Positions 1 through 64,000 of a stretch of 64,000 bases of DNA are shown here, one piece after another (positions within the stretch are counted from its first letter, which is position 1; each line of letters opens with the position of its first letter). The notes beneath the pieces are model-generated. The model was not told the DNA's origin, did not search any database, and worked only from the letters and a program-made list of their open reading frames with translations. Position numbers and translations under genes: made by a program. Location: positions 682,001 to 746,000 of the forward strand of contig RSEE01000016.1 in NCBI GenBank assembly GCA_003971905.1, written 5' to 3'. This DNA is from Moniliella sp. 'wahieum'. Lineage: Eukaryota.

Positions 1-777
<777 letters not shown>

Positions 778-1336
778 ACCTTTTTCGAGCTTGGCCTTCT
801 TTGGATCCTGGGCAAAACGGACTTGACTTGCGTAGTAGAAATTCAAATGAGGGAGGGTGGAAGCAAGGATCCGCTGGAAAGAAAAAGAACTCATGCCGAG
901 ACCACAGAAACCTAAGCCCTAATTAGGCCTTAAGCCCAGTGGAATGGCGACCTGGGCCCTCGGTATTGCGTTGCATATGAGGTCAATCCTGCTGGTTTCC
1001 AAAGCCATAACGGCCACATTTATTCCCCAATCTCCTATTGAGCTCTCCCTATGGTACGTCGTCTCCGGCGATGGCAGCAGTAGTACCAAGGGTGGGGCAA
1101 AAGATATTAGTATCGAATGCCCTCCCGAGAAAGGGAGGCAGGGAGGCGAGAGCAGACTAAATGGGCAGGTACGATCAGAGGAGAGGAGATATGGAATATG
1201 CAGAGAGAATGCATGGCGGGCCTGAGAGTAGGTTGGAAGGAAGGGAGGGAAAAGATCCCAAGAGCAATGATTGCATCCTTCCCTCCAAACGGAGAACATG
1301 GGGCAATCAAAGTGGGGTTTATTCCGATCCCAGTGT

Positions 1337-2220
1337 TTACTGCTTGAGAGTCACGCCGTTGGCCTTGGCAGCCACAGGCTTGGGAGCGGTCTTCTTGTAT
1401 GTCTTGCGGTAAAAGGCGATGAAGAGAACGAGGTAAGAAGACAGGATCCCGCACCGGCCCACGCCGCCTGGGGGGCACCGCTGCAGAAACCAAGGTTGGG
1501 CAGGATGGAGTCAAAGTACTTGTTGGCGTAAAAGGTGTAGGTGCAACCGTAGACAAAGAATAGGTCTATAAAGAATTGGGCGATTTGCGACACGGTTACC
1601 GCCTTCTTCCAGGGGCAAGGGATGCGGAGGGTAGAGAGGGCATAGTAGGTGTACATCAGAACGTGCACAGTCAGGTTCAGAGCAATCACAATCCACGACA
1701 CACTCGTCTTGCCCATCAGCTGGCTCCAGCACAGCGCGGCGGTTGCGGCGTGGTGGTAGACATGGAGGAACTGGAGCGGTTTCTTCTTGAGCACGAGGAA
1801 CACCGTGTCGGCCAGCTCCCAGTACTTGAAGTAGTAGTTGACGATGTAGTACGTCTCCAAGTGGGCGGTCCAGGCCTTGGGGGAGCAGACGGCGTAAAAC
1901 AGGCCACCGCGGCGGTAGATGGGCAGAACCTCCTCGAGGATAAGAGCCAGCAAAAGGCCGCTACCGAAGGTGAGGAGGATGTTGTGAATGAGGAAGATGG
2001 CCTTGAAGATGGGGCCCTTGCCAGCGGCGGGGCGGGAGCGCATCAGGGCCTGGATACCAAAGATGGTGCTGAGATAGAGCACGGCAGCGGTCACCACCGA
2101 AGCGACGGACGAGATGGGGGTCTCGTTGGGCGTCCACTCGATCAGCGAGAGAGGCGCCTGGGCGCGCACGCTAGCCGGGATGGCGGCTACAACCGCATCG
2201 TAGATGGGTGTCGAGGGCAT
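1337..2220 (-). CDS. Fatty acid elongase (GNS1/SUR4, ELO family); frameshift near the C-terminus
   Basis: KYWELADTVFLVLKKKPLQFLHVYHH histidine box, NLTVHVLMYTYY and TVSQIAQF motifs. ATG at 2220 (MPSTPIY). The corrected frame ends FYRKTYKK..TLKQ* at 1337. Confidence 0.92.
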
Positions 2221-3338
2221 GGGCAGGAGGAGTAAGGATGGGGGAGGGAAGGGGGGGGGGGGTGGGGGGGGCAAACGAAGGGCGAGAAGGCGTAACGAAA
2301 GGTGGAGTTGGGAGTGGGTGGACGGGAAGAAGAATGTGGCAGGCCCGCGGGGGACAGCAGGGCGTAGGGACGAGGGACAAGGGACCAGCTGCGCGCGTGT
2401 ACTGCCCCCGCGCACGCCGAAGCGCAAGGCGTATGGATCTTGAATGGCGCCCTGCCCATCCGCCTGGGCTACCCTGACAGCGTGGAGCTGCCTGGGCCGC
2501 CCGAGGCGCCACACTGGCCCTGTCCCAGCGTCGGGGTGCTCGGCGATCGGGCATCGCGTGGCGCAGGGGCTGTGTATTGGATGTGCGCCCTTATGCGCCC
2601 CAGTAGCCCGCGTGCGTTTCTGCCTCGGACGGCTGAGCGCGCGCTGCTGAGCCTGAGCATCTGCACTGAGCGTTGCGTTGAACTCAGCTGCGGTGGGAGT
2701 AGGGCCACAGCGAGGCAGCAGAGATGCCCCCGCTGCCTGCTAGCCCTGCCTAACCCTAGCTCCATCCAGACGGCATGGTTCAAATTTCAAAGGGCACATT
2801 GATTTAACATTGCAACTGGGAGAGGCAAGGGTGGGAGCATCGTCGCACTCGTGTCGGCGTGTCTGCTCGCATCCGATCCTCCGGCCGTCCTAGCTGTACC
2901 CGTACCTTGATGGGCCCTACGCCCGTACTCGGTACCCAGCCCTCCCCTTCCGGCCGTCCCTTGGTCCTTTCAGATGCGCAGCCGAGGATACCCAGCGCAC
3001 CCGCCCCCTCGCATCGACGGCTTCCGACAGGCTGTAGCTGATTCCAATGCTGCCGCTGCAGGCCCTTGCCAGGTCGTGACACGTGACACGCGGCAGCCCT
3101 CCTGCCGCGGCTGGGCAGTGTCCCTCCCAACAGTTTGTCCAGCCCCCAATCCCAATTGAGCCGCCTGTGTTTAAATCCTCTCGCTTATACGCCACCCCCA
3201 GCACCCGATCCAGCCCGCCGACTCCTCCAACCGAAGTGTTGGGGCCCGCCCGCACGGCCCAGCCGCTCCGATGCACCCCATCCCCCCTCTCCAGCCTGAC
3301 AACCCTCGACTTTGCTCCCACCACCATCCCCGCCCGCC

Positions 3339-6300
3339 ATGTCTTCCCCAGCTGCGGCTGCGTCATGGCACGACGGTCCGTCGAGCGCACTCTCCCGTGA
3401 GCTCACCGCCAAGTGCATCTCCATCATCAACCGCTCCGACCCCGACCTGGTCGAGTTCATGCAGGCACAGCTCAGCACCATCAGTCCAGCCCAAGGCCCG
3501 ACCTATGAGCTGCTGGACTACTTTGGCGCCGAGCTAGTTGCCAATTGCAAGGAGGCCGTCGCCACCGCCCAGGCCCCACTCTGGAAAGAGATGTACGCCT
3601 CCACTGCCCCCTGCACCGAGATTGATGCCAAGGGAAACATTATCTACCGCGAAGTCAAGCGCCAAGGTGTGCGCAAGCTCGAGGCCTACGTCAAGGAAAT
3701 GGAGACTGGCACCCGCACTGCAGGCACCGTCGCCGCCCAACTCAACACGGAGCGGGCCCACGAGAACATTAGCAAGCTATGGTCTCTGATCCGCAACGAG
3801 CCTTCTGTCAGCAAACTGGGCAAGGCTACCATCAAGAGCTTGTATAATGAAACCATCCGTTCCCTGGGACCCCCGCCCCAGTCCAAGCACTTTGTCACCT
3901 CGCATCGATCCCGCCGTACATCCGACACGAGCGCGACGGCCGGTCCAGCTTCCGGTACTGTTGTCGATGCGCCTCTGCCGGAGGGCCGCCAATCTTTCCT
4001 CACTATCCAGCGCAAAGTTGCCGGAAAGTGGCAGCCTTCGGCCAAGCTGACCAGCGTATACTTCTCCTTGTTGGACGAGATGGCGCGCGAAGGTCTCACG
4101 TTCGAGAACAAGAACGCCCTCGTACGTTTCCTCCTTTCCCCGCCAGAAGAAGGGTGAACTAACATATGATTGTTTCTGTTTGGACTGGTAGCTCACCGGT
4201 GTTGGCCGTGGATCAATCGGATTGGAGATGGTAAAGGGTCTCTTGGCCGGGGGCGCGAAGGTGGTCATCACCACCTCGTCGTACAGCCGCAAGACGTGTG
4301 AATTTTACCAAAAATTCTTCACTGAAGTCGGCTCCCGTGGTTCTTCGCTCACGATTCTCCCCTTCAACGGATCGTCCAAGCAGGACGTGCAGAGCCTGGC
4401 CGACTACATTTACGACACGATGGGCCTCGACTTGGACTTCGTCTACGCAGGTGCCGCCATCTCGGAGCAGGGCATGCCCATTGACAATATTGGCGATAAG
4501 TCGGAGTTGGCCCATCGTTTGATGATGACCAACGTGATCCGTCTCCTCGGTGCCATCAAGGCCAAAAAGGAGGCCAACGGGTTTGATTCGCGCCCGACCA
4601 GCGTCATTTTGCCCCTGTCGCCCAACCATGGTCTGTTTGGCTCCGACGGTCTTTACTCGGAGTCTAAGATTGGTCTCGAGACGCTCGCCAACCGTTGGGC
4701 CTCCGAGGGCTGGTCTGACTACCTTTCAATCACAGGTGCTTGCATTGGCTGGGTCCGTGGTACGGGCCTGATGGAGCAGAGCAACATCATCGCCCAGGCG
4801 TTGGAAAATCTGGGAATGCGAACATTTAGCCCCATTGAGATGACATTCAACCTACTTGGTCTTTTGCACCCCGTCCTCTCGTCCATTCACAGGTGGAGCC
4901 TCTGTTTGCGGATTTGGGCGGTGGATTTGATCGGTTGCCCAACCTGGCTGAGAAGTCGGCTTCTCTGCGTCAGGGTCTGCAGGAGGATGCGATGTGCAAG
5001 CGGATGGTCAACTTGGATGCCTCGGCGGACTTTGTGGTGATTCGTGGTGCAGCGGCGGAGAAACTGCACCAAAAGGTTTATGTTCAGCCCCGTGCAAACT
5101 TCCGATTTGCTCCGCCCCCCCTCCCTCCGCGCAAGGAGCTCACCCAACTTGCCCGCCTAGCAGGCCAACCTGTGACGGATGAGGAACTGGACAAGATTGT
5201 GGTCTGCACTGGCTTTGCGGAGGTGGGCCCCTGGGGCTCGTCTCGCACACGTTGGGAGATGGAGGCGCACGGTGAGTTTACCATGGAGGGTGCGATTGAG
5301 ATGGCTTGGATCATGGGCTTGATCAAGCACCACAACGGTCCCCTCGCAGGTGCGGCAGGCGCCAACGGTCCCTACGTGGGATGGGTCGACGCCAAATCGG
5401 GCGAGCCGGTGGAGGACAAGGACGTCAAGACACTTTATGAGAAGGACATTCTTGCTCACACGGGCGTCCGCATGGTTGAGCCCGAGATGCTCAGTGGCTA
5501 TGACCCAACCAAGAAGGAGTTTGTTCAAGAGGTTGAAATCACACATGACCTCGAGCCCCTTGAGGTCTCTGCGAGGAAGCGGCCAAGTTTAAGCGTGAGC
5601 ACGGCGACAAGGCAGATGCATGGCAAGAAGGTGAGGTATGGCATGTAATGCTCAAGCGTGGAGCTCGCATCATGGTGCCCAAGGCCATCTCCTTTAACCG
5701 TCTTGTGGCGGGCCAGCTACCCACGGGATGGAACGCGCAGCGCTACGGAATTCCGGACGATATTGCCAACAATGTGGACCGCATCACGCTCTGGGCCTTG
5801 GTCTGCTTGTCAGAGGCGCTGTCATGTCAGGCTTGGGTGCGAGCGCCTACGAGCTGTACAAGTATGTACACCCCTCGGAGGTGGGGGTACTCTCGGCTCC
5901 GGTATGGGCGGCGGCGTGAGTTCCCTCCACAAGATGTTTGTTGACCGTCGTCAAGAGTCGGAGGTGAACAAGGACGTACTGCAAGAAACGTTCATCAATA
6001 CCATCGCTGGTTGGTGCAACCTTTTGATCCTCTCGGCCTCGGGCCCGGTCAAGATCCCTGTGGGTGCATGCGCTACAGGACTTCAGTCGGTCGAGATTGC
6101 GGCCGAGACCATTCTCTCAGGCAAAGCCAAGGTCATGATTGCTGGTGGCTTGGACGACCTTTGCGAGGAAGGTTCGTACGAGTTTGCCAACATGGGTGCT
6201 ACCTCCAACGCTGTTGAAGAGTTGGCTGCTGGGCGCGAGCCTTCGGAGATGTCCCGTCCAACGGCACGCAGCCGTAACGGGTTCATGGAATCGCAAGGGG

Positions 6301-7579
6301 CCGGTGTGCAGATCCTCATGACGGCCCGCCAGGCGCTCAAGATGGGATGCCCCATCCAGAGCATTGTAGCTTACACCTCGACCCATACTGACAAGCAAGG
6401 TCGCTCCGTCCCAGCTCCGGGCCACGGTGTGATGGCATCGGCTGTGCCGCTGCAAAAGGCACTGGCATCTTGGGGCCTAACAGCCGACGATGTGGGCGTC
6501 ATTTCGATGCACGGCACATCGACCGTGGCCAATGACAAGAACGAGTCGCACGTGTACAATTCCCTCTTTGAGCGCATTGGACGTACCCCGGGGCTTGCCG
6601 TACCAGTCATGGCCCAGAAGTGGATTCTAGGTCATGCCAAGGGTGGTGCGGCGGCCTGGGCATCGAACGGGGTGATGCAGTCGCTGCTGTACTCGACTGT
6701 GACTGGCAACCGCAATGCGGATGACATCTCGCCCGAGCTGCAGAAGTGTCGCTACTTGCTGTACAACTCCACCTCGATCCAGCGCACGATGCACGACCTT
6801 CATGCTGGCCTGGTCACCTCGTTTGGCTTTGGTCAAGTGGGCGGCATTGCCCTCTTCCTTCACCCGGCCCATCTTCTCGGCCGCCTCTCGGACGAACAGT
6901 TTGCCGAATACAACCGGCTCCGTCGTCGCCGACTGGGCAAGACATATGTGCGCATGCACGGCATGCTCACCCGGAACGACCTGGTCCGCGTCGAAGACCA
7001 CCCTCCTTATCCCGCGGACCTGGAGGATGAGGTGCTGCTCAACCCCAACGCACGTGCCACCGAGCAGGCCGACGGTACCTTATCTTCCAGCGCCCCTTGG
7101 TACCTGCACCGGAGAACGAGAAGCCTGCGCAGCCTGTGGCAGTGGAAGCCGAGGTGCCCAAGGCGGCGGAGGCTCAGGCGCAAGAGGCCCAGCTGGCCGG
7201 TATGATTGGAGGCGTGCAAGGCGTCGGGATTGACGTGGAGAAGACGAGCACGTTCCCAATTGACAACGATGCCTTCCTCCGGCGCAACTTTACCCCCGCC
7301 GAGTTGGCTTACTGCCGCGCTCATCCTGACGCTCGTGCTTCGTTCACGGGCCACTTTTGCGCCAAGGAAGCCGTGTTCAAAGCGATTGGAACGGCGTCCA
7401 AGGGCGCGGCGGCAGCCATGGCCGAAATTGAGATCGTTTCGACCCAAGGCCTGCCCCCCCAGGTCAAACTGCATGGCGAAGCACTCAAGGCCGCTGGTGA
7501 CAAGGTCAAGTTTATCGTTTCCATCTCCCACTCGGACGACCAGGCGATGGCGATAGCTCATAAGGTTGCCATTGTCTGA
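3339..7579 (+). CDS. FAS2: Fatty acid synthase alpha subunit (KR-KS-PPT only, no ACP), ~1390 aa; intron 4122-4191; several frameshifts
   Basis: [15 protein letters not shown] across the intron (gtacgt..actaac..tag), [87 protein letters not shown]. Confidence 0.95.
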
Positions 7580-8379
7580 TCTTGTTTTTGGTCTGGTTAA
7601 TTTGTCACGTGTCCTCTCCATCCCTGTGGTGGTATCATACGCCGCTCCCCTTCTCTCGTCTCGAGATAATGTGAATAGATGGCGAAGACGAGTTGGATAT
7701 ATTATCTCGTGTTTGGCCCTCAGGCTGAGGCCTCAGGGCCTGACTAGCTGAACTTCAGGCGGTGGTTTGGGCCAGGTTGAACGTTGAACTCAACGTTGAG
7801 TACGTTGAACGGTTGAGCCTGTTACTCACTTCCGTGTCACATATGATGGCCCACGCTCCCACGTCCATGTCCGCTGTCACAGTGACAGGTCCATGTAACA
7901 CGTGTGATGCGGGCAATCTCTCAACGCCGCCACACGTCACATGGTCACACTATCGCCCAGCTGATGATGCTGATGATCGCTAGGTGCCGCTGATGCAGCT
8001 GATACAGCTCAGACGAATGGGAACTGAGAGCATCCGCGGCACATCTCGCATGCTCAGCCCAGCCCACAATGCATTCCCGCACACTTCAGCGTATGACACT
8101 GGAAGCATCATGCCATCGTGCGCCCCATTGTTGTTACCCGATGAGATCGATAATGAGAGAACTGTGCGTTGCGAGTTGTAACATGCTAGGTACTACGGAA
8201 GATGTCTCTGCGACGGCTTTCCGTCAGGTTTTGGAGTGTCATTTACACGCCAGCCAAGGCGTGGGTGCAAAAGGGGACGTGCATGAGAGCTTGAACCTGC
8301 GTCCCGCTTTTACCGGGGGGGAGGGGGGGGGGAGACTTGGCCATGTGCGCGCCACTTTGCACCACATCCATCGGCATAC

Positions 8380-9567
8380 TTAGAGCAGCAGCGTCGTCTC
8401 GGCGATAATGCCAGTGACCTGGTAAGGGTCAATGTTGGACGCGGGACGGCGGTCCTCAAGGTAGCCCTTGCCCTCGGCGGCAACACTCCTGGGGATACGG
8501 ATCGAGGCACCGCGGTTGGCCACGCCCGAGGAGAACTGGCCAATGTGGCCCGTCTCGTGCCGGCCAGTGAGGCGCTGGTCGTTGTCCGCACCGTACACGG
8601 CAATGTGCTCGTGTGTGGCGCTTGCTCAGCTTCTCAATCGCAGCCTCGATGGCCTTAATACCGCCCTCGGCACGGGTCGACTTGGTCGAGAAGTTGGTGT
8701 GAGCACCGGCACCGTTCCAGTCGCCAGGAACAGCCTTGGGGTGGAACGTGACCTTGACACCCCACTCCTCCGCTACGCGGAGCAGGAGGTAGCGGGCCAC
8801 AACGAGGTGGTCGCCCATGTCAATGCCAAGGCAGGGGCCCACCTGGAACTCCCACTGAGCAGGCATGACCTCAGCGTTGATACCAGAGATGTTGACGCCA
8901 GCGTAGAGGCAGCGCGCGGTAGTGCGACTCGATCAAGTCACGGGCAACCACCTTGCCAGAACCCACACCACAGTAGTAAGGGCCCTGGGGACCGGGGAAA
9001 CCGTTGGTGGGCCAGCCAAGAGGGCGGTCGTCCTCACCAAGGAGCGAGTACTCCTGCTCAATGCCGAACCAAGGCTCCTCGTCCTTGACCTGGTCAAAGA
9101 TCTTCTTGGCGGCATAGCGGTGGTTGGACTTGTTGGGGGTGCCATCGTTGTTGTAGCACTCGGCCAGAACAATAACGTTGTTGCCGCCACGGAAGGGGTC
9201 AGGGAAGTAAGCAGCCGGGCGCAGGTAGACGTCCGAGTTGCCACCGGGGGCCTGGTTGGTGGAGGAGCCGTCAAAGTTCCACTCCTTCAAGTCGGCAAGG
9301 GACTTGACGGGGCCGTCCAGGGTCGTCGTCTTGCCACGAATATCGCCAAAGCCATCAATCCAAATGTACTCGGCCTGCACCTTGTTGCCCTGGGGGAGGG
9401 CGAGGTAGTGGGAAGCGAGGCCTGGGGGGGCGGGAGGAAGGAACGGTTAGGGTGGGGGCTGTGGCGCTCCCGAGGAGCCGAAGGACAAAGGACGGCAGCA
9501 CAAGAGAAGGATTGGGAAGGTACGCACCAGGCTGGCGAACAAAGGGGTTGGGAGGGGCGGCAGACAT
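8380..9567 (-). CDS. GLN1: Glutamine synthetase (GSII); intron 9422-9527; frameshifts
   Basis: [126 protein letters not shown]. Confidence 0.97.
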
Positions 9568-11463
9568 GGCGGTGACGACGGTCAAGGACAAAAGGAAGAG
9601 GTGGTGGTGGGAAGACGTAGCAAGCCAGGATGCGGGGCGGGAAAAAGGGCAGAAGATTAAATAACCGGATCTGAGAGATAACTGCACGCCTGCAGACGCG
9701 GGTGTGCGGAGAGCCGACACTGGGGGGTGCAGGGCCGAATAGGAGAGCACGCAGCAGGCGCCCGACAGGCTCCGTGCGGGCACGGATTTGCTGGCCACAC
9801 TGGCGCCTCGCGTGGGCACAACAGAGCGCAGCGCCGCGGGGGGGGAGTGAGGCGCCTACCCGCGGCGTTGCGCTGGCGGCGACGGCCGGAGACGCACGGG
9901 GGCAGTGGGGCGGCGTGTGAGCGGTGAGCGGGGCGCGTGATGGGGCCGGGGACTGGGACGGGCCGCAAATTCAAATGTTGGACGATTGAAAAGCAGCAGC
10001 GCTGGCCGGTGCGGGCCTGGGCTGGGCGGCGCCGGCACTGCGGTGTGGTGCGACGGGTTGCGCCTCGGCTGTCGCGTTTGGTTTTTTTTTTTGCATTTTA
10101 TCGCGGGTGCACGGAATTGGCGAATTGGCGACGTGGCAAGGCATCCGCCCAGCGCCCGGCCTGGGCCGCCCCGTGCCCGGCGCCGTGCTTACGATCGCAG
10201 ACCATCGCGACGGCCAGGCACGCGCACGCGGTGGGCGGTGGCCTGCTGTCCCGCTGTCTGCTTCTCTCCGCTCCTCCCCTCGGCCGCAGTGCGCCACTGC
10301 CCCCGCGCCCAGCCCACGCGCCCGTCTGGATATCTATATACCGCTCTCCGCCTGCCCGAACCTGGCTCCCTCCGCTCCCTTCTCCACTCCTCGTCGTCGG
10401 CCCTCCTAGCCGGCTGGGCTCAGCCGGTACCAGCCTCCGTTCAGGGCTTTCCTCCCCGGCTGTCCATCGCCAACAGGTTGCTGGACGCGCGCTGTACCCT
10501 GTTACATGTTCTGCCATCCGGCGGACAGGCTCAGCGGTGAGACCATCGGTCACAGGTAACCAGTCACGTTGCATGACGCATTCGCGTACGCGTTGGGGCG
10601 GACTTAGCTTTTGCCCGTTCTCCTGCTCGCACTCACGGTGGTCTCCGTTACTACATACATACCTTTCACAACCAAACGTCGTGACGCGTGAACGCGTGCA
10701 CCCGATCCGTCACGCGTCACGCGTCCTCGATCCTCATCCACCATTCTTACCTTCATCTCCTCCCTTCCCCGCACTTTCACTCCAGTTCTAGGTGAGCACA
10801 ACGCACACCACATCGTGGTGTGAATGTCCTCATCCGACCGGCCCCGGCCCCAGCCCCAGCCCCAACTCCGACCCACTCAACCTGAACACGCCCCCTACCA
10901 ATCCCTTCCCCGCCCTGTCCGCAGCCTTGCCCCGTTCCTATCCCCGTCTGGCCCCGCTCTTCTGCCTGCTTCCTGATCTATACCCGATCCACGCTCAGTT
11001 CCTTTCACTCATGCTCAGCCCCAAGGGCTGTTGTTCCGCTCCAGAGTGAGTCTCACCTGGCCTCTTTTCTCCATCCACAGTGCATCGAACTCATCGATAA
11101 TCGATAATCGTTAATCACCCGCACTATCATCTCTCCTGTATCACATGTCACATTGCTCCTGTGGAAAAGCTTACGATGCGTGTTCGCCGTGGCGAGGTTG
11201 TCGACCGTCGACCTCGCTACTACCACAGGATGCGAGCACTGAACGTCGTATTCGACGAAGGAGCTTCTGCGACTGAGTCGTCCAGAAGACTGGTGCGAGC
11301 TCGGAAGGAAAGAAAACTGACTCTCACGTGGCTCAGGGTCCGCGCGGTCCTAGGACGGATGCCAACAAAGTGCTTTGTGCCTATGCGCGCTACGCGGCAA
11401 TGTTGGCCTAGGGAGCCGGACGGGCCGAAGGATGAGGAGAAGGCGATGCATTAGAGAGCCAGA

Positions 11464-11680
11464 TGTAAGACCGGAGGAACCCAAGGGATTGGGTGAAGAA
11501 CCTCTGGAAATGTAGAGCAATGCAATCGCGATGGTGGTGGTTAAGGTCTAAGCCTTGTGCCACACCTAGAGACAGGGGTTCAGACAAGCCTGAGTATACA
11601 CGTGGAGGCTTCGGAGGACAAATCAGGGGTGAAGGGTGATGAGGCGCCTTGGCCTAAGTACGGGACCACGGGTCCCAACA
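11464..11680 (-). repeat. 3' LTR of the copia element (217 bp)
   Basis: TGTAAGACCG...GGTCCCAACA on the + strand, duplicated at 16804-17021. Confidence 0.96.
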
Positions 11681-11745
11681 CCCCCCCGGGCCAAGGGAAC
11701 GAAAGAAGCCCGTTGGCCATCAACAAAAGAAAAGTAGAAAGGGGA

Positions 11746-14700
11746 TCAGCGCGAAGAAAGAGAAGCCAAATCGAAATTGTTACGCGCAGAAATGATCTTG
11801 GGAAGAGAAAGAGGTTTGGTGAACCAGTCAGGGAGATGGTGTGCACCTGGAGTGTAGTGGACTTTAATTTCGCCTCGGTGGATGCGTTCCCGCACCTCGT
11901 GGTACGAGACGTCAATCTCCCGTATTTTGCCTAGGCTGCCGAGCTTTTCGGCCAACGCTTTGGCAGCGGTGTTGTCAACAAAGAGCTCAATCGGGTGATT
12001 AGCCTTGCAGACACCAAGTTCAAACAGTATGTTGCGAATGAATAGAGCATCTCGAAGGCCATCTCCCATGGCTAGGTATTCAGATGCTGCTGTGTTGCTC
12101 ACACCTTGATTTTGGGACTTGGAGCCCCAGGATACAGGCACACCGAAAACAAAAACAACATGGCCCGAAACGGAGTGAGAGTTGCTCTTGTCTGATGCAA
12201 AGGAGGCATCGGTGTGCAGCTCGAGTAGAGGGCGAGATCGGTTGGGTGTGAGGCACAAAGAGTAGTCAGACGTACCGGCGAAGAAACGTAATAGGTCCTC
12301 CGCTGCGCGTCGGTGGGCGGCGGACGGGTCGTCCATAAACCGCGCTAAAAAGGTAGCCGCAAAGAGGGCATCAGGCCGGGACATACGAGCCGCCCACAAG
12401 CTGGATCCGACAATAGAACGGTAGGCACGGTGCTCGTCTCGAGTGGCACGCTTTTCGTGTTCGGGTCGCTTGGGAGGCGGAAGTTGGTGGCCGATTGGAA
12501 GGTAGCGGGGCCGGTGAGGTGATATGTCATGCGCGGCAAGCGTCTCAGCGATGAATTTGGGTTGGCTGATGTACAGTCGTCCATCGATACGGTCGTATTG
12601 GCAGCCGAGATGGAAACGTAGGGGGCCGTTGGACTTAATTTGGATGCTGCGCCTTAATTCCACTAAGAATTCATCATACGCTTCTTGGGACCGACACGCG
12701 ACCAAAAAGTCGTCAGTGTGGACGGCGATTAGGATCAGGCCAAGAGGTTCGGTGCGACGTATGAACAGGCAAGGCTCTGATTTTAGGCTAGTGAAGTGGA
12801 GTCGGTCGCAAAGGAAAGTGCGGAGCCAATCTCCAAAGTTGGCCCCGCTCTGGTGCAGGCCATAGAGACTTTTCTTGAGTCTCCAGCAATGACCGGGCGC
12901 TTCTGGGAAGAAGGGGGGTGGTCGAACATAGACGAGCTCGTTGATATCGGCATAGAGGTAGGCAGCTTCCACATCGGCAGAAAATAAGTGGAGGCCATCA
13001 GCTTCGGCCAACGCAATTAGCGTGTTGACGGCAGCAGTACGAACGGCAGGAGCAAAAGATTTCGCCCATGTGCCAGGAACTTGCCGGTGCCCTCCCACAA
13101 CGTAGCGGGCACGGTACTTGAGGAAGTTAGCATCCGCATCCGTCTTAGTACCTATGACCCACATGCCGGGAAGGGGTTTGATCCCTGGGGGGATGGGTAC
13201 AACTTCCTTCACGTCACGCTCGTCAAAACGCCGAAGCTCGAGGCGCATTGCCTCGAGTACGCCATCAAAGGCAGGGTGACCCACCAACTTCTTGATGTTC
13301 TTGGGGGCCACCGGGACCCCATCGGTGGTCAGTATGACCTCGGTGTCACTTGCCGCGGATTCGATTGCGAGTGCAATGGGGGGCGAGCTTGGCTCCGAAG
13401 CAGGTAGCATGGATGTGTCCGGCGCTGGTCCGAAAATACTCACCAAAGCCTGCATTCCTAGGGCGGAGAGGGCGGCCGGGTTGCCAAAGATGCTAGGGGC
13501 CTTGTTGACGAGCAGGGAAAAGGTGCCATCGCGCAAATTGTCGTTGGCTGGAATGGACAGGTCGAGGGGTGGAGCGTTGATACGCGCTTGGCGAACGGGA
13601 TTGCGACGCACGAGTGCGGGGACGGCTGTATCGGTCAGGGGCACGGTCACGGGGGCGAGCGTGTCGGTGGGGGAGAGAGGGGAGGGGGATAGGGCGGGAG
13701 AGGAAGGGGAAGTGGAAGAGGGAGGGGAAAGCAGGACTTGGTGGCCAGTGTCAACGGCATCTTCTGTGATAGTTTCATTTTCTTCGGCTTGCTTTGCCTG
13801 GCGTTGTGCCATGCCTGCGGGGTCAGATGCAACAGGTTGGGGGGATACATGTGGGGGGTTGGAGTTGGTGGGAGTGGGGCCAGGCTCTGAATTCTCATTT
13901 TCGTTGGCTTGAGCCGGGCGATGTGCCTCTGTTTTTCGTTCTTTTAATTTTCTTTTTCCATGGGGGGCATTGTCTTTCTTACCATTAGTATCGCGGGTCA
14001 GTTCATCTATCGCAAAACGCACACGCCGGGGTGGGGAGCTGTCTGACTTCCCACCAGCACCCATTTCTCCGCCCCCCCGCACCTCTCCGCCACCAGCAGG
14101 GACAAGGGGGTCCAGATGAAAGTGCGTGGGATATTCGGTGGTGTACGGGACATGCGTCCAGGTGGACGGCTTTTTCCAACGGAATCCAACTTGGCCGTCG
14201 TCCTGGTGGATGGCAAAGAGCCACCCCTTCGAACCGCGGCCGTGCCCGTAACCCACCAACATTGCTGGGACGGCCCGCGGACCAAGTTTGCCGCCCTCGC
14301 GTTGGTTGGGCAATAGGTGCAGGTAGGCAAGAGTGCCAAAACCGCGCATGCGAAGGGAGGGTTTGAAGCCATGGTACCGGACAAATCGGCTGTCCCCACC
14401 CAGTGCTTTCGGCGGCGACTGGTTGTGTGCATATGTGGCCGCCAACAAGCTGTGTTCCCACCACTCGTCGGGAGTCAATCTGTTGGCGATTACCATGAGT
14501 CGAGCGCGATCCGTAATCGATCTTATGGCGCGTTCGGCGACCCCATTGGACGCACTTTCGCCAGGATTGGTGCGCTCGCTCACTACTCCCAGCTCGCAGT
14601 AAAACTCGTCCATTGCGGTGGTGAGTTCAGGCGCATTGTCAGAGCGGACCGTCTGAAGGGGGCGGTCGGGATGTTGGCGATGCTCGCGCCGGATGAAGGC

Positions 14701-16697
14701 TTGAAGTTCGGCTGTGGCATCACCCTTGGACACCAGGGGTAGCGTCCAGGTATACCGCGTAAAGTCGTCGACAATGATAAGGGCGTAAGTATGACCCGCC
14801 GCCTTGGCGGGATATGTCAAGGACGTCGAGGTGGAGGAGAGAGAAAGGGCGAATGGTTCGGATTGGGCGTCCAGTCGTGGCGTGGGTGGGGCAGTGGCTC
14901 TGCTTAATGCGCATGGTGCACAGTGCCACGAGGACCGGACTAAAGCGATGTCGCCACTGTTGACCCGTTCGAATGCTGGGTCATCCGACGTGAGGGATGA
15001 AAGTTGATCTAGAGGTGCATGATTCCATCGGATGTGGGCGTTTTTCACCTTGACCAGGGTTGCATCAAGGTTGAGTAGCGAAGTGGCGCTGTTGGCTGTG
15101 GCTGTCGTATTGGGCGCCAGAGTAAGGGAATAGCTTGAGTCGGCGGCGAGACGAAAAGGTTCGCCGTGTCGTCCGAGATAGAGACCATGGCCACCTGGAG
15201 GGATCCAGCTGCCAATGCCTGCGATAGATAGATGGTAAGCGCTGAGCAGGTTGGTCGGGAAGGTGGGGCAGTACAAGCTGCCGGGTAGGTGGATGCGGAT
15301 AGGGGCTCCGTTCTGGGTTTGAATGTACATAGAGATGGTGCCAATGCCTTCAGTGTATGCGATCTGTCCGTTTGCCACTGCTATGGGCTCGCGGTGTGGA
15401 CGAAGATTGATAAACGCACTTCGTTCATTGAATACGGATGGTCTCGCACCTGAATCGTGTTGCGCAGGGAGGTTGGCTGGCTTGGGTGGTGTAGTGGCTG
15501 CCATAGGGGTTACTGCATGGGCAGATGAGGTGGTCTGGGCTGTCGTAGCCGGCCGGCTAAAGTGGCCGCCACGTTGGCCACCACGGTGACTTCCTCTGTA
15601 CCCGCTGCCACCTCGGCCTCGTCCGCGGCCTGTCACCGTACTGCTTGTTTGGCTGTGCGACGTGGCTTCCGAAGGGGCCGTACTGGAGGGAGCTGGGCTT
15701 GAACTGGAGGTACTGCCGTAGTTGGAGCCTTTGAGTTCGCTCACTGCTCGGCGCAATTCGGCGTAGCTGCTGTTACGATGGAGGTGCAACCACCCCTGAT
15801 CAGTAACGCCTTTCCGTAGCATCTGTGCTAGACCAATCTCGTCCAGCTTGGACTTGGACGTCATCTCGTACTGGGTTACCGCCACAGTGAACTCATTCAG
15901 GTATTGGCGGCCCGACTTGGTGCCCATTTTGAGAGTGAGAACCTTTATGAGGATATCACAGATCTCAGTGTCTGAAACGGTGCCGTACAAATCACGCAGA
16001 GCATGATAGTATGCAGACCCTAGAGCCGGCGTGCCATCGCCGGTGATCTGCTGGACGACGTCGGAGTCTATCCACGGGAGTAGAATGTTGGCCAAGTGAG
16101 CGTCCAGTTCTGCGTTATACCCGTCCAGGGCCTTGCCCTGTTCCAGATGCTCACGCGCTCCAGGGATAATCTGGATACGAGGGAGGAAGATCCGGGTCCA
16201 TAACCAAAACGAGCTGTTGTTGTGGAAACGCTCGTGGTACGGCACGTTGTGCGAGTGGCACTACGGAGGAGCTTGTCGGGAGTCAAAGCCCACGGGTTGT
16301 CGTCGACGGCCGGAGTTGACGATAAGGCACCTTCGTTCTTGCTAGCATTGGGTGGATTCTCACATGATAACATGACAATGGCTTCTGTGGTCGTCTTTTC
16401 GCTGTACCCAAGCTTGATACCAGTGTCCTGTAGCTGTTTGAGGGTGATGTGTTCGGGAAACAATTTGAACATGTTGCGAATGCGGTCGGCGAGGGTGGCG
16501 ACGTCGTTCGCGGTGTTGTCGGGGCCCACGGGGGTGGGTTGAGGTGTAGGGGTAGATTCACGCGATGGTGTCAGCGGCGGGGAGGCGTGGTCAACTCCGA
16601 CGGGAGTGGTGCTCTCTTCTGCTCCGGCAGTTGGTGAAGTAGGGGTTGAGGAGTTGAACCAAGACTCCTGAGTCTGAGAGCTCATGATGCTTGCCAT
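11746..16697 (-). CDS. Copia Gag-Pol polyprotein (two provided ORFs joined by a frameshift near 16250)
   Basis: Protease HDSGA. Integrase HIRWNH..CAPC, VDDFTRY, RSDNAPE, SNGVAERAIR, GKLGPRA. RT KYRARYVVGG, DVEAAYL, LKKSLYGLHQSG, HTDD. RNase H HTDASFA, SVSG, SEY, DNTAA, DWFTKPL. Confidence 0.93.
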
Positions 16698-16803
16698 TAG
16701 CTTACGCAGTTCGAGCAAGCGCTTGTGGATAGGGCCGGCAGCGGAGGACCGAAGAGTGTAAGAGTGGAAGGCTCAGGGCTGAGCGTCAAGAGGATTGTAA
16801 CTC

Positions 16804-17021
16804 TGTAAGACCGGAGGAACCCAAGGGATTGGGTGAAGAACCTCTGGAAATGTAGAGCAATGCAATCGCGATGGTGGTGGTTAAGGTCTAAGCCTTGTGC
16901 CACACCTAGAGACAGGGGTTCAGACAAGCCTGAGTATACACGTGGAGGCTTCGGAGGACAAATCAGGGGTGAAGGGTGATGAGGCGCCTTGGCCTAAGTA
17001 CGGGACCACGGGTCCCCAACA
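16804..17021 (-). repeat. 5' LTR of the copia element (218 bp)
   Basis: Near-identical to 11464-11680 and followed by the TSD CCAGA. Confidence 0.96.
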
Positions 17022-18480
17022 CCAGAGTTGGGTCTGGGAACAGAGGCATCTATGTGAGTCGGATGATCACAGTCCACAACGCGGTCCATTCTGGTTCCTG
17101 CCCAGCATGCGCGTCAACGTTCAACGCTTCATCATCCGTCGTGCGCAGCTCTGCCCTCGTCGGCGCAACAGCGCCATCAGTGCCTCAGCTCAGGCCAACC
17201 TCGGTGCTCAGCCAGCCCCAGCCAATGGCGCCAATCGGTAGGTCCTTACTCGTTCAACAGGTCAAGCTCAAGGTCAAGCCGGTCACGTGGAAATGGTTTG
17301 ACTAGCGACCGCCCTCTCACGCTTCATTCACTCCGATGATCGATGAAGGGGGCAGGTGCTGTTCCGCATGTGGGGGCTTACGTCATGCGATATGTGCCCC
17401 CCCAACAGCTGGCCACTAGCGGTGTCATCGATCATCGACCATACATCATGCATCATCTAGAATCGAGCCATCGAGCCATCTGCAATCCCCGGTCCGTGCA
17501 CTTGACAATGCATCTCGGTTCTTGTCTTCCACCACCTTTGCAGACACCATGGCCGCTCCATCGCAAACCGAGTCCAAGGCACCCCTGTATGCAGCTGCTG
17601 ACTTTTGCCTCATTCCGTTTGGAACGGGTTCATCCTCGGTTGGAGCGGAATCGCTGAAGTGCAGCGCGTGCTCGAGTCCTTTACTAGTCAAGGTTTGATC
17701 TACAAGCTCCACGTTTACCGATTGTCATCGTTTGCTATGGCCTAACGTTGATTTCCTATGTGTTGTCGCTCAAAAGTGGATATGGGACGAACCTGGAAGG
17801 CCCCTGGCCGCTTGTCGCGCGCTATCGAGGCCTGCCATGAGCGACTGCACGAAAAGGGTGTTCCTCGGATCGCGACTGACATCCGTATTGGAACCAAGAA
17901 CCCTGCTCTCGGCTACTCTCCTCCTGAGGGAGGAGAGAACGCGCGCAAGGCCCAAAGCGTTGTCCGTCGCTTGGCTGTCGATAACAAGTCGGAAGCCTGA
18001 GCGCCGGATGGAGTTTGCCCGGTGCGGTATCGAATGCAGCACGCTCTGGTAGACATTTTGATGTATGCCAATGCACTCATCTCGTCCCAATGTTGGGCCT
18101 ATGCGCCCTTCGCAAGTCAGGATACTGCTGGAAGCCTGACCATTGTTTGGTCTACTTGGCCACTGCACTTCATTTTGTCGCAGGTCATCGTCATCGTGGG
18201 CTTCACTACCGGACTGGATGGTTACGCTTGCGTCCTGTGTTGTTGGAAGAGAGGTTGTTTCGCCTTTAGTAATGCTAGTAAGCCCATATGATGATGATGG
18301 TCGGAGACTATATATTGTGCTTTTTAATCTGGCAATCAGGGTGATCCTGACGTGGGACGAACGGCTTACCTCCTACTCCCGATGTGGATTCGATAAGGCG
18401 CTCGAGATATTGAGAAAGGCGAAAGAGAGGAGAGATGTTGCTATTTGATGGTTGGGACCTGAGGCCAGTGACTATTGAAT

Positions 18481-18789
18481 ACGAGGAGACCACCGGGCCT
18501 ACGGCCCGGTCTGCTGTGTCGCCACCTTAGCCACGTTCCCCCTTCGCCACGTAGCCACCGTTCCACCGGCCACCGTTCCACGCTGGAACCCTTCCACGCT
18601 GGAAAGTCGAATAATATCACCGATACGCGCTGGTGGGTGGCTGGGAACGTGGCACGGGGCATGCTGATGTAACAGTGCACAGGGGCGTTTGGATCTACCC
18701 TTTCTGAATTCATATCATTGACAGACTTAAGGCTGGGACAGGGGGAACGCTACGTCTAAACCGAACCGTCCATCTTGCGGGGTTACTTG
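18481..18789. repeat. Left inverted-repeat arm of the RT element
   Basis: 18705-18789 matches the reverse complement of 21784-21870 with 1 substitution and 2 one-base indels. Hairpin ACCGGGCC-TAC-GGCCCGGT at 18492-18510. Confidence 0.9.
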
Positions 18790-18879
18790 TATACCGGGTC
18801 AAGGCACGCCCCTCCTCCCCAACCCCCAACTCGCCACCCCCCGCGCCGCGCCCCCGACTGGGCTCCGAACAGCCAACCA

Positions 18880-21790
18880 ATGGCTACGGCGCCGAAACCC
18901 CACGCCCCACTACCCCACGCCCGCGCCGCGCCCCGCGCAGACAGCCCCCCCGCCGCCGCAACCCCGACCCTCAACCCCCCGCGCCCCGCGCACACCGCCC
19001 CCCCGCCGCCGCGGCCCGCCCCCACCACCACCGCCACCAGACGACCGCGCAACCCCTCGACCGAACGGGGCCGACCTCCTTCCCCGTTTGACCGCCCTGG
19101 CCGAGCGCCCAGGCACACGCAAGATACCGCCACACCTGAAGCGCCCTTTCCTCCAGATGCTCGGCCGTTTGGCGGACGCTTACTTGCAGGAGCCCTCGTC
19201 AGCACACCTGATGGATATTCTAGCGGTGCCTAAGGAAGTACTCCGCCACCACAACAAGGACAACAACCTCATCGGGACGTACCCCAACAGCGCCTGGCAA
19301 CTCCCTCCGCCCCCCGACTTCTCAACGCGCGAGGCACTCGACCCAGTCACCAAGGCCGACCGCCTCATTCGGGAGGGCTGCCTCAGCCGCGCAGCAAGTA
19401 CCCCTCGTCGGCCAATCCACCATTGCCCCTCTCACCCCCGAGACCCAGGCAAGCCTGGAAAAGCTCCATCCCGTTGGAGAGGCGAAACCCTTCAGCCTCG
19501 GCCCGGGCACAGCCTTTGGCAACACCACCACCCGCACTCGTCCCACCCACACAGGCCGCGTGGTACCGCCGGCACCACCCTCACCGACGACGGACAGTAA
19601 CCGTATCGTGGTGGACTTGGACGAAATCGACTTTGTTGCCTTGATTGCCACGTTCAGAATCGACGTTGGGGCAGGTCTATCCGGGTGGACCCAGCCCCTC
19701 CTAAGAACGGCCCTTGAATGCAAAGCGCTTCGTCGCCTTTCTCACCGCCCTCACCAAGAGTATTTACCACGGCACCGCCCCAGGACGCGAGCTCCTGTTG
19801 GCCTCCCGCCTCACCCCCCTGGAGAAGGCATCGGGAGGCATCCGCCCCATCGCCTGTGGGGAGCTGATCTACCCCTGTGCGCCAAGGCCATCGCTCGAGC
19901 GATCGCCCCCAACAGCTGGCTTCTCCCCACCCAGTTGGGAGTAGCATCGCAAAACGGGGTGGAGCCTATCGTACGGATGGTCGAGCGCATGACAGCGCCA
20001 GGCGGGGAGAACGATGCGGAACTGGGCGACTTCAGCCACGTCGCCATGCTCGACTTTACCAACGCCTTCAACACTGTGCGCCGTCGCACACTCGCCAAGG
20101 CGCTCCATGCCTACGCCCCCCATCTCCTCACGTTGGGCCGATGGATCTATGGTTCCCCCACCCAGCTCTGGGTCGCGTCGGGCGGAAATGAGACCAACGT
20201 CCTGTCGGCAGAGGGCGTACGGCAGGGCGACCCCCTCGCCCCCTTTTCTTCTCCATCGCAGTGCGGCCCACGCTGGAGAAACTGGAACAGGACCTGCCGC
20301 CGGGGCACCTGGTGATGGCATACCTGGACGACATTACGATCTTCGGTCCAGGGCCAGGCATTACCGGCCTAGCCGCGGAGATTTTGGAAGACGACGCGTC
20401 AGGCCTCAAGCTCAACCTGCGCAAGTGTGTCGAGCGGGACCGGGACCAGATTCGGGAGGATGGTCTGCAGGTTCTGGCACTTGTGTGGGAGGGGTAGACT
20501 GTCGTCGATCGTGGCTCCGGGCCCAACTGGCAAGTCTGAGGGAGAACATGCCTAAGTTTGATGGCATCACCCGCCAGGGACGCCTCTTACTATGGCGGCT
20601 CAGCACTCAGACCAAGCTGCGCCACCTGCTCCGCACCATGCAGATGGAAGGAGAGCTAGACGACGTGCTGGCCGAGATTGATGCCTTCATCTGTACGGAG
20701 TTCAGACGGATCCGGGCGACGAGGATCCCCAAGGTGCCAAGGACGACCACTTCGACATGCTCATGAGCCTGCCTCTTCGACTGGGAGGATGTGCAGCCCG
20801 CTTTACTCGTATATTGCGCCCCACGCCCGTGCCGCGGCCAACGAGGTCACGACTATCTATTACCACTTATGTTGACCGTTCGGGACCGCAAACTGCAAGG
20901 GCCAACGCATTGCGAAGCAACGCCAGCGCTGCCGCGAGATGTGGGAGCAAAGTCGACAGGAGCTGCTCCAGAAGCTGGACGCTGCCGATGGTCGCCATGT
21001 GGTTGAGCACAGCAACCCGCTGAGCCACAACTGGCTCTCCGCCATTCCATCCGTCCCGTACCTCAAGCTCTCTGACCAGCAGGTCCAGGTTGGTCTCCAG
21101 CTCCGCACGCTGTGCCGCACCACGCGCAGCATGTGCAAGTGCGGCGTCATGTCCTCGCTGGAACCACATCATGTCCTGCACCCGCACCCAGGCCAAGTTT
21201 GGTGCGTTGCATGAGGCAGTGCGGGAGCCCATTCTCCAGCTCCTCCGCTCCATCCCCGACACCCACGTCCACAACGAACCTATGGTGGAGGAAGATGGGA
21301 CGAGGCGCGGACGGAAGGCACAGCGCACCGATTACCGCGTGATGGGCCCGGAGCACTGGGGAACCGGAATGGAGGTAGACCACACGCTGCGCGACACGGG
21401 ATCGCAGGAGGCGCAGAGCGCGTACCGGCGGGGGTGCATGAGAGCACTGCGTCGCCTTTGGAACGCCGGGAGAAGGAACTGCTTCGGCTGCTTGAACAAG
21501 CAGAATGCGACAAGAACGCCAAGTACCAGGGACGCACTCAAGAACCGTTTTTCCCCCTGGTTTTGACGACGCGAGGATACTACGGCACCAAGACGGCGGG
21601 CAAGTTGTTTGCGCATTGGAAGGAGTTGGCTACTAAGTCTCAGTGGAAATGGTTCCTCGCTCGTATGTCAACCACGTTCCTCCGTGTCCACACGCGCTTT
21701 CTAGGGTACGGGACCGGATGGCGTGAGCCGGAGGGTCCTGATATCCTGGCGATCCCCTGGTCCCTTAATCTTGGTGGCGCTTCCAAGTAA
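18880..21790 (+). CDS. CRE/SLACS-clade-like non-LTR reverse transcriptase with C-terminal Cys/His motif and restriction-like endonuclease; multiple frameshifts; start codon uncertain
   Basis: RT: ASRLTPLEKASGGIRPIACGE, QLGV, LDFTNAFNTV, GVRQGDPLAP, AYLDD, LKLNLRKC, LPLRLGG. C-terminal part: WLSAIP, CKCG..H..C..H, EP, RTDY..EVD, KNAKY..FFPLVLTTRG. No apurinic endonuclease, integrase, RNase H or tyrosine recombinase motifs seen. Confidence 0.85.
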
Positions 21791-22164
21791 CCCCCGCAAG
21801 ATGAACGGTTCGGTTTAGACGTAGCGTTCCCCCTGTCCCAGCCTTAAGCTCTGTCAATGATATGAATTCAAAAGAGCGGCGGCTTATTTGCCAGCTGCAG
21901 TTTATGTGGTAAGCGTGCCACCCGGCACGTTCCAGTCCACCCGGCGCGTTCCAGTCCCGCTGCTGCACATGGGTGATAAAATTCCGCCCAAGGCGGAGTG
22001 GGGAATACCATTCCGCTCTCCAGCGTGGGACGGTGGAACAGGTGGAACAGTGGCTACGGTGGCGAAGGTGGACGGAGGAACGGTGGCTAAGGTGGCAACG
22101 CAGCACCAAGCACCAAGCTGGGGCAAAGCCCCAGACCGGGCCGTAGGCCCGGTGGTCTTCTAGT
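21784..22164. repeat. Right inverted-repeat arm of the RT element
   Basis: Reverse-complement homologue of 18481-18789. Hairpins at 22118-22134 and 22135-22153, then GGTCTT-CTAG-T. Confidence 0.9.
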
Positions 22165-24139
22165 GAATCTTAAGACATAGAGATTGAGGACTAGTGACAT
22201 GTGACAGGTTATTAAGCGGTACACACGCCCTTGCCAAGACCTAAAGCTATAATAGAGCGTTGCTCCGCAATTGGGCAAACTCGCAGAACCCGATAGGGAC
22301 TGCCGACATCATGGGACTAGAGAATCCAAAGAGGGACACATATTGGAGGCTACTATACTCGATCAATTGTCGATTCCCGATCGCTGGCAGGTGCTGGAGC
22401 TGGATCGACATGCAGGCTGCAAAATAAATAAAGCAGTGAGCGAGAACGTTCACTACGTTTACTGGGCCTAATATAGCATTTTAGTAGGTGTAGTTAGTGT
22501 ACAGGTCAGCCGGTCACCGGTCACATAGGCCACAGGTCACATTGCATGACAGGCCACACGCGTTACAATGTTCAACGTTCAACGTTCAACGTTCATCCAT
22601 CATCACAGGCCGATCATCGATCACTCGATCGCAAGATCTGCAGGCTCTGAGTGCAAAGCAATAATCGGTGATCATCGATCACATGTCACATGTCACATGT
22701 ATGCCACATTTTGGCGCTGGGCGCTAGAACGATTGTCGATAGTCGACAGAGGGCGATATGGACCTAACAGGGTCGGCCCGGTCAACGTCAGCACTCAGCC
22801 GGTCAAATCGAGGCTCGATCTCTTGCATCGAGCCGGCAAGGGGGCAGTGCTGATATGTTTCCCATCACGCGTCACATGCATGTTACACGCCACGCTTATC
22901 CTCGCCACTAGCACTAGCCATGCTTCTGGCCTTTAGATTGACAGAACAACCCTGTCTGGCTTGTTTTCTTCGGGATGCTCCGTTTGGGACTACGCGAGCC
23001 AACAGGACGAACCGGAACGCAGGAGCCCGAACAGGCATGGTCGATGGCCGGTGTAGCTTGTAGGCTGAGCGCTGAGGCGCGAAGACTATGTGGTGCTGGC
23101 GTGACCTGGTGTGGCCCCTTGAGGCAGCCTGAGGAGGGGAGGCGGCCTGGGTACCTAGTGGTGCGAAGCTGCATATCCAACGCGCTGCGCCACTGCTGCG
23201 CCTGACACGGGCAGGCCGCCCGATCGCTACACTGGACGTTGTTGCATTTTGAATCCCGCAGGCCTCATGCCTTGCTCTATGCCATGCACGAGCAGCCGCT
23301 GCAGGTAACGGGGCAACAGAGCAGTGTCAATGCCTGTGCCCTGCCAGAGCACTGCTCCACAGCTGCCACACTGCCCTGCGTGGTAGGGCATTGGGGCAGA
23401 CCGGAGGCAGCACACCGCACTCATGCCCCGAGCTCCGTGGCTGCACGACGATTGCGGAGCTGGGAGCGTGTCTAACTATGCCTGAGCCCATGCTGGGCTA
23501 ATGCGGGGGCGACAACGCACCCTGGCCTCGGTTGCTCTATGCACAGTTCTCCTGCCGTTCCCAGCGACTCCCATCCCGCTCGGAACAACACTCGAGGCGC
23601 AGCACTGGCCAGATGCAGAACGGCCCTGCGCTGTTGTTCCTTCCAGCTTCAACGTACTCATCCTCTCCCACTCGCACAGCCGGGGCGATGGCCTGCGATG
23701 CACGGTGGCGCTTCCTTCACACCGTGCGGTGCTGCACTGCTGCAATGATCGACAAGTGCCCCGTGCCCGCCTGCAGCTGTTCGTTCCTCGACACCCTCGC
23801 CATCGTGCCATGCCCCCGGGCCTCTTGCGAGTCAGAGTGTGTGGGATACGAGCGGGCTTTCCATAGCCTGTGAGTGACACATAAGGTAAGGTGCCACGCG
23901 CCACCCACCACCTTGGCGACAACTTCAGTCACTCTAGTCACTCTGTCCCATTTTATCTGGCTGCCTTTTCTGACTTTTGTTAGTCCCCCCCCCGCCTTCC
24001 TTTCTTCCACCAGTCCTTCCTGCCCCCATCCCTGACCAAGACCACGTTCGCCTTCCCATCACGCTCTCTACTCTGGACGTCCCCAGTATCTCTTTTGCTC
24101 TCGATTCGCCAACGCCTGCCTTCTCCCATTCCCGCAACC

Positions 24140-24976
24140 ATGCTGCCTCGGCCACTCGCTGCCGTTGTCACTGCTGTCATTGCGTCTGTGGCAGTCATTG
24201 TGCCTGCCCATGCCCAGACGCTTAACAATGTCACTTCTCTCGAAGGCACTTGGTCCAGTGGCTCGGGTAACGTTACTACGGGTCTCTCCTTCTTCAACCC
24301 TAGTAATGCCGCTTTCACTATCCCATCATCTGGGGGCATCGCCTACTCCTTTACCGACGATGGCTTCTTTGAGCAGGCCAAGTACATCTACACATCGAAT
24401 GGTGCGTTCTTGTACCCCTTCTTCGCTTGCTTCCCTGGCCTATATTCTGACACCTCCATCAGCTACAGTCAACCAATGCGTGAAGGCCTCGCTCATCTGG
24501 CAGCATGGCACGTACGTGATCAACTCCAATGGAAGTTTATCCCTCCAACCCTGGAAAACCGATGGAAAGATTATGATTATCGATGCCTGTGGCGCCCAAA
24601 CACTCACTCAATACTACTACTATCAACCTGAGCTCATCCCTTTGTGGTACAACTACATTGAGCCTGATTCGGGCTTTGGACCAAACGATCCTGCTAAGGG
24701 AAGCACGATGTATGCCCTGCAAATGTTCCAAGACGGAGGCGGTGGCCAGGCTGGAACGAAGATGGTACGTCTCTCTTGCTTTGCTCCCCCTTTCCCTTAC
24801 TGATGACTAATTGGCTACCACAGTCTGTAATGTACCTCCAGCTGCGCCCTCCAAACATGTTGCCCACCCAAGTTCTAGGGGAAAAAGTGCTCAACTCAGC
24901 CGCCCTTGCTTCATCCTCGGCCACTGCAGCAACCAGCTCGAGTGCGCCTGATCGACGCCGCCGCTTCCGGGCATGA
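24140..24976 (+). CDS. ROT1: ER chaperone Rot1-like protein; introns 24402-24462 and 24765-24823; 3' end uncertain
   Basis: Signal peptide, then SLEGTWSSGSGNVTTG..FFNP, GIAYSFTDDGFFEQAKY, C..ASLIWQHGTY, MYLQLRPPNMLPTQVL. Both introns restore the frame. Confidence 0.88.
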
Positions 24977-25689
24977 AGGAAACGGGACACTTTCTGTTCT
25001 TCCATGTGAATGTTTGCCACCTTCGTTGGCCTCGCTTCTGTGCTCTGGCATTGGTCCCACATCTCCTTACCTCCTCATCTCGCGGGTTTTCAACATCTTA
25101 TATCTCTGCCGATACAGTAAAACCCCCCATTCCTATGCCGTTCCCTATTACCCCCTTCCCGCCTCTCCTCGCATATCGTCTCTCATGCCTGAGACGCCCT
25201 CATCACGGGTTTGCCTGTGTCCTATTCCTTCCCTCCCCCATATCTCGCTACGGCGGAGATTCGGTTTCCTGTTGATTACGGATTCTTGCTGCTTATCCAG
25301 AATGTCAGTTGCTCCCACCCATTGATGTATGCAACAAGTGCTGGGACTTGCGGTTCCATAGGTAGGACAAGGTGCCTTATCATATGTCACCCCCTGTATC
25401 ACTTCTTTTGACCTAACCGAAGCCCCTACACTTGTATACTCCGGTTTATTCGCGTTCCTGTCTTTTCAAGGTGTGGCACAATGCTTAGACGTGAACCACC
25501 GCCAACAACGCCATTGTATATCAATACTTCTCCAGAATTTCTCTACCCATTCGGTCTTGCAACAAGTTCTTTATTACGACAGCTCTTTCTTTCCATATCC
25601 TTGCGGAAGTTGGCCTGCCTTTTGCTTTGCATGCGCCACCATCCAAAACCTAGAGGAGCTTGTACCCGAGTCGGCAAGTGCCGAGCTAT

Positions 25690-26053
25690 TGTCACGGGCG
25701 GGCGCCGCCAGGGGCCCGCCCTGGGATTTTTGGGGTACAATCCCTTAGGCGACGGTAGGTCGACTCACGGTAGTTTCGGGCTTAGGCTGGTTGGTGTGTC
25801 CGAGCGGAGCTAGGGACGAGGAGAGGCTTTTGGTGGGGCGACTGCACGTGTGGCAAGGCTGCGTCTGCACCGGCTTGGGCCGTGGTAACGTGTCTGAAGC
25901 CTCCGGGACTTAGGGACGGGAGGCCACGATACTTAATTTAGCCAACCATCATCACACTTGGTTGGCCTGCGGTGCACGCTCTACTGGGCATGTGCGGAGC
26001 AGGCGGGCCTTAGCTTGGGTCGGACCATCTCGTGTCCGCCGCAGCCCGTGACA
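25690..26053. mobile_element. Solo LTR (364 bp) with 5-bp TSD GCTAT
   Basis: Ends TGTCACGGGC (25690) and GCCCGTGACA (26053) form a perfect 10-bp inverted repeat. GCTAT lies at 25685-25689 and 26054-26058. Confidence 0.85.
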
Positions 26054-26402
26054 GCTATATTCTTTTCGTGCTGGATATTGAGATCAAGAGGAACAATCCT
26101 CAAAGCTCCTGGGAAGTGTGCACCTCTCTTTTCTTCTCTCTGTCCTCCCCACCTTCCGCGACGCGTCAGCATCAAAAGACGCGCGTGTTTTAACTTGTTC
26201 AATGCTATGCACTGTTGCAATCGGGTGGGTGTGGCATCCATAGCAAGACCTGCGTTCATTGTGACGAGCGACTGGTGAAGGACACCGTCTTTTCTCTTTC
26301 GTACTAAGGCGTCACAGATATTTTCGACTCTCGATATTTTCCCCATCCACATGTCGATCAAAAAGCTAGTACTATAGCTATAGAGTGAGTGCCCTTAGTG
26401 CG

Positions 26403-26430
26403 TTGAACGTTGAACGTTGAACGTTGAACG
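26403..26430 (+). repeat. (TTGAACG)4 tandem heptamer
   Basis: Read directly. The same unit occurs in reverse orientation as (TTCAACG)3 at 22571-22591. Confidence 0.9.
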
Positions 26431-26959
26431 TTGATAGACTGAATGTCCTGGCGTTGACTTGTTTATCTTCACACGTATAGATCTCGTGAAAGGTCCCTCG
26501 TACCATCATACCAATGCCAGTCCAACAGATGATCACCTGGTGTGGCTTGTGTCCCCCCCCCATATCAGATGATCGATATGGCAGTCGACCTGCTGGGGTC
26601 GAAGGGAAGCGAATACCCACAGGCGTCTTTTTCACTGAACGTGTTGAAATTTGTAAGACATGGACCAACCATCGATCATCGCACACCTTTGACCATTTCA
26701 AATCTCAAGCCTGGTGGAATGTGCTGCTTCGCGCCCAGGCTCAGTAGCTTGGTCTGTGCACTGCCCGTTTCGGCCCCAGTTTGCGTGAAAGACAGGTGTT
26801 TTCTGCCCCGCAGCCATCACTAGGTTCAGCGCCCAACGTCAACCAACTGCGTTTGCTCTCTCAGCTCGCTCGCTCTGTCTACCACCTAAAGCAAGGCCAT
26901 TCTCTTTGCTTCCCGTCCTCCACCCCCCAAGACCACCATTCATTCACCTGCCCCAAATC

Positions 26960-28237
26960 ATGCCAGGCCAAGTCCGAGGCCTTATTACGACTGCCCTTCT
27001 TGGCACCGTGGTGGTGTGTCCATTTGCTTCGTTGCCTACCAAGGCCCCTTTGGCGAAGTGGAACGAGGTCTGCACGAAGGTCATGCCCATGTCATGCGCC
27101 AGTTGGGCGTATCTTCCACAGTGGACACAATTGCGGCTTCCCTTGACACCCGCTTCTCTTCAACTCCTCTGGCTCCAATTTGGGATACAGCCATGGATCT
27201 GTTTTGGGCGTTTGTTTTGTTCTTCAAGAACACGTTTGCCACCCGTTTTGGCCGCGGCGAGTTCATGTACCTCTCTATGGCTGCCGCTCCCTTGGTCTCC
27301 GGTATGTTCTTGGACGCCCTGAGGGAATCTAGCTGCACAGCGCTGTTGGTGCCGTGGTTCGTCTTCATTCTGTCAGTAGGTCAAGTTGCTACGTTGGGGG
27401 CTACGTTGAACATCCTTTACATTCCTTGGTATGCTTGGTACCGCCTTCGCCAAACCCGAAACCCGCTTTTGTGCCTCATACACCAGCGCCTGCGTTGGGT
27501 CTTGGGTTCTTCCACCTCGCCTCGACTGCCTACGGTGCCTCAGCGATGTTGACGACGTTTCTCGGGGTGGACCATAAAATGTGGATCTGGAGCAATATTG
27601 CCTTCCACTTTTCGCCCCTCTTCTTTCTCCCCTTGGCCCTGTGGCCCGCGGCACGCAAGCTCTTTAAAGTTGCGCCAGGGGACAAAAAGAACCATTCCGC
27701 TGATTGACCTACATTGGACCACCAACGCCATGACCTATTTGGGCTACATGTTTGCCATGTGGCTCATGTGGGATGAAGGAAAGGTCCTTCTCAGTACCCT
27801 GGCTAGCGGGTATGGTACCATGTTAGATGGCGCTACTTTGATTCATTCCCCTAGGGCTTACCTCGAATCCGTTCACGCCCTGGTTCAAAAGGGTGGCATT
27901 ACTTGTGAGGGTCTATGGCTGTTTGTGTTTGACACGTTGGGTATCATGCTGGCCGAGTACTTCGTCGTCGTGATTGACTCGTATGCAGACGATCTCCAAG
28001 TGGAGCGCACCAAAGTTGTTCGGATCCATCCCCCACGCCGAGTCCTGGAAGATGTAAGCTGTGCCGTGCTTGACCGCCGAATCTGAATACTGACTTATTG
28101 TGTTCTCTCAGTGGATCCTATCTGCGCCCCACTTCGTCTTCTTTGGCCCGGGGTGGCTCTTCAGCAACTACCTCTGGTTGCGCGAAGTCGCTGCCCAAAC
28201 TGCGAGCACTGGAGAGGCGGAAAGCAAAGACGAGTGA
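26960..28237 (+). CDS. Hypothetical multi-pass membrane protein; frameshifts; probable intron ~28053-28110
   Basis: Consecutive overlapping + ORFs with hydrophobic segments (e.g. LLVPWFVFILSVGQVATLGATLNILYIPWY, LWLFVFDTLGIMLAEYFVVVID). Intron signals gtaagc..ctgac..cag. Confidence 0.55.
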
Positions 28238-28859
28238 GCCCACCTTTCACATTGATATCCTCATTTGAAAGGTGGTTGTGCCACAGGGGGGTGGAAGGGT
28301 AGGACCATCGTCACCAATATCTCTGGGATTCTATCTTCCCGTCCTCGTGCTTATCGAACATGCCGTGTTAATGAGGACAAGGCCTACATAGAGAAGGGGA
28401 GGGGGAGGGAGGTGATGGATCTATTCCGAGAGAGGAGCCCGTTAGGGGTAGAACATAGGGGAGAGTCGGATAGACTTGGCATGCTTCCTACATCAGCAGC
28501 CACAGTTTGTCGCACCCCTCTACGATAGAGTTGCTCACTCGTACTTCACCAACTGGTACACATACGCTGTCTAAACCCCTCTCTGTCCCTGCATCGGTGC
28601 CTAGTCTGCTGGCCATGCAGGTCCGGCTCATCTAGAGCCGAAGGAAAGTGCGGGTGGCTACAGCAAAGTGCAGAAGAGCTTTTGCGATGTAATCCTCGGT
28701 CTGCTACACTATCACACCTGGTCTGCTACACCTACATCTTGCATTGGTCCTCCGTAAGGTGGCATCGCTTTGGCGTGCTCATCCAACTTCGTTCATACAC
28801 AACTTAGACAAAGGCACCGAATAGGTAGGGCTGGTTGGTAAGAGGAAACACCCTCGCCC

Positions 28860-30173
28860 TTAATACACGAATGACCAGGTCAACCCCAAAGACATCAAAA
28901 AGAGACTAACGCCCCACCCGCGGTAGATAGACTCGATCCCTTCTTCCTGTACCATGGTTTGGAGGCAGTCCACCAACCCGACGTAGGGTCGTACCGTACC
29001 GTTCCCGGCGTCTGCCTCGATTTCTGAGGAAGCGCAGGGACGAAGGATGACCACGGGCTCCTCTGCATCGCCTGGTTGCGAAGGCAGACGAGACTCAGCA
29101 TGCGCCTGCCATGCCCCCAGTGGTGCCTCCTCATCGTCCTCCTCTTGCTCAGGGGCGTCATTAGGTGTGTCAGAGTGCAAGACGGGGTTGATTGACGCGC
29201 CCGGGGCAGCCTCGGCGGGCGAACCCGATTCCCGCGGGCGTTGGGTTGCGAGCCGAACCATTGCGCATTCCAAGGGGATGCTGACGGCCAAGGTCAGTGC
29301 TTGGCACACGATGAAGACAGCCAGACTGAATGCTGACACTCGTAGAGCGTCAGATGTTCTCGTGGAGGTATATGCAGGAAGGTCTGCAGTGGTGACAGTA
29401 CCGACGCGCGCACTCCCGAAGCAGATTTTGCGTACGATAGGTAGGACCAACCCACTGAGGATTGCCTGCAGAACACTGACGCTGAACATACCCGGCAAAG
29501 CATACAGTCTCCAGGGCCGCCTGAGTTCTCCGGGACTCAGCAACTCGTTCAGATTCGACAAGGGTTGCGTCCAGGGAAGAGCCTTGGGGTGGATAATGGT
29601 GCTGGATACCGGGGAAAGCATGGTCAGCGAATGGCCGTAACGGGAAAAAGCAGGGCAAGCAAACTCACCGATTGGAAATAATGGACATGGGCAAGTCCAC
29701 CAACGTTATGATCAGAATATTGATGAACATGGGGAAGATACCGATCTCGCCAGTTTCCGCCGCTTTTTCCATTGCGACCCGGACGCAACAAAGGGAGCAA
29801 TGATGATGATGAAGCCAAAAATCATGATCCAGATCGTCTCCAGCGCCGTTGGGAACGCGCCGCGGAACAGCCCGGTCCAGCCCTCAATCTGCACGACGCG
29901 TTTGGCCATTCCGAACACGCCCGATGTGACAGGACCAATCTTTATAGGCTCGGTGCGAATGGAAAAGAAACCACGACTGCGCTCCGACGAGGGCGTTTCG
30001 CTCTCCTCGGCCACGCCCAAGGACACGGCGCGAGGCAAGTAGTTGGCCCGCAGACGCGCCATTGAACTGATGAGCGGCTGAACGATCACCGTCGACACGG
30101 CGATCATCACGACAAAGAATACCAGCGTCAGCAAGGCAACCATAATGAGACCGGGCAGATTCATGGTGCGCAT
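28860..30173 (-). CDS. Mitochondrial-carrier-domain protein (divergent)
   Basis: Carrier-repeat-like segments QPLISSMARLRANY..GVFGMAKRVVQIEGWTGLFRG and PLECAMVRLATQR..YVGLVDCLQTMVQEEGIESIYRGW. Confidence 0.7.
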
Positions 30174-30436
30174 AATGGTGGTGGCGTTGCGAGCCTGCTG
30201 TTCGCCAGCCTCGGCGAGACGATGCGCAGCGGGCGCCTATCGGTGCAACGCCCCGGCTACGGCGGGTGTGCTCGGGCCACGCAAGGTGGCGACGCATGTG
30301 CTCGGATGCTATTTCGGCACACACGTCGTCACCCATCCGGCATCACCCGCCACGCGTCACGCGCTGCACGGGGGCGCTGGGTCACGTGAGCCCGCCGCGC
30401 TCCAACAAACACCTGGGGCTGGCTCCTGCTGGATAG

Positions 30437-33400
30437 ATGAGCATGCGCCCATCGGGGGGCACGCGCTGTTTGCTGTTTGTCCACCACACGCCGAGCAGCA
30501 TGTCCCGCAGCGAGGCCAAACTCCGCCGCCTCGCACACGCCCTCAGCCGCGCTGCGGCCGCGCCCACCCCCACCCTGCCTTGCCCTCGCCCCGACGCGCA
30601 GGCGGAGCAGCAGCCGGACGCACCCACCACCACCCTCGATGCGCTCGCGCCGCACCTTTCCTTGATGCAGGGCAGCGACTGGACGCAGTATGCCGCAGAC
30701 GAGTCCATCCTGCACCCCGACCCGCTCTTCCCCGACTTTGATGCCAGCCTCCATTCTCCCCGACGCCAGCACCACGCCGGCCTCGCCCGCGCGGGCGAGG
30801 ACGCACTGGACGACCCGATCCGAGCGGTCATCAGTGCAGCCGACGAGGCTGTTCAGGCCTTCCATTTCCGCCTGGTCGAACTCTCTGTCTCTCATGCAGC
30901 CGAAGCAGAACAAACGTCCCGCTCTTTGGCAGCATCAGTGGCTAAGGCCAACCACGCCGAGGCGGAACGGGCGGTAGTCCAAGTGGAGCGAGACGAAGCT
31001 CTTTCCATGGCATCTGCGGCACGGGAGCAAGTATCAGCTCTCACCCGTGCCCTGGAAGCAGCGACAGGCGACCAAGAGAAGCTCAAGCAGAGCAGAGCTG
31101 TTGCAGATGCCCTCTTGGCTTCGCATGAGCGACTCAGAGAGGTGGAAGAGGCGCAACGGAAGGAGGAGAAGGCTGCACTTCTGCGTCGCATGGGCGCAAG
31201 CAGAGGAACAAGAACTCAAGCCCGCCCTAGCCCAGAAGGCATTCGAACAACATTCACAATGGCTTGCCCTTCCCCGGGAGGAAGGAAACGAGCACTCTTA
31301 CCGTCCGCTTCACCTGCGAACAGGCCACGGAAATCGGAGCCTCTTCCGATGGCATTCACACACGATCTACCCCTTTCCAGGACGAGAATTCTCCCCCTGT
31401 TCAAGAGGAGAAGGAGGATGATCGGATATCCCAACTAGAGGCCAAGCTTCTGCGCCGGACCGAGCAGCTGGGACAAGTTCAGCTTAACCTGCGCAAGCAG
31501 GAGAGGGAAGGGGACCAAGCCCGTTTTGCCGCTGAAGTAGCAGAGCAGGAGGCCTCCCTTCTCCGCACAAGAGTGGGGGAATCTGAGACTGCCCTAGCCG
31601 CTATGCGGGAAAAGCTCGCAACCGTGCAAACTGAGTTACGCAACGCCAAGGCTGTCCGAAGAGCAAGAGCAACAGGACGCGCAGCATACAACAGAGAAGA
31701 GTCGGCTCGTTGAGCGCGTAGCCCAGCTGGAAGCGGAGGTGAAAGATCTCCACACGGCGCTGGATGTTGCGGAAGCCGCGCGCGCATCCCTCCAGGGGAG
31801 GAGAGGGATGCGGTCCAACGTGCTCGGGAGGCATATCAAGAAAGCAAGGCGCTTCGTACTGAGCTGGCATCCGCCATGGAGCAGCTCAACACGCTTTCCC
31901 AGAGCAAGGCAGAAGTGGCGGAACAGCTCCTAACAGAGAGAACTAGGATTGTCGAGATTCTCCAAGAACGGGAAACTCTGCTCCAAGCGCACAAGACACA
32001 TGAGGAGACTCTTCAACAGGCTCGGGGCAAACGGAGGTCGTGCAAACAGAATTGGAAGCTAGTCGCATGGCGTATGCGCAGGCGCAAGAAGCTATGCGAG
32101 ACGCCCAGACCGAGGTGGAGCGTCTCGTTCGCAATGTGCGTTCAACCGAGGAGGAGAATGCTCGCCTTCTCTCCCTCCTTTCGGAAAAGGACAAGGAACA
32201 CACTTCCCTTTCTGCGGCACTTGCTTCGGCCAATGAACGGGCGCTCGAGGAAAGCACATTCGCAACTCGGGCTGCAGAGGAGCAAATGCTCCTTCAGCAA
32301 AAGCTGGCACGGACCGAGCGGTCGTTGTCTAAGATGAAGAGTGCGCTGGAAGCGCAGGCGGAGGAGGCGACGCCGGAGGAAGGCTCTCGGCCAACAGAAG
32401 GTGAGCTTCAAGCTGTCCAAGCTGAGAGGGATTCTCTCCTTTCCCAGCTTTCCCATCTCTCTGTTCACGTGGCCGCCGTGGAGACACGCTGGGCCCATTC
32501 GCTTGCATTGCTAAGAAGGACAAGGGAAGAAGTCATTGCCCATCAGGCGTCACAGGACCAACTGAAGAATATGCTTCTCAGTGCCACACGAACAGAAAAG
32601 GCTACTTGAGGGGACGGCGGATATGGAAACCCGTCTGCATCAGGCTCGAGACACCATTTCCAAGTTGGAGGAGGAACGAGCCCAGTTGATCGAGGCTCAG
32701 GTGGGGTCAAAGAAGGATGAGCAAGCCAGTGAGGCTGCCCGTGAAGAGAATGCTGTACTCTCTGCGCGTGTGGAGGAGATGACAGCGCATCTGACAACAT
32801 TACGTCAAGACAGGGTTGCCTCTGAGTCGAAGCGGGAAGAAGCGGTGAAGGAGCTGGCTATGACGAAAGAAACGGTCCAGGTTATGGAGGCAGAGTTGGC
32901 CCAAGCAAAGGATGCTCAGAGCAAGGTGGCATTGGAGTCGGCTTCTCTTCGGACAAGGTGCAAGTCGTGGAAAAAGCAGTGCCGACGCCCAAGCCGCTCG
33001 CAGCGAGGCAGAAGAAAAGTTGGCGTTGCTCAAAAACCAATTACAGGAGGTGCAGCAGCAGCGTTCGGAAGCCGTCAAAGCTCTCGAGGCCGTCAAAGTG
33101 AGATGGAGAGGGAAAAGGGTCCCAGTGCTGAGCAAGTTCAGTTACAGACCGAACTCGACCAGCTGTATGTTTTCTCCTTCTCTGCTTTGGTTGAATTGAA
33201 AACTAACCTATATTCTGTCGCAGACGCTGATCAAGGAAGATCTTCAAGAACAAGTCTCGGAGTTGACGTCGCTTGTGGAGCAACAGGCAGCCGAAATTGA
33301 GGGGTACGACGACCGGGTTCTGGAATGAAGAAGACAGCAAAGAAGGTGCAGAGCAAGCTGGCCAAGGTCCAAGCCGAGCGGGAAGGATTGCGACAACGCC

Positions 33401-33820
33401 TGGATCGGGCCCTTGCGGATGGCGGGAGAAAGGAAGGATGAGATGGGCTACCTGGGTGGGATCCACACAAGATCTCCGTCCAAGAGCGCGTCGCCGAGCA
33501 AGGTGCGCGTTGTGGCGGGGGCAAAGCGCCCCTGTCCCTCTGACGATGCGCCAGTGCGGCCTGGACCTGGGCCGAGCAGCGTGGGGGTGCAGAGTGTGCC
33601 CGGCGGGCTGGGGGTCAAACCGTCGAACCAGGGCATGTCCGGCCCGCCGTGGCAGAAACAAACGAGACGGGGCAGAGAAGCCACTCCAGCCTGCTCTCGG
33701 CGGGGCCGGGGAGAAGAGAAGCGATGTCTCGTCTTCGGCAGCAGCTGCTGGGCACAAGGTGGGCGGGGTGAGGGGGCGTAGCGAGGGAGGCAGAGTCGGT
33801 GGACGACTGCAGCTGGCATG
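30437..33820 (+). CDS. Long coiled-coil protein of unknown function; many frameshifts; boundaries approximate
   Basis: A chain of + ORFs rich in E/Q/A/L/R/K heptad-like sequence runs from ~30850 to ~33400. Confidence 0.6.
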
Positions 33821-34725
33821 ATGAATGAAAGATGAAATGTGTACCTGTGCTGCTGGTTTCTGGCAGGAGGGATAGGACTCCATCGTAGGCCGGGGGAAGT
33901 GGGCATGCCGAGAGCGCTCGGGCCAGGTGGAGGGACTGCTGGCGGAGTCAGCGATGGCGGATATACATACCATGGGAATCTGGAATGCAACATCTATACA
34001 CGTCCTCGGCTGCTGCTTGGTGCTGTAGCTACTACTAGGCTACTGAGAAGCATAGGTTACCTTGGTCGCCCTGGCCTGGCCTCGGGGGAGACACAGGTGG
34101 GACGCTGCGCTGCGCCCGGTTGATTGATCGTCGATGATGATGATCTGATGATTGATCGATTGATCGATGATCGACGTCGATGGCGTCGACGGCATGCGGG
34201 GACCGAGGCGTCGGAGCAGCGACGCTCGCATGCGCACAAGCGACGCAGGCGCAGACAGATGCAGGGAGGTGCTGGGCCTGCCAAAAAAGGCGCACCAGAC
34301 AACCAGTGCGCCAGCCTCACGCATTCTCCCTGCGCTGCAGCGCCACCGGTCACCATTGCATTCGCGCGCCTCGCCTGCTTCCCAGATGACGCACGCACCG
34401 CAGCACACTCGCCCCCCGCAGCGCACTCATATAGACGTTCGGCCAGCCCATCTCAAACACAACACTGCCCCTCTGCCCAGCCCACCGCACACCGCCGGAG
34501 ACACTGCCCAGCACAGCCCTTTCCAGATCAGGCAGAGGCTGGGTAAGACTTGCGCGATCTCAGCCACCAGGGCAGTGTCCGGCCGGGAGAATCTACTTGA
34601 GCGAGAGGCAAAGCCCAGGGGGAACTTGGCCCCGCTGGGCCAGTCCTTGGCAAGTCAGCCTCGAGCTTCAAGCTCAGCCCCGCTCACGCCTCTTATTGAC
34701 AACGCCGGTCACAGATCCTCTGTCC

Positions 34726-37629
34726 ATGTCATAGGGCGCGCTCTGCTCTGCTCTTTCTGACCAACATCCTCGCCGTCTCCGTCAACGCGGCTTGCCTCCG
34801 ACGTCGCCCGTGGAACATCGTCGTCATCGTGCCACACACACCCTTCGCCGCATACCCTCCACACCGCACCCTCCACCGTACTATCTCCAGGCGGCAAGGA
34901 GGCTGCGGAGGGTGAGATGGACCCGTCCAGAAGCGCCAGCTTGGCCAGCAAGAGTGCAAGCAAGAGCGCCAGCCGCGCGAGTAAATCTGCCTCCCGCTCA
35001 GCCTACGATTCGAGCCGCAGCGCAAGTCGCGAGGCGTCACGAGCCAAAAGTCGTGTCCAAGGCCTCCTCTCGGTCGGAAGCCTCTGTATCGAGAACGGCA
35101 ACCGCTAGCGCCCCCTCCTCGACCACCTCTGTTCCATCTACGTTACCGTCATCCCCCCCCGCTTCTTCTCCCACCACCGCTTCTACCACGACTTCGCCCA
35201 TTCCAACTTGCTCCACGGAAACGGCCTCGTCCTTTAGCTCCCCTGCAACACCTTCTTCGGTCACTTCTTCTTTGACTGGTACCTCGTCTTCGGGGGCCAC
35301 CTCTTCTTTGGGGGTGTCCTCGTCGGGGGCTACTTCATCTTCGGAGGCTATCCTCATCTTCAGCTACCGCTTCGGCTACCTCTTCGGCTACAGCAACCTC
35401 CAGTCTCACCAGTTCTCCGCCCCCTACTTCCACGGTGCAGACGAGCTCAACCAATCAGGCACCAGCACCACTCTACCTACCAGCTCCCTAACCAGCGCCA
35501 CCCTCAGCTCGTTGACAACAAGCACTCCCGCTTCCAGTACCAGTTCATCGTCTTCTAGCCCCTTTCCTCTCCCCTCCGGAGTGCACACGCACCATCATCA
35601 TCTCTCGGTGGGCAGATTGCGGGAATCGTGCTCGGGAGCGTGTTTGGGGCCCTGGTGCTCCTACTGGTATTGGCGCTGTTGGCACTCCTTCTTCGTCGCC
35701 GACAGAGGGGAAATGGAGGCATCAAAGCCGCAGAGGCAGGCAGAGCAGCCGAAGAGGGCGCCCTCTGGGTGAGCATCCGGGGACATTACGGGTCCTGATT
35801 TCGCCCCCGTGTTGGATGCACAGAGCCAGGGCAACGCGTAATGCAGCAGGGTGCATATGCACCCGTGGCAGCCCAGGATGATGCATTGCCTGTTTCCAGG
35901 GTCGGTGCGGACACTTCCGGGGTGGCCGCAGGGACAGGTGCCGGCGTTGCTGCCGGGGCAGGTATATTGGCAGGAATAGGACGAAGCAACTCGGCAAGGA
36001 AGCCCATCAAGACGACGGCCGATGAAGCGGAAGCTGCCGCAGTTGCCGAGGAAGCCGCAAGGCGAAACAAACGCCTCTCTTGGTTAGCGCCTTTCTTTTC
36101 CCGCTCCCCACCGGGCAACACCATCGTCGCCTTTCGATCACGTCACCACTGACGAGGCGCACCCGTTCTTCCACTCCGGGTCCAGCGTCCCCTACGTCAC
36201 CGACCCAGGCGACATGTACGACACGGGGAGATCGATTGGGTCCCATCCATCTTATCCCGCGGTGGAGCGTGTGGATGAGATGGGCGTGGCAGGTATGGCA
36301 GGTGCCGCTGGTGCATCAGAAAGCCTGGAAGCAAACCAAAACCCCCCCGCTCTCCCCCTGCTGACCCAAGCGAGCTGCATCCTACCCATTCCACTGCTCC
36401 TCATGCCACTTCATCCCCCGCTTTACTCCAGCCTGGAAGAGATTCGGACATCTTAGTCCCTGTCCATGAAGCTGAAGGTCCAAGTAGCCAAGCTTGGACA
36501 AGTGCACGAGCATCGCCTGCCCCCGATTTCAGTACACCTGCGCTGGTGGTTGAGGGGAGAAGAGTTTCACCCCCGGAGCCCGGACCCCAAGGACGGGAAA
36601 GAGTCCCTTCCAGCCTGTCTGCCACCACGCAGGACCAGTGGTTCGATGCCCGCCAAACGCCCGCTTCCGTCACCCCAAGGCATACTCCAAGCCCCTATCC
36701 TAGGCTGAGCGAGGGGGGCGGTGAGGCACGTTTAGCGGCACATCCACCCACCCCTGTTGAGATTTCGGACGAGGCCTTGTTAGCTCCCACGTCGGCTTTG
36801 GGAATGCTTGTGCCGTCTACCAGTGTGGTTCCCCCTTTGGTACTACGGCCGGCGAGGGTGCAGCGAGGTCCTCTGGCTACTCGTCATTTGGCCAAAACAC
36901 CAACCTTCTGGGTCCTGGGGCGGAAGGCGAGTCTCCTCCTATGACGCTTAGTTCTCCACCTGCCTTGCCCCAAGAAGCATGGGTGGACGCAAGCGATGGC
37001 AACTTGGGATCCTCATTGGGTGGTGCGCAAGGCGGCGAAGAAGTTGGGTCGACCCAAGTGATGGACCCCTCTGACCCAGACAGCGGGAATCAGACCAGTG
37101 GTGCGCACGTTCTTCCCATGGCAGCTGAAGGCGGAGCAAGAACACCAACGAGCCCGCAACCCAGAAGGCGTACAAGCCGTCTTTCTGGCCCGCGTTCACG
37201 CCCCGCTCCCCTACCACCCATAACCACGGAACGAACTCCGTCACACCTCAAGCTTCAAGTGGAAGACTTCCTCTTCGACCCGAGATGGGACCAGGGCCCG
37301 TGTCCCCCTTTGGTGCTGGGAAGAGGAGCACCTTTGGTCCCCCGTCAGAGGAAGAGCAAGGGAGGCTGATTCTGCCGCCCTCGGCAGTCGATGGGTCGTC
37401 CATCGTTGGGTCGGTGGCCGAGACGCCTGTACGATCTTCTCAAGACAGGCCGTCACCCTCGTATCCCTCGGCCGCAGCCAGCCCCGCAGCATCTCGATGG
37501 GGCAGAGGCACGTCGTACGCCCGAGAAAGTTCGTCCAACAACGAGCACTCTCTTGATGTGAGTCGGCGTGCTGGCGTGTCAGACGAGCGCGAACGGTCGT
37601 CGGACGTCGAGCCAGGTTCCGGAGAGTGA
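34726..37629 (+). CDS. Ser/Thr-rich single-pass type I membrane protein (Mid2/Wsc-like architecture); boundaries approximate
   Basis: Signal-peptide-like LLFLTNILAVSVNA near 34745. Long S/T-rich tract ~35050-35560. TM-like segment QIAGIVLGSVFGALVLLLVLALLALLL-RRR at ~35610-35700, then a low-complexity tail. Confidence 0.6.
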
Positions 37630-38204
37630 CGCGTGGAGTACGCATCTCGTGTATCTGCTTGTTTCGTTTGCCGAGGCTCCAAGTGCTTTTCTTTATCTCA
37701 TCCATGGAGCTTGAAGAACGGCTGAACGGCTGAAGCTTGAAATCGTGCCCACACGTAAATACCGCCGGCGACGACGACCATGGCGATGCTCAATATGTTT
37801 TTCGTTTATACTAGCTTTGGATTATGTTCTGTTCCTCCCACCCATGGTACATCCTACGCTCCCCTTCTTGTTCCTCCCCCCCTGTCCTATCTCTGTCCGC
37901 TTCATGCGCCTGCAATCTATCCATGTACCCGCCGCTATTTGACCAACAAGGCACGCGTGTGCGTGCGAGCCCAGTCCGGGGAAGCTCAAGTGCCAGGCAA
38001 GCAGCGATTGTAACCGAACGAGCATCATGCATCATCGACACCATTGATGTTTCTGCACGTGCCACAATAAAAATGGAAGAACAGCAGACGTGCAACCCTA
38101 ATGGATGCTGCTGCGGCGAGCAAACCGAGGAACCCTAGCGATTGCAAGCCAGCTTCTACTCCACCGGCCGTCACCACCAGCCGCGTTACCACCAAGCACC
38201 CAAA

Positions 38205-38777
38205 ATGGTGAGTCCTTACGCACGGGGGGGGGGGGTTGGGGCGAGTGGGGCGCATGGGTCAGCTTGCGCTGCACCGATGGGAGGTTGTATGGCCCCGCTT
38301 GGGCCTCCCCCTCTGGATGTGGGAGAGAAGATGGGTGGGAAAAGCTGTGCTGACACGAATGTGGATTGTGTGCAGGACCCTAACTCGCCTGTGACGCTGC
38401 GCACGCGCAAGTTCCTGCGTAACGCCCTTCTCCAGCGGCGGCAATGCGTGCTGGAGGTGATCCACCCGGCGCGTCCCAACGTCAGCCGTGCTGAGCTGTC
38501 GGAGAAGCTGGGTGCGCTCTACAAGGCGCCTGCCGAGCAGGTGGTCACCTTTGGCCTGCGCACACACTTTGGTGGTGGCCGCACCACTGGTTTTGCGTTG
38601 ATCTACGACTCGGCGGAGGCGCAGAAGAAGTTTGAGCCCAAGTTCCGTTTGGTGCGCTCCGGTCTGGAGGCCAAGGTGGAGGGTGCCGGTCGCAAGCTCA
38701 GGAAGGAGCGCAAGAACCGCAGCAAGAAGTTCTTTGGCACGGCCAAGAACAAGGCTTCCGACGCCAAGAAGAAGTAA
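38205..38777 (+). CDS. RPS24: 40S ribosomal protein eS24 (S24); intron 38208-38375 directly after ATG
   Basis: ATG|gtgagt..gctgac..cag|[67 protein letters not shown]. Confidence 0.96.
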
Positions 38778-39126
38778 GCCTATGCCTCGTGTGGCCCTAG
38801 TGTCGGCCACTTCATATCCTCGCTGGCACGATGGGGTCATCGAAAATTGCACACTCTGGATGCGGGACATCATTCCCTGTTGGCCGTCACAACCCTGCCT
38901 CTTTTGTTACTCGACCCTCGCTCGGTTCATGGCAGAGGCCACACACTTTCCTCTCTTCTCCCTGATCAAGAGTATGCACCTCCATGGCAATGAAGCTATC
39001 CATATGCCCCAGGTTTGCTTGAGGTTGCTGCGCTGTTCTGAGGCGCTTCCATTTACAGAGCGTTACTCACAGTACCGAGTGCGAAGTAGGATCATGATCA
39101 GAGACTGACACGGGAGAGATTACATG

Positions 39127-41219
39127 TCACGAAAAGGGTGTGCCAACTGTAACCGCGTCATCTGGGATGGGTTGTGCAAAATGATGAAACCCATCGTCTT
39201 TATCGGGGCCAGAGCAAGGCAAAAGTGTAAAAAAGACGATGGGAGTAGGAGTTCCGAAGACAGGTGGGCAGAACAGAGCCTTCAAGCTTCCTCTTCGTCG
39301 TACAGGCCATCCCCAGTATGCGTCACACCGCACCCGTCCCAGGAGAGCATATTGACTTCTTCAGCCAGTTGGCGGGCCCGCTGGGGATCCAGCTGGACTT
39401 TACGCACGGGCGTGGACGAGGGTGAAGAGTCTGCGCTGTGTTGGAAGGTGCCAAAGGTACCGGGGGATTTGGCTGCAACGAGGGAAGCCTGTTCCTCTCC
39501 TGGGCCCGAGGGCGAGGCGGGAGATAGGAAAAAGGCAGGAAGAAACAGGGTAAGGCCGAGGACGACCTGTGCCGCTTGCACCATCACCGAATAGGCAGAT
39601 GGGGAAGTATCTTCATCCAGGAGCTTGGCTGTCCCCACCTGAATGGTCACCCGGAATGCGTCAAGGGCTACCATGCACTCCAAGGGCGACCGCAGTAGTG
39701 AGTTCCGACGCCCATGCGGAGGCCTGCAGTGTGCCGGGGATGACAGCAAGCACGATCCAGCCCCACGTGGTCGTGCTAGGCTGAAGGCCCTTCCAATGGG
39801 GGATAGGCGGAAGACGTTTGGGTGGGCCGTGTTTGCCCCATAATCCAGTAAGGAGGTGCCAGGTACGTTTGCTCGACCGGTCCCAGAGCAAATAACTGCC
39901 CCCACCCAAAACAAGGCAGGCGATCCAAGCGCCGCAGGCCGTGAGAAGAAGAGGGTGGGATCTGTGTGAACGCAGGCGCACAAGTGGAAACAGGAGAGCT
40001 TGGGCGACAACCCAGCGTACCCCCGTCACCACCGAGGCCAGCACGACCCTTCCTCCCTCGAGGCCGTCTTGATGCATGTCTCGGAAAGACGATCCCAACG
40101 CACCTGTGAGGCCATCAATAACAACTAACCCCCCCGACAGAGCGAGAAGAGCGTAGCCCCCTCCTCTGGAATGCATCAAGCGCCCAGCGGTAAGAACCAC
40201 GAGTCCCGCGGGCAAGCGTCCGAGTCCAATTGTAGCCAGATGAGTGTGCTGAAGCCCCTGCGAAAGGAGTGCTGTCTCCGCCGCATAGAGCCCACCCAAG
40301 GCCAAAACACCCAAGCACCACACGTTGGTCGAGGGGTGGGCGCGAGTATTGGCGGCAGGCTTGCACAGGGGGACGAAAACAATGATAGCCCCCAAGGCGG
40401 AAATCAAGGTCGTAACCGCAGTTTGAAGCGCACTGACGAATACAGGGGGGAATGCGAGTTTGCGGTGGGTGTGCCTGGCAATGGCAATCGAAGATGGGGG
40501 GATGGCAAAGAGATGTCGGTTCCAGAGGTAGAGAATGGGTGGTGCAAAGCCAGAACAAGAATAAGATGACGTGGATGGACCTGTGGGTGAATACTGGTTT
40601 GGAAAGTGCGGACGAGGCGACAGGGTCGGAGCTGCTGGGCGTCATGGACGGGGCAACAAGGGAGGCACCGTCCTTAGTCGTGTCGGGACCCATGAGCTTA
40701 CTTTTCCCCTTGCCCTTGCCCTTGCCCTTGTCCAAATTGGGACGGGATCGGGACGGGTTATATGTGTATGTGTACTTGTACCGGGGCGTGTGCCCCCCCT
40801 TCGACGTCTGAGCAGAGTCTGTGGGACGCGTGGGCGGGATTGGCGATTGGGGCGGTGGCGGAACCATGAGCTTGCGCCACAATTGGGTGGTTGCCTTGTG
40901 GTGGGATGAGTCTACTGTCGGCGGCGGGGCGGAGGTGGGACACCAAGGGGGACGAGGAGGGGCGCGAGTGGTGCAGAGCATCAGACGAGGACACTCGTTG
41001 ATGGGTGTCTCTGGAGGTGCTGGCACCGAGAGAAGCAAAGAGCGCCGATCCGTCCGCCACCCAGGAGTGTGTGCGCCGGGTGGGAGAGGACGTTAACAGC
41101 AGAGGGGGCGGGAAGCTGCCGGACGAAGAGGTATCAGACGACGAGTCGGAGGAGCAGTTGCGGGAGCGGGGCGACACACTCCTGGTGAGAAACGGGGAGG
41201 GGGGAGGCAAGGAGCGCAT
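39127..41219 (-). CDS. Putative membrane transporter-like protein (possibly TPT/EamA-like) with a low-complexity N-terminus; frameshifts
   Basis: S/P-rich N-terminus followed by many hydrophobic segments across overlapping minus ORFs. The family assignment is weak. Confidence 0.4.
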
Positions 41220-41895
41220 GGCAATCGTGGGGAGCGATGATGGTTCGTGAGATCGTGAGATGGGGCCGGGACAGATATGGATGGGGACGCTCAAGAGGGC
41301 GTGCAGCGGCGGGCCGAAGGACGTGCGGGGGCGATGGCCGAACGAAACAGGCGATCCAAGTCGTGCTCCAGAGACGATCGAGTGGGCGCAAGGGCGTAGC
41401 CAAAGACCAGCCACAGAGCTTCCCAGCGCGAACGCGCTGACTGGCGCTGAGCGCTGATTGTGGGTTACATGTTACAAGCCGGGAGATGCCGGTCTCAGCC
41501 GCAGCCGACACGACGCCGCCTCGGCCGGCGGCCCAGAACGCCACCTGCGGGGACCCGCACGACGCCCAGAGAAGCTTGACTTGCAGTTCCAGGTCCGCGC
41601 TGCTGCAAGCTCCCTCGCTTCACTCGCCTTATTGCCCGCCTGGCGCGACCAGCACGTCGACCGGCCGGGGACCACAATAGTTCAATTTCAGCCGAATTGC
41701 TCCAGCGTGGCGCACACATCATGCATCATGCATCATGCACCAGGCAAAAGGCAGTTGCTACGGACACACTGATTCCGACCCATCGTGTGGTTGATTAATC
41801 ATTGACGCTTCCACCATCTCGCATTGTCCAGTTACAGCAGGGTGCCGTCATGCATTACGTTGCCACCAACCGCACTGGGATGCCCGTCTCTCCTC

Positions 41896-43692
41896 TCACA
41901 GTTTCGTCCCACTCTTCCGCGCCAACGCCTGCCCGGCCTTCATGCCGGTCATGATGCACCCTGTCACAAATGTGCCCTCGAGCGCATTGTGTCCCATCAT
42001 CCCGCCCCCGCCAAACCCACACACCTCGCCCGCCGCATACAGGCCTGGCACCGGCGTGGTGTGGTCCCCGCGCAGCACCTGCGAATCCAGGTTGGTCTGC
42101 AGGCCGCCTAGCGTCTTGCGCGTGAGTAATGATAGCCGCACCGCCAGCAGCGGCCCATTGGCTTCGTCGAGCATCTTGTGGGGCGGGCAGAGGCGGGCTT
42201 CTTCGGAGGCACAGGTGCGTGCCTGGATGACCAGCGCGTGCTGTTGGTCTTTGCTAAACCCGTTTTCCGACGCCAAGTCGTGATCGCGGATCTGGGCATA
42301 AAGGTGGTCGTAGTCCACATGCGCTGCCTTCCTGCCCTTTCCCTTTGGTCTTTGGCGGTGAGCTCGTTCATGGCCTGTACCAACTCTTTGAGCGTGGGGC
42401 GGACAATCCAGTCGACACCATGCTGCATAAAGTCGCGCACACCCTTGGATCCCAGCCGTTTGCGTTCCAGCATACCTTCAATCGACTTGTTCGTCAACTC
42501 AGGGTTCTGCTCGCATCCGGACAAGGCCATTTCCTTCTTCATCATCGTCTCATTGTCCATGAGGTGCCAGGAGTAGTCATAACCTGTGGCCAAAATGTGC
42601 TTGAACGTGGTAATCGTATCGCAAGAAGGATACATGGCGGAGGAAACCGCGTGCCCTCGGCATCGAGCCAGAGTGGAAGGGCCCGCAATGACTCGGATCC
42701 CGTGGTTGGGCCAGATGGGATTCCAGTTTTGGACGCCCTGTCGAAACATTGAGGGTTAGCATACCCTCACCTCAATCCAGCACATCACAAGCTGCAATCC
42801 CTCGAATCTACTGAACGTACCTCAGTGTAGAACCAGAGCCGGTCTGGGTTGACCACTGCTCCGCCGGCCTTTTGTCCCAGGACCAAACCGGAACCATCGA
42901 CGTGGTTTGGCACTCCCAAGACAAAGTTCTCAGGGCACTTGCCCAGTATGTGGGTGGGCCACAACTTCCGGATCAGCTCCGGGTTTCCACCAATGCCGCC
43001 AGTAGAGACGATGGTAGCGCGGGCCTTGAAGTCAAACTTGGCCACAGGCACGCGAGATGACTTCACACCCCGTGCAACGTCGGATGGCTCGAGAATGGTC
43101 CCTGTCGCACCAACAACCTTATCGTCGACAAGGGTAAGTTGATCAACCTTGTGCCGGAATCGGAAGGTAACCAGTCCTTTCTCCTGGGCCGCCCGAACCG
43201 GCTTAACAAACAAGTCCAGCAGGGCTGGTCCAGTTCCCCAGGTAATGTGAAAGCGGGGCACAGAGTTTCCATGGCCCGAGGAGGAGAACCCGCCGCGTTC
43301 GGCCCATGAAATGGTAGGGTAAATCTCGATTCCCAACTTGTCGAGGTAGGCTTGCATTCCTGCTCGGTCCGTGACAAAGCGGAGATATTCCTCGGCCCAT
43401 TGGATCGCCCACTTGTCTTGTCTCAGCACGATTGAATTGAGCCGAGTTGAACCAGTCCCGGCGGGCCAGCTCGTAGGAATCCTTAATCCCCCACTTTTGC
43501 TGGTAGGGCGAGTCGACGTAAAACACGCCTCCGTACGACCAATACGCTTGTCCACCCAAACTCGCCTCTGGTTCTTGGTCCAGGATCACCACCTTCTCCC
43601 CGGCTTTCGTGAGCTCCAGGGCGGCTGCCAGACCAGCTAAGCCGCCCCATGATCAACACCGCATCGCCAAAATCCTCGGTAACAGTGTGCAT
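41896..43692 (-). CDS. FAD-binding dehydrogenase (FAD_binding_2, KstD-like, PRK12834/COG3573-type); one intron near 42740-42820; frameshifts
   Basis: N-terminal dinucleotide-binding region, then LDQEPEASLGGQAYWSYGG, GHGNSVPRFHITWGTGP, TGGIGGN, VRLSLLTRKTLGGLQT, GLYAAGEVCGFGGGG..LEGTFVTGC. Confidence 0.85.
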
Positions 43693-44480
43693 GGCCGTGA
43701 TGAAGCTTAGGATGAACGAGCAAGTAAAGAGGGGGGTGGGGCAGAGCGGGGAGTAAGACGGTGTGCGGTACACTATATATAAGAGCGCCGGCCGACATGG
43801 CAGAGTGCCGGCGGTTTGTGCTTCTGTCTGTCTGTTCACAGTGTGGTCCACCGGCTATACTCTTCATATCCGGTGGCCGGCTGCGGGGCTGAGGCTGGGA
43901 CACAACACGGCTCCAAGAAATACGAAAGGGCGGGTCAGCGTTGAGCGTACCGAGGGCGGATGATTGTTTTCCCGTCGCGTGTGCTGCTTAGTGGCGACCA
44001 GCACAAGCGGTAGATAGCGCGAGAGAGGAAAGCCGTGTGCTTTCGGTCAACGCCCAGGCAGATTTACCCCGCAGTACCCCATGCACAGTGCTTGACCAAT
44101 CGCATGTGGCCGGTGACTCACCGGTGACTCGCTGCTCATGGGCGCTTAACGCCGCCCCCAGCGGGGTTAACTCCGCTGCGCCCCGCCCCAGCAGCCTGTG
44201 GTTCCTTTCAGGCTTCCAGCTTCATCAGCATGCGCATTCGCAGCAGGGCCATCGACGGGTTAAGGGAAAAAACAAGCGATATTCAATCAATCCTCATACC
44301 ATGTGCTGCCGGGTGGTCTCTACGTGTGTGCGCGGTCGCGCTAAGCAACAACAAAAGAGGACGAAAGCGAAACGGGAAAACAAAAGCGACAGCCGAGAAG
44401 CGCAGAGGACGCGGGCGGCCTCTATCGGGCCTCAGGCGAATAAAGAAGGAAGAAGGAAGACGCCTGGAGGCTCACGTGAA

Positions 44481-47400
44481 TCACACATCCAGCTGGAGGG
44501 CCACGCCCTCCTCGTCTACTGCAGCAGCCCGGAGCGCACGCCGCTTCTTTTTGGGCGAGTCCAACGTCGGCTTCAACAAGTGCAAGCTCGCGTCCGACAA
44601 GTCCACCTCGATGTGGGTGCTGGTCGGACGGCGGTTCACCTCGGCAGCTGCGTCCGACAAGATGCCCGCCGGCACCCGACTAGCGCTGGGTTTGCGTTCG
44701 CGCTTGGTGGAGCCAGTGCGGTTCAGCACCGAGCGCTTGGACTTGAGCGAAGGCGCGAAAGATGCGGCGGCCTGAATCGCCGACTTGGAGGGGTGGGTGG
44801 ATTGGAGAAGACCTTTGCCAGTGGCTTGGACGGCTTGGACGGGGCACGTGTGATTTTCTTGCGTGGTGCTTCAGCAGACCCGGATCCCGACCTGGATCCC
44901 GCGTTGGATCCCGCATGAGACACGTTCCACTTGCTGCCAGACAGAACGCGTTCCCTGTGCCGTTGCCGCGTTGCGAGTGTATTGGCGGTGGTGCTGGTCC
45001 GGGCACTGCGACGTTTCAGTGGCGAAGGAGGAGTGACATTCTCAGCCGACTGCTCGTTGAGGGGGTTGAACGTGTCATCATCCTCATCCTCGTCCTCATC
45101 CTCGTCCTCGTCGTCCTCATCCTCCTCGGCATCCTCCTTACCACCCTCTTCTTCTCCTCATCATCTTCCTGTTTCCCCCCCTTCGCCTCAGACACCGTAG
45201 TGGAGTCCACGGAAGGAAGGCGGGGGGTTCGCATATCCAGCATCTGGGCGTGCTCCGTTCCCTGTGTTTCCTTTTCAATATCTTCCTCCTCCCTTGAAGC
45301 GTCAACCTCGATCGTGGTTGCATCGGCCGGATTGGAAAGTAGGTTGGACTCGTGCTCCTGCTCTTGATCAGATACGGACGCCTGCGCAGGCGCCTGTACC
45401 GGCTCCAGTGCTGGTTTCTGTATCGACTCGATCCCCTGTTCCGTCTCTTGCGTAGGTTCTTGCCTCGGCTCCTGCTCCGGCTCTTGTTTTTGCCCCGGCT
45501 CTTGGTCCTGCTCCGTCTCCTGCTCCTGCTCCGACTTGCCGGTGGCGGATGCCAAACTGCAACGGGAAGTAACGCCTTGGGGGGCCCGGTTAGGAGAGAC
45601 GCCGAACGATGCGCGGGGAGCAAAAGCGTTTGGGGTAACCCCGATAGAACGGAAAGGGTCCCCAGGTGTATGGACCTCCGGGATCATGCTTGGCATCATC
45701 CTCCGGACTGGGGTTGACGGTGTTTGGTCCAAAGTGAGACTGGCAACGACGTCCAACGCGTGAGACGGAAGGTCTGACTCGCCGAGCGACGGGGCGCGGG
45801 TGGACGGATGGTTGTGAGTCCTGTCCATGGATTGGAAAGTGGCACTAGCCTCCCTGACCGATTGGTCGTACGAATCTGGGTCGCGGCACAGATCGTTGAG
45901 CAAATCAAGCTTCTTGTTCATCACTTGTTCGCTCAGGCGCAGCTCCTCCTCCAGCCGCTGTTCGTACATGACGCTCATAGCCCGGAGTGCGCGCTCCATC
46001 TCGTCGGCCATTTCAGAACGTACTTCAGCCTCCACCTTGATCACCCTTTGCTCAGCCAAGTAGAGGCGCTGTTGCAACTCCTCGCACTTGGCAATCAACA
46101 AGTCCACCAAGGGGTCCTGTTCATCTTCCTCCCCCTCCTCAATGATGGTGATGTCCATTTGACTGGGGTCCGGGGGTGGCGCTTGGGTGGTCCGTGGGGT
46201 GGCCGACGGACGAACTTGACTCGATACTGTGGAACGGGACGTGCTCAACGCACTCTTCTTCCTCCCGGCCACTCGCAACAGGGGTCAGACTGATCTTTGT
46301 TGGGCTCCGGGGCATGGCGCTCTGGCGTTGTTTGACAACGTTGCCAATGGTGGCGCTAAATTTCATGACCTGCGCATTCTCGTAAAAGCCGCCATCAAAT
46401 GGGTTGGCCGTGATGATCATGACGGTCGTGCCCTCTGCAACAAAGTAGCTCTTGAGCAACGAGGTGAGTTTGGAGGAGTTGTAGGGCACCATCTCTGGCC
46501 TCGCGTTCTCCGCCCCACCCGAAGCCAAGGCAGCCTGAACACGAGCTTGGTTGGAACGAATCTTCTCAATGCAGTGCCCCAAGTTCATCAAGCTCTTGTT
46601 GATGTTGCCAGCCTCTTTCATGCGGACACTGTCGGTGAGCTGGGTGTGCGACATGCGCTCGCTTCCGGCCAGGTCAACAATGCTCATGCGGGAGGTGGTG
46701 TACATGGCCTCCGCGCCAGTCTCACCCGCATGATGGCGAATGATACGAACGGTGAATACGCCATGACTTCGACTGGACACCCGGTTGGCCAACGTGCCAA
46801 ACACAGCCCGGTTCTGTTCTCCGCGACGAATCAGCGCCTGAGCTTCGGCAGCGGACCGCACCTCGTGCTCCGACAGGCCGGCAGCATACTTGCACTGCCC
46901 CTCGGGGTCGCCCGCCGTGTCGGCATCGTTCTGGAGGGGCAGGGCGTGGCGGGTAAGCACCTGTCCCACATCAGTGCCCACTCCGCTTCCCATTCCCCTA
47001 CCCCCAAGGGACCAGTTTTGTTGCCACTTGATGTTGTGCTGGAGGGATCGGCTCCGACATCGAGAAGATCATAAATCTTTTCGTTGTAGACCTCCAGGTA
47101 ACTTACCCAGACGCTGAAGCGGTAGTTCTTGTCGACTTGAAGGGTGGTTGGGTCATGCTCGTACTCGAGCAGGCAGCTGCCCGTGCCAAAGGGGGAACGT
47201 TCTTTGCCATTCTCCAGCCTCTGACGCACGGGGGCGAGACTCAACGGATCAAACTGATTCAGTCCGTCTTGCTTTGGGTGCACCAGCTCCTCAACACCAT
47301 TGAGTCCCTTGGGCCGGATACGACGGGTGCTCAACAGCCCCTCGAGCGAGTTGAACAGAGTATCCAATGTACGTGGCAGCACCCCCGCCTCATGTTTCCG

Positions 47401-47970
47401 ACTCCCGCCGTGAACAGTGTAGGATTTGCCGCTGCAGGTGGTGCCGTAGGTGCAGTACAACCCGCTTTGGCTTTCATTCAAAAGCGCCTCGACCATTGGC
47501 AGGCAGGTTTCTTGGAAAAACTGCGACTGAGATTGGGACGCCGCATCGGCCTCAGCAGGCTGGAACACCTTGGCAAATGAGTACTGCTGTGGAGGACGAG
47601 GCAGCTGAACAGGAAGGAAGCAGAGTCAGGATTCGCTGTGTGCCAACCACGAGCAACCGGAAGGCGGGGGGGGGGGTATATTACACACATCAGGCGGGGG
47701 TTTCATGACAATGTCCGTGTCGCTGTGGACGGTAATGTAAGGCTCGGACGCGGATTTGGACGGATGAGCAGGGCGAAGGCGGAGGTAGGTCTGTCTCAAC
47801 GGTCAGCATTCCATGCGACGGCCATGGTGAGGCGAGGGAGCGTACCTTGATGGGCTCGGCATTGGGAGAGGCACCGGTCGGGAAGGGACGACGACGATCT
47901 TGGAACGCAGCATCTTGGAGGCGGGGCGTGTCGCTGTGGACCGCCGCGATGGACTTCGGGAAGGCAGCAT
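44481..47970 (-). CDS. Kinesin motor protein, probably kinesin-6 (MKLP/Klp9-like); introns near the 5' end; frameshifts
   Basis: TYLRLRP, P-loop YGTTCSGKSYT, VSYLEVYNEKIYDLL, NRVSSRSH, VDLAGSER, EAGNINKSL, VPYNSSKLT. A long insert follows the P-loop helix, then a coiled coil (EAEVRSEMADEME) and an acidic tail. Confidence 0.88.
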
Positions 47971-48432
47971 GGTGGGGGGGAGAACAGACCAGGAGGGCGA
48001 TGGCGGCGAAGATGGTGATCAGGATGCTGGATGGGATGGGGAGTGGCGAGGGGAGGGATGGGACACCGCCCGCAGCGTATCTGCGCTACTGTTGGGCCCC
48101 CCAGCCCATGCCCGCCTCATCACAATCCACCCACCCACCGGACCAGTCGACTTCGACGGCCCGAGGGTAGAGAGCCAGCCAACATGCTGAAACGTACATC
48201 ATTCCATTGTTTCAATGCCACTGGTCACCCTTCATCCCCCCACCGATGAGCGCGTAGGTTGAAGCTTCCAGCCCTAGGCTGCCTGGATCCCCAAGGTGTG
48301 TACACCACTTCTGTCTTTCTTGCTTCCCCAAACTACCACCGGCGCGCCGCTATCAATCAGCCTGTTTATGCGCGGGGAAAGCAACGATTGGTGCAGCTGC
48401 ATTCCTTCCACATCAAGTCCATGGAGTGAAAA

Positions 48433-49667
48433 TCAATCCAACTTTTGGGGTTTCCCATCGAGGCCAATGACCATATTGCGCTCGTTGCCGTTCCAGTACA
48501 TGAGGAGTTGGACAAAGATGATGGCGTTAAAGACAGTGGCCAAAGCGAATCCCCAAAAGAGGAGCGAATCATTGGTCTCTGTCAAAGTGGTGAATACCCT
48601 GGCCATCGTTCCCGCCAACTGGGCAAAGACGACGATGGCGCTCAGCTGGCCAGGTGCCTTGCGCGTGTGCAGCTCCACCATCTGGGGTACCTTGCTGATG
48701 AGAGAGATGGGGATCGTGAGTGCTTGGAGAAAGGAGAGTAGACCGGAAGCGCACAGGGCAGGGGTGAATAAGAATATGGAAAGCGCGACCATGAGCGCAG
48801 CAGTGATCATGACCCGTCTCTGACGCGCTGCTCAGTTGACCCAGCCGGGATGGGCGCGTAGGCAATGATCAGGAGGGTGATTACCATATCTGCAACGACA
48901 CATGTCAGAAAGAAGAACGGGGGGGCGGGGGACATGGGAGGGACATACTCTGGACCGTTAAGCTGGCATTCTCTCCATATGTGCTGAATGGGATTTGCTT
49001 GCGCACAGCGTATGCCAAACTAATGGTGTACGCCAACACCTCGAGGGCGTACATGCTGAGGCTGATCCCCCGTGCGGAGCCCCCTTGATAATCTTGAGGA
49101 TCTGGGGAATTTTCATGATCGAGCCAAATACGACGATACCCAGCCCGAGACCTTTAGAGATGGACAGCCGGATACAGTGGGTTGAAGTGAGATCAGCGTC
49201 GTAGATTAAGGTCGTGTAACACTCCTGGAGTACGTTCGAGTCAGGAGAACTGCGTAATAGGAGAACGCCAACAGCCAGAACAGACGTACTTCACCAATGA
49301 TGGCCTCTGCTGGGGAACGGAGAAAGAAAGGAATATGATGCGTAAGGCCTTGGAGGGCGGACTGCCACCCTGGTAGCACTACTTTCGGCGCCACCTTGGC
49401 CGCATTGGTGGCAATGGGTGTTGGTTTCAGGGCCGACGCAGCTGACACAGCGGAAGTGGCTGATACGTGTGCAGTGTAAAACGAAGGCGTGGCAGTCGAG
49501 ACGAGAGTGACGGGAGCAGTCGCATTGACAGCAGATGTCCCAGCCTGTATCGTGGCGGTACTCGAGGCCACATGGGAAATGGCCGCCGCTGGAATCTTGG
49601 CCAGGCGCCCGAGATTGTCCAATGACGTGGAGGAGGATGAGGGAGCTCTGGAAGAGACAGGCGCCAT
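48433..49667 (-). CDS. Mannose-P-dolichol utilization defect 1 (MPDU1/Lec35)-like PQ-loop protein; 2 introns
   Basis: ISKGLGLGIVVFGSIMKIPQILKI, PFSTYGEN, SKVPQ..GQLSAIVVFAQLAGTMARVFTTLTETND. Confidence 0.87.
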
Positions 49668-50209
49668 GACTGCACGGACGCCGGGTCGAGAGGCAAGATG
49701 GCCGTTTGTTCGTTGCCGGTGGTCGTGGGTTGTGGGTTGGCGACTACTTGTGCAAATGCAGCCTTGCCCACCGGGGCGAATGCGGTACACCAAATCGAAG
49801 GTGGCACGCGGTGACCGGTGTGACCAGGTGATCTGCAGTGATACGATCGGTGACGCGGGTGACGCTTGCAGCAGGTCATGTGACCCTCTGAGCCGCTCAG
49901 CGCACGCTCAGCAGAACGCTACAGAGTGCATGTTGTGTACGCAATGCAATGTTGAAACATCTACTTGTGCTGTTAGCATTGCTGATCCACATAACGGGAC
50001 AGGAAATGACAACACAGTAAAAGGGGTCCCGCCCAACGACCGTCTGAGAGAGGAGGGGAGTGATGAACAGGTCTCGGCTGCGCTGTTGGAGTTTTGAAGG
50101 CCACACAGCTACCAAACTGGGAATGGCAGCTTTGCCACACTATACTCACGAATGCCCCCATCCTGGGCTTATACTTCAACGTCCACGCACATACATTGAA
50201 TCGGGATTT

Positions 50210-51937
50210 CTAGAGATCATCAAAGAACGACGACTGGCTTCTTTGTCTTGTTGACTGGCCGCCTTCGTCGATGCCGCTCCTACCTGCTTGGCAAATTTGG
50301 GAGCCTTGACCTTCTCCTTTCGCTTCTTGCGGGGGGGTGCATCCGAGTCGCTGTCGGATCCCCAGTCATCCGTTTTATTTTGCTGGTCCTTGGGCGTTGG
50401 TGCAGTTGGTGCAGCTGTTTCCCGATCCGAGTTGGCGTCCGACGTTTCACCATCCGAATCGTCGTCCTCGTCAGAGCTGCTGCTCTCCTCCCCTCGTTCC
50501 TGAAGTTGGTTAAGAACGGCACTGTCGAGCGAACCAGTATCACTGTCACTCTCCGACTCGCTTTCCGTTCCCTCCTCGCCACCACGCGCATTGACCACCT
50601 CATCACCTGGTCCGTCCTCTTCCTCCTCATCCGAATCGTCCGACCCCGCCTCAAATAGCTCGCGTAGGTTGGTGAGACGCACAAACGCCTCGTGACCCAC
50701 GGAGGCCATCCAGTCCTGTGCATGGGTCACGCGCTCAACGGGGAAGCCACCGTGATCGGCGGCAACGCCGATGAGCTTGTGTGGGCTAAAGGTGAGGGAC
50801 GAGAAAAAAAAGGAGGGAGACATTAGCGCATCGAGCCACAACAATACAACGGAGAAGAAACAACGTACTAGAGATCGACGATGCGCACCATGCCATCACT
50901 GCTGCCGGTCAGAAGCGTATCGCCAGAACCATAAGAAGCATCGAGGACGTCAATCGTGTCGACGCTGGCCGGATGGCCAGCCAGACGGTCCACGTGGTCG
51001 GTCATGCCCTTTTCCGGAGACCAGATCGAGATGGGTCCCAGCCCTGTGCCCACCACAAGTTTCTTTCCATTCCGAATCGCACGCACCGACAACAACTCGT
51101 CCTCCTGGTCCGCACTCACCTCCACCCCAGACCGCCACAGGACAGCTTCCTTCTCCGCGCCGGGCTTGATCAATCCTTGCGGCTTGGTTTGCGTACTGGA
51201 CTTGCCAAACCGCAAATCCATCACACTCAACAACCCGTCCCCGGCTACCGCCACCAGACGGTCCCGTGTGCCCTGGGTGGAACTGTTGATGACCTGTTTC
51301 TTGCCCCCCTGTCCATCTCGTTTGATGCGTGAAGGGAGGGTTAGGTTGGGCACCCATGTCAGATCTGTAATCCAATCCGAGTGTTGGTAAACACTTGCGA
51401 GGGACCGGCGCCATCGGCTTGCCGAGCGTCCCAGAGCTTCACCACGCCATCATCGTCACCTGTGACAAAGTGGTGGGCATGCCCAGGAATAGGCAAAATG
51501 CGTGACGGTGCCGTGCTGAAAGGATCGAGGGGAGGGTCAGAAACGGGCTTCCGAGCGAGATGAACGAGAGAAACCTACTCGTGGGCAGCGAGCCATTGGC
51601 GACTGACTTTCCCCGTTGCAACATCGATCGCAGCGAGGGTGCGGTCCTTGGAGATGGTGCGAAGTGTGAGGCCATCGTCGGTAAATCGAGCACCTCGACA
51701 ACTCTTGTTGCCAGGCTTGCTGCTCCAGGAACGGGTGAAAAGGACGCCCTCGTACTTGGACAAGTCCTCCTCCTCCTCGTCTTCGTCTGCGCGCGCGCCG
51801 CCGACCAACAGCGAGTAGTCCACCAGCGCAACACGGCCATTGACCAGCGACCCGGCGAGGAGTGACTTACCCTCGCTCGTCACGTACTGGTCCACATCCA
51901 GCACGTCGCTGCTAAACGGTACGTCGAAGCTCGTCAT
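50210..51937 (-). CDS. JIP5: WD40 protein Jip5/WDR55-like; frameshifts; probable intron
   Basis: KSCRGARF, TGDDDGVVKLWD, DQEDELLS, DHVDRLAGHPASVD, LTGSSDG, ASVGH, then an acidic tail ending SFFDDL*. Confidence 0.85.
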
Positions 51938-52614
51938 GGTCCCGCGAACCGGATCGACGGAAGCATCTATCCAGCCTGGCGATTGGGCTGGGTCTGGAGG
52001 CGGTTGCTTGGACCAAAAAATACCCAGTGGGGCAGCGGCGGAAAATGAATTGCACCGACCTATTTAATTCCCTCGCGTTCCGCCCTTGACGTCACTGCTG
52101 CGTTCATGCAGCCAGTCAGTACGCCGGTCAGTCCAGGCGTCGCTCAGCGCAGTCCTGTGCCCCCCCCCCCACGCCTGCTCGCGCCGCGCTTTATCGAGCT
52201 CGGGCATGTGACGGTGGCGATGGATGCCTTGGGGCGTTGTCACCGAAGAAGGAAGAGACACTATACACGTCGTCGATGCTTCCGATAGACAGATAGACCC
52301 GGATGGCACACTCGTTTGACCTTGGCCAGTCGAGTGCGTAGCGCTCCCGCCTGCCCACCGCCTTCACCAAAGCGTCCCATACAGGCCCAGAGGGGTCGAC
52401 GCGGGGCCAACAAGAGGGAGGTCCTCGCTTTTAGTTACAATCGCTAGACGCATCACAAGCAAAGACTACAAGTGCGCAACCAAGCAGGGGGTTTAGTACA
52501 GAAATAAGGTGCCAGTAAGAAGGTGTGTGTTAACCTGACATAGGCATGGAGGGAGAGTTTGTGGCCCAAGATCAGTGGCTCAACGGCCCGAGTGGGCGAG
52601 GCATAGGAAGGCAA

Positions 52615-53863
<1,249 letters not shown>

Positions 53864-56153
53864 AGTGAGCAAGTAGGGGCGAGGGCGACTGGGGAGGGTG
53901 AGGCGAAGAAGGCGGCGGTGAGGGGTAAGAGGTGGCGGGGACGGAAGAAGGGAGCGCGCACGGAAGAGCGCAGTGCGTAGGCGAGCGCAGCCCGCAGGTC
54001 ACTCACTAGCACTGGGCTCAGCGAGCGCTCGGTCGGAGCATTGGGCTAAGATGAACGTGAACGTTCAACCTGAACTTGAACCGTTGTTCAGCCGCTGAGT
54101 CGCTGAGGCTCAGCCAGTGCGCAGCCTGAGGCGCTGCGCGCTGAGCAGCTGCGCACCAGCCACCCCAGCGCTGAGCAGCTCACCGGTCTCTATCATCGAC
54201 ACCCATCATAGTCGCTACTCACTGGTCGCCGCAGTCGGATTGCCGCAGCAAGCACGGCGATGACAGGGCACAGCAGGGCACAGCAGGCACAGCGGAGAGC
54301 ATCGCACCATGCATCATCCAATCCATGACACCATGGCCGCACAGGGGCCGTGTGCCGGGAACCAGGCGACGCTGCGCAATCGCAGCTGCGGGAAGCTGGG
54401 GAACGAGGAATGCTTAATCTGGAAAGAGTTGGGCGATTTCAATTTCAGTTGCCATGGCCGTAGCTGCTGACCAGCGCCGAGGCTCAGCGCTTAGGCTGAG
54501 CCCTGCTGAGGAGCATCAGCGGCTGACGCTTCCTAGGACCTGACCGGCTTAACAAGCGGAACCCCAGTCGTCCTGCGTGGCCTTCGCCCCGCAGACAGCG
54601 CCCGTGGCGCAGCAGCAGCGGCAGCTGAGGCTAAGTACGTCCACGTGGGTGCTTTCTCTCCAACACACGAGCGTGGCACCCTACTACAGGTCATCCCTTT
54701 GGCCATCTCGCCTTTGCCCAAACAACCGTGAGCGCCGGCACGAGAACTGAACGGCTTTCTTGGCAGTATTGTCTCTTAGTCCCTGGCGTCGCAAGTGCTG
54801 TTGCTAGCCTTGCTCTGGCTTGCGGGGAAACAGCTTAGCCTCTTGCAACTGAAACAGTGGCTCACTTCTTGGTCAAAGGGGGCTCGTGCCTCACCGTGCA
54901 CACTCATCAGGCCTTGAACCAACCCCAGCCTGCCCCTGCTGGCAGCAGTACTCTCTGCTCGTACCTCATTAAATCGCTCTTCGGTATCTCTACGGTGCTC
55001 CGATGCGCAGTAAGACAGACCGAGCTCGCAATATCTTCATCCTTCCTTCATTTCGTGTAACAGTTAATCGTGTGAACCCGTCCTTTCCATCGGAGTATCC
55101 TTCAACACTGGTATCAACTGATTAGATCCCATGGATCCATCTGCGATCACCTGGTCCGTTGTGCTCCCTTCTCATCGTCCATTGCCGCTGCGATGTCTCT
55201 TTCTCCATGTTTACAGGGGCACAGTGGTCGTCTCACCGACCCCCACGGCCCAGAATCCCAATACTTACTTGGAAAGTCTAAGTGCCACTGGCCAATTAGC
55301 TGGCCGATCTCGAAACCAAGAGAAGGAGAGTTTACCCGCCTCGAAGTCCAGCTAGGAAGGCATGAAGTGCACCTGTCCGATGTATGGCAACAGACAAGGG
55401 GGTTTCATCCACCGACATTATTGCCACACGAGTTGGGTATCTTACCTCTGGCAAAATATATGGCAAAACAAACCCGGAAAATGAGAGGAGCATCGTGTCC
55501 AGTGTAGCAATATGGCTGTCACTGATTCGGTCTCAAAAATTGCCTTATTCTGTTCTTTGTGGCGAACATATGCCGCATCGATGCAGCCACAAAACCCACA
55601 CCGATGATTAAGTGCTCTCTTCCCCACGACAGGTTCTTTGTCTTTTGGCCTCCGGAACGACCTTTCATGTGAACTCTCCCAGGCGAGTAGGTCTGTACAA
55701 GAACATTGATAGACATTCAGCGTCGTACTCACGCATATTGTCCCATGTCTTCCGTGCTACTCGCGGTCGAGTCGAATGCGCCCGAAAGGCTTGTGAATAA
55801 TACAAACCAACACGCAACTAATATATATGCTCGATGGTGCGGGCGGGTATGGAATGTAACGTATGCCTTTATCGGGTGGCGGGACCACGACCGACCTTGG
55901 GGCATCTTGGTAGGGAGTTTGGGCATGCCAACGAGTGGAGGGTTAAGTTGTGGACTGGTGGGGGGAAGCCGGGGGTAAATGGATACCTTTTGCACTCGGC
56001 ACCCTACTCCTCATTTAACCCCAATTCCGCCTCGGCGGAAAAACAGGGTGGGTGTGGCCTCGTCAGCGACTGCGAGTTGAGGAGGAGCTCCCATAACCCA
56101 CCACTGCACCTACACCAACACCCACCCCAACACCACTACCCCAGCTGCCCACA

Positions 56154-56836
56154 ATGAGTATTATGGAGTACAACGGCGGGTCGGTCATCGCAATGACCGG
56201 CAAGAACTGTGTCGCAATCGCCACCGACCTGCGTCTGGGCAATCAGGCCCTCCTCGTCAGCAACACCTTCCCCAAGGTCTTCAGTATCACCCAAGGCGTA
56301 TGTTGGTCTTCCCGGCCTCGCCTCCGACGTGGACACACTCAGGACACTATTCCGCCAGCGCACCAATCTCTACACCATGAAGGAGAACCGCGAGATTGAG
56401 CCCTACACCCTGGCCAAGCTCGTGAGTTCGACGCTGTACGAGCGCCGCTTTGGACCGTACTTTGTGGAGCCCGTCGTTGCCGGCTTGGACAAGGACAACA
56501 AGCCCTTCATCACCTCCATGGACTTGATTGGCAACATGACCTTGCCCAATGACTTTGCTGTGGCTGGCACAGCATCAGAAACCATGTTTGGTATGGCCGA
56601 GGGGCTGTGGGAACCCGATCTTCGCCCGACCAGCTGTTCGAGTCGATCTCCCAGACCATCATGGGTGCGCTGGAGCGCGACGCACTCTCCGGCTATGGTA
56701 TCTGGTGCGGGTCATGTACGTCCTCTCTCCTCCCCACCTCCGCCCTTCATCTAGGAATGCTTTGGGCTGACTTTTGAATTTGTGCAGTACGCCGGACAAG
56801 GTGATTGAGCGGACACTCAAGTCGCGGCAAGATTGA
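56154..56836 (+). CDS. PUP3: 20S proteasome subunit beta-3; frameshifts; intron near the 3' end
   Basis: [61 protein letters not shown], and a C-terminal ERTLKSRQD*. Confidence 0.95.
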
Positions 56837-56906
56837 ATTCTGTATTTTTCCTGGGGCACACAGCCATGCCATGAGTGTAGTCTGGTGTTTCTATAGCTGA
56901 AGCAAG

Positions 56907-59102
56907 CTAGATGGGAACTCGCATTCGTAGTTTAGGGCATGCATCGACCGAGGGTGAGGGGTGGCATAGGGTCAGAGACCTTGGAGGACGACAGGCCCTA
57001 AAAGGATCGCATCCACCTTGGACATGGGCTCGATCGACTGGGCGAGCCCTGTTCGTCCCGCGGCGGCACGCACAGCAATGCATTTGCCGTGGCCATGGAG
57101 TGCATCCCACTGCTTCGCTGTCCGCCCGTGGACGTGGCAACCAAGGTGCCCTGGCCGGTAGCCGCTACCACAGCACGGTGGAACTCGGGGCGTGGATCGG
57201 TAGGGAGGGGCGAAAGAGTGGTCACCTTAACCCGCGGCAGGGAGTAGAGGTTAGGCGAGAGGGCGGGGTCGGGCAAGCCATACAAGCGGGCCACACCAGC
57301 CTTAGCGGGAGGGATGCCGCACAACTTGCGCAAAGCCGGAAGAACCATGAGGTAATAACATACCAGTGCCGACGCTGGGTGCCTGGCAAGGTGAAAAAGT
57401 GGGTAGTCTTACCATTGGCCTGCTTGAGCGTCGCATATGCCGTCGGTTTGCCCGGCTTGACGTGAACGCGGCCAAAGTGGATGACCGCACCAAGTTCGCG
57501 TTCAAGCACAGGCTTCAGCACATCCGCTTGGCCCATCGAAGTCCCACCCGTGCTCAGCACCACCTCGGGTGCATTCGGCCCTGCCCGTGTCTTGAAGAAC
57601 TCTGTCACTTCCTCCGCTGTGTCGCCAACGATGCCCCAATCGGCTGTGGTGACGTGCAGTCCGCTTCCTTCGACCGCCGCACGAGAGAGGGACGGTTGGT
57701 ATCGAACACCCGGAAAGGCCCGTGGCTTGAGATTGGGTATGCACATCCACAATCTCATCGCCGGTGGAAAAGATGGAGACCAAAGGGGCAGGACGAACGC
57801 GCACTTCTTTGCGTCCTACAAAGGCTGCCGTCCCCACTTCCCCGCCCAAGGCGGAGACGACCGTACCAGTTTTCAGGACGATGCTAGACCTTTACATCCG
57901 AACCGGCCCCACGAACATGATCGCCCACCTTGCCTTGGATCAGCAACTCCACCTTCTCCCCCAAACCATCATGGGAACTCGCCAATATCGTCTTCCACTG
58001 GAACCACAGCGTCCGTGCCAGGCGGCAACGGTGGCCGGTATTCACTGCACAAACTCGGGGCTGACCAGGCACAATGGGTGCCGAAGCAGGGAGGATGGTG
58101 TAGGTACCCGCTGGAGTGGTGGCAGACTGTACGGCATAACCATCCATGTTGCTCGTTGGAGCAGGGGGCAAGTCTGTCGGGGCCACAATGTCCTCCGCCA
58201 AGACGCGTCCCACCAACGCGCGGCCCTACCGCCACTGCTTCGCTCCCACCAATGGCTCAACATTTGCGTCAATCTCGGCCAGCGCGGTGGTATCAAGGCT
58301 CACGACAGGCCAGGGACTGATGCGCTGTCGGTCCTGTGGCAAACGTGGATAGGCCGTCATAAACTCCCCTGCACGAGCTCCGGTGCCAGAATGGTCGCAC
58401 CACAGCGTGCCGGGTGACTGGTGCAGTGGAAAAGCCGGGCTGGGCGTCTGCACTTGCGCTTGCCGAGAGGGAGCGAGCCAAGCTCCCCTGCATCACACGG
58501 TGCTCGGCATCGACGGCAGGTCTCGCGTAGGAGTTTTAGCGCATGTGGAAGGACAGGAGGAGCGGTTCCAGCAGCCACGCCATGCACTCTCTCACTGCCT
58601 TGGGGCTTCCAGGGAGCATAATGATCAGTGTCGATTGGCTCGGTTGGCCTACAAGACGCTCCTGGGCCGCGGGACGGTCGAAGATCCCGCTCGTCCCACG
58701 ACTCAAGGCACCCAGGGGCGTGTGCATGCAGCGAAAGCGGCCATCAGACGTGGGACAGGCCCGGAGTAGGACGGTGGAGAGGGGGGGCGCGAGCGCTTCG
58801 GGAGTCACATCGCGCGCACCAAGGCCGGTGCCTCCGGTGGTAACAACGAGGTCAGCGCCGTCCTGTGCGTGGCGCAGCACGGCGGAACGAATGGCCAGAG
58901 GCTCGTCGGGGACAACCTCAATCTGGACGACGGAGATGTTGGCGGCAGCCAAGGCCTGGGCCAGGAGAGGCCCCGACACGTCTTCGGCCTGCTTGGCCGC
59001 GGCCGAATCGGATACTGGAACCCGACGTTAGAAGGGAGCAGTGGACATACACAGGGGGGGGAGCGTACCCGTGACAACAGCGGCAGAGAAGGGCGCAGCC
59101 AT
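56907..59102 (-). CDS. Gephyrin-like molybdenum cofactor biosynthesis protein (MogA-MoeA fusion, CnxE-type); frameshifts
   Basis: G domain: VVPDE..TTGGTGLGARDVTPEA, LPGSPKAVREC. E domain: GRVLAEDI..SNMDGYAV, PPGTDAVVPVED, FSTGDE, STGGTSMG, VKPGKPT, LPG, DPRPEFHR, STGGQRSS. Confidence 0.9.
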
Positions 59103-60852
59103 GGAGAAGAGTCGATAGCGGAGAATGACGAGAGGGGAGTGGAATTATTAGGCCTGTAAAGCAGAGCGTTGGGTATCGCCCAGCCGCCATCGTTGCTTTG
59201 GTAATGCCGCCTTGGTGTTTGCATCCGTCGTTCTCAATGTTGAAAAATACGGGCTGGGACCGTGCATGGCACGTTCTCATCCGCCTGTTGCATGTTACAC
59301 GCTACGGGCACGCACAATGGAAGACGACAACAAATAAGGGTACCCCCGTTTTACATTTGGACCCACACAGGGGAGCCCAAGGGTGGCTAGTCAGAGAAGG
59401 TCACTTCTGCCCTACAGGCGATAGCCAATAAGTCACTCCCCCGCGTCCAATCGAAGCATCGAGCTGCAGGTCGTATTCTGTCCGAATCCCAGCCGAGGAG
59501 AAAGGAAGTTTATCCATGACCGTGTCCTTGGCGGTCTCCACGCGTTCTTCCACTTGTAATCTTCGAGCAAATGTTCCGTTTGCGTTCTACGCCCGTCACC
59601 CGGGCAAGCCATGCCAGTGTCTTCGGCTGAGTCGGTGCGGGAATACAGTGTCAAGCAGTTTTGCCACAGGGAACAACCCCAGAAGAATGTGTAGGCTGCA
59701 GTGCTTACCCCACGCAAGATTAGCTCAGGGACAATCGTAGGGGTAACAAAGAGCTTCCCCTTGGGCTTGCTGAGGAAAGGGACAAGGAATAGATACGAAA
59801 GTCGGGCGAGAAAGCGGCCCTAAAGACTTGGTAGGACGGATGGCCAAGCGAAAGTACCCGTCACCCACAGCGGCTGGAATCGTACTGCATGGGTGGCCAC
59901 GGGCAGCAGTCCCACTACACTGCCTTTGCCCGGGATCGATGAGAACCCATTGGCCTCTTGCTGCTCAAGGAAGCTCGCGGCATGCGCCTGCCACTTTTCG
60001 CGGGAAGCGGGGGGAAAGTCGATTCGTGCACCACGCTCCTTGGAAGGACCAGTGGGTCGGTGGAGCCGGTTGGCTGCCCCGGTTCGTACGCCACGGCGGG
60101 GGTTACATCAGTGCCAGTACTGGTTGCGGCACCGAGCCATTTGGCCATCGTCCATCCCAGCAGACCCGAACGCCACCCACGCTGAACCAGGTCAATCTTG
60201 AGCTGTTCGTGTTGTTGGGCACGACGGCGGGCGGACTGACCTGAGCGCTGGACGGCGAAGATGGTGAGGGGAATGTGGGTATCGCTTCCGTGATAAAGAC
60301 CTAGGCGGGCAGTGTGTTGGAGAACAACAAAGTGCTTGGTGGCAACACTTTCGTCTCCGGCCATGCGCTGGATCATACTCAGCGCCAAGCGCGCCGGCGC
60401 GACACGGCCCGGCCCACACTGGGGTCATCATCAGGGAGATCAGCACGGAGGAGGGTGCGGAGGCGGTGCAAAAGAGGGGGCCACAATAGGCGTGCCTGTT
60501 CACCCCAATGTCAGCACCACCAGCCTAGTCGCCAGCCCACAAGGAAGGATGGTGTGGCAAGCGCAACGTCGCAGGCGATGGCCAGTGCGCTGCTCCTCTG
60601 GGAGGATGGCTGGACCAGCATCGCAGGGAATTCGCCCTGAGGCTGGCCTGAGGCGTGCGGGTGGGACATGCGAGGTCCGTGAGCAGGTCTGACGTCATCC
60701 GACGCCGCAGCATCTGTGCATCACTTACATGCGTATCATGCATCAGGAAGCATGAGACGGGAACACGGGGCACCGGCAACGGATGATGGATGATGGATGG
60801 GATGGATGAGATGGATGCTCGACATCGATGTGATCGATCTGATGATCGATGA

Positions 60853-63006
<2,154 letters not shown>

Positions 63007-63272
63007 CCGGGACCTTTATCCGCTCAACAATGCTATCTGCTCGGCTTGTTCCTGGACTGCACCAGAGAAGGAGGTGGAAGAGGGGGGGGGGGTCGCCGTT
63101 TTACATGGGCGCCCGAAGCGCTGCCATGGAACCGGAGGCTGCTTTACCGTGAGTGGTGGAGTGGCACGGATTTAGATATAGGTGGATCTGGCGTGGAGGG
63201 GGTACTAATGGAGGGCAATAGGATCTATTGAACGGATGACAATAGGAGGATTTGTCGATGACAACCTGCATT

Positions 63273-64000
63273 CTAGGCCAAGTGGCCCAGGCCAATCGTG
63301 TTCTTGGCGGCATTGGTGGCCAAGTACACATTCTTGAGAAAGGTGGCACCAACGAGCCATTGCTTGTCTGACCCACCTCCCGAGACGGCACTAACGCATC
63401 GCCCTGGAGGTCGGACTTGTTCACTGGCAACCAGGTTAAGTCTCGTGGGTCAATCGCAAAACTGGGTCCCTCCTATAGTAAGAGCAAGGGAGGCGGAAGT
63501 GGTGCAGGGAATGGTCCACCCCCCTGTCCGTCTGGGATGGAATCAGGGATGGCGTTGTGATACGCTTGGGCATCCGCCGTGGGCAAGATCATCAGACTGG
63601 TTCCCGTATCCAAGATGCCGTTCGCTGGGACAAGTTGAGGTCCGTGCCGTTGACACTGATCTGGTCCAGGGCCACTTCCCAAAAGCCCGTTTAGACTGAT
63701 GGCACCTCGACCAGCGATCCCTTGATCGAACTTCCATCCACGCCTCCAAAGGAGACAACCCCATCGTTTTCCTGTGGTCCATCGCGCGGTGCCTCGACGC
63801 GGCTACGGTACCCCATGATGGGAGAGGGCACCAGGCCAGCCGAGTGCAGGGCATCAATCGGGGTTGGAGCATCGTAGGTGCTAAGCTGTTGCCTGGCAAG
63901 ACCCATAAGGCCATCAAAGGGCACAGAGGGGTCGCTGAACTCGGTGCTGGTCTGGTTGGCCAGGGCAAAGGTAAAGTTTTGAAGATGCATGCCAGCAATG
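63273..64000 (-). CDS. Pepsin-family aspartic protease, C-terminal part (gene starts beyond the window)
   Basis: FALAN..FDGLMGLA, FGGVD, GILDTGTSL, WLVGATFLKNVY..IGLGHLA*. Confidence 0.88.

Follow-up and report, generated by a model that had tools for sequence, protein, structure and literature searches.

A decayed Cnl1/MoTeR-like retrotransposon headed by an inverted copy of its own 3′ tail, most likely through an insertion accident

A stretch of 64,000 nt of contig RSEE01000016.1 of Moniliella sp. 'wahieum' (positions 682,001 to 746,000, hereafter the window) harbours at 18481-22164 a unit in which two inverted homologous arms, 309 and 381 bp long, surround a decayed open reading frame (ORF) for a reverse transcriptase (RT) with a restriction-like endonuclease (RLE). 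The unit is probably best explained as one dead insertion of an ordinary RLE retrotransposon of the Cnl1/MoTeR/CRE kind, whose left arm stems from the same integration; the probability of this reading is put at about 0.5. The inverted copy of the tail at the head of the element is most likely an insertion accident, not a new class of mobile element. The features are listed below in window coordinates.

18477..18480, no strand: left GAAT, 4-bp direct repeat, read directly and taken as target-site duplication (TSD) of the whole composite
18481..18789, minus: left arm, putative inverted 5′-truncated 309-nt copy of the element's 3′-terminal region, from its inverted homology to 21784-22164
18493..18511, minus: left-arm copy of the terminal 8-bp G+C hairpin, ACCGGGCC-loop-GGCCCGGU, from a minus-strand fold of 18481-18560
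18790..18907, plus: junction plus a low-complexity, proline-rich stretch that leads from the left arm to the first profile match, which starts at 18908
18908..21709, plus: decayed Cnl1/MoTeR-like (CRE-group) ORF with linker, RT, CCHC and restriction-like endonuclease, from hmmsearch with the family profile, tblastn and RVT_1
19632..20476, plus: RT domain with IRPIACGE, LDFTNAFN, GVRQGDPL and YLDD, from translations, Pfam and profile
21108..21700, plus: restriction-like endonuclease with Cys/His, H-x3-C-x9-(L)HE, EP, RTD, E-x-D, K and C-terminal PF.P.V..G, from translations compared with alignment A1 (see below) and the MoTeR1 pattern
21710..22164, plus: predicted 3′UTR of the forward copy, past the protein homology; its part 21784-22164 is the right arm, from inverted homology
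22134..22152, plus: terminal 8-bp G+C hairpin, lying 12 nt short of the 3′ end, from a fold of 22085-22164
22165..22168, no strand: right GAAT, second copy of the direct repeat, read directly

The termini of the unit mirror each other, reading ACGAGGAGACC.. on the left and ..GGTCTTCTAGT on the right, and at its outer end the left arm mirrors the 3′ terminus, terminal hairpin included. Global alignment of the arms gave 265/292 identical positions and 26 gaps, among which indels of 28 and 19 nt, and slightly wider limits gave 270/299. Between the arms blastn returned one segment of 90 nt with 95.6 % identity (E 5e-34) and one of 87 nt with 80.5 % (E 2e-14); a repeat search found stretches of 57 nt (98 %), 33 nt (94 %) and 24 nt (96 %). 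Conservation is higher in the terminal 33 nt and the inner 90 nt than in the middle; the arm ends are conserved and short tandem repeats lie inside the arms. The number of indels per base is far above that of the ORF. A fold-back assembly artefact predicts identical arms and was dropped, since these arms differ by 9 % plus 26 gaps. RIP was likewise dropped as the source of the divergence, with transitions and transversions at 14:13.

GAAT was read directly at both ends of the unit, as was the absence of a poly(A) or simple-repeat tail. A match of 4-nt flanks in the same register is expected by chance in 0.44 % (from composition) to 0.51 % (309/60308 positions) of cases. The fold of 22085-22164 has an energy of -37.7 kcal/mol (z -2.46). 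The terminal-hairpin pattern had no match in viral contigs and 4 matches in G+C-rich bacterial genomes, which were taken as chance. Neither Rfam (E<=1) nor a tRNA scan matched anything in the arms, and Pfam was equally negative on the ORFs flanking the unit. Within the 64-kb window the element is present in one copy, and no second arm pair was found there. A possible 4-bp repeat, CTTG, was seen around the insert at 18786-18789 and 21771-21774.

The earlier note, which had described the arms as reverse-complement homologues with symmetric termini, flanked by GAAT and without a tail, was right on these points. It also held for the RT motifs and the Cys/His and RTD..D..K region, all of which are present in the translations. 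The ORF is indeed broken, but with the family profile hmmsearch shows at least 8 frame changes plus 1 in-frame stop in it, not one frameshift. For the ORF of ~18880-21790 described before, homology to the profile is limited to positions 136 (window 18908) through 1021 (window 21700), and tblastn aligned residues 161-1018 of P0027 to 19073-21709. The conserved protein end lies at ~21700-21709. The stop at 21788, ~26 codons beyond and at the inner edge of the arm, is by sequence comparison not a conserved ORF end. The idea of the arm as a discrete module that ends at the ORF stop was dropped, as protein homology stops ~80 nt before. The right arm makes up the final 381 nt of a 455-nt 3′UTR running on from the ORF. 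One TAACCCCC unit occurs at 21788 in the element; with 2 in the window against 1 expected, its interpretation as a telomere-repeat relic is indistinguishable from chance and was set aside.

Across the frameshifts the endonuclease of the window copy keeps H-x3-C-x9-LHE, EP, RTD, E-V-D and K. Pfam scanning of 7 ORF pieces detected RVT_1 in 2 of them and no other domain. Only 118 nt separate the left arm from the first profile match, and in this interval (18790..18907) the 5′UTR and the zinc-finger coding part are missing. No N-terminal zinc finger was found in the window copy by tblastn or with a profile of N-termini. Because this finger is invariant in the family, the window copy looks 5′-truncated, and the absence of the finger is read as a truncation of this copy, not as a difference of the family.

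The family itself is very large, mostly unnamed, and fills fungal and metagenome data. A phmmer search with the RT piece 19869-20246 retrieved 1279 proteins at E<=1e-3, many of ~1000 aa; the relatives compared share an RT identity of at most ~50 % with the window copy. Full-length relatives measure ~3.4-3.6 kb, judging from contig sizes, and in 10 of them Pfam found RVT_1 (10/10) plus one weak C2H2. Alignment A1, built from 15 relatives, showed an N-terminal C.CG..H..C finger that is invariant in all 15, then the RT, and at the C-terminus C-x2-C-x7-H-x3-C-x9-RHE..EP..R(T/N)D..E.D..K. The pattern C-x2-C-x6-H-x3-C-x9-RHD ... E ... R.D ... E is given for MoTeR1 in PMC12857005, and the CCHC and endonuclease residues of the family fit this published MoTeR1/CRE pattern. 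A PDB search with the family profile ranked R2 proteins first (E 7e-17 to 5e-13) and LINE-1 ORF2p behind (~1e-6); these were the sole relatives of solved structure found. The profile had no relative among viral contigs. Tyrosine recombinase, RNase H, methyltransferase and GIY-YIG domains were not found by Pfam in the 7 ORF pieces and the 10 full-length relatives. The assignment is thus as proposed before, including the lack of a recombinase and RNase H: the comparisons support a predicted non-LTR RT with CCHC and RLE, of the CRE/Cnl1/MoTeR kind, the named elements being set beside it by description.

The interpretation that the earlier note had put on these observations, a mobile unit with DNA-transposon-like ends and a candidate new class, is not supported. 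A set of 80 related metagenome loci was surveyed, and inverted repeats around the ORF were found in 2 (L055 and L079) and were missing from the other 78; of the 27 loci that include the C-terminus of the profile and have 100 nt or more on each side, none had them. The left side of L055 and L079 consists of serial inverted 3′-terminal fragments of 23 to 292 nt beside a forward copy. In L079 these measure at least 44, 23 and 292 nt, and the longest takes in coding sequence; in L055 a 59-nt inverted fragment has an inverted internal piece before it. Three other cases (L002, L003 and L016/L018) are head-to-tail arrays, and the sequence after the ORF in L001, L013 and L016 extends for at least 200 nt. 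At the nucleotide level the element and the 80 loci share short RT-coding matches only, and none to the arms. The note had proposed DNA-transposon-like ends, where the arms can be accounted for as the element's own 3′UTR and an inverted copy that starts from the exact 3′ terminus. The inverted 3′ fragments of the two loci vary in length and form no fixed terminal module. Its new class would rest on an element that is incomplete, without its zinc finger. RT copies lacking the left arm had been named as evidence against that class, and at the level of the family, at RT identities of at most ~50 %, this is what the 78 loci are.

Contigs from a food-metagenome run (X1) match 19409-21484 and the arm ends at 85-99 % identity, with single-base indels at the frame breaks of the window, e.g. 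after 20475, 20713 and 20792. In one of them a 143-nt terminal fragment abuts another terminus directly, and this junction looks like the signature of a 5′-truncated product made by target-primed reverse transcription (TPRT). Another stops at about 22162. Both 3′UTR variants would seem to be present among the X1 contigs. Their depth is 5-7 in the body of the ORF, reaches 107.6 at 21753 and is 6.7-6.9 at the arm ends, values that are unsuited to ranking the parts; the arm-end contigs have a much lower word depth than those of the 3′ coding end. Among the X1-X3 contigs none covers the flanks 17301-18101 and 22374-24242, where no empty or orthologous site was seen, and none bridges the 18789/18790 junction. 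The search for sequencing runs listed three, all from one study, and none with RNA.

Possible marks of TPRT are the 4-bp duplication and the truncation of the window copy, both from one copy, together with the arrays and truncated 3′ fragments seen in X1 and the relatives. It is proposed that in one integration the endonuclease nicked the two strands with a stagger of 4 bp and that both 3′-OH ends served as primers for reverse transcription from the 3′ end of element RNA. The templates were probably two RNA molecules with slightly different 3′UTR variants; the divergence of the arms, 9 % plus 26 gaps, calls for two template RNAs or else for rapid slippage at the arms' short tandem repeats. The bottom strand would have yielded a cDNA of ~3.4 kb, inserted as the 5′-truncated forward copy (~18790-22164) that has decayed since. 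The top strand would have yielded ~0.3 kb, the 309-nt left arm, as a further cDNA from the 3′ end of the same family, inverted, that began at the RNA 3′ terminus. Joining of the two cDNAs and fill-in of the stagger would then give the GAAT duplication. A single event predicts one GAAT duplication round the whole composite, and one is present.

The proposed course would be a variant of twin priming in which the second priming is terminal and not internal. Twin priming of L1 is a form of TPRT that leaves two opposed cDNAs inside one TSD; the second cDNA is internally primed, and the median overlap is 12 bp (PMC12016303, from the portion available). The inverted left arm and the forward copy likewise lie within one GAAT pair. 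The internal priming and low overlap are not found here, where the inverted piece duplicates the 3′UTR completely from the 3′ terminus. A second priming at the RNA 3′ terminus is not described in the accessible parts of reports on Cnl1 and R2 (10.1101/2021.08.11.455996, PMC12810828, PMC11371274). Neither the Cnl1 preprint (10.1101/2021.08.11.455996) nor PMC12857005 contains the word 'inverted'. A limited literature look-up, covering sources in part, returned no description of an RLE element between inverted repeats, which may still be in print.

A second explanation, tentative and somewhat less probable than a single integration, is that two insertions took place: a truncated forward copy with its GAAT came first, and later a copy in the opposite orientation, 309 nt long and without a duplication of its own, entered at its 5′ junction. 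The family does settle in or beside its own copies, as in the arrays of L002, L003 and L016/L018, and at L055 and L079 several inverted fragments stand in series. Cnl1 also enters its own copies, often without a TSD, according to the available parts of the reports (10.1101/2021.08.11.455996, PMC12810828). Moreover, the two arms look like different 3′UTR variants, with their 28-nt and 19-nt indels. Against this, the second nick must hit exactly between the left GAAT and the 5′ end, with neither duplication nor deletion, and the single duplication that encloses the composite is what one event predicts.

It is improbable that the unit is a foldback or TIR-type DNA element of ~690 bp with a 4-bp duplication, in which a truncated non-LTR copy later landed mid-way, much like Tx1L within Tx1D in Xenopus. 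The conserved arm ends and short internal tandem repeats would suit such an element, as would the possible CTTG repeat around the insert and the end of the high-depth X1 contig near 21767, ahead of the arm. However, the 3′UTR of the RT element would then be just ~60-75 nt, against the at least 200 nt of the relatives, and neither a transposase nor, in the window, a second arm pair was found. The arms match no RNA family or tRNA. The 143-nt X1 fragment that abuts a terminus resembles a truncated TPRT product, and the analogous inverted pieces of L079 contain coding sequence of the RT element.

There is also a slight chance, lower again, that 3′-end priming on both strands is regular in this lineage (here and, with variable outcome, in the distant relatives L055 and L079) and that the inverted-arm form is a propagating panhandle variant, a retroelement truly delimited by long inverted repeats. 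Least probable is a genuine lineage with its RLE-type RT gene normally between long TIRs, the 5′ end being regenerated for example by fold-back priming on the 3′ arm: one 4-bp duplication and symmetric termini do bound the whole unit, the arms are better kept over their terminal 33 and inner 90 nt than in the middle, and inverted repeats flank the ORF in two distant relatives as well, but the sole exemplar, the only copy with such a structure in evidence, is heavily decayed and lacks the invariant zinc finger, 78/80 related loci lack such repeats, and the inverted pieces of the other 2 vary in length, stand in series and reach into coding sequence.

As it stands, the unit adds one decayed Cnl1/MoTeR-like element from a Ustilaginomycotina-like fungus and matters little. 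It is a clean, TSD-flanked example of an RLE-type insertion in which both ends are 3′ termini. If the preferred single-integration reading is true, the nick in the second strand is likewise able to prime reverse transcription, from RNA bound by its 3′UTR, which bears on two-subunit integration models of the R2-like kind and on by-products in gene insertion with such enzymes. For annotation it is a caution that TPRT alone can create long "TIRs" around an RT gene.

Among known systems, DIRS and Penelope-like elements resemble the unit in having an RT gene between repeats that may be inverted. Unlike DIRS/Ngaro elements, the window element has no tyrosine recombinase or RNase H beside its RT, and unlike Penelope-like elements it has no GIY-YIG, its endonuclease being of the CCHC plus PD-(D/E)xK type; among solved structures its RT falls with R2 and L1, which sets it apart from both. 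As for TIR DNA transposons, no transposase domain was found in the scanned frames and no second arm copy in the 64 kb. In Tx1L/Tx1D of Xenopus a non-LTR element lies inside a TIR DNA transposon, and here too an RT element stands between inverted repeats with a target duplication of their own. The difference is that the right 'TIR' runs on from the ORF as its 3′UTR, and that no RT-free arm pair was seen. R2 elements, which are specific for 28S rDNA, share the C-terminal RLE and, presumably, integration by TPRT, and R2 proteins, R2Bm and R2Tg among them, are the best solved-structure match to the family profile, which spans the region from the N-terminal finger to the RT (E 7e-17). Their sequence similarity is nevertheless distant, and the endonuclease spacing in the family follows CRE/MoTeR.

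Twin priming of L1 (Ostertag and Kazazian 2001, via the available part of PMC12016303) shares the opposed cDNAs primed on the two nicked strands, the single TSD and the truncated forward part. In contrast to L1, whose inverted cDNA copies more 5′ RNA, the inverted cDNA here begins at the RNA 3′ terminus, and the L1 enzyme is of the APE type where that of the window element is of the RLE type. Closest are Cnl1, MoTeR1 and FoTeR of Cryptococcus, Magnaporthe and Fusarium, respectively, in the fungal CRE/SLACS/CZAR group. For Cnl1 the accessible text reports a length of 3,494 bp, insertions that range between 25 bp and full length, target-site duplications of 0-13 bp and integration into existing Cnl1 copies in arrays (10.1101/2021.08.11.455996, PMC12810828). 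Unlike Cnl1 and MoTeR1, the window copy is interstitial, outside arrays and telomere repeats, and unlike these elements as far as their available descriptions go, it has an inverted 3′ fragment. The likeness lies in the ~1000-aa ORF with zinc finger, RT, CCHC and restriction-like endonuclease, the full length of ~3.4-3.6 kb and an end without poly(A), and probably also in the 5′ truncations, the short variable TSDs and the arrays.

The inverted structure claimed for window 18481-22164 was borne out by repeat search, blastn and global alignment. The unit is 3684 bp long, and its outer ends are reverse-complement homologues of 309 bp and 381 bp.

Features of the unit and its nearest mobile neighbour (window positions)
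11464-17016, Copia-type LTR retrotransposon, LTRs at 11464-11676 and 16804-17016
18481-18789, minus strand, left arm
18908-21700, extent of the family profile match in the decayed ORF
21784-22164, plus strand, right arm

Repeat search matched the arms best over 57 nt (98%), over 33 nt at their extreme ends (94%) and over 24 nt (96%), and blastn of arm against arm aligned 90 nt (95.6%, E 5e-34) and 87 nt (80.5%). In the global alignment 265 of 292 aligned bases were identical, with 26 gaps, including 28-nt and 19-nt indels, and the mismatches divided into 14 transitions and 13 transversions. Since the arms differ, the structure is no fold-back artefact of the assembly. GAAT adjoins the unit at both ends (chance of such 4-nt identity in a fixed register ~0.4-0.5%) and the ends lack a poly(A) or simple-repeat tail, as the earlier note had stated. 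Each end also has a G+C hairpin of 8 bp, set 12 nt in from the terminus. No second copy of an arm or of the ORF was found within the 64-kb window. One TAACCCCC unit, which is the telomere repeat of Cryptococcus type cited for Cnl1 flanks, lies at the inner edge of the right arm (21788-21795), with an inverted copy, one C shorter, at that of the left arm (18779-18785). The motif occurs twice in the window against ~1 expected, and its position may be chance.

The window is fungal in content, harbouring genes for fatty-acid synthase, ELO, Rot1 and actin; the best named matches of the ELO protein (60-64%) are from the Ustilaginomycotina Tilletiaria, Violaceomyces, Melanopsichium and Ustilago. The stretch holding the element contains no recognisable genes and is flanked by the Copia element on one side and the Rot1-like gene on the other. 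With 213-bp LTRs that are 100% identical and an uninterrupted 1504-aa frame with RVT_2, rve and Pol_BBD domains, this young Copia element was probably active recently, unlike its decayed non-LTR neighbour at 1.5 kb distance. Just right of the unit, a 16-19-nt inverted repeat (GTGACATGTGACAGG..) at 22189-22212 and 22678-22696, with ~500 bp between, could mark a small TIR element or have arisen by chance.

Pfam recognized RVT_1 alone, in two of seven ORF pieces. With the RT piece (19869-20246) as query, phmmer matched 1279 proteins among 1.84 billion representatives at E<=1e-3, and 181 when the threshold was E<=1e-10; the top matches showed 50-52% identity and many proteins were ~1000 aa. A word-based search with one relative protein (P0027) found 117 proteins, the majority on contigs of just 3.3-4 kb, and the few named ones included those of Filobasidium floriforme and Aureobasidium melanogenum. 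Fifteen full-length relatives were aligned into a profile (A1) of four parts.

Parts of the A1 profile
Part 1, N-terminal finger, invariant residues C, C, G, H, C
Part 2, low-complexity linker
Part 3, RT
Part 4, C-terminal C-x2-C-x7-H-x3-C-x9-RHE .. EP .. R(T/N)D .. E.D .. K .. PF.P.V..G

The spacing of part 4 fits the MoTeR1 REL pattern quoted in PMC12857005, in which MoTeR1, Cnl1, SLACS, CRE1/2 and CZAR are grouped together. When A1 was run against all PDB chains, R2 proteins came out on top (E 7e-17 to 5e-13) and LINE-1 ORF2p behind them (E ~1e-6). Since the REL spacing fits MoTeR1 and R2 proteins top the PDB search, the proposed assignment to CRE-like non-LTR elements of the RLE type holds at the level of domain architecture and motifs.

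The window copy matches the profile from position 136 to 1021 only, and tblastn placed P0027 residues 161-1018 on 19073-21709. The match passes through frames 1, 2, 0, 2, 1, 0, 1, 2, 1, giving at least eight frame changes and one in-frame stop. No trace of the finger was found within or near the element, and the profile match begins just 118 nt after the left arm. The window copy therefore has neither the 5'UTR nor the part coding for this invariant domain, and it looks truncated at its 5' end, as copies of such elements usually are. Imperfect 53-nt tandem repeats (18926-19031, 81% identical) occur in the region coding for the proline-rich linker. Because protein homology stops near 21700-21709, the 3'UTR can be placed at 21710-22164 (455 nt), the right arm forming its final 381 nt. 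The stop at 21788 was rejected as a tie between ORF end and inner arm edge, being merely the first stop in a decayed frame.

One public food-metagenome run (X1) contains part of the element stretch. Its contigs, placed on 16500-24500 at >=85% likeness, cover 19409-21484 in pieces of 138-533 nt, plus outer parts of the arms. At the frame breaks of the window copy (e.g. after 20475, 20713 and 20792, and at 21164) they carry single-base indels of frame-keeping sign; the window copy has therefore decayed within a family of which better-preserved copies exist elsewhere. One of the contigs follows the arm to 18603, continues for 20 letters resembling 18604-18623 and then starts again from 18481. This 143-nt terminal fragment abutting another terminus looks like a 5'-truncated TPRT product beside another copy, and the junction fits poorly with ends of the transposase type. 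A further contig stops at ~22162, the end of the element. Both arm variants, the left without and the right with the 28-nt segment, seem to be present. Summed word depth, at 5-7 over ORF body and arm ends, peaks at 107.6 at 21753 (within 21300-21840), although contig depth is unsuited to ranking parts; the peak could reflect a large number of 5'-truncated copies that carry a different 3'UTR variant, or it could come from an unrelated repeat.

Scanning JGI metagenome contigs with A1 yielded at least 477 relatives among at least 599 matched stretches, and the best 80 were retained. Two of these best 80 of at least 477 (L055, L079) had self-matches on the minus strand that flanked the profile match, one arm lying upstream of it and the other downstream; none of the 27 among the 80 that have the C-terminus of the profile and at least 100 nt on each side had them. 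Left of a forward copy with a short N-terminus, L079 has a series of three inverted fragments of the 3' end: one of at least 44 nt, cut off where the contig begins, one of 23 nt, and one of 292 nt that takes in C-terminal coding sequence. L055 has an intact ORF of 1288 aa; upstream of it lies an inverted 3'UTR piece of 59 nt, itself preceded by an inverted internal piece reaching the contig start. These are variable-length inverted cDNAs and no fixed terminal module. Another contig (L014) starts with a 92-nt inverted copy (1-92, 95.8%) of internal ORF segment 864-958, directly before a 5'-truncated forward copy; it represents either a further 5' inversion that involved a duplication or a contig-end assembly artefact. 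Other relatives stand head to tail. In L002 (2-3458) and L003 (835-4580) the next N-terminus follows ~0.9-1.05 kb past an ORF end, and L016 and L018 represent one 4.95-kb unit in two circular permutations, >99.6% identical; all four are either tandem arrays or circles. Some distant relatives have matching 3-nt-period simple repeats on both sides, or tandem repeats at their ends (L073, 3-68 and 3387-3437; L051, 84-152 and 3490-3534; 3' ends of L054 and L067), which suggests microsatellite-targeting lineages within the family.

Both ends of the Moniliella unit are 3' termini, i.e. start points of TPRT. A single integration, to which we give a probability of about 0.5, most simply explains why one duplication encloses the whole composite. 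The endonuclease would nick with a 4-bp stagger; the bottom-strand 3'-OH would prime a long forward cDNA falling short of the RNA 5' end, and the top-strand 3'-OH would start another cDNA from the 3' end of element RNA, halting after ~309 nt. Joining of the two cDNAs and filling of the stagger would create the GAAT duplication. The many indels between the arms suggest that two RNAs with different 3'UTR variants served as templates, or that the short tandem repeats of the arms slipped afterwards. It is possible, if rather unlikely, that a later inverted, abortive insertion struck exactly the 5' junction of the first copy; the family tends to insert beside its own copies, but the shared duplication then becomes a coincidence of nick position. 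That a non-LTR copy sits within an independent foldback or TIR element is improbable, as the RT element would keep an unusually short 3'UTR and no solo arm pair supports it. Least probable is the new, truly TIR-bounded retroelement class of the earlier note, which is unsupported: the ORF is truncated and finger-less, arms are absent in 78 of 80 relatives (best 80 of at least 477), and the inverted pieces of the remaining two are variable.

The element thus adds a decayed member to a known kind, and its sequence is best read as that of a Cnl1/MoTeR-like CRE-group non-LTR retrotransposon with an unusual but explicable insertion architecture. The array habit of its relatives matches that published for Cnl1, an element of 3,494 bp described as leaving insertions from 25 bp to full length, with a TSD that spans 0-13 bp and is often missing, and as inserting into its own copies in subtelomeric arrays (10.1101/2021.08.11.455996; PMC12810828). 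The proposed single integration resembles L1 twin priming, in which two opposed cDNAs lie inside one TSD and which is reported for 18-22% of L1 insertions (PMC12016303). However, the second priming is internal in L1, whereas in the Moniliella unit it would be terminal, and the inverted piece therefore duplicates the tail of the element.

Follow-up and report, generated by a model that had tools for sequence, protein, structure and literature searches.

A decayed R2-like LINE in a fungal genome with a second, inverted 3' UTR at its 5' side and Helitron-like hairpins at its outer ends

Non-LTR retrotransposons that use a restriction-like endonuclease (RLE, also REL-endo) include R2 and a fungal and trypanosomatid CRE-type group (Cnl1, MoTeR, FoTeR). 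They have in common a single ORF that encodes a reverse transcriptase (RT), a C-terminal CCHC zinc knuckle and a PD-(D/E)XK endonuclease, a layout that the element described here has as well. In stringent-type LINEs, such as eel UnaL2, the 3' tail is recognised by the element's own RT. For R2, the accessible portion of one study reports that the protein binds a 40-nt structured core of its own 3' UTR, carries out target-primed reverse transcription (TPRT) from that core and is capable of template jumping (PMC10499050). The available text of a preprint gives the copies of Cnl1 as ranging from 25 bp to 3,494 bp (bioRxiv 10.1101/2021.08.11.455996). A different kind of architecture is found in Penelope-like elements, in which an inverted, 5'-truncated copy adjoins the 5' end and leaves inverted repeats around the whole unit (PMC8557442). 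Priming from both target strands is the Penelope-type mode of insertion, one that LINEs have so far been said not to use.

The window analysed here (the whole stretch of fungal DNA, 64 kb in length) contains the body of a decayed non-LTR retrotransposon between two imperfect inverted arms (Table 1). The N-terminal part of its ORF is Pro-rich and includes 53-nt repeats. At E <= 0.001, 67 relatives were found among 7,997 scored candidates, the best of them 36-38% identical and about 1000 aa long, and tblastn with P0001, P0003, P0005 and P0008 shows that the window covers about residues 204-985 of these proteins, across the 8 frame changes. Matches to the RVT_1 domain, in two frames, fall under the Pfam cut-off because frameshifts split the domain. 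A profile built from 30 of the 67 relatives finds R2 proteins at 4e-32 as against L1 ORF2 at 1e-10, and its third aligned stretch spans the R2 CCHC knuckle and RLE; 41 of the 67 relatives match the REL motif layout (PMC12857005). In the window itself the pieces of the CCHC and RLE motifs were read by eye across frameshifts, and the assignment as R2-like is one of profile match and motif layout. One relative (L003) abuts CCCTAA telomere repeats, and together with the motif layout this telomere-adjacent relative hints, at the level of sequence, at the CRE-type clade (Cnl1, MoTeR, FoTeR, SLACS and CRE).

The likeness to R2 and the CRE-type elements extends further. The element measures about 3.4-3.7 kb, compared with the upper value of 3,494 bp that the available preprint text gives for Cnl1; duplications of the target are short or of variable length; the 3' UTR forms structure; and relatives of this LINE carry an N-terminal C2H2 finger. 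In contrast to these elements, the present copy carries a further 3' UTR, in inverted orientation, on its 5' side; it has no poly(A) and no N-terminal finger, and it sits in no recognisable specific target (rDNA, spliced-leader gene or telomere). The finger occurs in 24 of the 48 Met-initiated relatives and, by a tally made by hand, in 23 of the 27 in which at least 300 residues precede the SGWT anchor, among them P0001, P0006 and P0008 as the closest relatives, whereas it is absent from all three frames of 18441-19700. Since the finger of its closest relatives is missing, the LINE copy is probably 5'-truncated.

Table 1. Coordinates of the features of the LINE unit (numbering of the window)
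Feature	Position	Strand	Basis
Putative target-site duplication GAAT, left copy	18477..18480	.	directly outside independently set repeat end; alternative 8 bp TATTGAAT, 18473-18480
Left arm: inverted, diverged 3' UTR copy plus last 7 nt of ORF (CAAGTAA)	18481..18789	-	arm alignments
Left terminal hairpin (8-bp stem, 3-nt loop)	18492..18510	-	sequence read, pattern search
Decayed non-LTR (LINE) retrotransposon body, one ORF with 8 frame changes	18790..21790	+	first ATG 18880, stop 21788-21790; translations, tblastn
Reverse-transcriptase domain, YLDD at about 20325-20336	19371..20476	+	RVT_1 E = 1e-3, 2.8e-4; tblastn 36-38% identity to P0001
CCHC zinc knuckle and restriction-like endonuclease remnants (CxC...HxxxC, LHE, NEP, RTD...EVD, KxxKY), three frames	21134..21526	+	translations against REL motif (PMC12857005) and R2 alignment of relatives' profile
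Right arm: element 3' UTR, 374 nt; inverted repeat starts slightly earlier, 21784	21791..22164	+	arm alignments
Second hairpin (7-bp stem, AAA loop), right arm only	22118..22134	+	sequence read, arm alignment, folding
Terminal hairpin (8-bp stem, GTA loop)	22135..22153	+	sequence read, pattern search, folding
11-nt tail GGTCTTCTAGT 3' of hairpin; arm homology stops at 22164	22154..22164	+	arm comparison; identity beyond, in flanks, 4/21
Putative target-site duplication GAAT, right copy	22165..22168	.	sequence read; alternative TAGTGAAT, 22161-22168, 7/8 identical to left copy

The initial annotation had drawn attention to the two ends of this unit, where it described an identical 8-bp-stem hairpin followed by 6 nt and then by CTAG and T on the right and CTCG and T on the left. 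The sequence confirms these coordinates. On the plus strand the right terminal hairpin reads ACCGGGCC-GTA-GGCCCGGT and is followed by GGTCTT, CTAG (22160-22163) and T (22164); on the minus strand the identical 19 nt (18510-18492) are followed by GGTCTC, CTCG and a T that corresponds to A18481. With up to 2 mismatches allowed, the pattern of the terminal hairpin has exactly 2 sites in the 64-kb window (expected 0.04; at least 2 in 0 of 100 shuffles), although these sites are not independent, being the tips of one inverted repeat. A second hairpin (CTGGGGC-AAA-GCCCCAG) had been described as present on the right only, and it indeed lies within or beside a 28-nt stretch that is missing from the left arm. 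The observation that the terminal hairpin was kept while neighbouring arm sequence diverged also stands, with 31 of 33 positions identical in the outer block as against 64% in the ungapped middle (P = 9e-5); the inner 89-nt block of the arms is better kept still (86/89).

The two terminal hairpins form the outer ends of imperfect inverted arms, 309 bp long on the left (18481-18789) and 381 bp on the right (21784-22164). The strongest block pairs 18702-18789 with 21784-21873 at 95.6% identity, further blocks reach 18481 and 22164, and from block to block the identity between the arms runs 97%, 49%, 88%, a 28-nt gap and 94%. The inverted repeat opens 4 nt before the stop codon of the LINE and covers the 3' UTR, its inner edge lying at most 7 nt into the ORF, and because it begins where it does the right arm is the LINE's own 3' UTR. 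The left arm repeats that 3' UTR in diverged form and in the opposite orientation; it breaks off 7 nt inside the ORF and directly abuts the 5' side of the LINE body. Homology between the arms stops sharply at 18481 and 22164, where the well-kept outer block gives way to flanks with 4 of 21 positions identical, and the terminal T (22164) and A (18481) are still inside the inverted repeat.

Helitrons have a 5'-TC end and a 3' CTRR after a hairpin, insert between host A and T, and show no target duplication and no terminal inverted repeats. The initial annotation had suggested that the outward-facing ends could be 3' termini of Helitron type on which a Rep/helicase acts in trans, or alternatively that two non-autonomous Helitrons bracket the RT gene. 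The right end is certainly similar, with a GC-rich hairpin, 6 nt, CTAG and then T, and the hairpin is conserved at both ends. The proposed CTRR followed by a host T holds for the right end as far as CTAG is concerned but fails on the left, where the sequence is CTCG, and on both sides the supposed host T belongs to the inverted repeat. No 5'-TC end was found at the unit. Moreover, the hairpins are tips of the long inverted-repeat arms, a direct GAAT repeat flanks the unit, and a search of 110 of the window's 171 stop-to-stop ORFs of at least 130 aa, and of the element translations, turned up no Helitron_like_N, Rep or PIF1 domain, all of which speaks against the Helitron reading. The right arm starts at the stop codon of the RT ORF and is that gene's own UTR, and a MITE or a Helitron pair hosting a LINE was rejected because the inverted repeat starts 4 nt ahead of that codon. 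The signature itself is near chance, as a GC-rich stem of at least 7 with CTRR and T 2-12 nt downstream occurs at two sites in the window, the right end and an unrelated place on the minus strand (54482-54501), against 0.47 +/- 0.71 expected from 100 first-order Markov simulations (maximum 4). The Helitron reading is largely refuted and I regard it as exceedingly improbable; the likeness of the hairpin and CTAG to a Helitron 3' end is coincidental.

The sequence directly outside the arms bears on how the unit arose. GAAT stands immediately beyond both ends, which were set independently of it, and for fixed ends a match of this kind is estimated to arise by chance about 1 time in 256. An 8-bp duplication (7/8 identical) is an alternative reading that would shift the 3' terminus to 22160, and a repeat of 4 bp is short. 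From the flanks, the putative empty target site would read ...TATTGAATCTTAAG.... Self-BLAST of the 64-kb window yielded no further copies, and the minus-strand 134-aa frame of the right arm had 11 candidates in the protein collection, 0 of them at E <= 0.01. Terminal inverted repeats with a short direct flank repeat are also what one would expect of a TIR DNA transposon or a foldback or MITE-like element into whose middle a LINE has inserted, or of a DIRS-like retroelement. However, the translations searched contain neither a transposase nor a tyrosine recombinase, the RT is R2-like and not LTR- or DIRS-like, the tips of the arms have no internal complement beyond chance-sized matches of 14-16 nt, and a repeat that begins 4 nt before the LINE stop would leave the LINE with no UTR of its own. 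Of the DIRS features, ITRs are present and the element translations contain no recombinase or RNase H domain. Explanations of this type are very unlikely.

The explanation that I favour, at roughly even chances, is that the unit at 18481-22164 is a dead R2-like LINE with an RLE in a fungal chromosome, bearing an inverted second copy of its 3' UTR at its 5' side, probably as the result of one integration primed from both DNA ends. GAAT directly outside both ends suggests that there was probably a single insertion event. The RT would recognise its own RNA by the terminal stem-loop, and the RNA 3' end would so be positioned for TPRT. After the endonuclease had cut the target on both strands, the two free 3'-OH groups would each prime cDNA on an RNA 3' end, one on the LINE RNA and the other on a second, shorter or variant RNA with the same tail. 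A template jump would then join the two cDNAs, leaving both 3' ends outward together with a short target duplication (GAAT). It is only this architecture of insertion that the unit would share with Penelope-like elements; the RT here is R2-like and accompanied by CCHC and RLE, whereas theirs is telomerase-like with GIY-YIG, and the unit has neither a pLTR tandem nor a hammerhead ribozyme (Rfam: none). L1 twin priming, which Ostertag and Kazazian are said to have described in 2001, is alike in that reverse transcription starts from the second target strand as well and an inverted segment comes to lie at the 5' side. What it turns round is an internal stretch of the same RNA, which is not duplicated, whereas here the 3' end is present twice and has diverged, and twin priming of the L1 type was rejected on the ground that here the tail is duplicated and no internal segment is inverted. 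Snap-back synthesis of the element on its own cDNA was likewise rejected, as it predicts an inverted copy of the flank and identical arms, but here the flanks repeat in direct orientation and the arms are not identical.

Several observations weigh against a single integration primed from both ends. The family is known here from one copy in one 64-kb window. The uneven divergence of the arms is not predicted by uniform decay from one RNA, and therefore an extra assumption is needed, either a second, variant template RNA or later gene conversion. The divergence between the arms greatly exceeds what the estimated decay of the body suggests, as would be expected if they were of different ages or subfamilies, and this is one reason to consider two separate insertions, in which an older inverted 5'-truncated copy, or a tail-only non-autonomous partner, was already present when the LINE landed exactly at its inner end. 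For such elements 5'-truncated copies are the rule (compare the range given for Cnl1 in the available preprint text, bioRxiv 10.1101/2021.08.11.455996), and in one related locus (L004) pieces of a related element lie nested and in inverted orientation. Two insertions nevertheless appear rather unlikely: the second would have to hit the junction exactly, the LINE alone has no direct repeat around it (ACTTG vs GAATC), and it is the composite that GAAT flanks.

A repeat edge at most 7 nt from the stop is a coincidence if truncation was random, and a built-in inverted repeat confined to the UTR fits this edge better. In such an ITR-bearing LINE family the left arm would serve as the regular 5' UTR, the right arm as the 3' UTR, and the whole unit would be copied at each retrotransposition, the conserved blocks (inner 89 nt, outer 33 nt) pairing as an RNA panhandle or offering a protein one site at both DNA ends. 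The 97% and 94% blocks, set against 49-88% between them, match what is expected if pairing, or a binding site common to both ends, were under selection; the inverted repeat is exactly the 3' UTR and ends 7 nt into the ORF; GAAT is repeated directly around the unit; and an ATG in good context follows 91 nt past the left arm. On the other hand, the copy looks 5'-truncated, since the N-terminal C2H2 finger present in its closest relatives is missing, the left arm RNA is not unusually structured (z = -0.63 as minus-sense RNA), and no LINE with ITRs appeared among the papers listed in the literature search, as judged by title or abstract. Nor do the relatives show such arms. A scan of contigs with the profile of 30 relatives returned 36 stretches that fit a pattern, of which 11 loci were confirmed, all of them distant (26-46% aa identity). 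None of the 11 shares arm sequence with the window, the sole nucleotide match being 30 nt long (E = 0.001). Arms bracket the ORF in 0 of the 9 related loci of at least 2 kb, relatives that are distant (26-39% aa) and whose contigs mostly end near the ORF, but they include L002 and L007, in which the ORF is complete and flanked by at least 250 nt on either side. This absence, together with the shortness of the 4-bp flank repeat, counts against a single integration primed from both ends as well. An ITR-bearing family is a possibility to which I give only a modest share of belief.

With regard to the hairpin, the initial annotation had offered as an alternative that it is the RNA signal recognised by the RT, and this is the favoured reading and a likely one by analogy, because the RT is R2-like and the R2 protein binds a structured core of its own 3' UTR. 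As in stringent-type LINEs, of which the R2 3' UTR is an example, a conserved stem-loop lies near the 3' terminus and there is no poly(A), the tail of the 3' UTR consisting of two adjacent GC hairpins and 11 nt; recognition by the RT is putative here. The retention of the outer block is offered in favour of such a function, as are two results of folding. The right terminal 55 nt form two adjacent hairpins at -30.4 kcal/mol compared with -20.2 +/- 2.8 for shuffles (z = -3.6; equally good 1/200), and the right arm as sense RNA reaches -166.3 kcal/mol compared with -142.5 +/- 6.1 (z = -3.88; equally good 0/100). The twin-hairpin form belongs to no Rfam family. At gathering scores Rfam has no match anywhere in the window, and at E <= 5 it gives three implausible ones in 18300-22400 (a miRNA, a snoRNA and a piece of lncRNA), so that neither a ribozyme of the HDV-like or hammerhead type nor an R2 element family was detected. 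One related locus (L011) has, close to its poly(A) end, a GC hairpin that shares the GCC-GTA-GGC core; it was rejected as chance: in 64 kb of sequence its 9-mer would be expected 0.45 times, its flanking stems are in swapped order, and a stricter pattern has 0 matches in the 11 loci.

At this point, a decayed R2-like LINE has been annotated in a fungal genome and a false lead has been removed, as there is no retroelement using rolling-circle machinery at this locus. It is a tentative and rather improbable extension that a lineage of R2-like LINEs regularly gains inverted 3' UTR arms, whether by priming from both strands on a hairpin tail or through a built-in 5'/3' panhandle that the RT needs, the hairpin being the priming signal at both DNA ends. 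If more copies were to show outward-facing tails, this would be the first LINE with the tandem or inverted insertion architecture that has so far been tied to Penelope-like elements. Finally, if true, it would provide a natural case of how RLE-type enzymes handle the second DNA strand, a question that is reported to be under study for R2.

Between the inverted arms lies a single decayed ORF, with its first ATG at 18880 and its stop codon at 21788-21790, in which stop-to-stop frames and tblastn against relatives reveal eight frame changes from 19073 to 21694. RVT_1 fragments occur in two frames of this LINE body, both scoring under the Pfam cut-off since the domain is broken up. Searching longer proteins recovered 67 related proteins at E <= 0.001 out of 7,997 scored candidates; the best, of about 1000 aa, share 36-38% identity, and the labels are 'hypothetical protein' (one of them from Aureobasidium melanogenum) and 'reverse transcriptase-like protein'. 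When a profile of 30 of the 67 was compared with the PDB, it matched R2 retrotransposon proteins at 4e-32 and L1 ORF2 at about 1e-10, with a separate aligned stretch over the R2 CCHC knuckle and restriction-like endonuclease (RLE, or REL). The REL-domain motif layout given for MoTeR, FoTeR, SLACS and CRE in PMC12857005 is fitted by 41 of the 67 relatives, and by eye I could recognise pieces of it (CxC..H..C, LHE, NEP, RTD..EVD and KxxKY) over three frames of the window LINE. Together, the RVT_1 fragments, the R2 and RLE profile of the relatives and the REL motifs identify the element as an RLE-type, R2-like non-LTR retrotransposon.

This copy is probably not full length. Intact relatives carry a C2H2 finger at their start, somewhere between the first few residues and about residue 30 (e.g. 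M-A-T-T-R-G-R-C-P-R-C), a motif present in 24 of 48 Met-initiated relatives and, as tallied from the motif table, in 23 of the 27 whose SGWT anchor is preceded by at least 300 residues; P0001, P0006 and P0008, the closest relatives, are among those 23. The finger motif is absent from every frame of 18441-19700. From the left arm to the first homologous residue (residue 204 of P0001) there are 94 codons of proline-rich low complexity, made up partly of 53-nt repeats that may have expanded the linker, before or after truncation.

Similarity between the two arms is strikingly uneven from block to block (see table). The outer block is conserved relative to the middle, whose ungapped identity is 64% (P = 9e-5), which bears out the initial annotation's observation of an exactly kept terminal hairpin amid diverged arm sequence; the inner block likewise exceeds the middle (P = 2e-13). 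The hairpins are also as described there: on the right, the 19 nt ACCGGGCC-GTA-GGCCCGGT at 22135-22153 are followed by GGTCTT, CTAG and T; on the left, the identical 19 nt on the minus strand (18510-18492) are followed by GGTCTC, CTCG and T; and a second hairpin, CTGGGGC-AAA-GCCCCAG at 22118-22134, has no counterpart on the left. When two mismatches or fewer are allowed, the hairpin is matched at exactly two sites in 64 kb (0.04 expected), and none of 100 shuffles held two or more matches. These sites are not independent events: both are tips of a single inverted repeat, which is long and imperfect.

Features of the LINE unit and its neighbour in the window
Feature	Position	Strand	Observation
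Copia-type LTR retrotransposon	11464-17023	-	just upstream of the LINE unit; young
Left arm	18481-18789		inverted-repeat comparison
Two adjacent 53-nt units	18926-19031		81% identical; in proline-rich N-terminal part of LINE ORF
Right arm	21784-22164		inverted-repeat comparison
Inner block (right-arm coordinates)	21783-21873		86/89 match
Block (right-arm coordinates)	21874-22017		55/113 ungapped match; 31 gap columns
Block (right-arm coordinates)	22018-22103		66/75 match; 11 gap columns
Block (right-arm coordinates)	22104-22131		28 nt, right arm only
Outer block (right-arm coordinates)	22132-22164		31/33 match
Flanks outside arm ends			4/21 match

The inverted repeat starts 4 nt ahead of the LINE stop codon, so the right arm is the element's own 3' UTR; the left arm is a 3' UTR copy in flipped orientation. 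Directly outside the independently fixed repeat ends, GAAT is found at both flanks (18477-18480 and 22165-22168), a chance match estimated at about 1 in 256, and this direct repeat is a putative 4-bp target-site duplication. An alternative reading is an 8-bp duplication (TATTGAAT versus TAGTGAAT, 7/8 identical), which would place the 3' terminus at 22160 and make half of the 'CTAG' target-derived.

Helitrons have 5'-TC and 3'-CTRR ends with a subterminal hairpin, insert between A and T and encode a Rep/helicase (RepHel) protein, and they lack both terminal inverted repeats and target duplications. The proposal that the two hairpin ends are Helitron-type 3' ends is not supported: CTRR fits the right end only, the left being CTCG; a 5'-TC end is absent and the arms are long inverted repeats; and the supposed host T is still part of the inverted repeat, with the direct repeat lying in the flanks. 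No Rep or PIF1-type helicase domain was found in 110 of the 171 window ORFs of at least 130 aa (the 61 left out overlap longer frames or lie inside the Copia and LINE bodies), nor in the LINE or other scanned translations. Searching the window for a GC hairpin (stem of at least 7) with CTRR+T 2-12 nt downstream gave two sites, one of them the right end described here, against 0.47 +/- 0.71 in 100 Markov simulations, and thus the Helitron resemblance is about at chance level; the other site (54482-54501, minus strand, CTGGT) has no relation to any repeat and exemplifies how often the signature turns up by chance. A pair of Helitrons bracketing an RT is excluded, since the right arm begins at the stop codon of the RT gene itself.

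The other suggestion of the initial annotation, that the hairpin may be an RNA signal for the RT, is favoured. PMC10499050 describes R2 protein as binding a small core structure in its own 3' UTR and as starting target-primed reverse transcription (TPRT) at the RNA 3' end, with template jumping possible. Folded as sense RNA, the right arm reaches -166.3 kcal/mol versus -142.5 +/- 6.1 in shuffles (z = -3.88; equalled by 0 of 100). A pair of neighbouring hairpins makes up its final 55 nt (z = -3.6; equalled by 1 of 200 shuffles). Read in the corresponding sense, the left arm shows no unusual folding (z = -0.63, equalled by 23 of 100 shuffles; z = -0.60 for the terminal 60 nt). An Rfam search matched no family to the element's RNA.

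Priming from both cut strands, followed by cDNA joining, is the most likely origin of the structure. The terminal stem-loop and tail would be the element's counterpart of the R2 3' UTR signal; both target strands would be cut, each 3'-OH then priming on an RNA tail; and a short inverted cDNA would be joined to the 5'-truncated LINE cDNA. Such a scheme would leave both tails facing outward and a single target duplication around the whole unit, as observed. PMC8557442 describes inverted-copy insertion structures for Penelope-like elements and states that they are not seen in non-LTR TPRT. A poor fit is the mosaic divergence of the arms, which is unlike the uniform decay of two copies from one RNA, and so the second template may have been a variant RNA (e.g. 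from another subfamily, or a tail-only partner with its 5' end near the stop codon), or parts of the arms may have been homogenised later. This mosaic, together with an inner repeat edge no more than 7 nt from the stop codon, keeps alive the rival of a LINE family that truly bears terminal inverted repeats (ITRs) and a 5'/3' panhandle, since such an edge is natural for a built-in UTR-only ITR but a coincidence for random truncation. However, the window copy lacks the N-terminal finger, and arms bracket the ORF in none of nine related loci of at least 2 kb in genome contigs, a test that is weak because these relatives are distant (26-39% aa identity). Two of the loci, L002 and L007, have a complete ORF and at least 250 nt on each side, yet no bracketing arms. 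By title and abstract, none of the literature matches listed describes an RLE LINE that has terminal inverted repeats.

Among the related loci, L007 and L011 end in short poly(A). In L003 (3823-3874), a 132-nt AT-rich 3' UTR runs directly into (AACCCT)n telomere repeats (CCCTAA-type) at the contig end, which suggests a telomere-targeting member of the group, like the telomere targeting described for MoTeR, FoTeR and Cnl1. L004 carries a 414-bp palindrome (3532-3945) at the end of an intact ORF, with two tails facing each other; its arms (157 nt, 98%, 100 nt apart) take in 72 nt from the end of the ORF plus 85 nt of 3' UTR, and the inverted fragment ends in A7. Inverted tail fragments thus do occur around such elements, although in an arrangement opposite to the window's. 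In L005, a 39-nt inverted repeat (253-291 / 1685-1723, 85%) sits exactly at the borders of an RT-homologous segment (287-1687), all inside a longer open frame.

L002 (1-7162) and L004 (1-5742) hold intact relatives with ORFs of 1004 and 1200 aa and 81% nucleotide identity over 2.8 kb. Each sits at the end of a long contig assigned to a beta-proteobacterial MAG, that of L002 amid bacterial gene fragments (IS1595 transposase, acetate kinase C-terminus, Omp85, Clp_N), and its homology to L004 stops at 4505, ahead of the ORF end. The pattern suggests a chimeric assembly or a binning error and not a LINE carried by a bacterium. The assemblies of two unrelated bacteria, Absicoccus porci and Nonomuraea sp., each include a tiny contig with the same 369-nt RT fragment of this LINE group (L001 307-675 and L010 1-369; 39-46% aa identity to P0001), probably eukaryotic contamination common to both.

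The window itself (G+C about 59%) carries intron-split fungal nuclear genes, including those for the ER chaperone Rot1, ELO, actin, a kinesin, ribosomal protein S24e and a fungal type-I fatty-acid synthase alpha chain with an ACPS domain. The neighbouring Copia element has 219/220-bp LTRs (11464-11682 and 16804-17023) that are 99.5% identical, and an open minus-strand pol ORF (11749-16260, about 1,400-1,500 aa) with RVT_2, rve, Pol_BBD and SH3_retrovirus domains. A diverged LTR-like piece (68%) lies at 25338-25552, and 22566-22595 and 26404-26433 form a 30-nt inverted match (96.7%) of CAACGTT-type short tandem units.

Cnl1 of Cryptococcus, as described in bioRxiv 10.1101/2021.08.11.455996, is 3,494 bp at full length and frequently 5'-truncated, with target duplications that are absent or 1-12 bp, and on that account is comparable to the window unit in size and flank behaviour. 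Among R2-like RLE LINEs, the element is a new but dead member whose 5' side bears an unusual inverted tail.
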